64,000 bases of DNA, taken from contig JBIOIY010000002.1 of assembly GCA_044450345.1 (NCBI GenBank), forward strand, positions 128,001 to 192,000, in the 5' to 3' direction. Positions 1 through 64,000 of the stretch are shown here, in pieces; within the stretch, counting starts at the first letter, position 1; each line of letters begins with the position of its first letter. The notes beneath the pieces were generated by a model, which ran no database searches, was not told where the DNA came from, and saw only the letters and a list, made by a program, of their open reading frames with translations. Made by a program: the position numbers and the translations under genes. The DNA comes from Thermodesulfovibrionales bacterium. GTDB lineage: Bacteria > Nitrospirota > Thermodesulfovibrionia > Thermodesulfovibrionales > UBA6898.

Positions 1-1120
1 TATGAACATTGAAGCAGCCCTCATAAAGAAGATCGGCGCCGTGGGAAAGAAGCTGCATACCGCGCGTTCCAGGAACGATCAGGTCGCCCTCGATATGCGG
101 CTTTATCTCAGGGAAGAAATAAAAGAGATACTTTTCCTTATAAAAAAATTTCAGAAGACGCTCGTCGATATTGCCGGGCGGCACCTGAATACTATTATGC
201 CCGGCTATACCCATACGCAACGCGCCCAGCCGGTCCTGCTGTCGCACCATCTGCTGGCGTATGTCGAGATGCACCAGAGAGACAAGGGGCGGTTTGAAGA
301 TTGCATGAAGCGCATGAACGTCCTTCCCCTGGGTTCATGCGCTCTCGCAGGGACCACGCTGCCGATCGACAGGGGTTACGTTGCAGAGCTCCTCGGCTTC
401 GACGAGGTCTCGCGAAACAGCATGGACGCTGTTTCAGACAGGGATTTTGCAATGGAATTTCTTTCATGCTCTTCCATTGCGGCCACGCATCTCTCTCGCC
501 TTGCCGAGGAGGTAGTACTGTGGTCGACGGAAGAATTCCGGCTGATAGAGATATCCGACACATTTACTACCGGGTCCAGCATTATGCCCCAGAAAAAGAA
601 CCCTGATGTTGCCGAACTCGTCAGAGGCAAGACAGGGAGAGTATACGGACACCTCATCTCGCTCCTTACGCTTATGAAGGGCCTGCCGCTTTCATACAAC
701 CGCGATATGCAGGAGGACAAACCTCCGGTCTTCGATGCGGTCGACACGCTGAAATCCTGTTTATCGGTTACCAACGCCATGCTGCCGGAAATTACCTTCA
801 AGTCCGGCAGGATGCGCATGACTTCCGGTGAAGGGTATTCGACTGCGACCGACCTCGCAGAATATCTGGTGAGGAAAGGTGTCCCCTTCAGAGAGGCCCA
901 TGAAATTACCGGCAAGATCGTTCTTTACTGCATCAGCAATAAGAAGGACCTGCAGTCCCTCGAACTTAAGGAACTAAAATCTTTTTCGAATACTATCTCG
1001 GCAGATGTGTTTAAGGCCCTGGACCCGGCAGAGTCGGTCAAGGCCAGGTCTTCATACGGCGGGACCGCCCCTTCCCAGGTCATGAGGCAGATACAATATT
1101 TCCGGAAGATCCTCAGGTAA
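1..1120 (+). CDS. argH: argininosuccinate lyase (5'-truncated by window edge)
   Basis: [21 protein letters not shown] and [12 protein letters not shown] fumarase/ASL-family motifs. Confidence 0.97.
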
Positions 1121-1121
1121 A

Positions 1122-2096
1122 ATGGCCCTCTCGAATAATCATCGTTGGCGTAAATTACGGAGCCTGCCGGTCTCCGGTCCGATTTTGGTCATTATAGCCC
1201 TCTTTCTTGTTTCATCCTGCGGCAAGAAAGCCGCGCCCTCACTCGCTTCCTATGAAAAACCACCGGCCCCCGCCGTCCTCAGCGTCTCCCAAAGGGAGAA
1301 CGGCATGCTCCTCTCGTGGGGCTTTCCGGCTGACAAGGAAAAGGTGATATCGGGATTTATCGTACTCAGGGAACGGGATTCGGCTTTTAATAAAATTGCG
1401 TCGGCAGGGAGCGATATGCGCGCCTTCATCGATACTGATGTAAAGGAGGGGATGAAGTACACGTATAAAGTCGTATCGCAGAACCAAAGGGGGATATTGA
1501 GCGCGGATTCAAATTCCGTCACGGTGGTCGTCCTAACGCCGCCGGAGCCGCCTGCGAATATAGTATGGAATATCGGGAGCGATTCGCTGTCGCTTTCATG
1601 GGAGAAGACCGGAAAAGAGGTCCGGTATAACGTGTACCGGACCTTCGAAAAAGGAAAATACGGCATGCCCCCTGTGAACAAGTCGCCTATTCCAGAGAAT
1701 TTTTTTAAAGACAATTTTTTTCTCGACAGGCCGGTGCATTATACTATCCGGAGTCTGGTAAAGAATACAGTGGCGGCAGAGGGGCCGGCATCACAGGAAA
1801 TAACTGTTAACCCCTCGGATTTCATACCGGCGCCGCCTCGGGACATCCGCTTTTTTGCCGCATCCGATAAGATCTACCTGTATTGGAAAGAAGCTGATAC
1901 GGTTTGGATCACAGGCTTCAGGGTATACAGGAGATTCTCTGGTAGCGATTATGCCCTGATCGCCGAGACACAGATACCCTCTTTTTTGGACAAGGACACG
2001 CCATATGTAAAAAGAGATTACCGGATCGCTGCGGTAGGGCCTTCGCGGGAGGGACCCGCCGCTGAAATCACGGGGGTCCTTTTCCAGCCCGAATGA
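1122..2096 (+). CDS. lipoprotein with fibronectin type III-like domains
   Basis: Hydrophobic segment plus lipobox-like LVSSCGKK; repeated FN3-like patterns (LSW...GFIVLR, YNVYR, YTYKV). Confidence 0.7.
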   Translation: MALSNNHRWRKLRSLPVSGPILVIIALFLVSSCGKKAAPSLASYEKPPAPAVLSVSQRENGMLLSWGFPADKEKVISGFIVLRERDSAFNKIASAGSDMRAFIDTDVKEGMKYTYKVVSQNQRGILSADSNSVTVVVLTPPEPPANIVWNIGSDSLSLSWEKTGKEVRYNVYRTFEKGKYGMPPVNKSPIPENFFKDNFFLDRPVHYTIRSLVKNTVAAEGPASQEITVNPSDFIPAPPRDIRFFAASDKIYLYWKEADTVWITGFRVYRRFSGSDYALIAETQIPSFLDKDTPYVKRDYRIAAVGPSREGPAAEITGVLFQPE

Positions 2097-2182
2097 ACCT
2101 CATGCGTATTAAGACAAAAACGAAGAAAAAAGTTGGCAAAAAATGCGTATTTTATTTTACACTTAAGCGAAAATATTGAGCT

Positions 2183-4303
2183 ATGGGCATCCCACTAAAA
2201 ATACTGATTATTGAGGATTCCGAGGATGATGTAGTCCTTTTACTGAGGGAGCTCAAACTCGGCGGATATGAACCTCTCCACGTGCGGGTCGAGACAGCGG
2301 AGGACATGGCGGCGGCTATCGCCGAAAGACAGTGGGATGTCATCATATCCGATTTCATCATGCCGCAATTCAGCGGACCCGCGGCCCTCGACCTTCTCAA
2401 ACAGAGCGGTCTTGACATACCGTTCATTATCGTTTCGGGAAAAATAGGAGAAGACATCGCAGTGGAGGCAATGAAGGCGGGTGCCCATGACTATATACTC
2501 AAGGGCAACCTCGCGAGGCTCGTCCCTGCCGTAAAGAGGGAATTAAGAGAGGCTGAATCACGCGCCTCCAAGCGGGCGGCGGAAGAAGAACTGAACAGGC
2601 ACCGGGACCATCTTGGAGAACTCGTCGAAGAGCGCACAAACGAATTAAGGAGCACAAACGAGCAGCTTCAACAAGAGATATCCGACCGCAAGACAGCGGA
2701 AGAGGCGCTGCGCAAGGCGATAAAAAGGGCGAAAGAGGAAAAGGCGAAGTCCGAAGCGATAATCGCAGCGCTGGGCGACGGTATCGTCATCCAGGACAGC
2801 GACTTTAAAATCACCTATCAAAATCTGATCCACAAAAACATCATTGGCGACCATCTGGGCGAATACTGCTATAGAGCATACCGCGTGGGGGAAAGTCACT
2901 GCACAGATTGCCCTGTTTCTCTGTCTTTCAGGGACGGTATGATACACCAGGCCGAAAAGACCATTTCAACAGACACTGGGCTCCGCAACATCGAGATTAC
3001 GGCGTCCCCTCTGCGAGATGCCTCGGGCCGAATCATTGCAGGTATCGAGATCGTCAGGGACACAACGGAGCGCAAAAAAATGGAAGATGAATTGCGCGAA
3101 CACCGCGACCATCTGGACCTGATGGTGAAGGACCGCACCTCCGAGCTGAGGAAGCTCAACAAGGAGCTCAGGGCCGAGATCATGCGCCGCATACAAATGG
3201 AGAAGGACCTGATTGAGAGCCAGCGCTTCGTCCATCGTATCGCTGATGCGACCCCTAACATACTCTACCTCTACGACGCGGTCGAAAACAGGAATATTTA
3301 CATAAATTCGCGCATCAAGGACATCCTCGGTTACTCTCCGGAAGATATTAAGAATATGAAGAGTGCTTTTTTCAAGAAACTCCTGCACCCCGGCGATGCT
3401 CCGGTCATCGACGCTCTCTGGAAGAGATTTCTCAAAGCCAATGACGGCGACATCATAGAGTCGGAATACCGATTGAAGAATTACAACGGCGACTGGCGCT
3501 GGTTCTATAGCAGAGATATAGTATTCAAGAGGACTTCCGGCGGTCATCTGAAACTCGTACTCGGCATCTCTCAGGACGTTACCGAGCGCAAAATGTTTGA
3601 GGAAGAACTGCAGAGTTCCCGCGAGCAACTCCGCCGGCTCCTGGCCCACCACCAGTCGGTGAGGGAGGACGAAAGGACCCGGATATCCCGCGAAATCCAC
3701 GATGAACTGGGACAGTCCCTGACGGCCCTTAAGATGGACCTCTCGTGGATGGTCAAGCGGCTCGGCAAAGACCAAGGGCCCCTTTTGGAGAAGGCCCGTC
3801 TCATGTCAAAGCTGATCGACATGAATATCCAGACTGTCAAAAGGATCGCCGCAGAGCTGAGACCGGGACTGCTCGACGATCTGGGCCTGACTGCTGCCCT
3901 CGAATGGCAGGCTGAGGAATTCCAGAAAAGGACCGGGATAAAGTGCGAAGTTTCGGTCCTTCCCGAGGACATGGAGCTGGACAGAGATGTCTCGACAGCC
4001 ATCTTCCGCATCTTTCAGGAGACGCTCACCAATGTGGTAAGGCACGCGAAGGCAAAAAAGGTCAGCGCAAGCTTAAAAAAGAAGAAAGACACTCTGATGT
4101 TCCAGATCAAAGATGACGGAAAAGGGATATCCGAAAAACAGATTTCGAACCCAAAATCCATAGGATTGATAGGCATGAGAGAGCGGGTGCACTTTTTTGC
4201 GGGCAGGATGGAGATCACCGGGGACGAAGGGACTACCGTGACGGTCACCATTCCAGTGGGCGAAGGAGCAGATACCGTCACCCGGGAAAAGGTCTTGAAA
4301 TGA
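2183..4303 (+). CDS. hybrid sensor histidine kinase (REC-PAS-PAS-HisKA_3-HATPase)
   Basis: N-terminal receiver (ILIIEDSEDD...DFIMP), PAS/PAC motifs, REIHDELGQSLT H-box, DDGKG and GLIGMRER boxes. Confidence 0.93.
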   Translation: MGIPLKILIIEDSEDDVVLLLRELKLGGYEPLHVRVETAEDMAAAIAERQWDVIISDFIMPQFSGPAALDLLKQSGLDIPFIIVSGKIGEDIAVEAMKAGAHDYILKGNLARLVPAVKRELREAESRASKRAAEEELNRHRDHLGELVEERTNELRSTNEQLQQEISDRKTAEEALRKAIKRAKEEKAKSEAIIAALGDGIVIQDSDFKITYQNLIHKNIIGDHLGEYCYRAYRVGESHCTDCPVSLSFRDGMIHQAEKTISTDTGLRNIEITASPLRDASGRIIAGIEIVRDTTERKKMEDELREHRDHLDLMVKDRTSELRKLNKELRAEIMRRIQMEKDLIESQRFVHRIADATPNILYLYDAVENRNIYINSRIKDILGYSPEDIKNMKSAFFKKLLHPGDAPVIDALWKRFLKANDGDIIESEYRLKNYNGDWRWFYSRDIVFKRTSGGHLKLVLGISQDVTERKMFEEELQSSREQLRRLLAHHQSVREDERTRISREIHDELGQSLTALKMDLSWMVKRLGKDQGPLLEKARLMSKLIDMNIQTVKRIAAELRPGLLDDLGLTAALEWQAEEFQKRTGIKCEVSVLPEDMELDRDVSTAIFRIFQETLTNVVRHAKAKKVSASLKKKKDTLMFQIKDDGKGISEKQISNPKSIGLIGMRERVHFFAGRMEITGDEGTTVTVTIPVGEGADTVTREKVLK

Positions 4304-4343
4304 GCGGCAAAGGAGTTCGAGATGATGTCCCGGGAGGATTGAA

Positions 4344-4976
4344 TTGATAAAGATACTCATCGCCGATGACCACAGGATTGTCCGTGAGGGGCTGAAACAG
4401 ATCCTTGCCGAAACACAGGACATGATCGTTACGGACGAGGCCAATAACGCGCAAGAGGTGTTAAAAAAGGTCTGGGACAACGATTACGACGTACTACTCC
4501 TGGACATATCCATGCCGGGAAGAAGCGGTCTGGACATATTGAAACAATTAAAAAGCGACCGGCCTAAACTCTCCGTGCTTGTGCTGAGCATGTATTCCGA
4601 GGAGCAATATGCCTTAAGGGCCCTGAGGGCCGGCGCGTCAGGCTACATGACCAAAGAAAGCGCGCCTGATGAATTGATAGAGGCGATACGAAAGGTTTCG
4701 ACGGGCAGGAAGTATATCAGCCCTAGTGTTGCAGAAAAGCTCGCCTTCAGCCTTGAAAGCGGCGATGAAAGACCTCCCCAGGAAACACTCTCCGACCGTG
4801 AATTCCAGGTCATGTGCATGATCGCTTCCGGTAAAACGATCAAGGCTATTGCCGACGAGCTCTCGCTGAGCGTCAAGACGGTCAGCACCTATCGTGCACG
4901 CATTCTCGAAAAGATGCGGATGAAAAACAACGCCGAGCTCACGCACTATGCGATTCAAAACAAACTCGTTGAGTAA
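4344..4976 (+). CDS. NarL/LuxR-family response regulator
   Basis: ADDHRIVREG receiver, LDISMPG, C-terminal LuxR HTH (LSDREFQV...LSVKTVSTY). Confidence 0.95.
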   Translation: MIKILIADDHRIVREGLKQILAETQDMIVTDEANNAQEVLKKVWDNDYDVLLLDISMPGRSGLDILKQLKSDRPKLSVLVLSMYSEEQYALRALRAGASGYMTKESAPDELIEAIRKVSTGRKYISPSVAEKLAFSLESGDERPPQETLSDREFQVMCMIASGKTIKAIADELSLSVKTVSTYRARILEKMRMKNNAELTHYAIQNKLVE

Positions 4977-5086
4977 CCGGTTCGCAGCTCTCCGGTTGAC
5001 AGAGGATCAGCGATTGGGTTACGCTCTTTCGAAGTGTCGGGCAGGGCAAACCGCGGCGGGACCGCTTCCGGGTTAAGCATTTTCTG

Positions 5087-5671
5087 ATGAAAGAAAAGAT
5101 CCTTAAAGAATTCAAAGAAAGCATTTCCGTCAAGGAAAAATTCATCCAGGGTCATCTGGACGCAGTCATCGATGTGTCCAGGGCCATCGCAGCCGCCTTT
5201 AACGAAGGGAACAAACTGATTCTCTTCGGCAATGGTGGAAGCTCCACTGACGCCTCCCACATCGCGGCAGAATTTGTCAACAGGTTCAAGAGAGAGCGTC
5301 CGGGACTGCCGGCTATCGCACTGAATACCGATATGGCGGTCATTACATCGATAGCAAACGATTATGATTACTCAGAGATCTTTTCCCGCCAGCTCAAGTC
5401 TCTCGCCGCCGAAGGGGATGTCGTAATCGCCATCACCACAAGCGGACATTCTTCTAACGTCATCAAGGCGCTTGACGCGGCGAAAAAAAAGAAATTGAAA
5501 ACAATAATCTTTACGGGAACTAAAGGGGAGAAACTCGCCTCCAAGGCGTCATATTCCTTTGTCGTACCCTCAGATAACACACCGAGAATACAGGAAACAC
5601 ATATTACCCTGGGGCACGTAATCTGCCTCATGGTCGAAGAAATACTCTTTGAAGAACCTCGAAAAAAGTAG
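5087..5671 (+). CDS. gmhA: D-sedoheptulose 7-phosphate isomerase
   Basis: GNGGSSTDASHIAAEF, NDYDY and RIQETHI motifs. Confidence 0.95.
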   Translation: MKEKILKEFKESISVKEKFIQGHLDAVIDVSRAIAAAFNEGNKLILFGNGGSSTDASHIAAEFVNRFKRERPGLPAIALNTDMAVITSIANDYDYSEIFSRQLKSLAAEGDVVIAITTSGHSSNVIKALDAAKKKKLKTIIFTGTKGEKLASKASYSFVVPSDNTPRIQETHITLGHVICLMVEEILFEEPRKK

Positions 5672-5701
5672 TTCCCCGGGCCAAAAGTTTTTCATATAGA
5701 T

Positions 5702-5833
5702 ATGGTACTTAAAGAAAGAGAATTGAATATTTCATCCATTCAAAAATCAGGGAATACTCCCTTTATGGTCTCGAAGGTTGATGATGCGGTGAGAGAACTA
5801 ATATCAGAGACGGGCAAGGAACTTGAAACATGA
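5702..5833 (+). CDS. 43-aa small ORF (MVLKERELNISSIQKSGNTPFMVSKVDDAVRELISETGKELET)
   Basis: Manual translation; its TGA overlaps the ruvC ATG (ATGA), suggesting translational coupling; no strong RBS. Confidence 0.35.
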   Translation: MVLKERELNISSIQKSGNTPFMVSKVDDAVRELISETGKELET

Positions 5834-6318
5834 TAATTCTCGGCCTTGATCCGGGCCTGGCAAGTACCGGGTTCGGTGCAATCAAATGCGAGAACAGCTC
5901 CCCCTCCCTGTTAAAATGCGGTCACATAAAGACCTCGCCCGAAGACCATATTTCACACAGACTGTCCCAAATTCATTCCGATATCGCCCGTCTTATCCAT
6001 CTGGTTCAACCGGATTTAATTGCCATTGAGAATGTATTTTCTCTGGTCAGATATCCTAAAGCCGGTATTCTCCTAGGGGGGGTTTTAGGTATTATATATC
6101 TGTCCGTGTGCCAGAATAATATTTCGATGATTGAAATTACACCTAAAGAAGTGAAAAATTCTCTGGTCGGCTACGGCAGCGCCGACAAGAAACAGGTCAA
6201 AGAGACCGTAAAAAAATTACTCAAAATTACGGACATCAGGTCCTTCCATGCTGCAGATGCATTAGCCATAGCCTTGACCGCATTCCACAGAAAAACATCA
6301 TGGGGGAAGCTCAAATGA
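5830..6318 (+). CDS. ruvC: Holliday junction resolvase RuvC
   Basis: ILGLDPGLASTG, GYGSADKKQV, AADALAIA. Confidence 0.93.
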   Translation: MIILGLDPGLASTGFGAIKCENSSPSLLKCGHIKTSPEDHISHRLSQIHSDIARLIHLVQPDLIAIENVFSLVRYPKAGILLGGVLGIIYLSVCQNNISMIEITPKEVKNSLVGYGSADKKQVKETVKKLLKITDIRSFHAADALAIALTAFHRKTSWGKLK

Positions 6319-6935
6319 TAACCTATTTAAAGGGAAGTCTAAGGATTAAACCGTTGTCTGATGAGAGAATCACTCTGATAGTAAATGGTATAGGGTATGA
6401 TATATTAATACCTGCATATGTGATGAATAGGATAAAAAAAGAAAAATCCGACGGAGACGAACTGGAATTATACGTTTCATACAATCAAACGGAGCGACAA
6501 CCCAAACCGGTCCTGGTCGGCTTTGAGTCGGACTTGGACAAAGAATTTTTTGAACTGTTTATATCGGTCGAAGATATCGGTCCAACTGCGGCGGTGAAGG
6601 CATTGATCAGGCCCGTGAGAGAAATCGCGCGTTCGATTGAAGGGAAAGATTCAAAAGCACTAAAACAATTAAAAGGTATCGGGGAGAGAAAGGCGGAAAA
6701 GATTATTGCGACGTTGAAAGGAAAGGTCGCAAAATACGCCTTGATGCCGGAACTGGAAGCGCCTGCCGAAGTGACTGAAGATTTCCAGAAGGAAGTCGAG
6801 GACGTTCTGATAACCCAGCTTGGACATAAACAGATAGAAGCTCGCAAGATGATAGAGGAAGCCATGAAAAGGAATCCCCGCATCAATTCGTCTGAGGAAT
6901 TATTTGAGGAAGTATATAGAGGGCAAAAGAAGTGA
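6315..6935 (+). CDS. ruvA: Holliday junction branch migration protein RuvA
   Basis: MITYLKG start (ATGA overlap with ruvC stop), NGIGY, HhH motifs IGP and [10 protein letters not shown]; between ruvC and ruvB. Confidence 0.9.
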
Positions 6936-7999
6936 TCTTCGAAGAAGAAAACAATCTTCCCGAAATTCTGAAAGATAACGATATTTTGGAGGGAGACAGC
7001 ACCTTATTAAATTTAAGACCGAAGAAGCTATCGGAGTATATAGGGCAGGACAAAATAGTTGAAACACTGAACATCGCAATAGAAGCTGCCCTTGGGAGAA
7101 GTGAACCTTTAGACCATGTATTATTCAATGGCCCTCCGGGGCTGGGTAAGACCACTTTAGCCCACATTATTGCGAATGAGATGGGGTCAAAAATAATTAC
7201 TTCATCCGGGCCGGCGCTGGAAAAAGGCGGGGATCTGATGGGAATTCTCACCCATATGGAAAAAGGAGATGTCTTTTTTATCGATGAAATTCACAGGCTG
7301 CCTAAGGTCGTTGAAGAATTTCTTTATCCGGCAATGGAGGACTTTGCCGTGGACTTCATTTTTGATAAAGGAGTGCATGCAAGAACTCACAGGTACAGAC
7401 TTGAGCCTTTCACTCTCATAGGGGCGACAACACGGGCCGGCCTGTTATCCTCACCCTTAAGGGAAAGGTTTGGAATTACAAGGGACCTGGATTTTTATAC
7501 GGAACAAGACCTGATTCGTATTGTGAAGCGGTCTGCAGCAATCCTGGAAATAACTGTTGAGCAGGAAGGCGCGTATGAAATAGCCCGGAGATCAAGGGGG
7601 ACCCCGAGAGTTGCTAACAGATTGTTAAAACGCGTCCGTGATTTTGCACAAGTAAGGGCAAAGGGAAAGATTACAAAAAAAGTAGCCGTGGATGCGCTCG
7701 CGCTGGAAGGAATTGACGACGATGGATTAGGAGAAACCGATAGAAAATTGATGAGGACGATAATACTCCATTATAAGGGCGGCCCGGTTGGAATTGAAGC
7801 GCTTGCCTCCACTCTTCAGATAGAAACAGATGTGCTTTTGGATGTGGTTGAGCCATATTTATTAAAAACAGGTTTTATCATTCGTACTTCACAGGGAAGG
7901 AAGGCTACCGAAAGAGCGTACTCCCATTTCAATATCTCCCGCAAAAGTGAATCCGATGATCCCGGCCTTTTCGGAAATGTAAAGAACAGACGACCATAA
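6932..7999 (+). CDS. ruvB: Holliday junction helicase RuvB
   Basis: [41 protein letters not shown]. Confidence 0.97.
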
Positions 8000-8002
8000 C
8001 CC

Positions 8003-8557
8003 ATGAAACTCCTGATGCATATCTGCTGTTCAAACTGCAGTGTCTTTCCACTCGAAGTTTTTTTGACCAAGGGGATAGACGTTACGGGCTTGTGGTTCAA
8101 CCCCAACATACACCCCTATACGGAATATGCGCAGCGGCTCGATTCTCTGAGGAAACTTCAGCGAATGTGGAACCTGGATATTGAATATGACGAAAACTAT
8201 GCTCTGGATGATTTTTTGAAATCCGTGGTCGGCAAGGGGACGCACCGGTGTGAAATCTGCTATGCGACGAGGCTGGAAAAAACCGCCTGGACTGCAAAAA
8301 AGATGGGCATCGGGGGTTTCACGACCTCTCTTCTTGCAAGTCCATATCAGAAATTTGATATGATAATAGCAATAGGTGAAGAGATCGGCCGAAGACAGGG
8401 AGTTTCCTTTTTTTACGAAGACCTGAGGCAGGGATGGAACATTTCAAGAGGTCTCGCCTCGGAATTCGGCCTTTACAGACAAAAATACTGCGGCTGCATA
8501 TATTCGGAAATGGAAAGATACGCAAAGAAAGGCAAGCGCCCTGCCGCTGGCAGATAG
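8003..8557 (+). CDS. queH: epoxyqueuosine reductase QueH
   Basis: LLMHICC, NPNIHP, RCEICY, YRQKYCGC motifs (DUF208). Confidence 0.9.
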   Translation: MKLLMHICCSNCSVFPLEVFLTKGIDVTGLWFNPNIHPYTEYAQRLDSLRKLQRMWNLDIEYDENYALDDFLKSVVGKGTHRCEICYATRLEKTAWTAKKMGIGGFTTSLLASPYQKFDMIIAIGEEIGRRQGVSFFYEDLRQGWNISRGLASEFGLYRQKYCGCIYSEMERYAKKGKRPAAGR

Positions 8558-8597
8558 CGGAAAAGTCCGGTAAATATTGAGCGGGATGGTCGATGAG

Positions 8598-8813
8598 ATG
8601 CAGCATATAGGCAGATTACTGGTCATTTCTGGCGTTGCAATAGCGGCGATCGGCGTACTCATCATCTTTTCAGGCAAACTCCCGTGGCTGGGAAGACTGC
8701 CGGGGGACATCGTTTTTCACAGGAAGAATTTCACGTTCTATTTCCCCCTCGCAACGAGCATATTGATAAGTCTTGTGCTCACGCTTCTGTTCTGGATATT
8801 TGGGAGGAGATAA
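8598..8813 (+). CDS. DUF2905 family small membrane protein
   Basis: LGRLPGDI...FYFPLATSIL signature. Confidence 0.88.
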   Translation: MQHIGRLLVISGVAIAAIGVLIIFSGKLPWLGRLPGDIVFHRKNFTFYFPLATSILISLVLTLLFWIFGRR

Positions 8814-8814
8814 C

Positions 8815-9798
8815 ATGCGCAAGAGGTTGATCTTTATATATTTTTTCCTGATGTTGCTCGCCTGCTCAAGGCTGGAGGCGGGGACAATCAAGGTCTTGAT
8901 ACTGGATGATGTGTTCCAGAATATACCTGCAAAGGACGAACAGCTCGAAAAAATGGGCAAGCTCAGCGGTGACCTCCTGGTCGGCGGCACCCATTATGGC
9001 GGTGATATCGCGGTCATGAAAGGCAAAACCGGGATGTATCTTATAAACGAACTGCCAATCGAGGAATACGTAAAAAATGTGGTCGGGGCAGAAGTGAGTT
9101 CCAGTTGGGACATGGAAGCGCTCAAGGTCCAGGCCGTAATCGCAAGAACCTATGCCCTTTACCAAAAAATGGCTGCGGGGAACACACCATATGACCTGAC
9201 CTCTTCAGTCCTCCATCAGGTGTACAAAGGGAGCACAGTGGATGCAAGGATCGCCTATGCAGTAATGAATACCGAGGGTGAGGTTCTCTATTATAACGAC
9301 CGGCTGATCGAAGCGCTTTATCATTCGACAAGCGGCGGAATGACTGAAGACGCCTCCGAGGTATTCGGGAAGAGTTATCCTTACTTGAAACCGGTTACAT
9401 CAAACTGCGAGATATCCCCTTACTGGATGTGGGAAAGAAAGATACCGGTGGACGAAATTGAAAAAGCGATAAATATCTCCGGGCTCAAAGAGATTACCAT
9501 AAAGTCCTACACATCAACGAGGCGGGTCAAGACCGTAGATGTCGTACACAACGGGGGGGTTGCGAACGTAAAGGCAACTGACCTGAGAAAAATGCTGGGA
9601 TGGAGCCGGTTGCCGAGTACGAACTTCGAGGTGACCCGGGAAAACGGCAATTTTATCTTTGAGGGAAAGGGATACGGCCACGGCGTGGGACTCTGCCAGT
9701 GGTCGGCCCTCCAGATGGCCCGTGATGGTAAGAACTATAGAGAAATCCTTTCCTTTTTTTATCCTGGTACGGTCATCAAAATATATGAAGACCGCTGA
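8815..9798 (+). CDS. SpoIID/LytB-domain peptidoglycan lytic transglycosylase
   Basis: EALKVQAVIARTY, QVYKG, GKGYGHGVGLCQW; signal peptide. Confidence 0.9.
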   Translation: MRKRLIFIYFFLMLLACSRLEAGTIKVLILDDVFQNIPAKDEQLEKMGKLSGDLLVGGTHYGGDIAVMKGKTGMYLINELPIEEYVKNVVGAEVSSSWDMEALKVQAVIARTYALYQKMAAGNTPYDLTSSVLHQVYKGSTVDARIAYAVMNTEGEVLYYNDRLIEALYHSTSGGMTEDASEVFGKSYPYLKPVTSNCEISPYWMWERKIPVDEIEKAINISGLKEITIKSYTSTRRVKTVDVVHNGGVANVKATDLRKMLGWSRLPSTNFEVTRENGNFIFEGKGYGHGVGLCQWSALQMARDGKNYREILSFFYPGTVIKIYEDR

Positions 9799-10792
9799 GT
9801 ACGACTTTCTCCTCCCTCAAGAACTTATCGCTTACAGGCCGTCCATAAAGAGGGACAACTCCAGACTGCTCGTGCTGCATAGAGACGGCGGGGTCGAACA
9901 CAAAAGATTTCGGGACCTTCCCTGTTTTCTGAGGGCGGGCGACATGCTTCTCCTGAACAAGACAAAGGTCTTCCCCGCGAGGTTATCGGGTATCAAGCGG
10001 GGCGGGGGAAGGCTTGAGATACTTCTTGTCAAGGAGACTTCTCCGGGGATGTGGGATATCATGGCTAAGGGCAAATATACGGGTCCGATGCTGATTTCAG
10101 AAGGACTTACGGCATACATTTCAGGAGGAAAAATCGCCCTTTTCAAGGACCCGAAACGTCTAAGGGAGTTAATTTGGCAGGAGGGAGAAATGCCTCTTCC
10201 GCCTTATATCAGACGTCAGCCTGACGACTGTGACAAAGAGCGCTATCAGACCGTATATGCAGAAATCGAGGGGTCGATCGCCGCCCCGACAGCAGGTCTT
10301 CATTTCACCCCTGAACTTCTCGACGCTATCGCCGCGGCATCCGTTCTGATACGGCATGTGGTACTCCACGTCGGAACCGGGACCTTCAAGTTGGTAAAAA
10401 CGGATGACATTGAAGACCACATTATGGAGAAGGAGTTGTTCGAAATCAACCCCTCTTTGCTGTCTGAGATCGCTGAAGTAAAGAGTCGGGGTGGCAGGAT
10501 TATTGCCGTCGGTACGACTACCACTCGGGCCGTTGAAGGTTATCTTAGCGGGAAAAGCGAGATTGTATCTTCTCACGGCGCCATTCGCGGGCTTACGGAT
10601 ATCTTTATCCATGGACGTTATCGCCCTATGGCAGTGGACTCTGTTATTACAAATTTTCACCTCCCCCGTTCCACGCCACTGATGCTCACTGCGGTCTTTA
10701 CGGGCAGGGCGAGACTCCTTCAGACATATGAAACCGCGATATCCATGGGATATAGATTTTTCTCCTATGGTGATGCTATGCTTGTTTTATGA
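9785..10792 (+). CDS. queA: SAM:tRNA ribosyltransferase-isomerase
   Basis: PLPPYI, RYQTVYA, AAPTAGLHF, TNFHLP, FFSYGDAM. Confidence 0.96.
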   Translation: MKTAEYDFLLPQELIAYRPSIKRDNSRLLVLHRDGGVEHKRFRDLPCFLRAGDMLLLNKTKVFPARLSGIKRGGGRLEILLVKETSPGMWDIMAKGKYTGPMLISEGLTAYISGGKIALFKDPKRLRELIWQEGEMPLPPYIRRQPDDCDKERYQTVYAEIEGSIAAPTAGLHFTPELLDAIAAASVLIRHVVLHVGTGTFKLVKTDDIEDHIMEKELFEINPSLLSEIAEVKSRGGRIIAVGTTTTRAVEGYLSGKSEIVSSHGAIRGLTDIFIHGRYRPMAVDSVITNFHLPRSTPLMLTAVFTGRARLLQTYETAISMGYRFFSYGDAMLVL

Positions 10793-11469
10793 ACGGCGAG
10801 GCCCGGAAAGAAGACGCGTCGGTGCGTATAGTGGGCAGGGAATTCATTATCGCAGTTGTGGTGGTCTTCTCTTCCCTGAGCTTCACACTCGGTTACTTCG
10901 TCGGCAAGAATAATGCCGAAAAAAAGGCCGAACCGGTTGTCCAAACAGGTCTTAAACCTGCCGATATCGAGCCGCAACAAATCGGGCCTGCGGCTCAGCC
11001 GCAGCCCCCGAGATCCGAACGCCAGGCTGCCGGCGGGGGTATGCCTGTCCAGGACATGACCGCTCAGAAGAATGTCTCTTTGCCTTCGGGAGAGAGTCAT
11101 ATTGAAGGCAAGACCGCCGAAGCGCCAAAAGAAGCAGTAAATGACATATCTAAAGAGGACGCAAAAAAGGAACCGAGAGAGTCATCCCAAACAGACGGCA
11201 AACCGCATGTCAAATCGGGGGCAAACGAGACGGTCTACACCGTGCAGTTGGGCGCATTAAAGAATGCGGGGGAGGCCCGTCAATTAAAGGCCAAATACGC
11301 CAAAAAGGGATACAAAATATATATAACTGCCTTACGAAGCAAAGGCAAGATGAAGATCTACAAAGTGAGGACCGGAGAATTCAGGGAGAAAAAGGACGCC
11401 GAGATTCTGGCCCTTCGACTCAAGAAGAACGAAGGGCTGTCCGCCTTTGTGACAGTGAAAAACGATTAA
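10789..11469 (+). CDS. SPOR-domain membrane-anchored protein
   Basis: N-terminal TM helix, low-complexity linker, C-terminal YTVQLGA...YKVRTG SPOR domain. Confidence 0.85.
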   Translation: MNGEARKEDASVRIVGREFIIAVVVVFSSLSFTLGYFVGKNNAEKKAEPVVQTGLKPADIEPQQIGPAAQPQPPRSERQAAGGGMPVQDMTAQKNVSLPSGESHIEGKTAEAPKEAVNDISKEDAKKEPRESSQTDGKPHVKSGANETVYTVQLGALKNAGEARQLKAKYAKKGYKIYITALRSKGKMKIYKVRTGEFREKKDAEILALRLKKNEGLSAFVTVKND

Positions 11470-11478
11470 GGAGCTTCT

Positions 11479-12450
11479 ACGAATACCACAGTCATAGAAT
11501 TTGAAACTGAAGAAGAGGAATATACCTCTCTCATCACAAATCTCGAAAAAAATCTCAAGGTCATCGAAGAGGCCCTTGACATAAGAGCCAGTTCGAGGGG
11601 GAACAAGATATTCCTCAAGGGAGAAGAAGGAAAAATCAGGACGGCCGAAAAATTCATTCGCGAACTGATGCACCTCGGCAGGGAAATCCCTTCCCTGAGC
11701 CCGGATGATATTCGCCATGCAATCAGGTCCGCTCCCGAGGGGGCCGAGTTGTCTCTGAAAGAACTTTTGCTGGACCATATACCGGTAGCCTCGAAACGGC
11801 GCTTCATCATACCCAAGACAACCACGCAAAAGGCCTATATCGACGCCATACGCAATCACGACATGGTTATAGGGATAGGCCCCGCCGGAACAGGCAAGAC
11901 TTATCTCGCAATGGCAATGGCGATCAGCGCCTTCCTGAAGAAGCAGGTGAGCAGGATAGTGCTGGCACGTCCTGCCATCGAGGCCGGAGAAAAGCTGGGG
12001 TTTCTGCCGGGAGATATGTTCGAAAAGGTCAATCCATATCTCAGGCCGCTTTACGACGCACTCTACGATATGATGGAGGCCGAGAAGGCGTCGCGGCTCA
12101 TTGAACGCGGGGTGATAGAGATAGCGCCTCTTGCCTTTATGAGGGGGAGGACCCTGAATGACTCTTTTATTATCCTTGACGAGGCTCAGAATACGACATC
12201 CGAGCAGATGAAGATGTACCTCACAAGACTTGGGTTTAATTCAAAAACCGTCATTACAGGCGATGTCACGCAGATCGACCTGCCGCCGGGAAAAAGTTCC
12301 GGTCTTGTCGAAGTAGTAAAAATACTTGAGGAAGTCAAAGGAATACGCTTCGTCTTCTTCTCCGAAAAAGACGTCGTCAGACATAAACTGGTGCAGGAGA
12401 TAGTAAGGGCGTACGAAAGATATGAAAAACGGGATCCCGAAGGAGAGTAA
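11479..12450 (+). CDS. phoH: PhoH-family ATPase (YbeZ-like); probable non-canonical ACG start
   Basis: GPAGTGKT, RPAIEAGEKLGFLPG, DEAQN; frame open upstream of ATG 11668 to ACG 11479, which lies 5 nt after AAGGAG. Confidence 0.88.
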   Translation, partial: TNTTVIEFETEEEEYTSLITNLEKNLKVIEEALDIRASSRGNKIFLKGEEGKIRTAEKFIRELMHLGREIPSLSPDDIRHAIRSAPEGAELSLKELLLDHIPVASKRRFIIPKTTTQKAYIDAIRNHDMVIGIGPAGTGKTYLAMAMAISAFLKKQVSRIVLARPAIEAGEKLGFLPGDMFEKVNPYLRPLYDALYDMMEAEKASRLIERGVIEIAPLAFMRGRTLNDSFIILDEAQNTTSEQMKMYLTRLGFNSKTVITGDVTQIDLPPGKSSGLVEVVKILEEVKGIRFVFFSEKDVVRHKLVQEIVRAYERYEKRDPEGE

Positions 12451-13966
12451 ACTTTTCCCCTTAGAATGGGTGTCGAACTGGAGGAGACTGCTCCTGATCG
12501 GCCTCTCTTCATTTGTCGTATCGCTGTCTCTGATGGTCAATCTGAGCCCCTGGAGATTTATCGGAGGGGCTCTCATTGCGTTCGTTCTTCTCGCTATACT
12601 CTACAGGGATATTATGCGTTACAGGCCGGCCTATATCAATAACTACAACATGCTTTTTCTGCTTGGACTGATGATCGTCAGCACACTTGTTATCGGGAGG
12701 TTTTTTGACTATCTCCTGCTGAACCTTTCAAAGGGCATGGGGTCCATAGATGCAGATACCGCGGTTTTCGGCATCCCCATCGCCGCGGGCGCCATGCTTG
12801 TCACTCTACTCTTCGACTTTCACACTGCTATCACATTCTCTTTTACCATAAGTCTGCTCACAGGATACTGGTTGAGCGACCCCTCGTATCCGATCTATAC
12901 GTTTGTCGGCAGCCTCACTGCGGCCTTCAGCGTCATCCGGTGCAAAAAAAGGTCCGCTCTTCTTCGTGGCGGCTTTTATGTGGCGCTTACAAATGTACTC
13001 ATCGCGCTGATACTGCTGATCAGCAAGGGAGATGTCCTTCCGGGAAAGATATTATCATCGGTGATATTTGCGGTCTTTTCGGGCGTTACAGTCTCTTCCA
13101 TCGTATCGTTGTTGCTGCCTTTTCTGGAATACACCTTTAAGGTCACCACCGATATCAGCCTCCTCGAGCTTCTGGACCTCAACCAGCCCCTCATGAAGAC
13201 CCTCATGATAAATGCCCCGGGAACATACCATCACAGCGTCATAGTGGGAAACCTCGTCGAGGCGGCGGCCGAGGCCGTAGGTGTCAACCCGCTTCTTGCA
13301 AGAGTAAGTTCATATTATCACGATATCGGCAAGGTCAAGATGCCGGAGTACTTTATAGAAAATCAGGGCGGTGCCCCGAGCAAACACGACAAGCTCACCC
13401 CCCATATGAGCAGTATGATCATCGTGAACCACGTGAAGGAAGGCGTGGAATTGGCCAGACAATACAAACTCCCGCAGGTGCTTATCGATATTATAAAGCA
13501 GCACCACGGGTCCTCGCTTATCACGTATTTTTACCAGAAGGCAAGGGAGCAAACCGGTGAGCAGCAGTTGTCCATCGCAGAGGATTACAAATATCCAGGA
13601 CCAAAGCCTCAGACCCGCGTTGCCGCACTTGTAATGATGGCAGACGCTGTCGAAGCTTCATCGAGGGTTCTGACTGACCCGACTCCGGCGCGGATATCGG
13701 CCCTTGTAGACAAAATAATCAATCATATATTCCTGGACGGCCAGCTCGATGAGTGCGAACTTACACTCAAGGACATCTCTGAGATAAAGAAGAGGTTTAC
13801 CTACATCCTTACGGGGATTTTCCACAAGAGGATCGACTATCCGGGATTTGATTTCGGTGATGGAAATATACATAAAGAACCTACAAAAGTCGACAAGGCT
13901 GCATCCGCAGAAGATAAGAAGGGACCTCGTCAAGGCGCTCCGATTACTAGGTCTTTCGCGAGCTGA
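12422..13966 (+). CDS. 7TM-HD membrane phosphohydrolase (PgpH/YqfF-like, short form)
   Basis: Multiple TM helices, APGTYHHS, YYHDIGK, QHHG, ADAVEA; conserved position between phoH and ybeY. Confidence 0.88.
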   Translation: MKNGIPKESKLFPLEWVSNWRRLLLIGLSSFVVSLSLMVNLSPWRFIGGALIAFVLLAILYRDIMRYRPAYINNYNMLFLLGLMIVSTLVIGRFFDYLLLNLSKGMGSIDADTAVFGIPIAAGAMLVTLLFDFHTAITFSFTISLLTGYWLSDPSYPIYTFVGSLTAAFSVIRCKKRSALLRGGFYVALTNVLIALILLISKGDVLPGKILSSVIFAVFSGVTVSSIVSLLLPFLEYTFKVTTDISLLELLDLNQPLMKTLMINAPGTYHHSVIVGNLVEAAAEAVGVNPLLARVSSYYHDIGKVKMPEYFIENQGGAPSKHDKLTPHMSSMIIVNHVKEGVELARQYKLPQVLIDIIKQHHGSSLITYFYQKAREQTGEQQLSIAEDYKYPGPKPQTRVAALVMMADAVEASSRVLTDPTPARISALVDKIINHIFLDGQLDECELTLKDISEIKKRFTYILTGIFHKRIDYPGFDFGDGNIHKEPTKVDKAASAEDKKGPRQGAPITRSFAS

Positions 13967-14321
13967 ACTCAGCGTCGTATTCGTGAACAGCGAAAGAATG
14001 AAACGCCTCAACGCCCGTTACCGGGGTGTCGACAGGTCCACAGATGTATTGTCTTTTCCGCTGTCGGTCGGCCGACTTGCGGCGATTGACGAAAAACGGA
14101 GTAACACCCCATTCCCGCTCGGCGATATTGTCATATGCGTACCTATAGCTCTGCTCCAGGCAAAAGAGTACGGCATATCATTTCACGAGGAAACGCAGAG
14201 ACTCCTTGTCCACGGGTTGCTGCATCTGGCCGGCTACGACCATGAATTAAACGCGTATCAAAAGAGGAAGATGGTAAAAAAGGAGGGGGAACTTCTCGAT
14301 GCCCTTACGGCAATGGCTTAA
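13860..14321 (+). CDS. ybeY: rRNA maturation endoribonuclease YbeY
   Basis: TDVLSFP, LGDIVI, HGLLHLAGYDH. Confidence 0.95.
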   Translation: MEIYIKNLQKSTRLHPQKIRRDLVKALRLLGLSRAELSVVFVNSERMKRLNARYRGVDRSTDVLSFPLSVGRLAAIDEKRSNTPFPLGDIVICVPIALLQAKEYGISFHEETQRLLVHGLLHLAGYDHELNAYQKRKMVKKEGELLDALTAMA

Positions 14322-14997
14322 GAGCGCCAACTTCGCAATAGAGGGCATATTGCACGGCGCCCGGACCCAAAGGCATCTCAGGTACCATTTCATATCGGCA
14401 GCCGCGGTTCTGATAGTGAGTTATGTTCTCGGCGTCTCGCGACTGGAATTTATTCTTCTCTCCCTTGCTGTGATCCTCGTCCTGTCTGCAGAGATGCTTA
14501 ACAGCGCAGTCGAAGCAGTTGTTGACCTCTTGTCACCTGATTACACGGAAAAAGCCCGAATCGCAAAAGACATTGCCGCCGGGGCAGTCTTCATTGCCGC
14601 GTTCGGCGCAGCAGTATTAGGCTATGTAATCCTCTTCCCGTATGTAAAGAAAATCTTTTATGATGGTTTTCATGTGGCGAGACACTCAAAGGAGGACATC
14701 TCCCTAATCTCCTTCATTCTCATGTTGATATTCGTGATCATCGCTAAAACTTATTTTGGGAAAGGGCATCCGTTGAAAGGCGGAATGCCTAGCGGCCATT
14801 CGGCACTTGCCTTCTCCGTATGGGTATCCGTAACCTATACTACCGAAAACTTTCTTGCATCGCTCCTCTGTTTTGTCCTGGCGGCGCTGATAGCCCAGAG
14901 CAGGGTGAGTGCGAAGGTGCACAATCAGTGGGAGGTTGTCGCAGGGGCTTTAATGGGAGCCGCCCTCACCTTCCTCCTCTTTAAACTTTTTTCATAA
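14299..14997 (+). CDS. dgkA: diacylglycerol/undecaprenol kinase fused to PAP2 phosphatase domain
   Basis: AEMLNSAVEAVVD...AKDIAAGAV (DgkA) plus MPSGHSA...SRV...H (PAP2). Confidence 0.85.
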   Translation: MPLRQWLKSANFAIEGILHGARTQRHLRYHFISAAAVLIVSYVLGVSRLEFILLSLAVILVLSAEMLNSAVEAVVDLLSPDYTEKARIAKDIAAGAVFIAAFGAAVLGYVILFPYVKKIFYDGFHVARHSKEDISLISFILMLIFVIIAKTYFGKGHPLKGGMPSGHSALAFSVWVSVTYTTENFLASLLCFVLAALIAQSRVSAKVHNQWEVVAGALMGAALTFLLFKLFS

Positions 14998-15009
14998 TGC
15001 ATGAGGGGC

Positions 15010-15043
15010 AAAAAAAAGAGGGAAGGGCAGAACCCTTCCCTTT
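15010..15043. terminator. intrinsic terminator between convergent dgkA and glnA
   Basis: AGGGAAGGG/CCCTTCCCT stem with A and T tracts. Confidence 0.75.
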
Positions 15044-15065
15044 AAGATCACTATTACGGAGAGAG

Positions 15066-16478
15066 TTAAATATCGTAATAGAGGAAAAATTCATACGGAT
15101 GAGGCCTCAACCTTAAGGCATCAACCTCCTTGGACCTCTTATAACTGATCCAGGTTTCCAGCGCGTCTTCGGTAAATACGTTCCCCTTCATTAGGTACTC
15201 GTGGTCGGCTTCAAGGTTATTGAGTGCCTCGTCGAGACTGGCCGGCATAGTAGGCACGGAAGCCAGTTCTTCAGGACCGAGCTCATAGATGTCCTTGTCG
15301 AGCGGTTCTCCCGGATGTATCTTGTTCTCTATACCATCAAGACCGGCCATAAGCATAGCTGCGAACGCAAGGTATCCATTGCAAGACGGGTCGGGGAACC
15401 TCACCTCGGCCCTCTTTGCCTTCGGGCTTGCCGAATACGTAGGTATCCTTACACATGCAGACCGGTTTCTCGCCGAGTATGCCAGGTTCACCGGCGCCTC
15501 AAAGCCAGGCGTCAGCCTCTTGTAAGAATTTGTGGTCGGGTTTGTCAGCGCGGCCAGTGAGGGTGCATGCTTCAGGATTCCGCCGATATAATAAAGCGCC
15601 AAATCGCTCAGACCCGCATATCCGTTGCCCCCGAAAAGGGGCTTATTGCCCTTCCATATGCTCTGATGGACGTGCATTCCCGAACCGTTGTCGCCAAAAA
15701 GCGGCTTCGGCATAAAGGTGACCGTCTTATTATGTCTCTTGGCCACATTCTTGATGATGTATTTGAAAAGCATCAGTTTGTCGGCCATCCTTACAAGCGA
15801 CTCAAACCTCATGTCTATCTCCGCCTGCCCGGCTGTGGCGACCTCATGGTGCTCCTTTTCCACATATATCCCGCACTTCAACATCTCCATGACCATCTCG
15901 GTCCTGAGATTCACCAGGCTGTCCGTCGGAGGTACCGGGAAATATCCCTCCTTGTGTCTCGGCTTGTACCCGAGATTTGGGTTTTCGTCCCGGCCCGAGT
16001 TCCAGATGCCTTCCACAGAATCGAGGAAATAGTAGCCGCTGTGCGAATTCTGGTCGAACTGGATATTGTCGAAGATGAAAAACTCGGCCTCAGGCCCGAA
16101 GTACGCGGTGTCGCCCAGCTTAGTTGATTTCAGGTAATTCTCTGCCTTTTGGGCTATGAACCGGGGGTCACGGGTATAATATTCCTTTGTGATGGGGTCC
16201 ACGATATTGCAGATCAGGCTGATAGTGGGATACTCCATAAATGGGTCCATAAATGCCGTCTCCGCATCGGGTATGACCAGCATGTCCGAGGTATGGATCG
16301 CCTGCCAGCCCCTGATCGAAGAACCGTCGAAACCCAGTCCCTCCTCGAAGATCTCTTCCTTCAGCTCAGCTATCGGTGCTGCAAAATGCTGCCAGATGCC
16401 GGGAAAATCGAGGAACTTGAAATTGACCATCACCGCCTTGTTTTCCTGCGCTAACTTGATTACGTCCTTTGTTGTCAT
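15066..16478 (-). CDS. glnA: glutamine synthetase type I
   Basis: [53 protein letters not shown] adenylylation motif. Confidence 0.98.
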
Positions 16479-16599
16479 CTCTTCTCCTTTTTTAAAATAA
16501 AGTTATTGGAGCCTGGTGAATGGGGTTGACATCAAATCAGGTACCCACTCCCTTCTCTACTAATCTCGAAAAAAAAACTCTAATCCCTGTCTTTGTCTT

Positions 16600-16941
<342 letters not shown>

Positions 16942-17670
16942 TCACCTCCTATTCCCTATTATGAATCCGTCCCTAAAAAAGCCTTTGTAAAAATTCAACG
17001 CCCGCTGATGGTAGTCGTCATAATACTGTTCGGTATCCCCGACTATACCGCCCATATCGACCGGCTCATCCTTCAGCCAGTCGTAGACCATCTCTTTCCT
17101 GACCTCGATATGGAACTGAAACGCATACGCATTGTTCCCGTACCTGAATGCCTGGTTTGGGTATAACGCCGATTTCGCAAGCCTGACAGCGCCGCTCGGC
17201 AGATCGAAGGTCTCGCCATGCCAATGAAAAACCTTGAACCTTTTCCAAAAATCCCCGGCCTTCGGGTGAACGGCCATCTTTGTCATCAGCGAATCCCTGA
17301 CGCCCTCCTCCTGGAGTTCGATGTCCAACCAGCCGACCTCTTTCTCCGGTCCGCGATAAACCCTTGCCCCGAGCGCACTGGCCATTATCTGCGCGCCGAG
17401 ACAGACGCCCAATACCTTTTTCCCCTCCCGGATAAAATCCCGCACAAGCTCGACCTCTCTCCTAATATAAGGATAAATGTCAGATTCATTGACGCTCATG
17501 GATCCTCCCATGATTACCAGTGTATCCGCCTTTTCAGTTGAAGGCAACTCCTCGGTAGCAAGATCGACTATACTGTAATCAATCCCTTCTCCCCGGAGGT
17601 GGTCTTCTATAGTACCGGGGCCCTCTGAGGATACATTTTTCAGGATAAGCACACTCACGAATCTTGACAT
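16942..17670 (-). CDS. type 1 glutamine amidotransferase (start may be GTG at 17658)
   Basis: GVCLGAQ nucleophile, HWHGETF, QFHIE. Confidence 0.88.
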   Translation of the reverse strand: MSRFVSVLILKNVSSEGPGTIEDHLRGEGIDYSIVDLATEELPSTEKADTLVIMGGSMSVNESDIYPYIRREVELVRDFIREGKKVLGVCLGAQIMASALGARVYRGPEKEVGWLDIELQEEGVRDSLMTKMAVHPKAGDFWKRFKVFHWHGETFDLPSGAVRLAKSALYPNQAFRYGNNAYAFQFHIEVRKEMVYDWLKDEPVDMGGIVGDTEQYYDDYHQRALNFYKGFFRDGFIIGNRR

Positions 17671-17686
17671 AACAAGAAACTTGCCA
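17671..17686 (-). promoter_or_regulatory. candidate sigma54 -24/-12 promoter of the GATase-glnB-glnA operon
   Basis: TGGCAAGTTTCTTGTT versus consensus TGGCAC-N5-TTGC. Confidence 0.55.
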
Positions 17687-17737
17687 GAAATATCATCTTG
17701 GAAATAAAAGGTTTTTCAGGGCAGTTGTCGGGCGGAT

Positions 17738-17775
17738 TGCCTAGTTCTTAATCAGTGCTGCCCAAAAAGAAGGCA
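17738..17775. promoter_or_regulatory. two tandem 17-bp NtrC-like enhancer sites
   Basis: TGCCTAGTTCTTAATCA and TGCCCAAAAAGAAGGCA, 21 bp apart, about 80-115 bp upstream of the predicted sigma54 start. Confidence 0.4.
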
Positions 17776-17780
17776 GATTC

Positions 17781-17813
17781 AAAAAAAAAGAGGTTCCGGA
17801 ATCCGGAACCTCT
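17781..17813 (-). terminator. intrinsic terminator of the 17837-18211 gene
   Basis: AGAGGTTCCGG/CCGGAACCTCT stem followed by a T-run on the minus strand. Confidence 0.85.
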
Positions 17814-17836
17814 CGGTCTCGATATACTATGCTCCG

Positions 17837-18211
17837 TTATTCCTTATCCCGCCGGTTCTTTTCCGGTTCATTTTCCGAAGGCCCCTCTTTTTTCTTCTGG
17901 CCAGCGAGATAGGACTCACTGGGCCTCCATCCGAAGGACGCTCTGCTCTTTGCCGAACTGAACGCCATCTGCGCCGCCTTCTGGAGAACCACCTTTATGA
18001 GCATAGCTATTCCGATGAAGGGCAGAAAAGCGGCATACAAAAGACCAATTATCGGGCCAAGAACGATGATTCCCGTGGCAGGAAGTCTAAAATATACTGT
18101 CCTTTTGCCGCCCGGAAGCACGCCCTCATCACTCACGTCAATCCTTTCGCCGTTGGCGAAATTCCAGTATGTTCCTTTTCCTACTTTGCTGCCGGCGTTG
18201 TACCTTAACAT
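17837..18211 (-). CDS. hypothetical membrane protein
   Basis: 124-aa ORF with AGGAGG RBS, own terminator, hydrophobic hairpin (LLYAAFLPFIGIAM). Confidence 0.75.
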   Translation of the reverse strand: MLRYNAGSKVGKGTYWNFANGERIDVSDEGVLPGGKRTVYFRLPATGIIVLGPIIGLLYAAFLPFIGIAMLIKVVLQKAAQMAFSSAKSRASFGWRPSESYLAGQKKKEGPSENEPEKNRRDKE

Positions 18212-18386
18212 TTTCGTATCCTCCTTTATTCTTTTTCTCTCTTCTTGATTTAAGCATAATCCAATGTCCCTTCCGGCACAATGAGAAGATGTTCCTATTC
18301 GGGAGGGAATGTGTTCCTAGTGCCAAAGGTGTTTTTTGACCATCAAGACCGATAATTGTTATATAATTTATATGTGAAAAGGGACT

Positions 18387-19913
18387 GTGATGCAAAAAGA
18401 CTATAAAACAATAGAACTTACGGCATTATATGAGATAAGCAAACTTCTCGGGTCGTCTCTTAACCTAAAGTCTAACCTCAGGGGAGTCATACGCGTCTTA
18501 TCCGAATACCTCAATATGAACAGGGGGACTGTGGCCCTTCGCGATGGAAACGAGGTATCGATCGTTGCGGCCCACGGAATGAGCGAGGAGGAAATAAGAA
18601 AGGGCAGATACAAGCTCGGGGAAGGCATAATCGGCAGGGTGGCGAAACTCGGGTCTCCTATCGTCATCCCGAACATAGGCGATGAACCGCTGTTTCTCAA
18701 TAAAACAGGCGCCAGAAAGATGATTAGGCGTGAGAGCGTCTCCTTCCTCTGCGTGCCTATCAAGTTCAAGAGCGAAGTCCTCGGAGTATTGAGCGTGGAC
18801 AGGCTCTTCGAAACAAAAGGGGTATCCTTTGAGGAGGACCTACGGCTGCTAAAGATCATCGCATCTCTTATGGCGCAGTCAGTGAAGTTGCACATGGAGT
18901 TAGAGAGGGAAAGGGTGGCATTCCTAGAAGAGAAAGAAAGTCTCACTCAACAACTGAAGGGACGATATAGGGTTGAGAATATCATCGGCCAATCGGACAG
19001 CATGCAGGAGGTCTTTGAGGCCATTCATAAAGTTGCGCCCGCCAAAGCGACCGTCCTTCTCAGGGGCGAAAGCGGAACAGGCAAAGAGCTTGTGGCAAAG
19101 GCGATCCATTTTATGAGTCCCAGGGCCAAGGAGCCCTTCATCAAATTTAACTGCGCGTCGATCCCTGAAGGGCTTCTCGAATCCGAACTCTTCGGCCATG
19201 AAAAGGGGGCCTTCACGGGCGCGCTGTCCATGAGGAAAGGCCGTTTCGAACTGGCGGACAAGGGGACCATTTTCCTTGACGAAATCGGCGACTTGCCCCT
19301 GACGCTCCAACCAAAAATACTGCGGGTGCTTCAGGAAAAAGAGTTCGAGAGAGTGGGTGGAGAAAAAACAATTAAAGTAAGCGTAAGACTGATTGCAGCT
19401 ACAAGCAGGGACCTTGAAGCACATGTCTCGGCTGGGAAATTCAGGGAAGACCTTTACTACCGTCTCAACGTTGTCCCTATCTATTTACCGCCCCTGAAAC
19501 AAAGGCGGGTTGATATCCCTGTCCTTGCAGAGTACTTCCTGAAGAAATATAACGAAGAGAACAACAAATCGGCCAAAATCATACCTGAAGTTCTTGATGC
19601 CCTCGTCGAATATGAATGGCCTGGGAACGTCAGAGAGTTGGAAAATACGATTGAAAGACTGGTAGTAATGTCATCAAGAAAGGTCATCGCCCTTTCCGAC
19701 CTTCCACTCACCATACGCGATCAGCCAATAAAGGCGGCCCGCACAGTATTGATGAAAAACGCGCTCCCTGCTGCAGTTGCGGATATTGAAAAAGAGAAGA
19801 TCGCAGATGCCCTGAAAAAAACCGGCTGGGTTCAGGCAAAGGCCGCAAGACTTCTCGGCATAACTCCCAGGCAGATAGGGTATAAGATGAAGAGATACCG
19901 CATAGAAGAATAG
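18387..19913 (+). CDS. nifA: NifA-like sigma54 enhancer-binding protein (GAF-AAA+-HTH)
   Basis: GESGTGKE, ESELFGHEKGAFTGA, WPGNVRELEN, NifA-type HTH GWVQAKAARLLGITPRQIGY. Confidence 0.8.
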   Translation: MMQKDYKTIELTALYEISKLLGSSLNLKSNLRGVIRVLSEYLNMNRGTVALRDGNEVSIVAAHGMSEEEIRKGRYKLGEGIIGRVAKLGSPIVIPNIGDEPLFLNKTGARKMIRRESVSFLCVPIKFKSEVLGVLSVDRLFETKGVSFEEDLRLLKIIASLMAQSVKLHMELERERVAFLEEKESLTQQLKGRYRVENIIGQSDSMQEVFEAIHKVAPAKATVLLRGESGTGKELVAKAIHFMSPRAKEPFIKFNCASIPEGLLESELFGHEKGAFTGALSMRKGRFELADKGTIFLDEIGDLPLTLQPKILRVLQEKEFERVGGEKTIKVSVRLIAATSRDLEAHVSAGKFREDLYYRLNVVPIYLPPLKQRRVDIPVLAEYFLKKYNEENNKSAKIIPEVLDALVEYEWPGNVRELENTIERLVVMSSRKVIALSDLPLTIRDQPIKAARTVLMKNALPAAVADIEKEKIADALKKTGWVQAKAARLLGITPRQIGYKMKRYRIEE

Positions 19914-19927
19914 AATCGACCCGGCTT

Positions 19928-19957
19928 CCGCGGCCGGATTTGCCGGCCGCGGGTTTT
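19928..19957. terminator. GC-rich hairpin between convergent nifA-like and degQ genes
   Basis: CCGCGGCCGG/CCGGCCGCGG stem followed by TTTT. Confidence 0.7.
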
Positions 19958-19967
19958 GCAACAGCTA

Positions 19968-21434
19968 TTATTTGCCGGAAAGAGTTATGAAGAGTGAAGA
20001 GCCCCCCCTGTAAACGAGCAGCAGGATATTCTCATCTTTCTTGATCCCTGCGGCTGCCTCCTGATACTCCTTAACGCTGCCGACCCTTTTCCTGTTTATT
20101 TCCTGGATAATATCGCCCTGCATCAGTACGCCTGCGGCTAGACTATCTTCCTCGACATCGCTCACAATCACTCCCCTCACCCTGCCCGGGATGTTCAGTT
20201 TCTTCGCTATTTCCGGGGTAATGTCCTGCACACTTATCCCTCTCAACGCGCCTTCGTAATCACTGCTTTGGGCCTGCTGCAGGTCGGACGGGAGTTCACC
20301 GATAGTCACCTTCAAGATAAGCGTTTCATCATTTCTCAACACTTTTAGAGAGTGTTCTTCGCCGGGGACCGTATTTGCAACCATGTTGCGAAACTGGCTT
20401 GGCTCATCGGTATTCTTCCCGTCGTATTCCAAAATGATGTCACCCCTCTTAAGCCCTGCCTTTTCCGCCGGGCTGCTTTCATTCACATCGCTCACAAGAA
20501 CGCCTTTCTCTCCCTTGAGATTGAACTGTTTTGCAAGCTCAGGAGTGATGCTCTGTATCGAGACACCCAGCCAGCCTCTTACCACCCTTCCCTTCTTGAC
20601 GAGGCTGTCCTTGATCGATTTCACCATATTGCTCGGGATCGCGAATCCTATCCCCTGATATCCGCCGCTCGTACTGAAGATGGCCGTGTTGATACCGACT
20701 ACTTCGCCCCTGACGTTCACAAGTGCCCCGCCGGAATTGCCCGGATTTATCGCGGCATCGGTCTGTATGAAGTCCTCGTAATCTGCTATCCCGACATTTG
20801 CCCTTCCGACGGCAGAAACAATGCCCATGGTGACAGTCTGGTTCAGACCGAACGGGTTGCCGACGGCCAGGACTATCTCTCCCACCTCAAGTGCATCGGA
20901 ATCCCCCCAATTCAGGGGCGGAAGGCCTTTGGCCTCTATCTTTACAACCGATATCTCCGTCTTCGGATCTGACCCTATCACCTTTCCGCTGAATTCCCTT
21001 TTATCGGACAACAGGACCTTAATCTCGTCCGCGTCCTTGACAACATGGTAGTTGGTGATGATATATCCGTCGGAAGAAATGATTACCCCCGAACCCAGCG
21101 CCGCAGACTTGTGTTCCTTTGGCTGTCTATGCTGGCCGAACCTGTCCCCAAAAAAACGTCTGAAGAAGGGATCATCATAGGGATCTGAGCCGCCCGCAAT
21201 CTTTACCGTCCGCGTAGTCGAGATGTTCACGATCGCCGGCTTGACCGCAGCCGAGACCTCCGCCATTGCCCTGCCGATCTTAGTCAACGATTCTACCGAC
21301 TGCGCTGACACCTTAGGTGCTGCTCCAAAGGAATCCGCCGGAAGGCAAAGATTTCCGCACAAGGCAATACCGAGAACACACATCACAGCGACAATAAGAA
21401 AAGAATTGTAATAACCTTTGACTTTTGATTCCAT
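19968..21434 (-). CDS. degQ: DegQ/HtrA periplasmic serine protease with two PDZ domains
   Basis: LGSGVII, TNYHVV, TDAAINPGNSGG, PDZ repeats; signal peptide. Confidence 0.93.
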   Translation of the reverse strand: MESKVKGYYNSFLIVAVMCVLGIALCGNLCLPADSFGAAPKVSAQSVESLTKIGRAMAEVSAAVKPAIVNISTTRTVKIAGGSDPYDDPFFRRFFGDRFGQHRQPKEHKSAALGSGVIISSDGYIITNYHVVKDADEIKVLLSDKREFSGKVIGSDPKTEISVVKIEAKGLPPLNWGDSDALEVGEIVLAVGNPFGLNQTVTMGIVSAVGRANVGIADYEDFIQTDAAINPGNSGGALVNVRGEVVGINTAIFSTSGGYQGIGFAIPSNMVKSIKDSLVKKGRVVRGWLGVSIQSITPELAKQFNLKGEKGVLVSDVNESSPAEKAGLKRGDIILEYDGKNTDEPSQFRNMVANTVPGEEHSLKVLRNDETLILKVTIGELPSDLQQAQSSDYEGALRGISVQDITPEIAKKLNIPGRVRGVIVSDVEEDSLAAGVLMQGDIIQEINRKRVGSVKEYQEAAAGIKKDENILLLVYRGGSSLFITLSGK

Positions 21435-21608
21435 TGCTCCTCCTGCTTTTGACTAAATTTGCTGAATTTAAGTTATTTTTTAATTATACCACTGCACAAT
21501 TTTTTCCTGGAAATATTGCCGGTCCAGCAGTACCCGTAACCGTATCTCCACTCATGAAATTATAAATATATGCTTGCACATAATTCTACTTTTAACAATT
21601 TTTTCTTA

Positions 21609-21637
21609 TTGAAAGTTGATCTTGCAAGGAGTACCAT
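21609..21637 (+). promoter_or_regulatory. sigma70-type promoter
   Basis: TTGAAA-17 nt-TACCAT upstream of the transporter gene. Confidence 0.5.
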
Positions 21638-21763
21638 GAAAAGTGTATAAACAATAACGCTGCAAGAGGAAGGAGGTGGGGTTTCTCAGGGCATGCTTTC
21701 TTTCAGTGGCAGGATATAGTCTGACTGACTTTTAACCACTATTCCCAACAGGGAGGTTACTGT

Positions 21764-23281
21764 ATGGAAAAAAAGAGGCAGGGTATTAATGAAGATAAAC
21801 TCGCTGAAGGACAATGCAACAGTCCGGAGACGTGCGCAACCGAGAAGAGGGGTATCAGCGAGGACTGGCTGGCTGTCTGCATAGGTCTTTTTATATTTGT
21901 TCTTTCGCTCGGTGTGTTCGCTGGAATTGACCTTTTGGGTTTCGGAATAACTACAGGTATTTGGACAGACATTTCAAAAGCGCTGAAGCCTGTTGCCAAG
22001 TCGTTTGCGGATTTAGGGGGAATCGGTTCATTGCTCGCCACTTATGCATTCCTGCTGGTCGTTATGACGATAGGCGCTGCTGCTCTGAGAGCAAAAATAG
22101 GAAAATTCATCGTCAGTTTTACATTGATATTCTTCATAAGTTACATATGTTGGATCATAGGAAGCTGGGCGAATATCGCGGCCACAACCCCTCCTGATAT
22201 GCAAAAGTTCGGGATCACCTGGTCGCTGAAATTGACTCCGGAGGCGGGGTTCATTGTGGCATTGATCCTCGGCTTGATCGTCGGGAATTTTTTCCAGGGT
22301 TTTGCTGCTGCCATAAAAGAAGCGGTGCGGCCTGAACTCTATATCAAAACCGCCATAGTTATACTCGGAGGTTTTCTGGGAGTGACTGCGGCAGAAAAAC
22401 TGGGGCTGGCGACCGCTGTCATGTTTAGGGGCCTCTGCGCGATAGTTGAAGCGTACCTCATATATTGGGCCCTTGTTTATTTTATCGCGAGAAAATACTT
22501 CAAGTTCAGCAGAGAATGGGCTGCGCCTCTTGCATCGGGCATATCTATCTGCGGAGTTTCTGCCGCTATCGCAACGGGCGGAGCAATAAAGGCCAGACCC
22601 ATAGTACCCATCATGGTGTCTTCTCTTGTCGTCATCTTTGCAGTCGTTGAACTTCTGGTCCTCCCTTTCATCGCGCAGGAGTTCCTCTATAAAGAACCGA
22701 TGGTCGCAGGAGCCTGGATGGGTCTTGCCGTAAAAACAGACGGCGCTGCGGTGGCTAGCGGGGCCGTTGCAGATTCACTCATTCGGGCCAAAGCCCTTGC
22801 GGTAGATGGGGTAAATTATAAAGAAGGCTGGATAATGGGCGCTGCCACAACGGTAAAGGTCTTCATCGATGTCTTTATCGGCATCTGGGCCTTCATCCTT
22901 GCGATCATATGGTGCTCGGTGATTGAGTGCAAACCGGGCGAAAGGGTCAGACCAGGACAAATCTGGGACAGATTTCCAAAGTTTGTCATCGGGTATGTGG
23001 TCACGTTCCTTGTAATATTGTACATCGGTATTACTTACCCTGCTTTGATGGGCAAGACAAAGTCGGCGATGAGCGAGGACAATGTCTTTAGAGGCATTTT
23101 TTTCACCATGACTTTTTTTACGATCGGCGTTGTGTCCAATTTCAAGAAGCTTTGGGAAGAGGGCATAGGCAGATTGGCAGCAGTGTATCTGCTGTGCCTC
23201 TTTGGGTTTATAATTTGGATAGGGTTGTTTATTTCGTGGTTGTTTTTCCACGGAGTAAAACCGCCCCTGGTAACCGGTTAA
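21764..23281 (+). CDS. YeiH/UPF0324 (putative sulfate exporter) family membrane protein
   Basis: Many TM segments; IKTAIVILG, GISICGVSAAIAT, RFPKFVIG motifs. Confidence 0.85.
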   Translation: MEKKRQGINEDKLAEGQCNSPETCATEKRGISEDWLAVCIGLFIFVLSLGVFAGIDLLGFGITTGIWTDISKALKPVAKSFADLGGIGSLLATYAFLLVVMTIGAAALRAKIGKFIVSFTLIFFISYICWIIGSWANIAATTPPDMQKFGITWSLKLTPEAGFIVALILGLIVGNFFQGFAAAIKEAVRPELYIKTAIVILGGFLGVTAAEKLGLATAVMFRGLCAIVEAYLIYWALVYFIARKYFKFSREWAAPLASGISICGVSAAIATGGAIKARPIVPIMVSSLVVIFAVVELLVLPFIAQEFLYKEPMVAGAWMGLAVKTDGAAVASGAVADSLIRAKALAVDGVNYKEGWIMGAATTVKVFIDVFIGIWAFILAIIWCSVIECKPGERVRPGQIWDRFPKFVIGYVVTFLVILYIGITYPALMGKTKSAMSEDNVFRGIFFTMTFFTIGVVSNFKKLWEEGIGRLAAVYLLCLFGFIIWIGLFISWLFFHGVKPPLVTG

Positions 23282-23302
23282 ACGATTTAATAGGGAGGTC
23301 AT

Positions 23303-23464
23303 ATGCCTGAAGAACCTAAATTGTCGGAAGAACTTAAGAAAATGGAGTACGAGGAACTTCTCCCCATTGAGAAGAAGCTTATAGGTTACAGTCTTATATT
23401 GGGGACCGCGCTTCTGGGGTTACTCGTCTGGGTAAGTTACACCTTCTTCCCCACCGGCCACTGA
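23303..23464 (+). CDS. 53-aa single-TM small protein (MPEEPKLSEELKKMEYEELLPIEKKLIGYSLILGTALLGLLVWVSYTFFPTGH)
   Basis: Manual translation; GGGAGG RBS 5 nt before ATG; lies between the transporter and a terminator. Confidence 0.8.
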   Translation: MPEEPKLSEELKKMEYEELLPIEKKLIGYSLILGTALLGLLVWVSYTFFPTGH

Positions 23465-23476
23465 TGTCTTTTCGCC

Positions 23477-23515
23477 AAAGACGTGCAAGGATCAGCACTC
23501 CTTGCACGTCTTTTT
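23477..23515 (+). terminator. intrinsic terminator
   Basis: AAAGACGTGCAAGGA/TCCTTGCACGTCTTT stem plus T-run. Confidence 0.85.
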
Positions 23516-23594
23516 CCTCCGCCTTTCCTTCTACCTTTTTTTCTGTTTCTTTCCCTCTCCTGCTCATCTAAGCTTTTTTTGTGTAGAATAGAGC

Positions 23595-25796
23595 ATGCTC
23601 ACGCAATTGCAGGGCCAGTTGGAACGAATCACATACCACAACGAGGAAAACCACTATACGATCGCTAAACTCAGGGTGCAGGGTCGGCGGGACCTCGTGA
23701 CCGTCGTCGGCAATATTGTGACCACATCGCCAGGTGAAGTCCTCAGACTGACGGGCAGCTGGGAGACCCACCCGAAATATGGGGAACAGTTCAAAATCCT
23801 GTCCTACGAATCCGTTGTGCCTGCCACCGTCAAGGGTATAGAACGATATCTCGGGTCAGGTCTTATTAAAGGCATCGGGCCGATAATGGCAAAGCGTCTC
23901 GTCGATAAATTCGGCGAGGAGACGCTCGTCGTCATCGAGACAAAGTCCGAAAGACTCCAGGAAGTCGAAGGCATCGCGGGCAAAAGGATCGAAATGATAA
24001 AAACGGCGTGGGACGGGCAAAAAGAGGTCAGGGAAGTGATGCTTTTTCTCCAGGGCCACGAGGTGGGCTCTTCATATGCCGCGAAGATTTACAAGCAATA
24101 CGGAAAAGACTCTATCAGAGTAGTAAGAGAGAATCCTTACAGACTGGCCCGGGATATCTTCGGAATCGGGTTCCTCACCGCGGACAAGATCGCGGAGAAA
24201 TTGGGCATCCCCAGGGACTCTTCGATGCGGGCAGAGGCCGGCATTCTCCATGTATTGGAACAGCTCTCGTCCGAAGGACACGTCTTTTACCCGTATGGGC
24301 CTTTGACTGACGAGTGTGAAAAGATCCTCGCGGTCAGCCGGGACATCATCGTTCACGCCGTCGAAAAAATCGCTGCTGAGAAGAAAATCACGATCGAAGG
24401 ACCCTTCGGAGAGGAAGGGGGAGGCGACAGGGCAGTTTATCTCACTGAATTCATGATTTCCGAGAAGGGCATCGCCGACAAACTCGGGGAGATCGCACGT
24501 AATCAAGCCAAGATACTGCGGTTTGACTGCGATGCCGAGATCGAGAAGGTGCAGAAAGAATTGGAGATAACACTCGCCTTGAACCAGACGAGGGCGGTCA
24601 GGGCGGCGCTGGAGAAAAATGCGCTCGTAATTACCGGGGGGCCAGGGACCGGAAAGACTACGATCATCAGGACGATTATCAGGGTCTACGGCAGACACGG
24701 CAGCAGTGTGGCGCTCGCGGCCCCGACAGGCAGGGCCGCCAAAAGGCTGTCGGAGGCCGCTGGACAGGACGCCAAGACCATCCATCGCCTCCTCGAATTC
24801 AGCCCGAAACTCGGCAGTTTCAAAAGAAACGAAGATTTCCATGTAGATGCGGATGTGGTCATAATCGATGAAGCATCGATGATCGACTCGTTACTCATGC
24901 ATCATCTACTTAAGGCTATATCTGGTGATGCGACGCTCATTCTCGTAGGCGACGTCGATCAGCTGCCGTCCGTAGGGGCTGGGAACGTCCTGAAAGACAT
25001 CATAGATTCCCGCCTCGTCACCACCGTCAAGCTCGACGAGATATTCAGACAATCCGATCAGAGTCTTATTGTCGTGAACGCACACAAGATAAACCATGGC
25101 GACTTTCCGGTCCTGTCTTCCCAGAAAGACGTACCGCAGGATTTTTATTTTATCGATCTGGACGATCCTGAAGAGGTCTGCAAGACGATATTGACCATGT
25201 GCCGTAACAAAATACCCGAGAAATTCGGCTTCCACCCAATAAATGAGATACAGGTGCTGTCCCCTATGCACAGGGGCATCGTCGGCGCGGCGAACCTGAA
25301 CGTTGAACTCCAGAAACATCTTAATCAATCTGCAGATGAGCTGCTAAGGGGGGGCAGACTATTCAAGACGGGGGACAAGGTCATGCAGATAAGGAACAAT
25401 TACGACAAGGACATATATAACGGCGACATAGGGAAGATCCTATCGATCGACAGGGAAGAACAGGAAATCAGCGTGGACTATGAAGGCAAATGCATATCCT
25501 ATGATTTCATGGAACTCGATGAAGTCGTGCTCGCCTATGCGGTTTCAGTCCATAAGAGTCAGGGGAGCGAATATCCGGCAGTGGTAATGCCGCTTCTTAC
25601 TCAGCATTACATGATGCTCCAGCGAAACCTCCTTTACACGGCGATCACACGCGGGAAGAAACTGGTCGTTCTTATCGGCACAAAGAAGGCGCTTGCAATC
25701 GCGATAAGGAACAATAAGCAGCAGATGCGGTATACGAGACTGAAGGAAAGGCTAAAGAATTTCGGGATCGATAAATCGCGCCTCTATGCAATTTGA
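23595..25796 (+). CDS. recD2: RecD-like (RecD2) SF1B helicase
   Basis: HPKYGEQF, HhH repeats, GGPGTGKTT, TIHRLL, DEASM, HKSQGSEY, YTAITRGK. Confidence 0.95.
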   Translation: MLTQLQGQLERITYHNEENHYTIAKLRVQGRRDLVTVVGNIVTTSPGEVLRLTGSWETHPKYGEQFKILSYESVVPATVKGIERYLGSGLIKGIGPIMAKRLVDKFGEETLVVIETKSERLQEVEGIAGKRIEMIKTAWDGQKEVREVMLFLQGHEVGSSYAAKIYKQYGKDSIRVVRENPYRLARDIFGIGFLTADKIAEKLGIPRDSSMRAEAGILHVLEQLSSEGHVFYPYGPLTDECEKILAVSRDIIVHAVEKIAAEKKITIEGPFGEEGGGDRAVYLTEFMISEKGIADKLGEIARNQAKILRFDCDAEIEKVQKELEITLALNQTRAVRAALEKNALVITGGPGTGKTTIIRTIIRVYGRHGSSVALAAPTGRAAKRLSEAAGQDAKTIHRLLEFSPKLGSFKRNEDFHVDADVVIIDEASMIDSLLMHHLLKAISGDATLILVGDVDQLPSVGAGNVLKDIIDSRLVTTVKLDEIFRQSDQSLIVVNAHKINHGDFPVLSSQKDVPQDFYFIDLDDPEEVCKTILTMCRNKIPEKFGFHPINEIQVLSPMHRGIVGAANLNVELQKHLNQSADELLRGGRLFKTGDKVMQIRNNYDKDIYNGDIGKILSIDREEQEISVDYEGKCISYDFMELDEVVLAYAVSVHKSQGSEYPAVVMPLLTQHYMMLQRNLLYTAITRGKKLVVLIGTKKALAIAIRNNKQQMRYTRLKERLKNFGIDKSRLYAI

Positions 25797-25880
25797 TGTT
25801 TGTTTGTTATCCGGTGTCGGGGCGTAATTCATTACGCCATGAATTGCTGCAGATGACAGACGCCAGGACATAGTAGCGCC

Positions 25881-26174
25881 CTACTCGAAACACTCCATAC
25901 TGCGCTGTTTGTTGATCTCTGTATGTTTTTTCTCACACCAGACATTTCCAAGCTGAGGGGTCTCTCCGGACGGCTTCAGCATCTTGGCCTTCTTGCACGA
26001 AATGCAGTGCCTGACTTTTACACCGCCTATAGGCACATGGCAGGGCATCTGCCTGTTCTTGGCCATCTGCATTTGGCGCTGTCCGCACCAGACCGTCCCC
26101 TGAGCAGGACGCTGACCTCCCGGCTTTACGTCGTAACCGAATTTGCACTTACCGCAGGCATTTTCCATCGTCAT
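25881..26174 (-). CDS. 97-aa Cys-rich protein with an internal tandem duplication
   Basis: ATG overlaps udg stop (ATGA); two copies of CxxCK...KPxG..P..GxVWC...MxC. Confidence 0.75.
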   Translation of the reverse strand: MTMENACGKCKFGYDVKPGGQRPAQGTVWCGQRQMQMAKNRQMPCHVPIGGVKVRHCISCKKAKMLKPSGETPQLGNVWCEKKHTEINKQRSMECFE

Positions 26175-26875
26175 TCCCGCCCGGAGAGACGCTCCATGAC
26201 CTTTTGGGCATCGGACCACGTAAGCCACTTGTCTTTTGGGTTTCTGAGAAGGTAAGCCGGATGGAACGTAGGCATCACAGGGATTCCATTATAATCAAAA
26301 AAATTACCCCGAACCGCGGTTATCTTTAACTCCTGTCTTTTTAACAGCGTCTGGAGGGCTATCCTGCCGAGCGTGATAATCACCTCGGGATGTATAATCT
26401 CGATTTGACGCTCAATGAAACCCCTGCAGCTTGCGACCTCATCTTCCTCCGGGTCCCGGTTCATCGGCGGTCTGCACTTCACGATATTGGCAATATAGAC
26501 GTCGCCCCTTTTCAGGCCGACATCCCCTATATACATCTTTTCGATGAGTTTTGTGAGAAGCATCCCGGCTTCGCCGACGAAGGGCCTTCCCTTCAAGTCC
26601 TCTTCCCTGCCCGGCCCTTCGCCGATAAACATGATCTTAGCCCCGGGATTCCCCTCACCGAAAACAATACTATTTCTGTTTTTCGAGAGTTTGCATCTGA
26701 CACAAGCACCAATCTCATTTCTAAGTCCCGAGAGGAGGCGTTCCTTGTCTCCATTGCACTGATCAATGCTGCCTGGGGGTGCCAGGCGGAGGGGTATGCC
26801 TTCGATGCCGAGGGCTTGGTAGAACTCGAGCATAGTCTTTAAATCGTCGATGATGTCGTTTCTCCGTCCATTCAT
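26171..26875 (-). CDS. udg: family 4 uracil-DNA glycosylase (4Fe-4S)
   Basis: CVRCKL, GEGPG, PFVGEAG, KCRPP, TFHPAYLLR. Confidence 0.93.
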   Translation of the reverse strand: MNGRRNDIIDDLKTMLEFYQALGIEGIPLRLAPPGSIDQCNGDKERLLSGLRNEIGACVRCKLSKNRNSIVFGEGNPGAKIMFIGEGPGREEDLKGRPFVGEAGMLLTKLIEKMYIGDVGLKRGDVYIANIVKCRPPMNRDPEEDEVASCRGFIERQIEIIHPEVIITLGRIALQTLLKRQELKITAVRGNFFDYNGIPVMPTFHPAYLLRNPKDKWLTWSDAQKVMERLSGRE

Positions 26876-26894
26876 AGCGAAATTGCCGCGCAGG

Positions 26895-27746
26895 TCAGCG
26901 CTCCCCCCACTTCAGTTTAGTCCTAAGGACCTTGAAATAATCGCGTTCGCAGGGGATAAGCAGCCTAGTCTTGAACGGCGATTTATTGATTTCTATGACG
27001 TCATCCTTTCTGAGTGAAAAACCGACCTGCCCGTCGAGGGTCAGATATACGTCTTCGCTGAGAGTCTTCAGGGTGATCTCAACCTTAAAATCATCAGGCA
27101 AAACGATAGGCCTGTTTGTCAGCGTATGGGAGCATATCGGCGTAAGGACGATACTGTTGAGGGTCGGATAGAGTATGGGCCCACCGGCTGAAAGCGAATA
27201 GGCTGTAGAGCCGGTCGGAGTCGAGATGATCAACCCATCGGCCTTAAATGTCGTCACATAAACCCCGTTGATCAACGCCTCCAGGTCGATAATCCTCGCA
27301 AGAGCGCCCTTGTTTATCACTACATCGTTGAGAACGGTATACTCGGCGATCTTTTCTCCCTCCCTTACGATCCTCGCACAGAGCATCAGCCTTTCTTCGA
27401 TGATATACGTATCGGAAAGCATTGCGTCGACGGCCTGATAGATCTCGCCACGGTTTATCTCGGTAATAAATCCCATCGTCCCCAGGTTGACACCCAGTAT
27501 GGGTATGCCCTTTTCCGCAACCAGTCTGCTCACGCTGAGCATCGTTCCGTCGCCGCCCAGGACTATCACTGCGTCAACAAGAGAGGCTATTTCCGCCCTT
27601 GTATGTCCCTCTATCTTCAGCAGGGCGGCGGTGTCCGGATCTACATAGAGCTCATGTCCCTGCCGCCGCAGGCGGGGCAAAAGTTCCTTCATGATCTCCT
27701 GCGATTCGGGCCTCCCGGACTTACTGATTATGCCTATCTTCTTCAT
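26895..27746 (-). CDS. nadK: NAD kinase
   Basis: GGDGT, LNDVV, DGLIISTPTGSTAYSLSAGGP. Confidence 0.96.
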   Translation of the reverse strand: MKKIGIISKSGRPESQEIMKELLPRLRRQGHELYVDPDTAALLKIEGHTRAEIASLVDAVIVLGGDGTMLSVSRLVAEKGIPILGVNLGTMGFITEINRGEIYQAVDAMLSDTYIIEERLMLCARIVREGEKIAEYTVLNDVVINKGALARIIDLEALINGVYVTTFKADGLIISTPTGSTAYSLSAGGPILYPTLNSIVLTPICSHTLTNRPIVLPDDFKVEITLKTLSEDVYLTLDGQVGFSLRKDDVIEINKSPFKTRLLIPCERDYFKVLRTKLKWGER

Positions 27747-28158
27747 TAAACCCCTCTATATATATTTCTCTTCGATTATCACCCACATCCTTCAATCGGA
27801 CCCTTATGAAGCCGGCTGCAGACGCCCCGAGCTTCTCGGCCCATTCTATAACGGCCACAGAATCCCTTCCTAGACAGTCCCAGATCCCCGTACCGTCCAC
27901 GTCCTCTTCTTTCTCCACCCTGTAAAGGTCTATATGAAAAAAAGCCGGGACAGTGTCATGCTCGGCTATTATCGTAAAGCTGGCGCTCGTAACGTCCCTT
28001 CCAGCGACGCCGAAGGCCCTCGCAATTCCCTTTACCATCGTTGTCTTGCCGGTCCCCAGATCCCCATAAAGCGCAACAACATCACCGGCCTTCAACCTTT
28101 TCCCGAGTTCATACCCTGCCTGCTCGGTCTCATCCGGATCGTTACTTACCAGTTTCAC
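27721..28158 (-). CDS. tsaE: tRNA t6A ATPase TsaE
   Basis: LYGDLGTGKTT, HIDLYR, IEWAE. Confidence 0.92.
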   Translation of the reverse strand: MKLVSNDPDETEQAGYELGKRLKAGDVVALYGDLGTGKTTMVKGIARAFGVAGRDVTSASFTIIAEHDTVPAFFHIDLYRVEKEEDVDGTGIWDCLGRDSVAVIEWAEKLGASAAGFIRVRLKDVGDNRREIYIEGFNEEDRHNQ

Positions 28159-28600
28159 CCATCGTGCCTTTGATCACGGCAGTCTTGCCGATAATACCCA
28201 CAAGCTTTCCCGCACTGACAACCGGGAGCAGATGCACCCCTTTTTCAGACATGATCGTGGCGATTTCCTGGAGCGTCGTTTCGGGACCGACTGTGATCAC
28301 TGCGCGAGTACATATCTCGGAAACCGTCGATGCGGACATCCTCTGTATCTCTTTCTCCATAGAAGACGTGCCGAGGGGAATGAAGGCATCGAAAAGCCTT
28401 ACGATTGTAGGGATATGAAACCTGCTGTTCTGTTTTATCAGATCGTTTTCGGTCACTACCCCGAAGAGATTCTGTTCCGCATCCAAAACAGGGACCCCGC
28501 TAATTCCTTTTTCGATAAAAAGTCTGCCCAGCTCCTCCACCGTTGTATTGGGAGATACCGTGATCACCACGGTGCTCATGATGTCCTTGGCCTTTATCAT
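28142..28600 (-). CDS. CBS-domain protein
   Basis: Paired CBS motifs (KDIMS...ISGVPV, LPVV...LVGII). Confidence 0.88.
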   Translation of the reverse strand: MIKAKDIMSTVVITVSPNTTVEELGRLFIEKGISGVPVLDAEQNLFGVVTENDLIKQNSRFHIPTIVRLFDAFIPLGTSSMEKEIQRMSASTVSEICTRAVITVGPETTLQEIATIMSEKGVHLLPVVSAGKLVGIIGKTAVIKGTMGETGK

Positions 28601-28653
28601 AGACCCCCTCTTTTCTTTTTACTAATATTAACATGGAACGCATGCTTGGTCGT

Positions 28654-29415
28654 TCACATCCTGACTTCAGCCTCCGCAATCTCTCTCTCCGGCTTGATGA
28701 TCCAGATATAGCCAAACTCCCTTTCCTGATACACCCTCGCAAGCCCGAGACGTAAAAGCTCGAGGAGTGCAAGAAAGGTAACGATCCACCGCTTCCTTGT
28801 CACGCCGCCCTCGAAAAGCTCCTCAAAACGTATACTTTCAGAATTTTCTAGGAGGTCGACAATCAAGAACATCTTGTCTTTGACAGTCAGCGTCTCCATA
28901 GTGATCGTGCGCACTTCGGGAGGCGCAGCCTCAAGTATTTTCCTGAAAGCCCCGAGCAGATCAAAGATGTTCACCTCGAAAAGATAAGGCTCTGCCTCTG
29001 TATCTTCCCCTTCCTCTCCGGGCGTTTCCTCCGGCTCCCTTGAAAAGATCCTGAGCGACTCATCCTCCTTATCCTTCAGTATCGACGCGGCATCCTTGTA
29101 CGCCTGATACTCAAGAAGTCTCTGTACGAGTTCGAGTCGGGGATCTTCCATCTGCTCGGCTCCTGCGGCAGCCACCTCCTCGGGCGGCAGCAGCATCTTC
29201 GACTTGATCTGTATGAGTGTAGCCGCCATAACAAGAAATTCCCCGGCTATTTCAAGATTGAGCTCCTTCATCATCCCGACATACTCAAGATAACGGCCCG
29301 TGATAAATGAGATGGGGATATCGTAAATATCAATCTTATTTTCCCTAATGAGATGGAGGAGAAGATCAAGCGGGCCCTCGAATGCCGGTAATTTAATATT
29401 ATAAAGGTCTTCCAT
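28654..29415 (-). CDS. scpA: segregation and condensation protein A
   Basis: FEGPLDLLLHLI, FLVMAATL, TFLALLEL. Confidence 0.95.
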   Translation of the reverse strand: MEDLYNIKLPAFEGPLDLLLHLIRENKIDIYDIPISFITGRYLEYVGMMKELNLEIAGEFLVMAATLIQIKSKMLLPPEEVAAAGAEQMEDPRLELVQRLLEYQAYKDAASILKDKEDESLRIFSREPEETPGEEGEDTEAEPYLFEVNIFDLLGAFRKILEAAPPEVRTITMETLTVKDKMFLIVDLLENSESIRFEELFEGGVTRKRWIVTFLALLELLRLGLARVYQEREFGYIWIIKPEREIAEAEVRM

Positions 29416-29655
29416 GGTTCAATTCATATTTTACGGCAGTATTTTAACAGATTGTGAGAAAATTTGGTCTGACCGGGGCTCACTTCGCAATAGGTATTTT
29501 TCTCCCGATGAAAAGCCCAAGAAGCCGTCAAATGCGATTCACGATATGTACATTTGGCATGACAGGACTCTGGATCACGATAGCGCTATGATGTCGAAAA
29601 AACTTTCGGGGCCGAATAGCGACTGGACTCGTGTCGGTCTTAACGCGTACCTCCT

Positions 29656-29970
29656 CTATCGCTTTCCTGCCTTTTTCACGATATGAGCGGCTCTTGGAGA
29701 GACCTCCGGGTCAATGAGATAAGCCTCCGAAAAATACCTGCTGGCGTCGTCAAATTTCTTCAACTTATAGTCCGCATATCCCAGCAGATAATACGCAACA
29801 GGATCAGGAGTTTTAGATATATAATTCTTGAAATGCATCTCGGCCTTTCTGTAATCCCTTTTCCCGTAATACCTCAACCCCTTTTCGAAATCTTCACTCC
29901 CCGCGTATGTCTGGGAACATATCATAAAAGCCAAAATAAGCGAAAACACAACATAAGATAAAGTCTTCAT
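29656..29970 (-). CDS. secreted TPR protein
   Basis: Signal peptide; TPR-like AYYLLGYADYKLKKFDDA; GGAGG RBS. Confidence 0.75.
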   Translation of the reverse strand: MKTLSYVVFSLILAFMICSQTYAGSEDFEKGLRYYGKRDYRKAEMHFKNYISKTPDPVAYYLLGYADYKLKKFDDASRYFSEAYLIDPEVSPRAAHIVKKAGKR

Positions 29971-30171
29971 TTTTCGTTCCCTCCTACCTAATCATCGTTA
30001 TGCCTTCCGGTCTTAACTATATCACAAGATACGGCGATAATCAAAGGTATCAAAGCCATGAACCCGCGCCTTAAAGATCATTCAGCTGAAGGGCAAATGG
30101 GCGAACAGCAAAGCCGGGGAAAAGAGACACAATCGAAAAACACGAAGAAGGTTCTGCTACGGTGGCGACTT

Positions 30172-30801
30172 CTACGACTCGATCATAACCATGGTGGTGA
30201 GCATCGCAAGGGACCAAACAATGTCAGAGAGGCCTATCTGAAGGTCGCAGGTGGAATCGAAGAGGAGATCCGCCCTGGCGGGGAATTCCTCATCCTCAAG
30301 CCATAAGATCAGAGTAATTGGCACCCTCGGAAGTGGGTAAAGAATCAGGGAGGCATCTCCGTGCCCAGCCTCCCCGGCGCCGAATTCAAGACCCCGCCTG
30401 ATGAACGTGTCCCTGTCTCTGCCGTATATGGCGGCAACCCGGTCGAGCGGCAGCAGATGGGTCCCGGTGAAAAAACGCTGTCCTCCCCTTACGTCGATAG
30501 GCCTGATGAGCCTGCCGGTGAAAGGGATATCTTTCGCGCTGGACAGATACCAAAGGAGAGATAGCCTGAAAAAATCCTTGAACTTATTTAGGAAGAGAAT
30601 GCTGTTTTCAGAACTGCTGAATATTCTTCTCTCGCTTACTGAAACACAAAAATCTATGCCGAATGATTTTACTATAAAGGGCCCCTTCTCATCATCATGC
30701 CTTACCGAGGCCCTCCGACAAACGTCATGCGCAGGAAGACCCTCAAGGATTTTCCAGACTTTCTCCTCTCCGTGTACCGTCTTTATGGGAACTAGTTCCA
30801 T
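30172..30801 (-). CDS. DUF3786-domain protein
   Basis: GGQRFF, GDAS...LPRVP...W..DEEFPA...LFD pattern. Confidence 0.8.
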   Translation of the reverse strand: MELVPIKTVHGEEKVWKILEGLPAHDVCRRASVRHDDEKGPFIVKSFGIDFCVSVSERRIFSSSENSILFLNKFKDFFRLSLLWYLSSAKDIPFTGRLIRPIDVRGGQRFFTGTHLLPLDRVAAIYGRDRDTFIRRGLEFGAGEAGHGDASLILYPLPRVPITLILWLEDEEFPARADLLFDSTCDLQIGLSDIVWSLAMLTTMVMIES

Positions 30802-30955
30802 ATTTTACTCCCTAATAATATATAATAATTATGCATTCTTTTGTGATAGACTGTGCGTATTTGCTTATGGTATTATAAATAAAACTAATGAATTTATCCA
30901 TCCAGTTGTCGGTATTTTTCCTAAATTCAGCCTAGCAGATGGAAGGAGGCAGAAC

Positions 30956-31816
30956 GTGTATAAGATTCTGAAAAAAGAGGTGCTCAGCGATGTCACAAAA
31001 CTTATGGACATCGAGGCGCCGCATGTCGCCAGAAAGGCGCGGGCGGGCCAGTTCATCATCGTGCGCATCGATGAGCAGGGCGAGCGGATACCGCTCACTA
31101 TCGCGGATTATGACCGGGATGCGGGTCTGATCACAATCATATTCCAGGAAGTGGGAAAGTCCACCATGCAGCTCGGCAAACTCGAGCCTGGCGATACCGT
31201 CGCCTCATTTGCGGGACCCTTGGGACACCCGACCGAGATCGAAAACTACGGAACGGTTGTCTGCGTGGGCGGAGGCGTCGGTGTGGCCCCGATCTATCCC
31301 ATCGCCAAGGCGCTCCATGAAGCGGGTAATTCGGTCATATCCATCATTGGCGCCCGTAATAAGTCCCTGCTCTTCTGGGAAGAGAAAATGCGGGCGGTAT
31401 CGAGCGAACTTATCGTCTGCACAGACGACGGCTCTCATGGAAGAAAGTCCCTTGTGACCGAGCCCCTCACCGAGATACTCAAGGACCCCGGCAGGAAGGT
31501 CGCCCATGTCTGGGCCATAGGCCCCGCCATCATGATGAAGTTCGTCGCTGCGGCGACGAAACCTTTCACCGTGCCGACCACCGTAAGCCTTAACACCATC
31601 ATGATCGATGGAACGGGCATGTGCGGAGGCTGCCGCGTTCTGCTCGAGGACGGCGCGCGCTTCGTCTGCGTGGACGGCCCTGAATTCAACGGCCACAAGG
31701 TCGACTGGGACAACCTTCTGTCGCGCCTCCAGTTCTACAGGGAAGAGGAGCGGGCAGCAGTGGAACATTATGACCACAAATGCAAACTTGAAGGAGCTGC
31801 CGGGGGAGGTAAGTAA
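30956..31816 (+). CDS. nfnA: NfnA (SudB-like) subunit of electron-bifurcating transhydrogenase
   Basis: GTG start after GGAGG; GERIPLTIAD, GGGVG, DGTGMCGGCRV...CVDGPEF. Confidence 0.9.
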   Translation: MYKILKKEVLSDVTKLMDIEAPHVARKARAGQFIIVRIDEQGERIPLTIADYDRDAGLITIIFQEVGKSTMQLGKLEPGDTVASFAGPLGHPTEIENYGTVVCVGGGVGVAPIYPIAKALHEAGNSVISIIGARNKSLLFWEEKMRAVSSELIVCTDDGSHGRKSLVTEPLTEILKDPGRKVAHVWAIGPAIMMKFVAAATKPFTVPTTVSLNTIMIDGTGMCGGCRVLLEDGARFVCVDGPEFNGHKVDWDNLLSRLQFYREEERAAVEHYDHKCKLEGAAGGGK

Positions 31817-33267
31817 TGGCTGAACTAACACAAAAAGAACGGATGCAGATAAAGCGCCACGACATGCCGAACCAGGACCAGCATATCCGGCGCGGCAATT
31901 TCGAAGAGGTCGCTCTCGGTTATTCGGAAGAAACGGCCCGGCGGGAGGCCGAGCGCTGCCTCCAGTGCAAAGAGCCGAAATGCGTCAAGGGGTGCCCTGT
32001 GGGAGTCATGATACCACAGTTCATCAAGGCCCTCAGGGAGGGCGATATGATCAAGGCTGTGGAATGGATGAAGGTGAAGAACAACCTTCCGGCCATCTGC
32101 GGAAGGGTATGCCCCCAGGAGGTCCAGTGTGAGGGCAATTGCATCCTGGCGAAGAAGGGCAAGGCGGTGGCCATCGGCAGGCTCGAGCGGTTTGTGGGCG
32201 ATTTTGAATTGTTGCACCGCACCTGCCCGCTCGTGAAGGCGCCGAAGTCCGGGAAGAAGATTGCCGTAGTCGGCTCGGGACCGGCTGGCCTCACCTGTGC
32301 CGTGGACCTCGGCCGGGCGGGTCATGATATAACACTGTTTGAATCCCTCCACGGCCCGGGTGGCGTGCTCGTCTACGGCATCCCTGAGTTCAGGCTGCCC
32401 AAGAAAGTAGTGCATGGCGAGATAAGCTACGCCGTTGAATGCCTCGGCATCCAGCTCAAGACCGACCACGTCATCGGGCGTACTTTCACCCTGAATGAAC
32501 TTCTGACTGACTACGACGCAGTATTCCTCGGCACCGGCGCAGGTCTCCCCTCTTTCATGAGGATACCCGGCATCAACCTTAACGGCGTTATGTCTGCAAA
32601 TGAGTTCCTGACGAGGGTAAACCTCATGAAGGCATATCAGTTCCCGGAATTCGACACACCGGTTAAGATCGGAAAGAAGATTGCTGTCGTCGGCGGAGGC
32701 AATGTTGCCATGGACTCAGTCAGGTGCAGTCTGAGGCTTCAGGCGCTGCAGGCGCAGCAGACCGGAGATAAACCGGGTGAGGTCCACCTCGTTTACCGCC
32801 GTTCCTCGGATGAGATACCCGCACGTGCCGAAGAGTTCCACCACGCCATTGAGGAAGGCGTCATCTGTGACTTCCTGACGAACCCGATCGAGATCGTCGG
32901 CAACGGAAAAGGCGGCGTGAAAGGGCTCCGCTGCATCAAGATGCAGCTCGGCGAACCCGATGCCTCCGGCCGGCGAAAGCCCGTGCCGATACCCGGTTCT
33001 GAGTTCGAGATGGAGATGGACACGGTCATCATGGCCCTCGGAACCAGCCCCAACCCGCTCGTCTTTGTTGATGCAGCGGGGCTCGAAAGGACAAAACACG
33101 GCACCGCGGTTGCGGACACCGAAACGGGAAGGACGATGAGACATCGCGTCTGGGCCGGAGGCGACATCGTGACAGGCGCGGCAACGGTGATCAGCGCCAT
33201 GGGCGCCGGCAAGAGGGCTGCAGCCGACATCAACAACTTTCTGAAGGGCGAAGCCCATTGGGAATAA
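31816..33267 (+). CDS. nfnB: NfnB (GltD/SudA-like) subunit
   Basis: RCLQC...CP, CGRVCPQE.QCE, GSGPAG, GGGNVAMD, GGDIVTGAATVI; follows nfnA. Confidence 0.9.
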   Translation: MAELTQKERMQIKRHDMPNQDQHIRRGNFEEVALGYSEETARREAERCLQCKEPKCVKGCPVGVMIPQFIKALREGDMIKAVEWMKVKNNLPAICGRVCPQEVQCEGNCILAKKGKAVAIGRLERFVGDFELLHRTCPLVKAPKSGKKIAVVGSGPAGLTCAVDLGRAGHDITLFESLHGPGGVLVYGIPEFRLPKKVVHGEISYAVECLGIQLKTDHVIGRTFTLNELLTDYDAVFLGTGAGLPSFMRIPGINLNGVMSANEFLTRVNLMKAYQFPEFDTPVKIGKKIAVVGGGNVAMDSVRCSLRLQALQAQQTGDKPGEVHLVYRRSSDEIPARAEEFHHAIEEGVICDFLTNPIEIVGNGKGGVKGLRCIKMQLGEPDASGRRKPVPIPGSEFEMEMDTVIMALGTSPNPLVFVDAAGLERTKHGTAVADTETGRTMRHRVWAGGDIVTGAATVISAMGAGKRAAADINNFLKGEAHWE

Positions 33268-33287
33268 GACGGGCCTCCTGATCGGAT

Positions 33288-33329
33288 ATAACAAAAGACC
33301 CCGCTAGGAATAGCGGGGTCTTTTGTTAT
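33288..33329. terminator. bidirectional terminator after nfnB
   Basis: Perfect stem ATAACAAAAGACCCCGCTA/TAGCGGGGTCTTTTGTTAT. Confidence 0.9.
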
Positions 33330-33450
33330 CACACTTAGTTTTTGCTGTGGATTTCACTTCAAAGAAATATTTTCAAAGCCTCTTGGCATCCTCCACTCCT
33401 TTCGCCCCGCACATTCCGCATCTAGGAAGTCAGGAATTCTCATGCGCACC

Positions 33451-33487
33451 AAAAAGAAGGCCCCCGCTCCTTAGAGCAGGGGCCTTC
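33451..33487 (-). terminator. terminator of the acs/cooS operon
   Basis: GAAGGCCCC/GGGGCCTTC stem plus T-run on the minus strand. Confidence 0.75.
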
Positions 33488-33516
33488 ACTTCCGACCTCA
33501 AGAAGAATGCTTTTTC

Positions 33517-35520
33517 TTAATAGATGCCCACATGGGGCTTCGCAGCCCGCTCGATATCACGTCTTGCGGCCATATCCATAAGCACCTTCTCGGTACCGAA
33601 CTTACCATACTCGTACTTCCTCAGCTTGAGGGCCGTCCTCGCCTTGTCGATGTAGTCAAGAGCCATGGCGAGAATTTTTTCCGGGTCAGGCTCAAAGTGG
33701 AGCGCTCCCCTGTAACGTTCGAACCAGACCTCGGTCATAATCCTAGTGACCTCTTTGCTCGCCTCTACCGGAGACGCGCCGCCGAAGATGACCGGAACGC
33801 CGGAGGCCGCAAAGTACATGCCGATGGCCACCGCCTTTTCCGTGACCCACTCAGGTGCGATACCGACTGCAGGCATGCCCCCGATCTCATCGGAGAGACC
33901 GCCTTCCGCAGCCATGGCGGTGGCGATAGTGAGAATCCGCGTATTATCTACACAAGAGCCGAGGTGCAGGATGGGCGGTATGCCGATAGCCTCGCAAACC
34001 TCTCTCAGGCCGGGGCCGGCATTTTCAAGCGCATTTTCCGGTGTGAGAAAGCCTGCGCCGGCGCAGGCGCCCGAGCTGCAGCCGGTGGAGACGATAAGAA
34101 CATCGTTCTTGATCAACTCTTTTGCAAGATATTTGTGAACACCCGTTGAAGGAACCCTCGGGTTGTCGCATCCTGCCAGTCCTACAACACCCCTGACCCT
34201 GCCTGCTGCGATAGCATCATTAAGCGGCCTGAAAGAACCGCGCCATTTTCCGCCCTGCATGTATTCGATATACTCCTGGGAGAACCCTGCAATGACCGGA
34301 AAACGGGCTGAAGAGTGGCTTCCCTTCGTCGTGCGATTGGGATAGTTGTCTATCGCCATCTTCACGATCTCACGCGCCACCTCTTTCGCCCTGTGTTCAT
34401 CAAAGGGCATGTGGATCGCGCCGGGTATCTTGACCTTATCTGATGTGGTAATGACCTTCGTATGGAACTTCTTCGCCACATCGACAATGGCAGGCATGAT
34501 GCACTGGACATCCACAGTAAAGGCATCAATAAGTCCGGTCATTATGGCCGGCTCCTGGTTGGTGAACCCGCCTGCAGTCGGTATCCCGTGCCTCATGAGC
34601 ACTTCATTAGCCGTGCAGCACATACCTCCCACGTTGATCCCCTTAGCACCCTTAGCCTTTGCATGCGCAACCATTGCCGGCTCGCAGACGACATCGATAA
34701 TCATCTCAGCAAGAGAAGGTTCGTGACCGTGGACTATGATGTTCACTTCGTCTTCCTTGAATATGCCAAGGCTCGCCTCCGCCTTCACCGGCATCGGCGT
34801 GCCGAACAGGATATCAGAAATATCGGTAGAGATCATACTGCCCGCCCATCCGTCGGCCAATGAGCATCTCAGTGCCTGGTCCAGAATGGAATCGGGGTCC
34901 GCGTCCATTCCCATGGTCGTCCTGTCCATGGTCTCGGCAATCTCCCTGTCTACGCCCCTTGGAGTGATCCCGTATTTCTTCCAGCGCTCCTGGGTCTTTT
35001 TGGGAGCGCGCGCAACATAGTTTAATTCACCACGCTGCCTTCCAAAGTCCTCCATAAACTTGGTAGCCACATCCTTGGCGACATCCAATACGGGCCTTCC
35101 TTCAAATTCAATATTGAGTATGCTTGCAACCCGGTACAGCTTTTTCACGTCCTTGATCCGGAAGTCCTTGGCCTCGCCGTTGGCAACTGCAAGGAGGGTA
35201 AAGACCATGTCCCTGCCGTGGTCGCCGTGGCAGGCAGATCCTCCTGCCGCCATTCTCGCAATAGAGCGTGCTGAAATGGTAGAAAGGTCTGCGCCGCATA
35301 TGCCCTTCGCCTGTTTTTCAGCATCCTTGCCTGTCAGCCTGCAGGGACCCATATGGCAACTCTTGCAGCATGCACCGCTATGACCGATCGGGCAGGGCTT
35401 CATCTTCTCAGCCCTGTCAAAGCAGGTTTCGATCTCCTCGAACTTACCCCATTCCAGTATCGCCTCAGCAGCAGGCTCAGCGCTTCTTACCCGTTTCTCT
35501 TTTTTTTCTTCCTTACTCAT
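33517..35520 (-). CDS. cooS: anaerobic Ni-Fe CO dehydrogenase catalytic subunit (AcsA)
   Basis: C-X7-CCxxCxxGPC D/B clusters, HGHEP, CCTANE, VDVQC, GSCVD, EKA. Confidence 0.96.
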   Translation of the reverse strand: MSKEEKKEKRVRSAEPAAEAILEWGKFEEIETCFDRAEKMKPCPIGHSGACCKSCHMGPCRLTGKDAEKQAKGICGADLSTISARSIARMAAGGSACHGDHGRDMVFTLLAVANGEAKDFRIKDVKKLYRVASILNIEFEGRPVLDVAKDVATKFMEDFGRQRGELNYVARAPKKTQERWKKYGITPRGVDREIAETMDRTTMGMDADPDSILDQALRCSLADGWAGSMISTDISDILFGTPMPVKAEASLGIFKEDEVNIIVHGHEPSLAEMIIDVVCEPAMVAHAKAKGAKGINVGGMCCTANEVLMRHGIPTAGGFTNQEPAIMTGLIDAFTVDVQCIMPAIVDVAKKFHTKVITTSDKVKIPGAIHMPFDEHRAKEVAREIVKMAIDNYPNRTTKGSHSSARFPVIAGFSQEYIEYMQGGKWRGSFRPLNDAIAAGRVRGVVGLAGCDNPRVPSTGVHKYLAKELIKNDVLIVSTGCSSGACAGAGFLTPENALENAGPGLREVCEAIGIPPILHLGSCVDNTRILTIATAMAAEGGLSDEIGGMPAVGIAPEWVTEKAVAIGMYFAASGVPVIFGGASPVEASKEVTRIMTEVWFERYRGALHFEPDPEKILAMALDYIDKARTALKLRKYEYGKFGTEKVLMDMAARRDIERAAKPHVGIY

Positions 35521-35601
35521 AATTTACCTCCATCTTTTAAATCCCGGCTCCTTTCCCATGCGTCAAGAAATGATCCGGAACCATATTTATGCTACTGCGG
35601 T

Positions 35602-37800
35602 TTATAACATCGGCTCCATTTCAAGGGCAGGATGTCCCACCTTTGACAGGTGCTCCAGGAGCTTCTCCGAGTCCTCGCATATGCTTTCATCTGCTATCTT
35701 GTCGAGGAGGTCGGGAACCCCGGCCTCTTCGGCTCTCTTTTTGAAATCATCGCTTATCCGCTCCTTCAATGACTTCGGCATCCATACGATCCTCTTGATA
35801 CCGCCGTCCCCAAAAAGGAACTTTTTGCTCGCCACGAAATTCACACCGACTCCCATAAAGCCGGGAGTCTGGGCGCCGCCGCCGACGGTGCCGGCGAGGG
35901 TGGAGAACTTCATGCCGACAGGTGTCATCCCGGTATGTCCCCTGTGCACGAGCATGACGCCGTTTGCCTCTGGTATGATGGCGATAATGCACTCGAAACA
36001 TCCGCACGAGGTCATAGGGTTTTCCATCAGCGTATAGAGATTCATTGTTTCAACGGCGCCGCCTGTAGCCTTTCTCAGATAGTCATCAGAACCGGTATAG
36101 CGGCCATACCTCGCATCCAGACACTCACCTTTTGCTATTGGCTGGTTCCCGCCCGTGGGATCGATCTCATAGGCCGCCTTTCCGTCAAGCCAGTTGTAGG
36201 CCCCGCAGAGTCCGAGCCTTTCAGGGGTAATTACACATACATGGCTCGGAGCAAAGGACTGACAGAGGAGACAGGAATAAAACGTATCCACCGCCTCGTC
36301 CGTGAGGCTCCCGACACGCTGGTCTCGTTCTTTGTAAGCCTGACGGGCATGCCCGAGCTGTTCCTTGACGTCTTTGTCGTCAATGAATAAAGTCACCTGG
36401 ACTTTGTCCACGATGGATCTGAACCGATGATGGGTCATGGCGGCGTTAAGTATGCCGAGGTGTTCGAGGGTGAAGCCATCCTTTTTAGCGTTGGTGCTTA
36501 TCCTTACCCAGTTAATATCTCTCTGTCCCATGTGCCAGACACCCTGGGCCTCGTTGATGTTTGAATGGATCTTCCTCTCGATGACCGACTCAAAGTCCTT
36601 CTGCATCTTTCTCCCGGCGCACTCGATGAGCATGCCGAGGGGCATCTGGCCGCCTTTTTCAAAACGCTCTTGCCAGTTTTCGCCGACGATGATGACCTTG
36701 TTGTCCTCGATCTCGTTCATCTCCCTCATTCGCACCCACTCAAAGGCAGCAGTCCGCTGGCCGCCAAATTCAATAAACGTATCTTCCTTCCTGATCCTTT
36801 CCCCTTCGAAGGCGGGGCCGAATGCAACGGGGATCGGCGGTTTTTCGACAGTTATCTTAAGACCTCTCATCTCGATCGCCTTCTGCACAATCTTGGCATG
36901 GTCGAACTCCTTATCAACCTCTTCATAGGTGCATACACCGGTAGGATGGATGACCGGAATGTCCGTGTCCCCAATGGCCGGGAATCCCATGTTGATGGCG
37001 CCGGCCCCTGTGGACCACTTTATGTCGTCGAGTTCACCGAGCACGATAGCAAAGGCGAATACCCTGTCCTTCTGGTACTTAAGGTGCTCTTTGAAATCTC
37101 CGGGCTTCTTGCCGCCGAAGATCAGCGAGGCCCTTATCGCCCAGTCCAGGGCATAGAGCGTATGTTCAGTGTCGGGACCGAGGGGTACTATCCTGGTATC
37201 CCACCCTAGTTCTACTCCCTTTCTCAGGAGCTGTTTTGTCACACTGTCCCCTTTCGACTGCCCCGAGAGAAAGGTGAGTATGTTCTTCCCCTGGAGTTCC
37301 CTGCAGATATTTACCGCGATGTCATCAGTCGGTGCGGCTCCCAGGATAGCAGCAAAACCGGGCATTGTTCCATCAACGAGCTGAATGCCGAGGTTCCTCT
37401 GGATCGTATCTGAGATGAAACCATTATAGACGTACCCGGTTTCCGGGTCCTTGCACGGCTCCAGCCCATGTATATATCTGAGGGCCAGCAGGATCTCCTC
37501 GGCGAACAGAGTTCCCATGCCCGAGTCAAGGGCCTCACCGAGATACGGTTTCCAGATATGTTCCTCCGGTTCGTCATGCAGCAGCTCTTTGGCAAATCCC
37601 ATCGCAACGTTCATGTCGCCGAGGGTCTTTACCTGAAACCCTGTCATTGCATAAATCATGGGAAGATAAAAGGCCGTATCCGGAAATTCGAACACAAAGT
37701 CCTTGCCCTTTTCGGCTATCGTCTTCTGAAGCAGATCATCCGCCTGCTTGACCAGTTTGTGCGTACCTCTAATGACTGCGGTCGCTATTAACTTGGACAT
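35602..37800 (-). CDS. acsB: acetyl-CoA synthase (bacterial type)
   Basis: FPDTAFYLP, YSCLLCQSFAPSHVC, PERLGLCG, PMTSCGCFEC. Confidence 0.96.
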   Translation of the reverse strand: MSKLIATAVIRGTHKLVKQADDLLQKTIAEKGKDFVFEFPDTAFYLPMIYAMTGFQVKTLGDMNVAMGFAKELLHDEPEEHIWKPYLGEALDSGMGTLFAEEILLALRYIHGLEPCKDPETGYVYNGFISDTIQRNLGIQLVDGTMPGFAAILGAAPTDDIAVNICRELQGKNILTFLSGQSKGDSVTKQLLRKGVELGWDTRIVPLGPDTEHTLYALDWAIRASLIFGGKKPGDFKEHLKYQKDRVFAFAIVLGELDDIKWSTGAGAINMGFPAIGDTDIPVIHPTGVCTYEEVDKEFDHAKIVQKAIEMRGLKITVEKPPIPVAFGPAFEGERIRKEDTFIEFGGQRTAAFEWVRMREMNEIEDNKVIIVGENWQERFEKGGQMPLGMLIECAGRKMQKDFESVIERKIHSNINEAQGVWHMGQRDINWVRISTNAKKDGFTLEHLGILNAAMTHHRFRSIVDKVQVTLFIDDKDVKEQLGHARQAYKERDQRVGSLTDEAVDTFYSCLLCQSFAPSHVCVITPERLGLCGAYNWLDGKAAYEIDPTGGNQPIAKGECLDARYGRYTGSDDYLRKATGGAVETMNLYTLMENPMTSCGCFECIIAIIPEANGVMLVHRGHTGMTPVGMKFSTLAGTVGGGAQTPGFMGVGVNFVASKKFLFGDGGIKRIVWMPKSLKERISDDFKKRAEEAGVPDLLDKIADESICEDSEKLLEHLSKVGHPALEMEPML

Positions 37801-37850
37801 TCTCCAACCTCCTTATGTTTTTTTATTATATACTATATAAAGTATATTTC

Positions 37851-39194
37851 CTAGCTTGCTCGCGCCTTAAGGAAAGCGGGAATCGCATTCGCTTCCCTGG
37901 GTCCTACTGTTATCTTCCATCCCGGGAGCTTGTCCTCGATAGAACCGCTCAATATAGCGACGTATCCCGGGATAATAAGTTCCTTGTGGGATATCTCCTT
38001 ATCAACGCCGCTCTCCGTGATAAACTGTGCTATCTTCGATGCGGTGAATTTTCCCGCTGCCCATCCGGTCAGGACCGAAAGCCCTTCGCAATCTAACACG
38101 GCCAATCTGCTCGGCACCTTGCTGTTCTCTATTTCTCCTGAAACGATAAAGTAGGTGAGGGAGAAATTAGACGTGATGAAGAGCGGAGCCTCCGTCTTCG
38201 CATCCCCTATAGTATAGATTTTCTGTTCTACCTGCATCGGGACCTGCGGGTCGGTATAGATGTTCTGGCGCAGGGTAAACAGGGCAAGGTTCTTCCATTT
38301 TTCGATGCTGCTCAAAACGACTATTGAAGAATATTTGGCCACGCCGATAACAGCAATAAGGGCTTCATGAAGGCTATCTTCACGCTGCGCAAAATTGATC
38401 ACAGGATATCCCACGGGCTTGAAATTCTTTTTTACGGCGGCCCTTCTCATAAGCGTGTTGTGTTCGAGAATGTCCTTTGCTTTCCTTGCGCCCGAGTCTA
38501 TCACCATATCCTCAACGCCAAGGCCTTTGATCTTTTCTGTGAGATCGCAGAGCTCATCGAGGCCGTTTCCAACAACCCCGAGGACGGCCTTGTGCGTCTT
38601 GGCGACAGCCGCCATTGCTTCGAAATTTGAAGCGTTCGCGCCATACACAACCGGCCTTTTACCCGCAAACAGTTTGATCGCGGTCTCTGCGGCCTTGGGA
38701 TCAGCGGTGCAAAGGATCACGGGAACATCGGGGGCCTTGCCGGCAACCACTTTTGCTGCGGCTTCGAACTTGCCCGCATCATTCGATGCATTCGTAAGTG
38801 CGATAGCGTTAATCCTCAACTTTTGACCGACGCGGTCTATTTCAGACCCGAGCACCTCTCCGGCCAGCTTGGATATTTCGCCCTCTGAAGCAGTGTCCCT
38901 TATCTCGACGGCAAAGACGCAGGGATTCACGAATTTCTTCTCATGTCTGAACAGGACAGTCTCCTCCCCCATCTTTACTGCCATGCCGCCGACACCAAAG
39001 GTTATCGGCCTGACAGGCGGGGCAGACGCCTCGCCGAGTACCCTTTTTGCCTCTTCAGATACGTCCGGGCATGAATCAAGTGTCGCTTGCCGCTGGGCAA
39101 GTTTCATCGCAAAGGCAAGGCAGGTAGGATGTCCGCATTTCTTACAATTTGTTTTCGGTAACAGCTTAAATATTTCAACGCCTGATAACGCCAT
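37851..39194 (-). CDS. acsC: corrinoid iron-sulfur protein large subunit
   Basis: LPKTNCKKCGHPTCLAFA, ETVLFRHEK, LRQNIYTDPQ, NFSLTYF. Confidence 0.96.
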   Translation of the reverse strand: MALSGVEIFKLLPKTNCKKCGHPTCLAFAMKLAQRQATLDSCPDVSEEAKRVLGEASAPPVRPITFGVGGMAVKMGEETVLFRHEKKFVNPCVFAVEIRDTASEGEISKLAGEVLGSEIDRVGQKLRINAIALTNASNDAGKFEAAAKVVAGKAPDVPVILCTADPKAAETAIKLFAGKRPVVYGANASNFEAMAAVAKTHKAVLGVVGNGLDELCDLTEKIKGLGVEDMVIDSGARKAKDILEHNTLMRRAAVKKNFKPVGYPVINFAQREDSLHEALIAVIGVAKYSSIVVLSSIEKWKNLALFTLRQNIYTDPQVPMQVEQKIYTIGDAKTEAPLFITSNFSLTYFIVSGEIENSKVPSRLAVLDCEGLSVLTGWAAGKFTASKIAQFITESGVDKEISHKELIIPGYVAILSGSIEDKLPGWKITVGPREANAIPAFLKARAS

Positions 39195-39208
39195 TTGATT
39201 GACCTCCG

Positions 39209-40150
39209 TTACATTAGTTCTTCAATGGTTTTTTGGACGGCCTCAACCGCCTTTGGATGTCTCATAATAAGCAACTCAGCACCGGCAACAAGCAAGGCGG
39301 TAGCTGTAACAGCCTCCCATGCGATGCCGCGCTCCTCGACAGTACCCCAGTGAGGCAGATCCGTCTCGGATGCTTGAGCCTCCTTGACCTTCCAGACATA
39401 CATTCCGACGTCGCCCATTAGAGGCGGCTGCATGGTGGCGTCATTCTGCGTCAGCGCTGCGAGTCGTATCCTCTCCATGACCGAATAGGTATATTCAAGC
39501 CCGTATCCCAGTGCCGAGCACATGGGGTCCGTTATCAGTTTTTCCTTCTCGAAACCCATCTGGCCAATAAGGATGTTGAGCTGTTTCGAGAGGTTTATAT
39601 CAAGCTCAGACATGGCGATAAGCTTATGATTGTTTGCCATTGCCGCGGCAGCTATCGTCTTATAGTTCGCCTCCTGGGCCTTGCCGATGATGCAGTTCTT
39701 ATCCTTTGCCGCCTCGGCAGCAGCCACGAGCACTGCCGAATCCTTTTCAGGATGGTTGCTTCCGAGGACGACGAGGGGCACATTAATGGACGCCAGAACG
39801 TCCTTCACTGTCTTCGCAGCATCTTCAGGTGAGCGGTTTTCCCTGTCAGGATGAGTACCGATCAGCCTCAACGCTATAGCCTTCGCCTTGAGTTCATCCT
39901 GGCAATATCTGGCCCACTTAACCGGATCACCCGAAACCCCCTCAAATGGTTTCTTCACGTTCTCCGGCCAGTCCGCAGGCGGCACGTCCTGGATCTCAAG
40001 TGCAATAACCGGCCTGTTCGGAGCACTGCCTTCAAAAGAATGGAAAGGGAGAACGTTTTCTCCTCCGACCGTAGCCGCGCTATCCCCCATTCCGATGGTT
40101 ACGGGATATACCTTCCCCGAATATGTCTCTTTTGCTGGTGTAAAAGCCAT
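39209..40150 (-). CDS. acsD: corrinoid iron-sulfur protein small subunit
   Basis: DINLSKQLN, ALGYGLEYTYSVMERIRLAAL, MRHP. Confidence 0.95.
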   Translation of the reverse strand: MAFTPAKETYSGKVYPVTIGMGDSAATVGGENVLPFHSFEGSAPNRPVIALEIQDVPPADWPENVKKPFEGVSGDPVKWARYCQDELKAKAIALRLIGTHPDRENRSPEDAAKTVKDVLASINVPLVVLGSNHPEKDSAVLVAAAEAAKDKNCIIGKAQEANYKTIAAAAMANNHKLIAMSELDINLSKQLNILIGQMGFEKEKLITDPMCSALGYGLEYTYSVMERIRLAALTQNDATMQPPLMGDVGMYVWKVKEAQASETDLPHWGTVEERGIAWEAVTATALLVAGAELLIMRHPKAVEAVQKTIEELM

Positions 40151-40168
40151 CTTATCCTCCTAATAATC

Positions 40169-40230
40169 AGTATCAGTGTTTAGTATCAGTGCGTTATGTC
40201 AGTCCGGATTCATTATCCTGACTGATACTG
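40169..40230. repeat. short direct/inverted repeat in the acsE-acsD spacer
   Basis: AGTATCAGTG twice plus inverted ACTGATACTG; can form a hairpin. Confidence 0.55.
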
Positions 40231-40236
40231 CATTTA

Positions 40237-41094
40237 TCACATTTCGAGATACGAATGGGCGTAAAGGGTATTGCCCCTAATGACATCAAGCGTCTTTGTT
40301 ATCTCCGCCATTTTTTTTGCGTCATCAAGCTTCTTCCCGGCCAGAACATCGTCAAACAGTTTCTTTTCATTAATGGCCTCTGCCATCTCGTGGGCGTCAG
40401 CAATGGCGGAGGTCAGTCCCGCATTCATAAGCATTAAAAAATAATATTTATTCAATATCGGTCTTAGCTGCTTAGGGCAACCGTTGGAAATATTGCTCAG
40501 CCCGACAACGGTTTTCATCGGTGGATCGTTCATTTCCTGAAACATCTTAATCGCCTCAATAACTTTCATTGCGTGGTCCTGAGAAGTTGCGATCTGAAGG
40601 ACCAACGGATCAAGATATAAGTCTTCAAGTGGCACCCCATACTCCATTGCCCTAGCCATTATATCCGCAGCTAGTGCAGCCCTTTCCCCGGCGTCTGCAG
40701 GAAGTCCGCCTTTCCCCACCGTAAGCCCAATGACTTGTGCCTTATATTTCGCTCCAAGTTCAAGAATAGGGAATCTCTCGGGGTCATTGGATGTTGAATT
40801 AATTAATGCCCTGCCCCACTGATTGTTATGGACTTTCAATCCTGCCTCTATTGCCTTTGCATTTGTTGTATCAAGGCATACCGGCAGAGAGACGACCTCT
40901 TGAATCGTTGTAACCATCCACTGCATCAAATCCTCTCCGCCGTCTTCTGCAGGGCCTATATTGGCATCAATTACGCCGGACCCCTCCTTCCACTGTCGGG
41001 TCGCGATCTCCTGTATCGGTCCCTTGTCTTTCTTCATCATCGCTTCTCTGACCTTCTTCGCTATGATGCTCAACTTTTCGCCTATTATCAGCAT
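40237..41094 (-). CDS. acsE: methyltetrahydrofolate:corrinoid Fe-S protein methyltransferase
   Basis: Pterin-binding fold: IIGE, LDTTN, INST, LDPLV, GLSNISNG; first gene of the acs operon. Confidence 0.9.
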   Translation of the reverse strand: MLIIGEKLSIIAKKVREAMMKKDKGPIQEIATRQWKEGSGVIDANIGPAEDGGEDLMQWMVTTIQEVVSLPVCLDTTNAKAIEAGLKVHNNQWGRALINSTSNDPERFPILELGAKYKAQVIGLTVGKGGLPADAGERAALAADIMARAMEYGVPLEDLYLDPLVLQIATSQDHAMKVIEAIKMFQEMNDPPMKTVVGLSNISNGCPKQLRPILNKYYFLMLMNAGLTSAIADAHEMAEAINEKKLFDDVLAGKKLDDAKKMAEITKTLDVIRGNTLYAHSYLEM

Positions 41095-41635
41095 TACTTC
41101 GCACTCCTTTCCTTAACTTTTCATTATAAATTTCTCATGAAAAAAAAATGTGAGAATCCTTCAAAAAACAGAGCATCAACAACAGTTAATAATAAATCTT
41201 ATAGATACTCCTTAGAATAATCCTAAGAACAATAACATATTTTAATAAGCCCATAAAATTTATTATTTTAATAAAGTTAATAAGTTTTTTTTATTAACTA
41301 ATAAGATTTTACCGGCCTCCTTTCCGCAAAAAAGATCAAAATAGGCAACATTGTCTAATTTACCATGTAGCGACACGTAAAGATAGGAAAAATAACATAT
41401 TTTGGACTCCAAAATAAAGCACTTGGGTGATAGTTTTAATTTATAAATGCATAAGCATTACCCAAAAGGCCTATGCCGACACTTCTATACGGCAAAACTG
41501 CCCACCAGTGGTGACACTCCATGCTTCTTCCTGCCAATAATTCCCCCCCTATCTTAAATCGGCTTGGTATCACTTAGTCGGACACGTAAGCTTCCCCAAA
41601 AAGCAGACATTTTTCAAGAATACTTAGAATCCTTT

Positions 41636-42895
41636 TTAACAGGGTGATGTCGACCTGCTGTAATTCACCCCTTTTTCGAGCCCTTCGATCCTGAAAAGCG
41701 GCTCTCCTGCGATCAGTTCCCCGAGCCTTTCGGGCTTCAGTTGATTATAGAAAACAGGCATCACCAGATTACCGTCGTCGCGATAGCCGATCAAGTTCTT
41801 TCTTAACGACCCATCCCTGAGAATTATATCAGTGATCTGGAGTTTCCGGTAGAGCCTGATATACGTGTTGATGCCGACACTGTCAGGCTGGACCCTCCTG
41901 AATAGATCCAGGTAAAAAAGGAGTGTATCCTCCTCCTCATAGGGAAAACCGCAAAGAAAATCCACTACGATCTTGAGTCCGCTTGACTTAGCGAGGAATA
42001 TCATCTTTTCGATGTCGGTCCAGTACATAGGGCACTTCTTCCAGGAATCAACAGTGAGCGTTATCAAGGAAACCCCGCTATCCTTCATCAGCCTGAAGAG
42101 CTTTTTATTATAGTTTGCCGGTTTCATATAAAGGGCCCAGTCAATGCCCAGTCCTTCCTTTATTAATGAGCTGCAAAAATCCAGCGCATAATCGAGGTCT
42201 TCGTTAAATTCAGAGTCGCAGAGGTGGAAGCGCTTACATCCGGCATCGACGAACTGCCGGATCTCGCCGACAACATCCTGAATTCTTTTGAATGACACCC
42301 TGGTATTCGCTTCGATACAATACACACAGGACGAACTGCAGCCCTTGTGCGTATCGAAGCCCGCGATTCCCCCATGTTCGACATATTTTTCGTAATCTAT
42401 TTTATCCGCCTTGCGCGGACACGAAATATCATATCGATATTTTCTGGAATGTATTTTCTGCCCCATGTTCTCTCCCCTGCCGATATCGGCAAGCAGTTCA
42501 TCGATGCAGCCTTCGGCAGGCCCGGTAACCGCGTAATCGGTGCCTAGGTATTCAAGGACACTCTCAGGATCAGTCGCCATCCCACTCCCTCCCAAAATTA
42601 CCTTCAACCCGCACAACTGTCTTATGTGCGATACGATATCTCTTATGTCATCGAGAAAGAATTCATTTGTCTGGTGGAGGACTGTATCCACGTTCCTTAC
42701 GGTAATACCGACAATATCGGGCTTAAATTCAACCACCGCCTTATCGATATCACCAAAGGGGGAATCGGAAAAACAGAGGTCGAGTATCTCCACCGCGTGA
42801 CCTGATTCCTCGAGTGTGCCGGCAACATGTTCGAGCCCTATCGGCGGCACGGGAGGGGATTTATACCTGTTGGGATTAATCAGAAGGACTCTCAT
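41636..42895 (-). CDS. cobalamin-binding radical SAM protein
   Basis: N-terminal B12-binding domain (PPIGLEHVA...GITVRNVD), CxxxCxxC (CSSSCVYC), DSEFN. Confidence 0.88.
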   Translation of the reverse strand: MRVLLINPNRYKSPPVPPIGLEHVAGTLEESGHAVEILDLCFSDSPFGDIDKAVVEFKPDIVGITVRNVDTVLHQTNEFFLDDIRDIVSHIRQLCGLKVILGGSGMATDPESVLEYLGTDYAVTGPAEGCIDELLADIGRGENMGQKIHSRKYRYDISCPRKADKIDYEKYVEHGGIAGFDTHKGCSSSCVYCIEANTRVSFKRIQDVVGEIRQFVDAGCKRFHLCDSEFNEDLDYALDFCSSLIKEGLGIDWALYMKPANYNKKLFRLMKDSGVSLITLTVDSWKKCPMYWTDIEKMIFLAKSSGLKIVVDFLCGFPYEEEDTLLFYLDLFRRVQPDSVGINTYIRLYRKLQITDIILRDGSLRKNLIGYRDDGNLVMPVFYNQLKPERLGELIAGEPLFRIEGLEKGVNYSRSTSPC

Positions 42896-43038
42896 GGCTC
42901 TATAATAAAATAATGGACGATATTATTGTCCAGTGCAGCACCCCAATTAATGTGAGACCTTCTCACTGAAATAGTCCGCATGATATACTTCCTGAAATCA
43001 ACTTGAAAATGACCTATTGAAGAAGTAAAGGGTACAAC

Positions 43039-43104
43039 CTTTACCGACTGAACTAAGGTGAACGGTGGGTTTTTACCGCGTTCCTCTTGAGCGACTCGTT
43101 AGAC
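43039..43104 (-). mobile_element. degenerate integron attC site (66 bp)
   Basis: R'' GTCTAAC 6 nt after the cassette stop, L'' GCTCAAGA, central palindrome, L' CCTTAGT, R' decayed to GGTAAAG. Confidence 0.7.
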
Positions 43105-43110
43105 GGCGGT

Positions 43111-43672
43111 TCACTGATTTTTCTTTAGGTCTTTAATTAATTGGCTTAGAAGCCTGAGTTGTTCCTGTTGATGTGAAATAAGTTCACTCCATGGCTTCTC
43201 CCTAAGCAAGTCTATTTTCTCATGGAGCGTCATTATTTCAAGCTCCGCCTTTAAGTTGACTTCGTTAATCGTGCTCCGCGCTTAGTCGATCTTTGGAGGC
43301 CTGTCGGTTTTGAGACATCAAGATTATTGGGGCTTGAATGGCGGCAAGGATAGACAAAAAGAAGATTTAGCAGAATGTACGGGTATGGATCAAATGATTT
43401 ATCAAGCTTGATCAGAACGAACGAATTCAGGAAAACCCAAGTAACCATTACAACCGCAAAGATTGAGATGAAAACCAAGAGCCTCCAAAAGTTGCGACCT
43501 TATCAGCCATCCTCTGGCCGAAAGTCAGTTGTTCGGAAAAGTCTTGAGCGACATTCCTTGCAATGTGGGTTCTCTCGGCGAGATGATGAGCAACATGCTT
43601 CTCTTGCTTGCCAAGTTGCTCATATTTCGTGCGAAAAAGCTTTTCTGATATTTCGACTTCTTTTTGATTCAT
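43111..43672 (-). pseudogene. DUF1003 membrane protein pseudogene (gene cassette, about 3 frameshifts)
   Basis: TFGQRMADKVATFGGSW, FDPYPYILLNL, LAAIQAPIILMSQNRQ, VNLKAELEI reconstructed across frames. Confidence 0.85.
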
Positions 43673-43693
43673 CGTGTTATCCTTTGGATTGTG

Positions 43694-43745
43694 GTCTAAC
43701 ATTATTTTTTATGCCGAATGCGTATTCTCGGATAACACTCTGAAT
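43694..43745 (-). mobile_element. attI-like site / cassette left junction
   Basis: CGGCATAAAAAATAAT-GTTAGAC; the core GTTAGAC is the exact complement of the attC inverse core GTCTAAC. Confidence 0.55.
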
Positions 43746-43876
43746 GTGTCGGCGTAGTTCATCGGCGTTCTCATTGCGCCGTCGGCAATAATGTGATTGG
43801 CGATATCAACGCATATCTCTATCATCATCTGTAGCGTTCTTTCAATAATACGCTGGGCCTTCCAATCAGCCTGATA
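43709..43876 (-). pseudogene. internal fragment of a HepT-like (DUF86) ribonuclease toxin
   Basis: YQADWKAQRIIERTLQMMIEICVDIANHIIAD...YADTFRVL; N- and C-terminal parts missing (no RNxxxH motif). Confidence 0.7.
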
Positions 43877-45589
43877 TCAGTCGGCGTCAGGGAACCGCAC
43901 AAGCGTTCCCCGCTTTTGTCCGCCGTATCTGAATATGGTAATCCCCTTGCAGCCCTTTTCATACGCCAGGAGGTATGCGCGGGCTACGTCTTCCTTCTTT
44001 GCTTTTTTCGGCAGGTTGATCGTTTTTGAGACGGCGTTGTCGGTGTATCTCTGAAAGCGGGCCTGCATTTCGATGTGGTCTACATAATTAATCTCGTGAG
44101 CAGTCTTGTATAACCGTCGGATCTTCTGCGGGACTTCCCGCATGGCCCGGAGGGTCCCTCGCCGGACGATTTTTTCTTCCAATTCTTCGGAGTAGAACCC
44201 GAGTTCTTTCGCCGTCTCAAAGAAAAGCCTGTTCACCTCATAGAGTTCAGTGTCCATAATGAGTCTCTTATATGCAAGGGCGAAGAGCGGCTCGATTCCG
44301 CTCGAGCAATCGGCTATTATAGAGAGGGTGCCCGTCGGTGCTATTGTCGTCGTTGTCGCGTTCCTTACCCCCGGCATGCCGGGGGCGTCGTAAACAGACC
44401 CTTTGAAATTGGGAAAAACGCCCCTTTTGTCGGCGAGATCGGCGGAGCACTCTCGGGCCCTGTCTCTAAAGAATTTCATAAAATTTTCTGCGAGGTTGAA
44501 CGCCTTCGTATTATCGTATGGCACCCCGACGGATATCAGCATATCGGCCCAGCCCATCACCCCGAGTCCTATTTTCCTGTTGCCTTTGTGCATCGTCTCG
44601 ATCGCGGGAAGAGGATATTTGTTGATATCGATCGTATCGTCGAGGAACCTGACGGCGGCGGCGATATCTTCCGAAAGCGCCGCGAAATCTATTGCCGTAC
44701 GTCCCGACTTCCGCGTCACGTACTTATTGAGGTTTAACGAACCCAGAACGCACGCCTCGTTAGGAAGAAGAGGCTGCTCTCCGCATGGGTTCGTCGATTC
44801 CATTCTTCCCATGTGCGGAGTGGGGTTTGCCTTGTTTATCGCGTCGATAAACACTACGCCCGGATCACCGGTTTCCCACGCGCTATTCACAATCTCGTCA
44901 AAGACGTCCCTTGCCCTGATTTTCCTGTATACCTCCTTTGTCCTCGGATTAAAGAGCTCGTACTCGCCGTCCCGACGCAGGGCCTCCATGAAGGCGTCCG
45001 TCACCGCAACGGAGATGTTAAAATTCCGGAGTTCTCCCGCATCCCTCTTGATCTTTATGAACTCGAGTATGTCGGGATGGTCGACGCTCAATATGCCCAT
45101 ATTCGCACCGCGCCGGGCGCCGCCCTGTTTTATCACCTCGGTTGCAGTATCGAAGACCCTCATGAAGGACACCGGACCGCTCGCGACACCGCCGGTAGAG
45201 CGGACAACGTCGGCCTTCGGCCTCAGGTGCGAAAAAGAGAAACCGGTACCTCCGCCGCTCTGAAGGATCATGGCCGCGTCCTTCAGGGAATTGAAGATGC
45301 TGTCCATAGAGTCCTCCACCGGAAGCACAAAGCATGCGGCGAGCTGGCCAAGGCTTTTCCCTGCGTTCATCATAGCCGGTGAATTCGGAAGAAATTTGAG
45401 GTCCTTCATCAGAGTAAAAAAGCGTTCGGTCCAGTAGTCTTCATCTCCGTCGTAATTCTTTTCCGCCCCGGCAACGCTCTTGGCGACTCTGAAGAACATC
45501 TCTTCGGGGGTCTCGGTCACCCTGCCCGTCTCGTCTTTCAGAAGGTATCTGTTCCTCAAGACAGTCTTTGCGTTCTCGCTCAATTCCAT
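43877..45589 (-). CDS. nrdJ: adenosylcobalamin-dependent class II ribonucleotide reductase (short form)
   Basis: PNSP, AACFV, GGGTG, RRGANM, TNPCGEQPL, APTGT, SKTIN. Confidence 0.92.
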   Translation of the reverse strand: MELSENAKTVLRNRYLLKDETGRVTETPEEMFFRVAKSVAGAEKNYDGDEDYWTERFFTLMKDLKFLPNSPAMMNAGKSLGQLAACFVLPVEDSMDSIFNSLKDAAMILQSGGGTGFSFSHLRPKADVVRSTGGVASGPVSFMRVFDTATEVIKQGGARRGANMGILSVDHPDILEFIKIKRDAGELRNFNISVAVTDAFMEALRRDGEYELFNPRTKEVYRKIRARDVFDEIVNSAWETGDPGVVFIDAINKANPTPHMGRMESTNPCGEQPLLPNEACVLGSLNLNKYVTRKSGRTAIDFAALSEDIAAAVRFLDDTIDINKYPLPAIETMHKGNRKIGLGVMGWADMLISVGVPYDNTKAFNLAENFMKFFRDRARECSADLADKRGVFPNFKGSVYDAPGMPGVRNATTTTIAPTGTLSIIADCSSGIEPLFALAYKRLIMDTELYEVNRLFFETAKELGFYSEELEEKIVRRGTLRAMREVPQKIRRLYKTAHEINYVDHIEMQARFQRYTDNAVSKTINLPKKAKKEDVARAYLLAYEKGCKGITIFRYGGQKRGTLVRFPDAD

Positions 45590-45694
45590 AGGCACATTAT
45601 ATCAGACAAATACCGACTTACAAGCCGAATGACCGGATGAAGAATCGACTCGTGGTACCGCTGTCGCCCATGGAGAACAAAACACTTTTAACAC

Positions 45695-45754
45695 TGTCAT
45701 TCTGGCTTGTCCAGAATCTTTTCTCGGAAAGACTCCCGACAAGCGGGAGTGACA
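45695..45754. repeat. REP-like double palindrome (GTCATT...ATGAC family)
   Basis: TGTCATTCTGGCTTGTCCAGAATC...GACTCCCGACAAGCGGGAGTGACA; related copies at about 55245 and 61555. Confidence 0.75.
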
Positions 45755-45862
45755 ATTAAAATGCAACGAATTCCCTAAAAAAAACCCGGCTTCGAGTAAT
45801 TCTTCAGATTAAATTTTTGCTTCGCAATTTTTGCGGACAGGAAATAAAGACGAGAGGTGAGA

Positions 45863-46420
45863 TCAACTTCTATTGAACTTGTTCATCGCCTTTTCTGCGC
45901 CCTCCAGGATGATGAACAGTATCGAATCGGCGGCCCTTCCCACAGCCTCTTTGACCAGCGGCAGTTCCTCTTTTGTGAATTTCGAAAGGACGTATTTCTC
46001 AACAGGGACAAATTGGTCTCTGCCTATGCCGACTTTCACTCTTGTAAAATCGCCCGATCCGATGCTCTGGATGATAGATTCCACCCCTTTATGTCCCCCC
46101 GAGGAACCTTTCCTGCGGATCTTCAGTTTGCCTGTTTCGAGATCGAGATCGTCATGTACCACTATCATATTTTCGGGAGGTACAGCGAACTTGTCGGCGA
46201 CTTTTCTGACGGCGGAACCGCTCCTGTTCATAAACGTCAACGGCTCCATGATGGCGATCCTTTCGCCCTCAATGGAGCCGTCACAAATCTTATAGTCGGC
46301 CTTTTCCCTAAATTCCAGGCCCTCTCTACGAGAAAATTCCTCTACTACCAGAAAGCCGATGTTATGGCGCGTTCTGGCATACCGGCTGCCCGGGTTTCCA
46401 AGTCCGACGAGGAGCCACAA
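45863..46420 (-). CDS. pth: peptidyl-tRNA hydrolase
   Basis: VGLGNPG..Y..TRHNIGF, TFMNRSG, HDDLD, GGHKG. Confidence 0.96.
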   Translation of the reverse strand: MWLLVGLGNPGSRYARTRHNIGFLVVEEFSRREGLEFREKADYKICDGSIEGERIAIMEPLTFMNRSGSAVRKVADKFAVPPENMIVVHDDLDLETGKLKIRRKGSSGGHKGVESIIQSIGSGDFTRVKVGIGRDQFVPVEKYVLSKFTKEELPLVKEAVGRAADSILFIILEGAEKAMNKFNRS

Positions 46421-46423
46421 ATA

Positions 46424-47095
46424 CTATTTCTCCTTCTTCTCGGCCCCTTCCTCTTCCTTCTTCCCCTTCTTTACCACTTCGGGCTCGGCCGGGGCGGCGA
46501 CCTCGGCTACAGCCTCGGCAGCGACAGGCGCCGCTTCAACTGCAGGAGCAACTACGGTCACGATCACATCATTAGGATCGTTATGGACCTTGATGCCTTC
46601 TTCAAATATGAGGTCGCTCACATGAATGGACTGACCAACCTCGAGTTTAGAAATATCGACCGAGGTCTTTCCCGGTATCTTGTCGGGAAGACACTCTATC
46701 ATGACTTCTCTCAGCGTGTGCTGGAGAATACCTCCATCCCTCCTGACGCCGATGGGTTCGCCCACTGTCGTCACGTGGATAGGGATCCTCACCTCTTCCG
46801 TAAGAGAGACCTCGAAGAAGTCCGTATGCAGCAACTCTCCTCTGATCGGGTCCACCTGGTAGTCTTTCAGCAGGGCAAGTTTCTTCTCGCCGTCCTTGAA
46901 CTGGAGGTCGACCATGACCTGTTCTCCGGACATCGAGTTTATAAGTTTCGCCAAATCCTTCTTTACGAGCTTTATCGATTGTGAACCCCCTCCTCTATAC
47001 AGGACCGCGGGGACCATGCCATCTCTTCTGAGAGAGCGCGCAACTCCCTTACCTTGTTCTTCCCTTTTTTCTGCTACTATACTAAGCCTTTCCAT
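46424..47095 (-). CDS. rplY: 50S ribosomal protein L25/Ctc
   Basis: RSLRRDGMVPAVLY, LLHTDF, GVRRDGG; between prs and pth. Confidence 0.95.
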   Translation of the reverse strand: MERLSIVAEKREEQGKGVARSLRRDGMVPAVLYRGGGSQSIKLVKKDLAKLINSMSGEQVMVDLQFKDGEKKLALLKDYQVDPIRGELLHTDFFEVSLTEEVRIPIHVTTVGEPIGVRRDGGILQHTLREVMIECLPDKIPGKTSVDISKLEVGQSIHVSDLIFEEGIKVHNDPNDVIVTVVAPAVEAAPVAAEAVAEVAAPAEPEVVKKGKKEEEGAEKKEK

Positions 47096-47115
47096 CTTTC
47101 CTCCTCTGGCCGTTA

Positions 47116-48060
47116 CTATACAAACAGCGAGCTTATTGATGATTCTTCATGAATCCTTTTTATCGCCTCTCCTAGGAGAGGCGCGATGCTAAGCACCGTC
47201 AGTTGCTTCAATTGTTCCTTCTTGCTGTCGAGCGGTATCGTATTGGTGGCAATGATTTCCACGAGGGCCGAGTTATTGATCCTCTCCGCCGCAGCGCCGG
47301 AAAGGACAGCATGAGTACACGCGGCAGAAACCTTTCTTGCGCCTTTTTCCTTCAAGGCAGCAGCGGCCTGCGTCATCGTTCCCGCCGTATCGACCATGTC
47401 ATCGAGTATCAGCGCATCCATTCCGGAGACATCGCCGATCACGTTCATCACTTCGCATTCGTTTGCCTTTTCGCGGCGTTTGTCCACAATAGCGATGGAA
47501 CACTGGAGCCTTTTCGCAAAGGCCCTCGCACGTTCCACGCCCCCCGCGTCAGGAGACACGATGACCAGATGTTCCGTGTCATATTTCTTCTTGATATAAT
47601 CAAGGAGTATGGGACTGGCATAGAGGTTGTCCACAGGTATATTGAAGAAGCCCTGTATCTGTCCTGCGTGCAGGTCTACCGTAAGCACCCTGTTCGTTCC
47701 CACAGCGGTGATAAGATCTGCCACCAGTTTTGCCGATATCGGCACCCTCGACTGGACCTTCCTGTCCTGCCTCGCATATCCGTAGTAGGGGATGACAGCC
47801 GTGATGCGTCCGACGGATGCTCTTTTCAGTGCATCCGTGATAAGGAGGAGCTCCATGATATTATCATTGACGGGAATTGATGTCGGCTGAAGTACGAATA
47901 CATCCGAGCCCCTCACATTTTCATTTACCCTGACCAATATTTCACCATCGCTGAAGGTCGCGACGGCAGCGTCGCCCAGTTGAATTCCAAGACAGGAAGC
48001 GACCTCTCTCGCCAGGTCGGTATGTGCGGTACCCGTAAAAAGTTTCAACCCCTGCGGCAT
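47116..48060 (-). CDS. prs: ribose-phosphate pyrophosphokinase
   Basis: [42 protein letters not shown]. Confidence 0.97.
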
Positions 48061-48172
48061 GATACCATCCTCTGCGCAAAGAAACCGCCGAGACAAGGCA
48101 GCGCGATCTTCTTATTTGTCAACAGCTTCATTCCTCTTCTCCTTCAGCAAATCCAATCCCTTCATTCAATAC

Positions 48173-48247
48173 TGGCTGGGGCGGGAGGATTCGAACCTCC
48201 ACATGGGAGATCCAAAATCTCCTGACTTGCCGTTTGTCGACGCCCCA
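48173..48247 (-). tRNA. tRNA-Gln (TTG)
   Basis: TGGGGCG...GGAGA-TTTTGGA-TCTCC anticodon arm, GGTTCGAATCC T-arm, 3' CCA; canonical ispE-tRNA-Gln-prs position. Confidence 0.95.
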
Positions 48248-48310
48248 AACAACTGTCCTGGGAAAATGAACAGGGACTATTGCCTCCACATCCTCCGCTC
48301 CATAGGTGAG

Positions 48311-49147
48311 CTATACCAGCGTCCTAACGACCCGACACCAGTAGTCTCCCATCAGTCCTGATGCCCGACGCGCCTCCTCTTCCGAATGAAATACGCCGAA
48401 CACGACAGACCCGCTTCCGCTCATCGAGGCGATTTCCGCGCCGTTCTCAAGAAGCATTTCTTTTATCTCGGCTACGATCCGGTATTTTTCCACAACCCCT
48501 TTTTCGAGGTCGTTAAAAACCATTTGCCGCAGGGAAGCAAAATCCTTCCTCTCAAGAGCAAGACAGAACAGTTTAATATCAACGGATTTTTTTGTCAACT
48601 CTGCAACGTACTTTCCGTATGCCCAGGAAGCAGGGATTGCGACGTCCGGTTTTACGAGAAGCATAGCCACAGAAATCTCCGTCTTCAGCCTGTTTACTAT
48701 CTCACCGCGCCCCTCCACAACGGAAAAAGGGCCTCTCATAAAAAAAGGAACATCGGAACCTATACGGACTCCGTATGCCATCAATTCTTCCTCCCCAAAG
48801 CCCAGCCCCCAGAGTTTGTTCAGCCCTATGAGGGTCTGCGCGGCATCGCTGCTCCCGCCCCCGAGGCCGGCCGCGAGGGGAATATTCTTTTCGAGGACAA
48901 TCCTTGCCCCCGCGCCGTATGAAGCGTTCTGTTTCAACAGAACCGCAGCCTTATAGACCAGGTTTTCTCCGGCAGGAAGGTCAAGGTCGGAAACCAGCTC
49001 GATTTCAGGTGCGTCTTCAAAAGACAGGACATCAAAAAGACTGACGCACTGCATAGGGCTGACGATGTCGTGGTAACCGTCGGGCCTCTTTCCTTTAATC
49101 CAAAGGAACCAGTTAATTTTTGCAGGCGCGTGGATAGAAAATTTCAT
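48311..49147 (-). CDS. ispE: 4-diphosphocytidyl-2-C-methyl-D-erythritol kinase
   Basis: APAKIN, DGYH, AGLGGGSSDAA, GSDVPFF, MSGSG. Confidence 0.96.
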   Translation of the reverse strand: MKFSIHAPAKINWFLWIKGKRPDGYHDIVSPMQCVSLFDVLSFEDAPEIELVSDLDLPAGENLVYKAAVLLKQNASYGAGARIVLEKNIPLAAGLGGGSSDAAQTLIGLNKLWGLGFGEEELMAYGVRIGSDVPFFMRGPFSVVEGRGEIVNRLKTEISVAMLLVKPDVAIPASWAYGKYVAELTKKSVDIKLFCLALERKDFASLRQMVFNDLEKGVVEKYRIVAEIKEMLLENGAEIASMSGSGSVVFGVFHSEEEARRASGLMGDYWCRVVRTLV

Positions 49148-49180
49148 TGCAGTGCAGACTGGAGAACAAAAGGGAGAAAC

Positions 49181-50887
49181 TCAAAAGCCCTTTTCCTGTT
49201 TCAGATCCTCGATCTTCTTTTCAACCCTCTCCTTCAGCCCTTCCTCTTTTTCGTTATAGCCTAATGACCTCTTCCAAAACTCAGCGGCCTTTTCAGCGTT
49301 ACCCATCGCATGATATACGTCTCCCAGGTGCTCTAGCACTACCGGGTCGTCCCTCGTCAGTTCCGACGCCTTCGTCAATATTTCGAGCGCCTTCTCCAGC
49401 CTTCCCTGCCTGAAGTAGACCCAGCCGAGACTGTCCATGATGAAGCCGTTATCAGGTTTGAGTGCAAGGGCTGAACTGATGAGCGTTTCGGCCTCATCGA
49501 GCCTAATGTTTTTCTCGGCGAACGAATACCCGAGATAATTCAGCGCATCCGCGTTCTTCGCATTAATTTCCACCGCTTTCCTGAGGTACATCACCATCTC
49601 GTCGAAACTCCCGGTCCTGTCCGAAACAATACCGAGGTTGTAATAGAAATCGTCATTCTTGCCGAACTTCTCGACCCCTTCTTTCAGGACCCTTTCGGCA
49701 TTCTTATAGTCCTTCTTATGCACATAAGCCGAAGCAAGGTAAAGATAGATATCGGGTTCGTCTTTCTCGAATTCCAGAATCTCTTCATACATCTTTATCG
49801 CATCGTCATCCCGTTTAAGCCTCGCGTAGATATAGGCGAGATGAAGAAAGGCGTTCGTATTCTTAGGCTCCCTCAATATAATCTCCTTCAATTCCACAAC
49901 CGCCTCGTCGAAGTGCGCCGTCTCCTCAAGGACGAGGGCAAGGTAATAACGTACGTGAGTGTTTTGCGGATTGACCTTGAGGACGGACCTGAACTCATCA
50001 AGCGCCCTTTCGTATTCCCTTTCCTCAAAATACAGCATACCGAGCCTCATGTGCATCTCCGCGTTGTCAGGTTGTTCCCTGCTCAGGGTCTCGAACTCCT
50101 CGATCGCCTTACCATATGATTTCTGTCTCAGATATACCTGTGCAAGTCTTTCCCTGGCCTGGCTGTTGTGGGGATTGTTGTCGATAGCTTTTTCATAATT
50201 TTCAACAGCGGCATCGAAGCGCTCCCTGATTTCATTGATGAGACCCAACTTGAAGTATGTCGTATCGAGAGCGGGCCGTACATCGATCGTCTTTTTCAGA
50301 TATTCTTCCGCTTTGTCGTAATCCTTTTTGTCGATATAAAGGGAACTCAAATAATCGAGCGACAGATAATCTTCAGGATCCTTCTTGACCAGTGCGGCGA
50401 AGATATCGACGGCTTCATCGATCTGTTCACTGCTGTAGTATAATCTTCCAAGAAAGCGGGACGCATCCTTGTTGTCGGGGTCTATCTTCAGTATTTTTTT
50501 ACAGATCGAGATCGCTTCGGCAATTTTTCTCTGCCCGCTGTAGATGTCCGCGACTATCATCAGGGCGGGGACATAATCCGGATTATCCCTGACTACCTCT
50601 TCCTCCGTTTGCAGCGCTTTGGTACGGTCGCCGGAACGATACTGCATCATGCCCAGCTGCGTCTTTATATACAACGACTTCGGATCGTAATCGAGGGCCT
50701 TTGCGTAATACTTGACCGCGTCGTCGAACTGGTAAGATAGAGAGGCCTCATAACCGAGCATAAAATAGTAATCCGCCTCATACGCATGGCCGGGGACCGC
50801 CTTCTCTGTCTCGGCCGGCTTCACCGCCCGGACGGAACAGGCAGAGACAAAAACCAGGATCGCTGCCAAGATAATTCTGTTTCTCAC
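49181..50887 (-). CDS. TPR-repeat lipoprotein
   Basis: Lipobox VSAC; many TPRs; ALNYLGY...DSLGWVY motif typical of the gene upstream of ispE. Confidence 0.88.
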   Translation of the reverse strand: MRNRIILAAILVFVSACSVRAVKPAETEKAVPGHAYEADYYFMLGYEASLSYQFDDAVKYYAKALDYDPKSLYIKTQLGMMQYRSGDRTKALQTEEEVVRDNPDYVPALMIVADIYSGQRKIAEAISICKKILKIDPDNKDASRFLGRLYYSSEQIDEAVDIFAALVKKDPEDYLSLDYLSSLYIDKKDYDKAEEYLKKTIDVRPALDTTYFKLGLINEIRERFDAAVENYEKAIDNNPHNSQARERLAQVYLRQKSYGKAIEEFETLSREQPDNAEMHMRLGMLYFEEREYERALDEFRSVLKVNPQNTHVRYYLALVLEETAHFDEAVVELKEIILREPKNTNAFLHLAYIYARLKRDDDAIKMYEEILEFEKDEPDIYLYLASAYVHKKDYKNAERVLKEGVEKFGKNDDFYYNLGIVSDRTGSFDEMVMYLRKAVEINAKNADALNYLGYSFAEKNIRLDEAETLISSALALKPDNGFIMDSLGWVYFRQGRLEKALEILTKASELTRDDPVVLEHLGDVYHAMGNAEKAAEFWKRSLGYNEKEEGLKERVEKKIEDLKQEKGF

Positions 50888-51218
50888 GTGTCGTCCTACG
50901 CTATATGTATTTCCATGGGTTGCCGACGCACTACCGCGACAAGAGATTTTTATTATGACACAAAGATTTCATTTACACAACGAACAGGCAGAACATGAAT
51001 GGTCAGTAATCCCGGCCTACATTTAGGCAGGGGGCGTCCCTTCATGCAGACGCGTCAAGTACCTCGCGTAGATATCCCATAATGTCACACTTTGCCAATC
51101 ACCGATGCAGCCAAAATATTTTTCCCTATTCAGTCTGATTGCATTCTTTCTCAGGGTTGGTACAATGCAGGGAAGGAGAACAGATTTGCATATAATGATT
51201 ACATGAGGAGGAAAACAT

Positions 51219-51755
51219 ATGACGAAATGGAATATCGACCCTGATCATTCGGTTGCAAGCTTTGCGGTACGGCATTTGATGATTACAAACATCCGCGGGA
51301 CAGTGACCGGGGTCACCGGCACAATACTCTTCGACCCCGCTGCGTTAGAGAACTCTTCCGTCGAGGCGTCGCTCCCTTTGGCAGGCCTATCGACCGGCAA
51401 CAAGAAACGCGATGAACACCTAATGTCTGCCGACTTTTTCGACGTCGGGCGTTTCCCTACAATAACCTTCAGGAGCACAAAGGTGGAAAAAACCGGCATC
51501 AACCGCGGCAAGATCACAGGGGACCTCACGCTGCACGGCGTCACCCGTTCTGTCACTATGGAGGCGGAATACTTCGGCCCGATAAAGAGCCCGGTTGATC
51601 TCGGCGGGGAGACGACCATGGGGTTCGCTGCGTCGGTTACCATCAACCGCGAAGACTTCGAGATTATGTGGAACCTCCCCTTTGATAACGGAAACCTGGT
51701 GGTTGGCAAAGACGTCGATATCACCCTCGACATAGAGGCTGATTTTGCGGAATGA
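51219..51755 (+). CDS. YceI-family polyisoprenoid-binding protein
   Basis: WNIDPDHS, RDEHL...DFFD...FPTITF, GDLTLHGVT. Confidence 0.92.
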   Translation: MTKWNIDPDHSVASFAVRHLMITNIRGTVTGVTGTILFDPAALENSSVEASLPLAGLSTGNKKRDEHLMSADFFDVGRFPTITFRSTKVEKTGINRGKITGDLTLHGVTRSVTMEAEYFGPIKSPVDLGGETTMGFAASVTINREDFEIMWNLPFDNGNLVVGKDVDITLDIEADFAE

Positions 51756-51853
51756 AAAAGTAACTCGCGCAGGACGTTTACAGACGCGAAGCAACCATCG
51801 ACGCGCATTCTAGGGCATGCTGATTACGAAATATTTACTATCCTAATATTCAT

Positions 51854-53032
51854 ATGGCCACTCCTGACACAAACTGGATTATGGTCCGTGATATTATGGT
51901 CGAATTTGCGGAGAAGACCGGACTCTCTTCGGCAGGATTATCACAGGAGCGTTACCTATGGACCGATGCCTTTGCGGTATGCAACTTCCTCGGACTTCAT
52001 CGTAAAACCGGCGATGAGCAGTACAGACATTTGGCCCGGCTCCTTGTCGATCAGGTGCATGCCGTATTGGGCCGGCACCGCAGAGATGACGAACGAACCG
52101 GCTGGATAAGCGGCCTCAGCGACGAGGAAGGCCGGAGACATCCCACAAAGGGCGGACTCAGGATCGGGAAGAAGATGAGAGAGAGGGGACCGGCCGAACC
52201 CTTCGACGAGCGTTTGGAATGGGACCGGGACGGGCAGTACTTCCATTACCTGACGCAGTGGATGCACGCCGTCGATAGTGTGAGTAGAGTTATTGGGGAC
52301 CCGACCTATAGCAGGTGGGCATTAGAACTTGCAAAGGTGGCACATGCGAGGTTTACCTACGCACCGCGTGAGGCGAAAGAGAAACGTCTCTACTGGAAGA
52401 TGAGTATAGACCTCACATATCCTCTCGTATCATCCATGGGACATCACGATCCCCTTGAAGGACTCATTACTTACAGCGAGCTTCAGGCGACTGCGGGAAA
52501 ATTGTCAGGACAATCACCGTCGCGGGAACTCAGCAGAGAGATCGCGGACATGGTCGCGATTTGTGAAGGTAAAGACTGGGCAACCGACGACCCCCTCGGC
52601 ATTGGCGGTCTCCTGATCGGCGCCTACAGGATGACACCGCTGATCCTTGCAGGCGGCTTCCCGCGCCCTGACCTCTTTGAGGTTGTATTGGAAGATTCCC
52701 TGACGGGTTTAGAATCCTTTGATAGACAATCTCTACTAGAGCTGCCCGCCGATTATCGGCTGGCATTTCGGGAGCTTGGACTGTCCATCGGATTGCAGGC
52801 CATTCAGAAACTGCAGGGTTTGGTCCGCCAGTATCCGGACGTTTTCAGAAAGCCTTCCGTTCATTCTCTCATCAAGAGCTTCGAGCGATACGCCAGACTG
52901 AGTAAGGCGATCAATGCATTTTGGCTTGAGGATAAAAACCGGGAATCCCCCGCCTGGTCGGAGCATGGAAATATAAATATGGTGATGCTGGCAACCAGCC
53001 TGGCACCTGATGGGTATCTTTCGCTTCAATGA
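51854..53032 (+). CDS. uncharacterised protein
   Basis: 392-aa ORF with motif-like RYLWTDAFAV, DGQYFHYLT.W, RLAFRELG; function not assignable. Confidence 0.75.
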   Translation: MATPDTNWIMVRDIMVEFAEKTGLSSAGLSQERYLWTDAFAVCNFLGLHRKTGDEQYRHLARLLVDQVHAVLGRHRRDDERTGWISGLSDEEGRRHPTKGGLRIGKKMRERGPAEPFDERLEWDRDGQYFHYLTQWMHAVDSVSRVIGDPTYSRWALELAKVAHARFTYAPREAKEKRLYWKMSIDLTYPLVSSMGHHDPLEGLITYSELQATAGKLSGQSPSRELSREIADMVAICEGKDWATDDPLGIGGLLIGAYRMTPLILAGGFPRPDLFEVVLEDSLTGLESFDRQSLLELPADYRLAFRELGLSIGLQAIQKLQGLVRQYPDVFRKPSVHSLIKSFERYARLSKAINAFWLEDKNRESPAWSEHGNINMVMLATSLAPDGYLSLQ

Positions 53033-53114
53033 TCAGACCTGTCCATATCCGCAACTTGCGTGAAACGGTAAAATAATACATCAGGTCATCAGAATATTTA
53101 TTGAGAGGTCGGCA

Positions 53115-54020
53115 ATGGAAGAAAACAGGATAGAAATTGATAGGGATCTTTGCAATGGTTGCGGGTTATGCGTCACCGTGTGCCCCACGGGGACCATCTC
53201 ACTCATAGAAGGAAAGGCGGCTGTCTCGGGAGGGGAGTCGATCTCTTGCGGACATTGCGAGGCGGTATGTCCACAGGAGGCGATCCGAGTCACCGCAATT
53301 GATGAAGAGATGTCACGGTATACGACTTTCGTCACGGAGAAACAGTGGCTTCCTCCGGGAAAATACAGTACATCCGGTTTGGTACAGCTTATGGCATCGC
53401 GCCGGTCCTGCCGTTGTTTCACCGACCGGCCCGTAGACCGGGCCATGATCGAAGACCTCGTAAAGATCGGTATCACCGCACCGTCCGGAACCAACAGTCA
53501 GTCCTGGACTTTTACCATTTTGCCGACGAGGAAGGCGGTAAAATCCCTTGCAGGACACATCTCGTCCTATTTCGGGAGATTAAACAATACCGCGGAGAAG
53601 ACCATGCTTCGAATGTTTCTCAAGCTAATAGGCAAAGGAGAACTCGATGCCTATTACCGCGGATATTACCGGAAGGTGAAGGAGGCACTTGAAGAATGGC
53701 ATGGATCAGGCAAAGACCGCCTCTTTCACGGCAGCACGGCTGCCATTCTTATCGGATCTAAGCCGGGAGCAAGCTGTCCGGCTGAGGACGCCTTGCTCGC
53801 AACGCAAAACATCCTGCTTGCCGCCCATAGCATGGGACTCGGCTCTTGTCTCATCGGATATGCCGTAGCAGCAATGAGGAAAGATCCTTCGATCCGGCAG
53901 TCTATCGGCATTCGGCCGGAAGAGGAAATTCACGCGGTTATCGCCCTCGGACATCCCGACGAAGTCTATCAGCGGATAGCCGGGCGCAAGAAAGTGACGC
54001 CGAGATATTTCGAGGGCTGA
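53115..54020 (+). CDS. 4Fe-4S ferredoxin-nitroreductase fusion
   Basis: Two CxxCxxCxxxCP motifs; RRSCR, APSGTNSQ, LGSCLIG. Confidence 0.9.
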   Translation: MEENRIEIDRDLCNGCGLCVTVCPTGTISLIEGKAAVSGGESISCGHCEAVCPQEAIRVTAIDEEMSRYTTFVTEKQWLPPGKYSTSGLVQLMASRRSCRCFTDRPVDRAMIEDLVKIGITAPSGTNSQSWTFTILPTRKAVKSLAGHISSYFGRLNNTAEKTMLRMFLKLIGKGELDAYYRGYYRKVKEALEEWHGSGKDRLFHGSTAAILIGSKPGASCPAEDALLATQNILLAAHSMGLGSCLIGYAVAAMRKDPSIRQSIGIRPEEEIHAVIALGHPDEVYQRIAGRKKVTPRYFEG

Positions 54021-54162
54021 CAACCGGGACAGAGACCCCGTATTTCAGGCAGTTTGCTTTACCTGATAACAAACTCCATAACACTGTCCCCATGGGCTGA
54101 ATATAGCATACCCGGGGAAATTCATAAAGGATAGAGTTCAGTTTGAGGCAGCGCTTTTCCTC

Positions 54163-55383
54163 TCACGGTATCTCCGGAAATTTGATTACCAACTCTTCCC
54201 CGGTCAGGGCCTCGGTGAGGAATATCTTCAGGTCCTTCTTTTCTTCAGCGGTCAGTCCGAGCGGCTTCAGCGAGGTGTTGCCCTCGCCCCCTCCCCTGTC
54301 GAAGAAATCGATGACCTGATCAAGCGCCTCAAACACGCCGTTATGCATATAGGGGCCGGTCTTTGAGATGTCACGAAGCATCGGAGTCCTGAACGCCTTC
54401 CAGTCTTTCTTGTCCTTCGTGATAAGATATCTTCCGGGGTCTTCTTTGAGGTTGCGGTAATCGTCATAATGGTAGACCTTTGCAACAAACCTCATCGTAG
54501 CAGTCACCATAGGATCGTTTAGCAGCTTCGGGTTTTCCGGCACATTAAGGGCATAGAATTTATCGTCCGTCAGGTCAGCACCGTAATGGCAGTCGATACA
54601 CCTTCCTTTGCCTTTGAAAACCTCCAGGCCCTTCTTCGCATCGGTTGAAAGGGCTTTAACATCGCCCTTCAAAAATAGGTCGAGAGGGGTATTTTTAGAA
54701 ATCAGCGTCCTTTCGAAAGAGGCGATGGCCATCGCGATCCGCTCCCTTGTTACCTCTCCGTTAAAGACCTTCCTGAACTCTCCGGCATATTCCGGCACAG
54801 TCCGTATATGTTCTTCGAGATAGTCGAGGTTTTTGTTCATCTCGAAGGCGGACATCATCGGGAAAAGCGCCTGTTCCTCGAGGGTCTGTGCCCTTCCGTC
54901 ATGGAACAGGTGTTTGCGGTAAGCGATGTTGATAAGCGTCGGTGAATTTCTCCAGTTCTTTGTGGTCGGATAACTGAGGGATATGTCGAGCCCGTCCGTG
55001 AAGGCCAGCTCGGGGTTATGGCATGTGGCGCAGCTCATCGTGCCGTCACCCGAAAGCCTCCTGTCGAAGAACAATTTTTTCCCGAGTTCTATCTTTTCCG
55101 GCGTCTGGGCATTATTCGCAGGAACAGGCACAGACCGAAGAGGCTCAAGGCCTGCCGCATGTGCCGGACATGGGAACATGCCCTGCAGCATCAAGAAAAG
55201 CATGAAAATCGCTATATAGAGTCTGTGTATAAATGCCGTTTGTTCGTCATGCCCGAAGTTCTTGGTCGGGCATCCATGTCCGTATTCCCTGGATTCCCGC
55301 CTTCGCGGGAATGACAGCCTTTTAAAAAAGCGTAGTTTATGCTGAGACTCTAAATGGCGCAGGGCATCTCTATCTCTTCGCAT
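54163..55383 (-). CDS. diheme cytochrome c peroxidase/MauG-superfamily protein (start uncertain because of MITE insertion)
   Basis: LGKKLFFD.RLS, CATCH, RNSPT, CIDCH, FRTP.LR, PYMHNG. Confidence 0.88.
   Translation of the reverse strand: MRRDRDALRHLESQHKLRFFKRLSFPRRRESREYGHGCPTKNFGHDEQTAFIHRLYIAIFMLFLMLQGMFPCPAHAAGLEPLRSVPVPANNAQTPEKIELGKKLFFDRRLSGDGTMSCATCHNPELAFTDGLDISLSYPTTKNWRNSPTLINIAYRKHLFHDGRAQTLEEQALFPMMSAFEMNKNLDYLEEHIRTVPEYAGEFRKVFNGEVTRERIAMAIASFERTLISKNTPLDLFLKGDVKALSTDAKKGLEVFKGKGRCIDCHYGADLTDDKFYALNVPENPKLLNDPMVTATMRFVAKVYHYDDYRNLKEDPGRYLITKDKKDWKAFRTPMLRDISKTGPYMHNGVFEALDQVIDFFDRGGGEGNTSLKPLGLTAEEKKDLKIFLTEALTGEELVIKFPEIP
55219..55350. mobile_element. 132-bp MITE with internal REP-like palindromes, flanked by TA
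   Basis: Imperfect TIRs GAGTCTGTGTATAAA / TTTATGCTGAGACTC, TA on both sides, internal GGATTCCCGCCTTCGCGGGAATGAC. Confidence 0.7.
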
Positions 55384-55960
55384 TTTTCAACTCCTCTTCC
55401 ACGATCTTTTTCAGGTAATCATACGGAACGTCCCCGACGACTTTTCTCCCGTTGATAAAGAAGGTCGGCGTACTGTAAAGATCAAGGGAAAGGGCAAGTT
55501 TTTTGTCCCGCTCTATCAGGGCGGAGTGTCTCATCTTATCAATGCTGTCAGTGAATGTCTTTGTGTCAAGCCCGATCTCTTTTGCATATTTTATCAGGCT
55601 GTCCCTGTCGAGCTTTGGCGAATTCTTCAGGAGCGTGTCGTGCATCTCCCAGTATCTTCCCTGATCGGCAGCCGCCAGGGAGGCCTCTGCCGCAATATGC
55701 GAGTAGTCGCGGTATTTGTACGGGTAGTTTTTGATCACAAGTCTTACCTTGCCTTTAAAGGCATCCATGATCTTCCTGACGGTCGGACCGGCCGCCTTAC
55801 AGTGCGGTCACTGAAAGTCGAGGAACTCTATGATGGTAACGGGCGCATTCGCCGGTCCCAGCTGCGGCGAGTCTGCGAGCGGGACCTCAAAACGTTTTCC
55901 CTCGGCGAAGGCCATCGAAAAAGAGAGCAGGAACAAGACCGTTAAAGCTGTTTTTTTCAT
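55370..55960 (-). CDS. secreted DsbA/thioredoxin-fold selenoprotein (UxxC), 196 aa
   Basis: AAGGAG RBS, signal peptide, GPANAPVTIIEFLDFQ-TGA-PHC (TGA at 55808-55810, codon 51), STPTFFING; hairpin right after the TGA. Confidence 0.85.
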
Positions 55961-55981
55961 CGCGGATTCTCCTTGGCTGAC

Positions 55982-56017
55982 AAAAAAGGCAGGACACCTT
56001 GACGTGTCCCGCCTTTT
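55982..56017 (-). terminator. terminator/attenuator between the fdh operon and the Sec-DsbA gene
   Basis: AAAAGGCGGGACAC/GTGTCCTGCCTTTTTT stem plus T-run. Confidence 0.75.
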
Positions 56018-56030
56018 CAGATTTTACGTC

Positions 56031-57170
56031 TTAGTGCTGCGCTTCGGTCTCAGGGAAGACCCGGAGATACTTCACGCAAACCTTGAACCCGACTATAGAA
56101 AAAGATATGAACGCAAGGGTCACGACGAATTCCATCCAGGTAGGGAAGTAGCTGAACCCGGTTGCGCTCTGGTCCCTGTACACTCCGAAGATAGAGACGT
56201 TGAGCCTGTTTAAAAGCACGCCGGATATGACGAGTACGTCGACGAAAAAGATGCTCTTCACATTCTCTCTCACGTTTTTCATCGAAAGCAATATGATCGG
56301 GCCGACAACGCTTATGCCCATCTCCAAAAGATACATATTCGCCTCCATGCTTCCGTTGAAGGCGGCGGGTATGCCCGGCCCTTTGAAGAGAAGCCAGAGT
56401 TTCCACAGAAAATAGATCACGCCCGTAACCAGGACACCTCGCGCCAGGCCTGAAAGGATGCCGATATCAGCCTTATGCCCGAAAAATTTTTCGCTCAATA
56501 TGGTTTCAAAACTGACCATCGAAAGCCCCATCATGACGGCGGATACGAGGAAAAGTGTCGGCACCTGCGCGTTGTACCAGAACGGCGACAACTTCTTTGC
56601 TGCGATCAGATAAACCGCCCCCAAAGAAGACTGATGAAGTGTCGACAGGAGCACGCCAAAGAGTACGACCGGTACGATAATCTTGTGTATGAAACCTGCT
56701 GACTTCTCCATCCCGAATTTTTCGAAGAACATGGGACTGGACTCCGTAGCGAGCGTGGTGGTATAGAGGACCACGTGTATCGCAACTATCCACATTACTG
56801 AATGTATCTGCCACATAAAAATAGGATGCCAGATGTTCCAGGGCAGGCCGATGTCCAGGGTTATGGCGGTGGCGGCAAGAAGATATCCGAAAAAGGCGTT
56901 CAGGATCGACGCCCTTACAATCGGCTTATACTTTTTCATATTCAATATATATACCGTGCCTGCGATCAGGAACCCCCCGGCAGCCATGGCGACTCCGCCC
57001 AACACGTCCATTCCTATCCAGAGCCCCCACGGGAACCTGTCATTCAGGTTGGTCACCGCACCGAGTCCCTTTATAAGACGCACAACAAGAATCGCCCCTC
57101 CGGCCAGCATGAGGAGAAACATAACAACGGTCGTTGGGGTCCACATCTTTATTTCATGTTCTGATTTCAT
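56031..57170 (-). CDS. HybB/NrfD-family membrane subunit
   Basis: GLGAVTNL...PWGLWIG.D, DIGLPW, LSTLHQSSLG, NRLNV, YFPTWME. Confidence 0.88.
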   Translation of the reverse strand: MKSEHEIKMWTPTTVVMFLLMLAGGAILVVRLIKGLGAVTNLNDRFPWGLWIGMDVLGGVAMAAGGFLIAGTVYILNMKKYKPIVRASILNAFFGYLLAATAITLDIGLPWNIWHPIFMWQIHSVMWIVAIHVVLYTTTLATESSPMFFEKFGMEKSAGFIHKIIVPVVLFGVLLSTLHQSSLGAVYLIAAKKLSPFWYNAQVPTLFLVSAVMMGLSMVSFETILSEKFFGHKADIGILSGLARGVLVTGVIYFLWKLWLLFKGPGIPAAFNGSMEANMYLLEMGISVVGPIILLSMKNVRENVKSIFFVDVLVISGVLLNRLNVSIFGVYRDQSATGFSYFPTWMEFVVTLAFISFSIVGFKVCVKYLRVFPETEAQH

Positions 57171-57172
57171 GC

Positions 57173-57958
57173 CTATTCCTCCTTGTCCATGTTCTTATTG
57201 CGCCGGGTGACCGCCCAGCTGACCGCGCCGGCAGCCAGCACAAGGCCGATCACCGAAGGAATCTTGCTGATGTAAGACCAAGTCAGATCGGGGAACACCT
57301 GTGCCGGTATGGCCATGTTGAATCCAAGCGTTTCAAAAGGTACGCCGGAAATATATATCCAGGAAGTGCCTCCGGCCTCATCCTTGCCGTAAATATGATC
57401 GATATACTTTCCGGGACTCTGCGCCATTCGCTTTTCCGCTTCGGCCCTCACTCCGTCATAGTCTCCATAGTACATCGTCTGGGTAGGACATACCTTGATG
57501 CAGGCCGGGACCAGTCCATTTGCAACCCTGTCGGAACAGAAGGTGCACTTTCTTACCCATGGGACCGCCTTTTCCCACTCGTATTTGGGAACATAGAACG
57601 GGCATGCGACCATACAGTAGCGGCACCCTATGCACCGCCCGAAGTTGTAGGTCACCGGTCCCGCTTCCGTCTTTTTCAGCGCCTCGACCGGGCAGACCGA
57701 AGCGCACGCAGGGTTCTTGCAGTGCAAGCACTGGTTCTTTACAAAACTCCATGCCGGCTCGCCGTTTTGCTCCTGCTCGAAGTATCTGATATTCGTATAG
57801 CACTCTGAATTGAGTTCGGGCGGGTTCGTGAAATTGCCGTTCAGCACGGTCTTCTTGACCGAACGCTCATTCCATTGTTTGCAGGCGACCTGACACCCGC
57901 GACAACCGATACACCTTGTCAGATCCACGAGCACGCCTTTAGGTTTATCATTTGCCAT
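57173..57958 (-). CDS. 4x[4Fe-4S] formate dehydrogenase beta subunit (HybA/FdnH-like)
   Basis: CIGCRGCQVAC, CLHC..PACASVCP, CIGCRYCMVACP, CTFC...PACIKVCP; C-terminal TM helix. Confidence 0.9.
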   Translation of the reverse strand: MANDKPKGVLVDLTRCIGCRGCQVACKQWNERSVKKTVLNGNFTNPPELNSECYTNIRYFEQEQNGEPAWSFVKNQCLHCKNPACASVCPVEALKKTEAGPVTYNFGRCIGCRYCMVACPFYVPKYEWEKAVPWVRKCTFCSDRVANGLVPACIKVCPTQTMYYGDYDGVRAEAEKRMAQSPGKYIDHIYGKDEAGGTSWIYISGVPFETLGFNMAIPAQVFPDLTWSYISKIPSVIGLVLAAGAVSWAVTRRNKNMDKEE

Positions 57959-57967
57959 GTCCGCCTC

Positions 57968-60900
57968 CTATATCTTCTCGACATTGACCATAAAGGCCTT
58001 TGTCTCGGGTATCATAGTGTTTGCATCGCCTATCGTCGGGGTCAGCAGGTTGGAGCTGTCCCCTCCGCTTCCGTCCGCCGGATGCTGCCAGCCAAAGCAC
58101 CATGGAAGTCCCACCTGGTGCACTGTGCTGCCGGCGACTTTAAAAGGCTTAAACCTTTTCGTCACCACAGCTATCGCCCATACTTCGCCGCGCGCGGATG
58201 AGACCTTCACCTTCTGCCCGTTCTTTATCCCCTTTTCCTTTGCCAGTTCCTCGCTCATCTCCACGAACTGCTGGGGCATCATCTCTAAAAGCCAGGGCAC
58301 ATGCCTCGTCATTACGCCCGTCTGCCAGTGTTCGGTCACGCGATAGGTCGTACCCACGAACGGAAAACGGACATCGCAGGAGGCAAATACGTCTTCGACT
58401 ACGCCTTTTTTCCCCTGTTCGTAGAAGATCTTGACCGTAGGGTTGATCCTCTGCTTTGACATGGGATTTTCCTGGAGAGGGCATTCGAGCGCCTCATAAT
58501 GTTCAGGAAATGGGCCCTCTGCAAGGCCCGGACCGAAGATACCCCCCACCCCTGTGGACATCATGATAAACGGATATTTCCCTTTTTCATCAGCCATCGG
58601 GGGCGCAGGGCCGTCAGGGACGTCTCCATCCCATCCCGGAGCAGGCTCTTTTGTCTTCGGGTCAACCTTATTGGGATTCCATTTGATAACAGCTCTCTTG
58701 GGATCCCACGGATTGCCTTTCAGATCTACCGAAGCGCGGTTGTAAAGTATCCTTCTGTTCACCGGCCAGCACCATGCCCATTCCGGATAAAGACCGAGTC
58801 CCGTAGGATCGGTCTTTTTCCTCCTGGCCATCATGTTTATTACCTTGCCCTCCTTCTGCGTATAGCTCTGGGAGAATATCCAGTTGCCGCATGACGTGGT
58901 ACCGTCATCCTGAAGGTGGACGAAGCTGGCGCAGAGCTCGCCCTTCTTGCCGAGCTGCTTAGGAGGAGTGGCTTTTTTATCAAAGACGTCCTCAAGGTAG
59001 TAACCATTGATCTCCTTGGCGACGTTATGGATGTTCACCTCCTTGACCTTTCCGTCGGGCCCCTGTTCTCCATAGTCCCAGGTGGTGTTCATGATAGGTT
59101 CGACAAACTTCCCGCCTTTTTCCTTATACAGTTTTTTCACCCTGAAATAGAGCTCGTTCATAATCTCGGAATCGGGCTTTGATTCACCGATAGGTTTTAT
59201 CGCAACATATCTCCACTGTGCAAGCCTGCTGCTGTTGGTGAGACTGCCCTCTTTCTCTACCGAGGAGCATGCCGGAAGCATAAACACTTCCGTCTGGATC
59301 TCCGTTGGTTTCATGCCCGGGCCTTTCCAGAAGGAGCCCGTCTCGTTATCAAAAAGGTTTACATTGACCATCCATTTGAGTTTTGACAGTGCCTTCCTCA
59401 CCTTCCCGGCATTCGCGCTCGAGCAGGCCGGGTTTTGGCCCCAGGCAAAGAAGCCCTCAAATTTTTCCTTGAACATCTGGTCGAAAAGCATGAGCCATGA
59501 GGCGTTCATGCCTTCATCGAGTTTGGGAAGCCATGAGTATCCGAAGTCGTTTTCAGGTGTAGCATTTTTCCCGTATATTGCCTTCAGATAACTCGTAATA
59601 TACTTCGAACGGTTGCCCCACCAGTTGACGCTCTTTGGGTCCTTTGTTTTCGGCGTAAATTTCTCTATATAGGCCTTGAGGTCCGTAATCGAGGCAGACG
59701 GCACCGCGAGATAACCCGGCAGGCTGTTGAACAGGAGCCCGTTGTCCGTGGACCCCTGCACATTGCTTTCACCCCTTAGCGCGTTGATGCCTCCGCCTGC
59801 GATACCCATGTTCCCCAGAAGTAACTGTATTATCGACATGGCCCTGATGTTTTGTGTACCTATAGTATGCTGTGTCCAGCCCATCGCATAAAGCTCCGTG
59901 CCCGATCTATCGGGCTTTCCCGTTGAACCGAAGGTCTTATATACCTCGATAAGTTTTTCTACCGGTGTCCCTGTTATGGATGAAACCTTTTCGGGGGTGT
60001 AGCGGGCGTATTGTTTCCTGAGTAGCTGAAATACGCAGTTGGGGCTCTTAAGAGTCATGTCTTTCTTCGGTATTTCCTTTTCGTCCATCTGGTACGACCA
60101 TGTCTTTTTGTCGTACTTCCTAGTCTTCGGGTCATACCCTGAAAAGAGGCCGTCAAGCTGCGACGGACCCTTGAACTCCGGATTGATAAGATAGGACGCA
60201 TTTGTATAATTCGCAACATATTCCTTGAAATAGAGGCCCTCATCGATAATGTACTTGATCATTCCGCCTAGGAATGCGATGTCGGTACCTGAGCGCATCG
60301 GGGCATATATATCGGCCTTTGTGGCCGTGTGCGTAAAGCGGGGATCGACGACGATGAGCTTTGCACCTTTGTCCTTTGCCCTCATGACCCACTTCATCGA
60401 TATCGGATGGTTTTCAGCGGGGTTCGCCCCCATCACCAGGATAACATCGGCGTTCTTGATATCAATCCAGTTGTTTGTCATCGCACCGCGACCGAACGAC
60501 TCTGCCAGAGCCGCAACAGTTGCGGAGTGTCATATTCGGGCCTGGTGTTCGATATAGACAAGTCCCCAGGAACGCATGAGTTTCTGAAGCATATAGCATT
60601 CTTCGTTATCAAGTGCAGCACTCCCAACATGGGCGATAGCGTCCGTCCTGTTCACGGCGAATTCCTTTTCGACGTCGACTTCATTGCCGTCGGGCTGCTT
60701 CTCCTTGACCTTCGACTTCGACATGGTTTTGAATGTCTTGTCACGTGTTTCTTTTACCCTCTTTGAGATCTCGTCAAGCGCCCAATCCCATTCCACATCT
60801 TTCCATTCGGCTGCGCCGGGGGCGCGATATTTCGGTTTGGTTAACCGGAGAGGGTTGTTTATAATCTGATATAAAGATGCGCCTTTGGGACATAGGGTCC

Positions 60901-61141
60901 CCTCGTTGGTCGGATGCTCGGGATCTCCCTCGGTGTTGATGACCTTCCCGTCTTTTGTGTAGACCGATATCCCGCAGCCTACCGAGCAGTAAGGGCATAT
61001 GGTCTTCGTCTCCGTTGCTCCCTTGATCTTCAGTTCCATTTCTGCAGCAGCTGCCTCTTGAGGAGCGAGGCCGGAAGCAAGTGTACTGGCAACAGCTGTG
61101 CCGCCTGAAAGCTTTAAAAAATCCCTTCTTGATAAACTCAT
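57968..61141 (-). CDS. fdnG: Tat-exported Mo/W formate dehydrogenase alpha subunit, selenocysteine-containing (1057 aa)
   Basis: SRRDFLK Tat motif, CPYCSVGC, HQARI-TGA-HSATV (TGA 60530-60532) joins two track ORFs in frame; GRGAMTN, LRGESNVQG. Confidence 0.95.
60495..60529 (-). promoter_or_regulatory. candidate bacterial SECIS element of fdnG
   Basis: CGGCTCT-GGC-AGAGTCG hairpin with a G-starting loop about 23 nt after the UGA. Confidence 0.55.
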
Positions 61142-61516
61142 AACTCCACCTCCGGAAGATTATAATGATTAATTAATAAGGTGATTATTTGACGTATTCT
61201 TGAAACAAAGACTAAAAGACACTGGTTTTTAAATGATTCAGTCACCAGACCAGCCGGCAGAAAACTATTAGTTATTATTATCAATTCATTAGCTTTCTCA
61301 TGACATATTCTCTCAATTTATATAACTTGTCAATACAAAAATCACAGGAGCGGGAAGGTCTGTTTAAGTGCGACAAGAAGATCCCTTGCTTAACTCAAAA
61401 GGACATAAGCGGGAAAAAAGGAAGCACCCAAATACTTAAGTCAACACTTAATATAATCTCATCAACATCTTGTTATTTCGTCTTTTTTTTATTATTACTT
61501 TTCCCATGTCCCTTAG

Positions 61517-61683
61517 GGTAGTGGGTCAGTTTACAAAAATAAAGTTATAGGATTGTCATTCCCCGACTTGATCTGGGAATCCAGTATTCTTCTCTGGATA
61601 CTCTCTCCTCGGCGAGTCGCTTGGGGCGACCGGTCAAGCCGAAGCATGACGGCATTTAGAAATATCGCAATTGACACACTACC
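61517..61683. mobile_element. MITE-like element containing REP-like palindromes
   Basis: TIRs GGTAGTGGGTCAGTT / AATTGACACACTACC; internal GTCATTCCCCGACTTGATCTGGGAATCCAG...GCATGAC. Confidence 0.65.
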
Positions 61684-61858
61684 AGGGATTTGAGGGATTC
61701 CGAGGCATCTGGTTAGATCCTGGCTTTCGGGAAGGAGAAATCCAGGGAGTGACGATGAAAAAAAAAGTTCCACCGTTCTTTTTCTTGGGTGAACTTTTTT
61801 TTCGAGACCGTCCGGAGAGCAGAAATATTTTTTTACTTTCTGATAGAATATCGAGGGC

Positions 61859-61934
61859 GCCGAGATAGCTCAGTTGGTAGAGCAGCTGATTCGTAATCAG
61901 CAGGTCGACGGTTCGAATCCGTTTCTCGGCTCCA
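61859..61934 (+). tRNA. tRNA-Thr (CGT)
   Basis: GCCGAGA acceptor, CTGAT-TCGTAA-TCAG anticodon arm, GGTTCGAATCC, 3' CCA; TGaTAGAAT extended -10 upstream. Confidence 0.96.
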
Positions 61935-61947
61935 ACTTATCGAATAT

Positions 61948-61985
61948 AAACAGGGAGTTAAGAGTTGATCTTAACTCCCTGTTTT
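61948..61985 (+). terminator. hairpin/terminator after tRNA-Thr
   Basis: AAACAGGGAGTTAAGA/TCTTAACTCCCTGTTT. Confidence 0.8.
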
Positions 61986-61998
61986 GCGTTAAGGCTGG

Positions 61999-62026
61999 AA
62001 AAAGTGTCTACAAAAAAGTGTCTACA
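61999..62026. repeat. perfect tandem 14-bp repeat (AAAAAGTGTCTACA x2)
   Basis: Directly visible; about 65 bp from the tRNA 3' end. Confidence 0.8.
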
Positions 62027-62736
62027 TTTTGTCATGGAGCCGCTGATCAAATATCAGTAGGTCGTCGGTCTAGGACAAATGTAATGGATTTTCCTATCAT
62101 TTTCGTTATTTAAAGTTCAGACTCACGATGAAGACGCTGATTTAAGGTCAGTAGCCCGTAGATTCGAATTCATTTTTAGACAAAAAATATTTAGGTGTAT
62201 CGAGCTTAATAGTCTTGCAGCATTCGACTTCTGGCTCGTCGAGTCCACCAACACGCAAAAACAGTCTACCAAAGGAGATCACTCCTTCCCAATAGAAATA
62301 GGCTTTCTTCGGAAAGGGAATAGCGAAGTAGTACATCCAATACTTGTGACATGCTGGCTCCGCTACACTTGACACGCGATTTCTCTCTGTTAGACTTAAA
62401 TCATATACATTTCCCAACCTTCTTTCGCAAGGATATACAACGCGCCTATGTCGGTCCCTGTGAGAAGGGGATTTCGGGAATATTGTTCGGAAAAAATGCA
62501 CATAATGAAGGAGGTGGTGGTACCGAAAGGTGACAAAGATACACCCAAACTAAGAAAATATGTCAATACGTTGGAGCTGCCGAAGAATTCATGTTTGGGA
62601 AGCTCGGCTTCATCTTTTTCAATGGCAGAAGGTACGCGTGAAGCTGATCTTCGAAGATCCAGAACCATAGTATTTAATGAAGGAATTACCTCGGCGGCAC
62701 AAAAAAGAAGAATGTTATGGAAGAAGGGGGTAGACC

Positions 62737-64000
62737 ATGTTTTTAAGAAACGTTAAGATAATTTTTGGGGTGTTTTTAGTATTGTTAGTAGTGCATTCAG
62801 TGGCATATGCTGGTCCTGGTACTCAGATTACTCTTGGTGGAGACATAAGATATCGGGGTTATGATGCAAGCTCTAACCATTCGGACCTACCTGCCCCATC
62901 GATAAATATCCCTTTTGACTTCTACGACGCGAGAATCCGTCTCTCCCTTAATGCGAACGTAACGCCTGACACGTCAGGCTCTGTCAAGGTCAAGATAGAT
63001 AATAAACTTATGCCTTCTACAGCTACTCTTGATGGGAACAACGGGATGGTCCTTGATTTCATTAATCTCCTTCCTGCAGACTCTCATGTCATTAAAATCG
63101 ACGGTATTAACTTCGACCCATCATCGCTGCCCTCAAATTCCCCGGTAACAGGCGGCCTTGCCATTTCAGGTACCAACATCCCCTCAACAACCTTTGATTT
63201 ATGGTACGGGATTACCGGGTCGTTAGGCTGTAAGGGTTCGGCGGTTCTTTCACGGGATTTAATGCAAGCTATAATCCCGCACACGTACTATAACGGCAAA
63301 TCGTACGATCTGCGGTTATCCATCGATTCAAATCACAACTTTCAAGTCATTTCTCATCTGAATTCATATGCCAAAGCTGGCCTGACTACCTCCAATTTTG
63401 CCTACCACGCCGCCGATGGCGACTATTTTACCGCTGCGAACGCGTCATACTTAGGCAAATCCTATTATTTCGAGGCTAAGTATAACCCACTGAAGGTTGG
63501 ATTCGGTTTCGATACATACAAGTTTGGTTCAGGAAACCCTGCCTCCGTCTCAAATGCCTCCAATTTTGCAGGCGCAACATCTGTAGCAGGACATATTCTT
63601 GATCAAGCGAAAAACTACCATCTCGCGATGTTAGATCTTTCGCTACGTTATACCTCCGATCAGACTTTTTCCTGCGGACAAGGGGGCATCTGGAAAATCG
63701 CTTATAATAGCCCATACAGCATACAATTTACGTTTGATGGCTGCAACGGACTATTTCAGAACACGACGGTTTACGGACAGTTCTGGCTTGGAACATCCGG
63801 GGCCTGGTATACCGACCATTTCCGCGCTCGGAGTAGTTACTCAACAGGCTCTTACGACATCACCTACAATAACTTGTGGACTGTTGGGACACAATCGGAC
63901 AACTTCTATACGGGAACTATGAGCGGCATGACAACGGGAGTCATTGTGAATGGACCTAATAGTTTATCGGCAAATTTCAAATTCGCTAATGTCAATTTCA
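62737..64000 (+). CDS. secreted beta-rich protein, more than 420 aa, 3'-truncated by window edge
   Basis: Manual translation with no stop to the window end; AAGGGGG RBS; signal peptide MFLRNVKIIFGVFLVLLVVHSVAYA; S/T/G/N/Y-rich. Confidence 0.8.
   Translation, partial: MFLRNVKIIFGVFLVLLVVHSVAYAGPGTQITLGGDIRYRGYDASSNHSDLPAPSINIPFDFYDARIRLSLNANVTPDTSGSVKVKIDNKLMPSTATLDGNNGMVLDFINLLPADSHVIKIDGINFDPSSLPSNSPVTGGLAISGTNIPSTTFDLWYGITGSLGCKGSAVLSRDLMQAIIPHTYYNGKSYDLRLSIDSNHNFQVISHLNSYAKAGLTTSNFAYHAADGDYFTAANASYLGKSYYFEAKYNPLKVGFGFDTYKFGSGNPASVSNASNFAGATSVAGHILDQAKNYHLAMLDLSLRYTSDQTFSCGQGGIWKIAYNSPYSIQFTFDGCNGLFQNTTVYGQFWLGTSGAWYTDHFRARSSYSTGSYDITYNNLWTVGTQSDNFYTGTMSGMTTGVIVNGPNSLSANFKFANVNF

Follow-up and report, generated by a model that had tools for sequence, protein, structure and literature searches.

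A DsbA-like selenoprotein and an atypical dihaem protein encoded with a periplasmic formate dehydrogenase: a possible link to the FdhAB redox switch

Five minus-strand genes in a 64,000-nucleotide stretch of a Thermodesulfovibrionales genome (contig JBIOIY010000002.1, positions 128,001 to 192,000; hereafter the window) appear, judged from their sequences, to form one functional unit, in which a membrane-anchored FdnG-HybA-NrfD formate dehydrogenase (FDH) is accompanied by a dedicated accessory pair, namely a selenocysteine-containing DsbA-like protein (Sec-DsbA) and a dihaem protein of the CCP/MauG family. All five genes are present at the positions given in a preliminary description of this DNA. 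Our best reading, to which we assign a probability of roughly 0.4, is that peroxide oxidises Sec-DsbA through the dihaem enzyme and that DsbA then closes a redox switch in the dehydrogenase. Such a link between the pair and the switch known from FdhAB may be new.

The fdnG gene (57968-61141, minus strand) encodes a Mo/W-bisPGD formate dehydrogenase alpha subunit of 1057 aa, predicted to be periplasmic via a Tat signal. It reads through a single in-frame TGA (U204, codon at 60530-60532), where a SECIS-like element (60477-60535, minus strand) was matched by Rfam SECIS_3 with 34.1 bits (E-value 1.1e-4), short of the gathering score of 63. FdnG scored 1396 bits against TIGR01553 (cut-off 814), its top PDB matches were 1H0H and 6SDR (phmmer E = 0 to both), and alignment to 6SDR identified equivalents of M405, C845 and C872 of Desulfovibrio vulgaris FdhAB (DvFdhAB). 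Next come a gene for a HybA/FdnH/HmcB-like electron-transfer subunit with four 4Fe-4S clusters (57173-57958, minus strand; Fer4_11), which scored 259, 214 and 166 bits against the HmcB, HybA and FDH-beta profiles, each time under the respective cut-off, and a gene for an NrfD/HybB/HmcC-like integral membrane subunit (56031-57170, minus strand; PF03916, 4.1e-18; PRK10881, 271 bits, under cut-off), presumed to be the quinone-interacting membrane anchor.

The Sec-DsbA gene (55370-55960, minus strand) encodes a DsbA-like thiol:disulfide oxidoreductase of 196 aa, predicted to be exported by the signal peptide MKKTALTVLFLLSFSMAFA, with the active site U-P-H-C in the stretch FQ-U-PHC. Its TGA (Sec51, codon at 55808-55810) is bridged by matches to the Pfam families Thioredoxin_4 (3.4e-28) and DSBA (5.2e-18). 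The earlier observation of a TGA at the first active-site position of a signal-peptide DsbA-like gene extends to its orthologues: the codon is found there in 21/21 close orthologues and in 74/77 public loci, as U-P-H-C in 73 and as U-A-H-C in one, the other three being cut by contig ends, and an order-wide search gave an in-frame TGA in 111 of the 114 matches listed. Protein identity across the 74 loci is 50-86% on either side of the codon. A SECIS-like hairpin of 7 bp with apical loop G-U-C (55779-55795, minus strand) begins 15 nt past the U of the UGA; among orthologues 91.2% of its cells are paired versus 21-60% with the register slid, and compensatory double changes (G-C to A-U and C-G to U-A) occur. 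The genome encodes tRNA-Sec and SelB (382 bits, over cut-off). On these grounds Sec-DsbA is almost certainly a real selenocysteine gene. That the TGA is a true stop, leaving a pseudogene or two short ORFs, has in its favour the codon itself and the lack of any SECIS family match at this position in the Rfam search, and is very improbable in view of the Pfam domain running across the codon, its retention between conserved flanks in 74 loci, the conserved hairpin and the Sec machinery.

As such, Sec-DsbA is not new, since UxxC 'DsbA-like' selenoproteins are listed in the tables of Zhang, Gladyshev and co-workers (PMC1794560) and a 'DsbA-like protein form 1' (PF01323, UxxC) is described in PMC13188914. 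It shares with that family the exported DsbA fold, Sec in first place of the redox motif and the PF01323 match. In their accessible parts, however, those surveys present a family without function or partners, whereas here the dihaem partner is constant, fusions occur and fdh genes provide the setting. With 92.9 bits, where the cut-off is 190, the protein falls outside NF041057 ('DsbG-like', Rcas_1661 family).

The dihaem gene (54163-55383, minus strand; CCP_MauG; CxxCH motifs C118-H122 and C262-H266) has its ATG at 55381-55383, preceded by GAGGAG. Its start and the dsbA stop (TAG, 55370-55372) had been said to overlap or abut; they overlap, by 14 nt. Sec-DsbA is followed by the dihaem gene in 74/74 public loci, and the two are also adjacent in 5/5 loci of a family in which pair and fdnG are unlinked. 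In 68/74 loci the dihaem reading frame continues upstream without interruption as far as the dsbA stop, and an overlapping ATG is present in 48/74. The dihaem protein is probably made by translational coupling with Sec-DsbA. Moreover, three genomes (L203, L204 and L205) carry single-ORF DsbA-dihaem fusions that represent at least two events. Gene order and fusions make it highly probable that the two proteins work together.

Rarity of the pair beside fdh operons in other genomes had been named beforehand as grounds for abandoning a common unit, but the association is common: fdh genes lie upstream of the pair in 56/62 loci, and their membrane subunit is of NrfD type in 35 of these and of another kind in 21 (the two of these 21 that were scanned are both of cytochrome b561 type). 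The pair is thereby found in two fdh operon types, in MAGs labelled Nitrospirota and Desulfobacterota. In at least three of the six remaining loci (L046, L094 and L102) the pair still has fdhE or fdhD-mobA as a neighbour, and a pair of the unlinked family adjoins fdhE-moeA (L185). In 15 loci fdhE directly follows the dihaem gene, so that the pair has structural genes on one side and maturation genes on the other. A dedication of the pair to FDH is, on this neighbourhood, probable.

From the nrfD stop onwards the order is hairpin, UUUUUU, AAGGAG and the dsbA ATG. The G+C-rich hairpin (55983-56018, minus strand; -28.7 kcal/mol, z = -4.0), with an A-run and a U-run on its flanks, folds better than any of 200 shuffles and looks like an intrinsic terminator or attenuator. 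The distance of some 20 nt from T-run to dsbA ATG reported at the outset is correct, and the Shine-Dalgarno AAGGAG was read at 55969-55974 (minus strand). Since a strong T-run hairpin divides the fdh genes from dsbA, separate or far weaker expression of the pair is possible. A hairpin of at least -18 kcal/mol strength is found at the same place in 39/56 orthologous loci versus 4/56 coding controls, with a T-rich tail in 11/56 loci; its probable effect is to keep the pair at a lower expression level than the structural genes, not to cut it off from them.

An allosteric C845-C872 redox switch in DvFdhAB was reportedly described by Oliveira et al. in Nat Chem Biol in 2024. The accessible parts of PMC11323313, PMC11134731 and PMC13397495 describe the role of C845, C872 and M405 in this switch and, together with PMC13066108, the oxygen-protection disulfide C845-C872 of the W/Sec FdhAB from D. 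(Nitratidesulfovibrio) vulgaris; in those parts of the four papers no enzyme writing or erasing the disulfide in vivo is named. By its aligned Met405/Cys845/Cys872 signature the window FdnG, a close homologue that also has Sec, is a member of this Desulfovibrio FdhAB redox-switch subclass. Unlike DvFdhAB, the window enzyme is, as read from its genes, membrane-anchored through HybA and NrfD subunits, and its operon holds two extra genes, for Sec-DsbA and the dihaem protein.

We compared the switch cysteines in 107 unique FdnG C-termini. Both are conserved in 66/66 unique FdnG from pair-bearing genomes, whereas among the FdnG from pair-less genomes, defined as draft MAGs in which no DsbA match reached E <= 1e-40, 16/40 have lost at least one and 24/40 keep both. 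The family with unlinked pairs has both intact in 15/15 FdnG, and one genome (G042) combines an S/S FdnG and no DsbA with a dihaem remnant of just 53 residues, which lies between cyt b and fdhE. The FdnG tree, built with the two Cys columns unmasked, requires at least 8 changes of Cys state and at least 15 of pair state. Under phylogenetic control the correlation of cysteines and pair was not significant in an independent-pairs test with about six usable pairs (median p 0.5), of which about two lay in the expected direction, none against it and about four showed no difference. Because D. vulgaris, D. gigas and the 24 pair-less FdnG mentioned keep both cysteines, the switch does not depend on the pair. 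The second FDH of the window genome (contig C38, without pair) has Ser and Ala at the two positions.

Dihaem enzymes of the MauG and MbnH/BthA type carry out H2O2-driven oxidation of a partner protein. Ours shares with them (3L4M, 6E1C, 6NX0) the CCP_MauG fold, the PYMH(N/D)G motif, a peroxide haem without distal His and a dedicated partner protein encoded by the neighbouring gene, and MbnH 6E1C is its only full-length PDB sequence match. Unlike MauG and MbnH, it lacks the Tyr axial ligand and its orthologues have mostly lost the inter-haem Trp (retained in only 12/74): F360/F361 occupy by alignment the position of bCCP Met and MauG/MbnH Tyr, and the MauG position (Tyr294 by alignment offset) is Phe, Leu or His in 70/70 orthologues, in contrast to Tyr in 138/153 nearest representative segments. 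Classical bCCPs are the best matches of the N-terminal peroxidatic domain (Geobacter MacA/CcpA 4AAL/3HQ6, Paracoccus 2C1U, Pseudomonas 1EB7; E 3e-48) and have in common with it the pocket Gln and Glu, conserved in 74/74 orthologues. The protein differs from them in that the Met of the electron-entry haem is Phe by alignment, the distal His is Tyr (74/74 orthologues; wild-type versus variant MacA rows), the C-domain has an insertion of about 30 residues, and neither a cytochrome nor a cupredoxin donor is encoded nearby. Scores against TIGR03791 and TIGR04039 were under both cut-offs. The term atypical dihaem peroxidase, used in the preliminary description, is thus apt, the second haem being without Met or Tyr ligand and the bridging Trp mostly absent; since MauG-type long-range protein oxidation relies on the ligands of that haem and on this Trp, their absence speaks against the relay that we propose below. 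Housekeeping systems are encoded elsewhere in the window genome, namely a fusion of VKOR and DsbA, DsbD, and on contig C73 a canonical bCCP.

DsbA needs a dedicated re-oxidant, such as DsbB or VKOR, and peroxidase-to-target thiol relays are known from yeast Orp1/Gpx3-Yap1 and from peroxiredoxins. In the reading we prefer, O2 or H2O2 would enter the periplasm and the dihaem enzyme would reduce H2O2 at its intact Gln/Glu haem pocket, drawing two electrons from the selenol/thiol of DsbA, proposed as donor because it is the only conserved partner and the neighbourhood encodes no cytochrome c that could serve instead. The Se-S form of DsbA would then oxidise the surface Cys pair of FdnG, and the disulfide would lock the dehydrogenase in a low-affinity, O2-resistant resting state, as in DvFdhAB; selenocysteine would make both exchanges fast. 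We put the chances that the allosteric Cys pair is the target of DsbA at about even, and peroxide-driven oxidation as the direction is a tentative choice. As oxidants, selenenyl-sulfides are generally weaker than disulfides, so Sec-DsbA could instead be a reductant that reopens the switch. The earlier suggestion of peroxide or thiol chemistry, taken as protecting the Sec/W enzyme, fits the proposed link to the allosteric disulfide of FdhAB. The relay would resemble Orp1/Gpx3-Yap1 in concept only, a peroxide-reactive protein handing oxidising equivalents to a specific target disulfide. It would differ from DsbB/VKOR in that the re-oxidant is a haem peroxidase and not a quinone-linked membrane protein, and from known thiol relays in that a selenoprotein would act as the relay, in the periplasm of anaerobes.

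Rather unlikely, though the strongest competitor, is that the dihaem protein only reduces H2O2 locally in the periplasm, its place in the operon being due to the loss of electrons from reduced FDH to O2 and to the damage that ROS do to this enzyme, and that DsbA does not act on FdnG but is a private electron donor or a maturation factor for apocytochrome CxxCH thiols. Haem attachment is often the task of thioredoxin-fold proteins encoded next to cytochrome c genes, which agrees with the latter role; the invariant Gln/Glu pocket also agrees, and adjacency and fusions are predicted equally well. ROS are implicated in FdhAB inactivation, with SOD and catalase assays reported, in the accessible part of PMC11323313. 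However, this explanation predicts neither the retention of the cysteines with the pair and their loss in 16/40 pair-less FdnG nor the joint decay in G042, a canonical bCCP is already encoded in the genome, and a scavenger would be expected to retain a Met-ligated electron-entry haem.

Somewhat less probable again is a function in maturation or reactivation instead of protective shut-down. Sec-DsbA, recharged by the dihaem enzyme, would install a structural FdnG disulfide once after Tat export, or it would reduce or repair an oxidised Sec/W-sulfido site or reopen the switch once anoxia returns. The location of the pair between structural genes and fdhE, moeA or fdhD-mobA argues for this, the same Cys-pair correlation applies, and Sec favours fast reduction chemistry. 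Against it, the pair has no conserved companion that could supply reductant, such as DsbD (seen once, 4 kb off, in L085), a reductase would have little use for a peroxidase partner, and thiols fail in vitro to restore the W-OO-SeCys form, whose inactivation is irreversible, according to the accessible part of PMC11323313. That the pair serves oxidative folding or peroxide defence in the periplasm at large and simply hitch-hikes with fdh genes, to which the 6/62 loci without upstream fdh structural genes and the family with pairs far from fdnG would point, is improbable given that adjacency holds in MAGs of both labelled phyla and with both operon architectures, the fdhE, moeA or fdhD genes adjoining even unlinked pairs, and the general VKOR-DsbA and bCCP genes elsewhere in the genome.

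A REP-like double-hairpin repeat (55245-55316, minus strand) is inserted in frame into the dihaem gene, in the N-terminal coding part ahead of the signal, and an alternative internal start (M61) lies at 55201-55203. The hairpin core has 6 copies in the genome, a near-identical copy lies on contig C45, and the dihaem gene of locus L018 carries the same insertion, likewise in frame.

The most interesting element of the module is its terminal pair, an exported selenocysteine-containing (Sec) DsbA and a neighbouring dihaem protein of the CCP/MauG family, which we put forward as a testable hypothesis, drawn from sequence comparison, for the operator of an oxygen switch in formate dehydrogenase (FDH). 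The preliminary description had listed a Sec-containing fdnG, HybA-like and NrfD-like genes, the Sec-DsbA gene and an overlapping or abutting dihaem gene in that order, and coordinates and domain matches show this to be accurate throughout. The gene fdnG (57968-61141, minus strand) encodes a Tat-exported molybdopterin FDH alpha subunit of 1057 residues with one in-frame TGA (U204). Its 1396 bits against TIGR01553 (cut-off 814), together with the Tat signal, the domains (PF04879, PF00384, PF01568 and TAT_signal in Pfam) and the Sec ligand, identify it as a formate dehydrogenase-N type alpha subunit; at its TGA codon Rfam gives a SECIS_3-like match below threshold. By profile matches the next two minus-strand genes encode a four-cluster Fe-S subunit akin to HybA, HmcB and FdnH (57173-57958) and an NrfD/HybB/HmcC-like membrane subunit (56031-57170). 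The nrfD stop is followed by an A/U-flanked G+C hairpin of 15 bp (55983-56018, minus strand; -28.7 kcal/mol, z -4.0) and by UUUUUU, 3' of which the sequence reads as a Shine-Dalgarno AAGGAG and the ATG of dsbA on the same strand. The product of dsbA (55370-55960, minus strand) has 196 residues, among them a type I signal peptide; its active site reads F-Q-U-P-H-C, where U is TGA at 55808-55810. In the module's last gene, that of the dihaem CCP_MauG-family protein (54163-55383, minus strand), the ATG comes after GAGGAG and gives a 14-nt overlap with the dsbA stop.

The DsbA-like assignment is based on 99.3 bits for PF13462 (threshold 23.2) and 66 bits for PF01323 (threshold 25.6), and the Thioredoxin_4 and DSBA Pfam matches span the TGA codon. 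Besides its signal peptide and UPHC, the protein has the cis-Pro loop 'STPTFF', and its nearest PDB matches are 3GYK, BdbD and ScsC. Both tRNA-Sec and selB were found in the window genome. Across 41 related genomes, 23 DsbA matches of at least 52% identity were collected; 22 have exactly one TGA, the remaining one is cut at the contig start, and all 21 extracted sequences have the motif [F/Y]-Q-U-P-H-C. When orthologous loci were drawn from public assemblies with one genome per species, 73 out of 77 had U-P-H-C and one had U-A-H-C, three being cut by contig ends. Three distant homologues from the same set (39-47% identity) have C-P-F-C and neither neighbour. Downstream of the UGA a 7-bp helix occupies nt 16-32 after the U, with the apical loop G-(U/G)-C kept among orthologues. 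In the alignment 91% of cells pair, versus 21-60% in slid registers, and two pairs covary (one G-C to A-U and five C-G to U-A double changes). The hairpin rests on this alignment and is graded a likely rather than a proven SECIS because the columns are codon-constrained too and the post-UGA region, folded as a single sequence, is no better than shuffles (z 0.06). An Rfam scan gave no SECIS match at the dsbA UGA, and only weak sRNA matches at chance level near 55254-55336 and 55933-56015.

The conserved first-position UGA, the downstream hairpin and the Sec machinery are those expected of a UxxC DsbA-like selenoprotein ('form 1'), and on this comparative evidence the predicted selenocysteine is real. 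The protein falls outside NF041057 (Rcas_1661 thioredoxin-like (seleno)lipoprotein, 'DsbG-like'), with 92.9 bits below the required 190; unlike that lipoprotein it has a signal peptide ending AFA|E, without a lipobox Cys. Listings of UxxC DsbA-like selenoproteins go back to 2005-2006, and the family is still without function in the relevant passages of two sources (PMC1794560, PMC13188914); Sec-DsbA as such is therefore not new. Elsewhere, a compared genome has two tandem Sec-DsbA copies with one TGA each (G234:C1:24476-25792).

The dihaem gene directly follows Sec-DsbA in 74/74 loci with at least 400 nt downstream, and does so in all five loci of a family, with complete genomes among its members, in which the pair lies far from fdnG. 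In 68 of the 74 its frame extends open upstream as far as the dsbA stop, an ATG lies within the last 35 nt of dsbA in 48, and the exact 14-nt overlap was found in 10 of the first 20 loci, the window included. Of 19 long dihaem N-termini, lengthened by repeats or other insertions, 15 still have an open frame as far as the dsbA stop. The window has such an insertion, a REP-like double-hairpin repeat (55245-55316, minus strand) lying in frame in the pre-signal N-terminus; its core TTCCCGC-N4-GCGGGAA occurs in six copies in the window genome, noted on contigs C4, C11, C45 and C76. The same REP-like insertion is found in frame in a locus of the same genus (L018), and other repeat types occupy the same place in three further loci (L019, L021, L031). 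That the frame is kept open despite insertions argues that translation starts at the ATG overlapping dsbA. That the dihaem start at 55383 is a read-through artefact of the REP-like repeat was considered and rejected in view of the conserved overlapping ATG and the in-frame insertions.

Gene fusions are classical evidence for two proteins acting together, and DsbA and the dihaem protein occur as a single polypeptide in three genomes (loci L203, L204 and L205 of genomes G113, G085 and G114, respectively). Two of these fusions, from one genus, are clean, with no second signal peptide, and the third, from another family, keeps a hydrophobic segment between the domains. Gene order and fusions both mark the DsbA and its dihaem neighbour as a single unit. 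The module as a whole is assembled from known families, and full-text literature searches turned up no publication describing a DsbA-peroxidase-FDH module.

The dihaem protein retains the core of the bacterial dihaem cytochrome c peroxidases (bCCPs), with two CxxCH motifs and the peroxidatic-haem Gln/Glu (74/74). Its N-terminal domain is closest to true bacterial peroxidases (Geobacter MacA, E 3e-48 in a PDB sequence search), and its sole full-length PDB match is MbnH (6E1C). By alignment, the window protein lacks the Met axial ligand, the inter-haem Trp and the distal His of classical bCCPs. F360 aligns with the bCCP Met ligand, and F361 with the MbnH Tyr and, by the ungapped offset of the MauG match, also with MauG Tyr294. 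At the F361 position 70 DsbA-linked orthologues have Phe (62), Leu (7) or His (1) and never Tyr; Tyr occupies it in 138 of the 153 segments aligned from the 150 closest representatives in a clustered set of 1.8 billion proteins. The inter-haem Trp position is Trp in 12/74 and His in 48, the window among the latter, versus Trp in 121 of 145 representatives. The distal-His position is Tyr throughout (74/74), Y138 of the window aligning with the His of the MacA 'GHGW' segment. The protein lacks the Tyr ligand of MauG and MbnH and scores below both of their models (TIGR03791, 244 bits versus 443.85; TIGR04039, 210.9 versus 362.85). An AlphaFold2 model built on a 20-sequence alignment had a mean pLDDT of 42.8, too low to use. 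The aligned positions mark the dihaem protein as a new kind within the superfamily, with neither of the two known second-haem ligands.

The window genome has other means of handling peroxide and disulfides. A second dihaem peroxidase (contig C73:9921-10832, 33% identical) has the canonical Trp, distal His and Met of an ordinary bCCP, and a 348-aa ORF (C1:36188-37099) combines a VKOR domain with a Cys-type DsbA-like domain and is likely the housekeeping disulfide-forming system. A DsbD homologue is present; DsbB gave no match in the assembly, which is 91% complete. Since an ordinary bCCP, a VKOR-DsbA and DsbD are encoded elsewhere, the pair is an extra, specialised system.

A neighbourhood survey, proposed as a check in the preliminary description, bore out the association with fdh operons: fdnG and/or the Fe-S subunit gene lie upstream of the pair on the same strand in 56 of the 62 loci in which 2.5 kb or more of upstream sequence is available. 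The fdh genes are immediately adjacent in 54 of these; in the other two, in same-genus genomes (L058 and L061, genomes G003 and G007), a 4-5 kb insertion with UbiE-like methyltransferase, ABC1 kinase-like and unknown genes separates nrfD from Sec-DsbA. The membrane subunit is of the NrfD type in 35 of the 56 operons and of another type in 21, the two of these that were scanned being cytochrome b561-type. An FdhE-like gene starts at most 100 nt after the dihaem gene in 15 loci, with moeA next in some, which places the pair inside the operon, flanked by structural genes on one side and maturation genes on the other. Among the six loci without upstream fdh genes, one has fdhE downstream (L046), one fdhD-mobA upstream (L094) and one fdhE-like and fdnG-like genes 5 kb downstream (L102). 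In the family with unlinked pairs, the annotated locus (L185) has the order dsbA-ccp-fdhE-moeA. Hosts of the pair are MAGs labelled mostly Nitrospirota/Thermodesulfovibrionales, with some Desulfobulbaceae, Desulfuromonadales, Geobacter and other Desulfobacterota.

In front of dsbA, a hairpin with a folding energy of -18 kcal/mol or lower occurs in 39/56 operons versus 4/56 coding controls, with a T-rich tail in only 11/56. The window hairpin has the sequence features of an intrinsic terminator, a G+C-rich stem and a U-run, and we read the hairpin before dsbA as a putative conserved intercistronic element tuning expression. A simple promoter scan found two sigma-70-like sites upstream of fdnG (61274-61306, minus strand) and none on the minus strand from dsbA to 58563; this is weak evidence, and the 55983-56018 hairpin escaped the companion terminator scan.

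Metal-dependent formate dehydrogenases are prime catalysts of CO2 reduction, and oxygen sensitivity is the main practical obstacle to their use. The window FdnG is nearest to the W/Sec enzymes of Desulfovibrio gigas and D. vulgaris. As set out in the pertinent sections of four papers (PMC11323313, PMC11134731, PMC13397495, PMC13066108), the C845-C872 surface disulfide of D. vulgaris FdhAB is an allosteric switch: oxidation gives an O2-stable enzyme with a high Km, reduction a fully active, O2-sensitive one. The same sections describe Met405 as conserved in the switch-bearing subclass and ROS as contributing to FdhAB inactivation, and mention no cellular factor by which the switch is set or reset. 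Equivalents of Cys845, Cys872 and Met405 are present in the window FdnG, a predicted member of this subclass; positions were counted from a residue alignment to 6SDR, with residue roles taken from the corresponding sections of PMC11323313 and PMC11134731.

Both switch cysteines are present in 56/56 FdnG adjoining the pair, and also in all 15 FdnG from the family with unlinked pairs. A search of 301 genomes of the order found an FdnG orthologue in 179 and Sec-DsbA in 112; one of its families has FdnG in 43/54 and Sec-DsbA in 0/54. The pair-less sample comprised 40 FdnG whose genomes gave no DsbA match, in addition to four earlier ones; over all FdnG, pair-bearing and pair-less, 107 sequences were left once duplicates had been removed. 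Two rows were set aside: L146, where pieces of DsbA lie at the end of a contig, went in with the pair-bearing genomes, and L164 received no label. Among the 107 unique FdnG, the cysteines are intact in 66/66 from pair-bearing genomes; those from pair-less genomes divide into 24 intact and 16 broken, with the replacements C/G, C/Y, C/N, C/R, C/A, S/C, S/S, S/A, T/L and G/N. The window genome itself has a second FdnG-type dehydrogenase (C38:21298-26204, 41% identity), accompanied by genes for an Fe-S subunit and an FdhE-like protein and not by the pair; Ser and Ala stand at its switch positions, both cysteines being absent. Genome G042 has an S/S FdnG (L167, G042:C67) followed by cyt b, a 53-residue dihaem remnant (4239-4391) and fdhE, with no DsbA in the genome, which looks like joint decay of pair and switch cysteines. 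Mapped on the FdnG tree, the Cys state shows at least 8 changes, every one of them in a lineage without the pair; an independent-pairs test of pair presence against Cys state, which is conservative and had too few contrasts, was not significant. Many pair-less FdnG retain the switch cysteines, 'pair-less' meaning no match in MAGs, where absence is never certain. The association between pair and switch cysteines is one-way.

From what was observed, namely the anatomy, Sec codon, pairing, fusions, operon embedding, intact peroxide pocket, missing second-haem ligands and one-way switch-cysteine association, we infer, with a probability of roughly 0.3, a peroxide-fuelled disulfide writer that runs from H2O2 through the ligand-stripped dihaem peroxidase and Sec-DsbA to the closed safety disulfide of a W/Mo FDH. 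In the simplest scheme that draws on every component, H2O2 would be reduced at the peroxidatic haem with electrons drawn from the DsbA selenol/thiol, the resulting Se-S DsbA would pass its oxidation to the FdnG Cys pair, and FdnG would be shut down until the return of anoxia. In this scheme H2O2 might, equally tentatively, replace quinone via DsbB/VKOR as oxidant of DsbA, the target being an FDH that is either CO2-reducing or formate-oxidising. Two alternatives are live. DsbA may act in the reverse role and reopen the FdnG switch, or the pair may be a plain peroxide scavenger.

If peroxide-driven closure of the switch is correct, the pair would operate the FdhAB oxygen-protection switch under physiological conditions, and its reaction, located in the periplasm of anaerobes, would be the first pathway in which a haem peroxidase drives DsbA oxidation. 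Being conserved, sometimes fused and tied to the switch-bearing FDH subclass, it is a testable candidate for the switch-setting factor. It would give a 20-year-old orphan selenoprotein family its first function, add to the MauG/bCCP superfamily a new branch with neither known second-haem ligand, and suggest how anaerobes form one specific disulfide only upon peroxide. Should the link to the switch be wrong, the pair would still be an unusually tight two-protein periplasmic peroxide/thiol unit.

Around the module, the 717-nt stretch upstream of fdnG (61142-61858) has no assigned gene, and tRNA-Thr(CGT) lies just past it (61859-61934, plus strand). Two plus-strand ORFs have no Pfam or NCBIfam match, one of 392 aa (51854-53032) and an open-ended one of 421 aa (62737-63999). 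A 187-aa ORF (51245-51808, minus strand), apparently conserved 3' of the dihaem gene, was rejected as the antisense shadow of a YceI-like gene (51219-51755, plus strand; PF04264, 1.8e-50) and lies outside the unit. The 392-aa ORF and a ferredoxin-nitroreductase fusion gene (53115-54020, plus strand) part this YceI gene from the dihaem gene, which it abuts in relatives.
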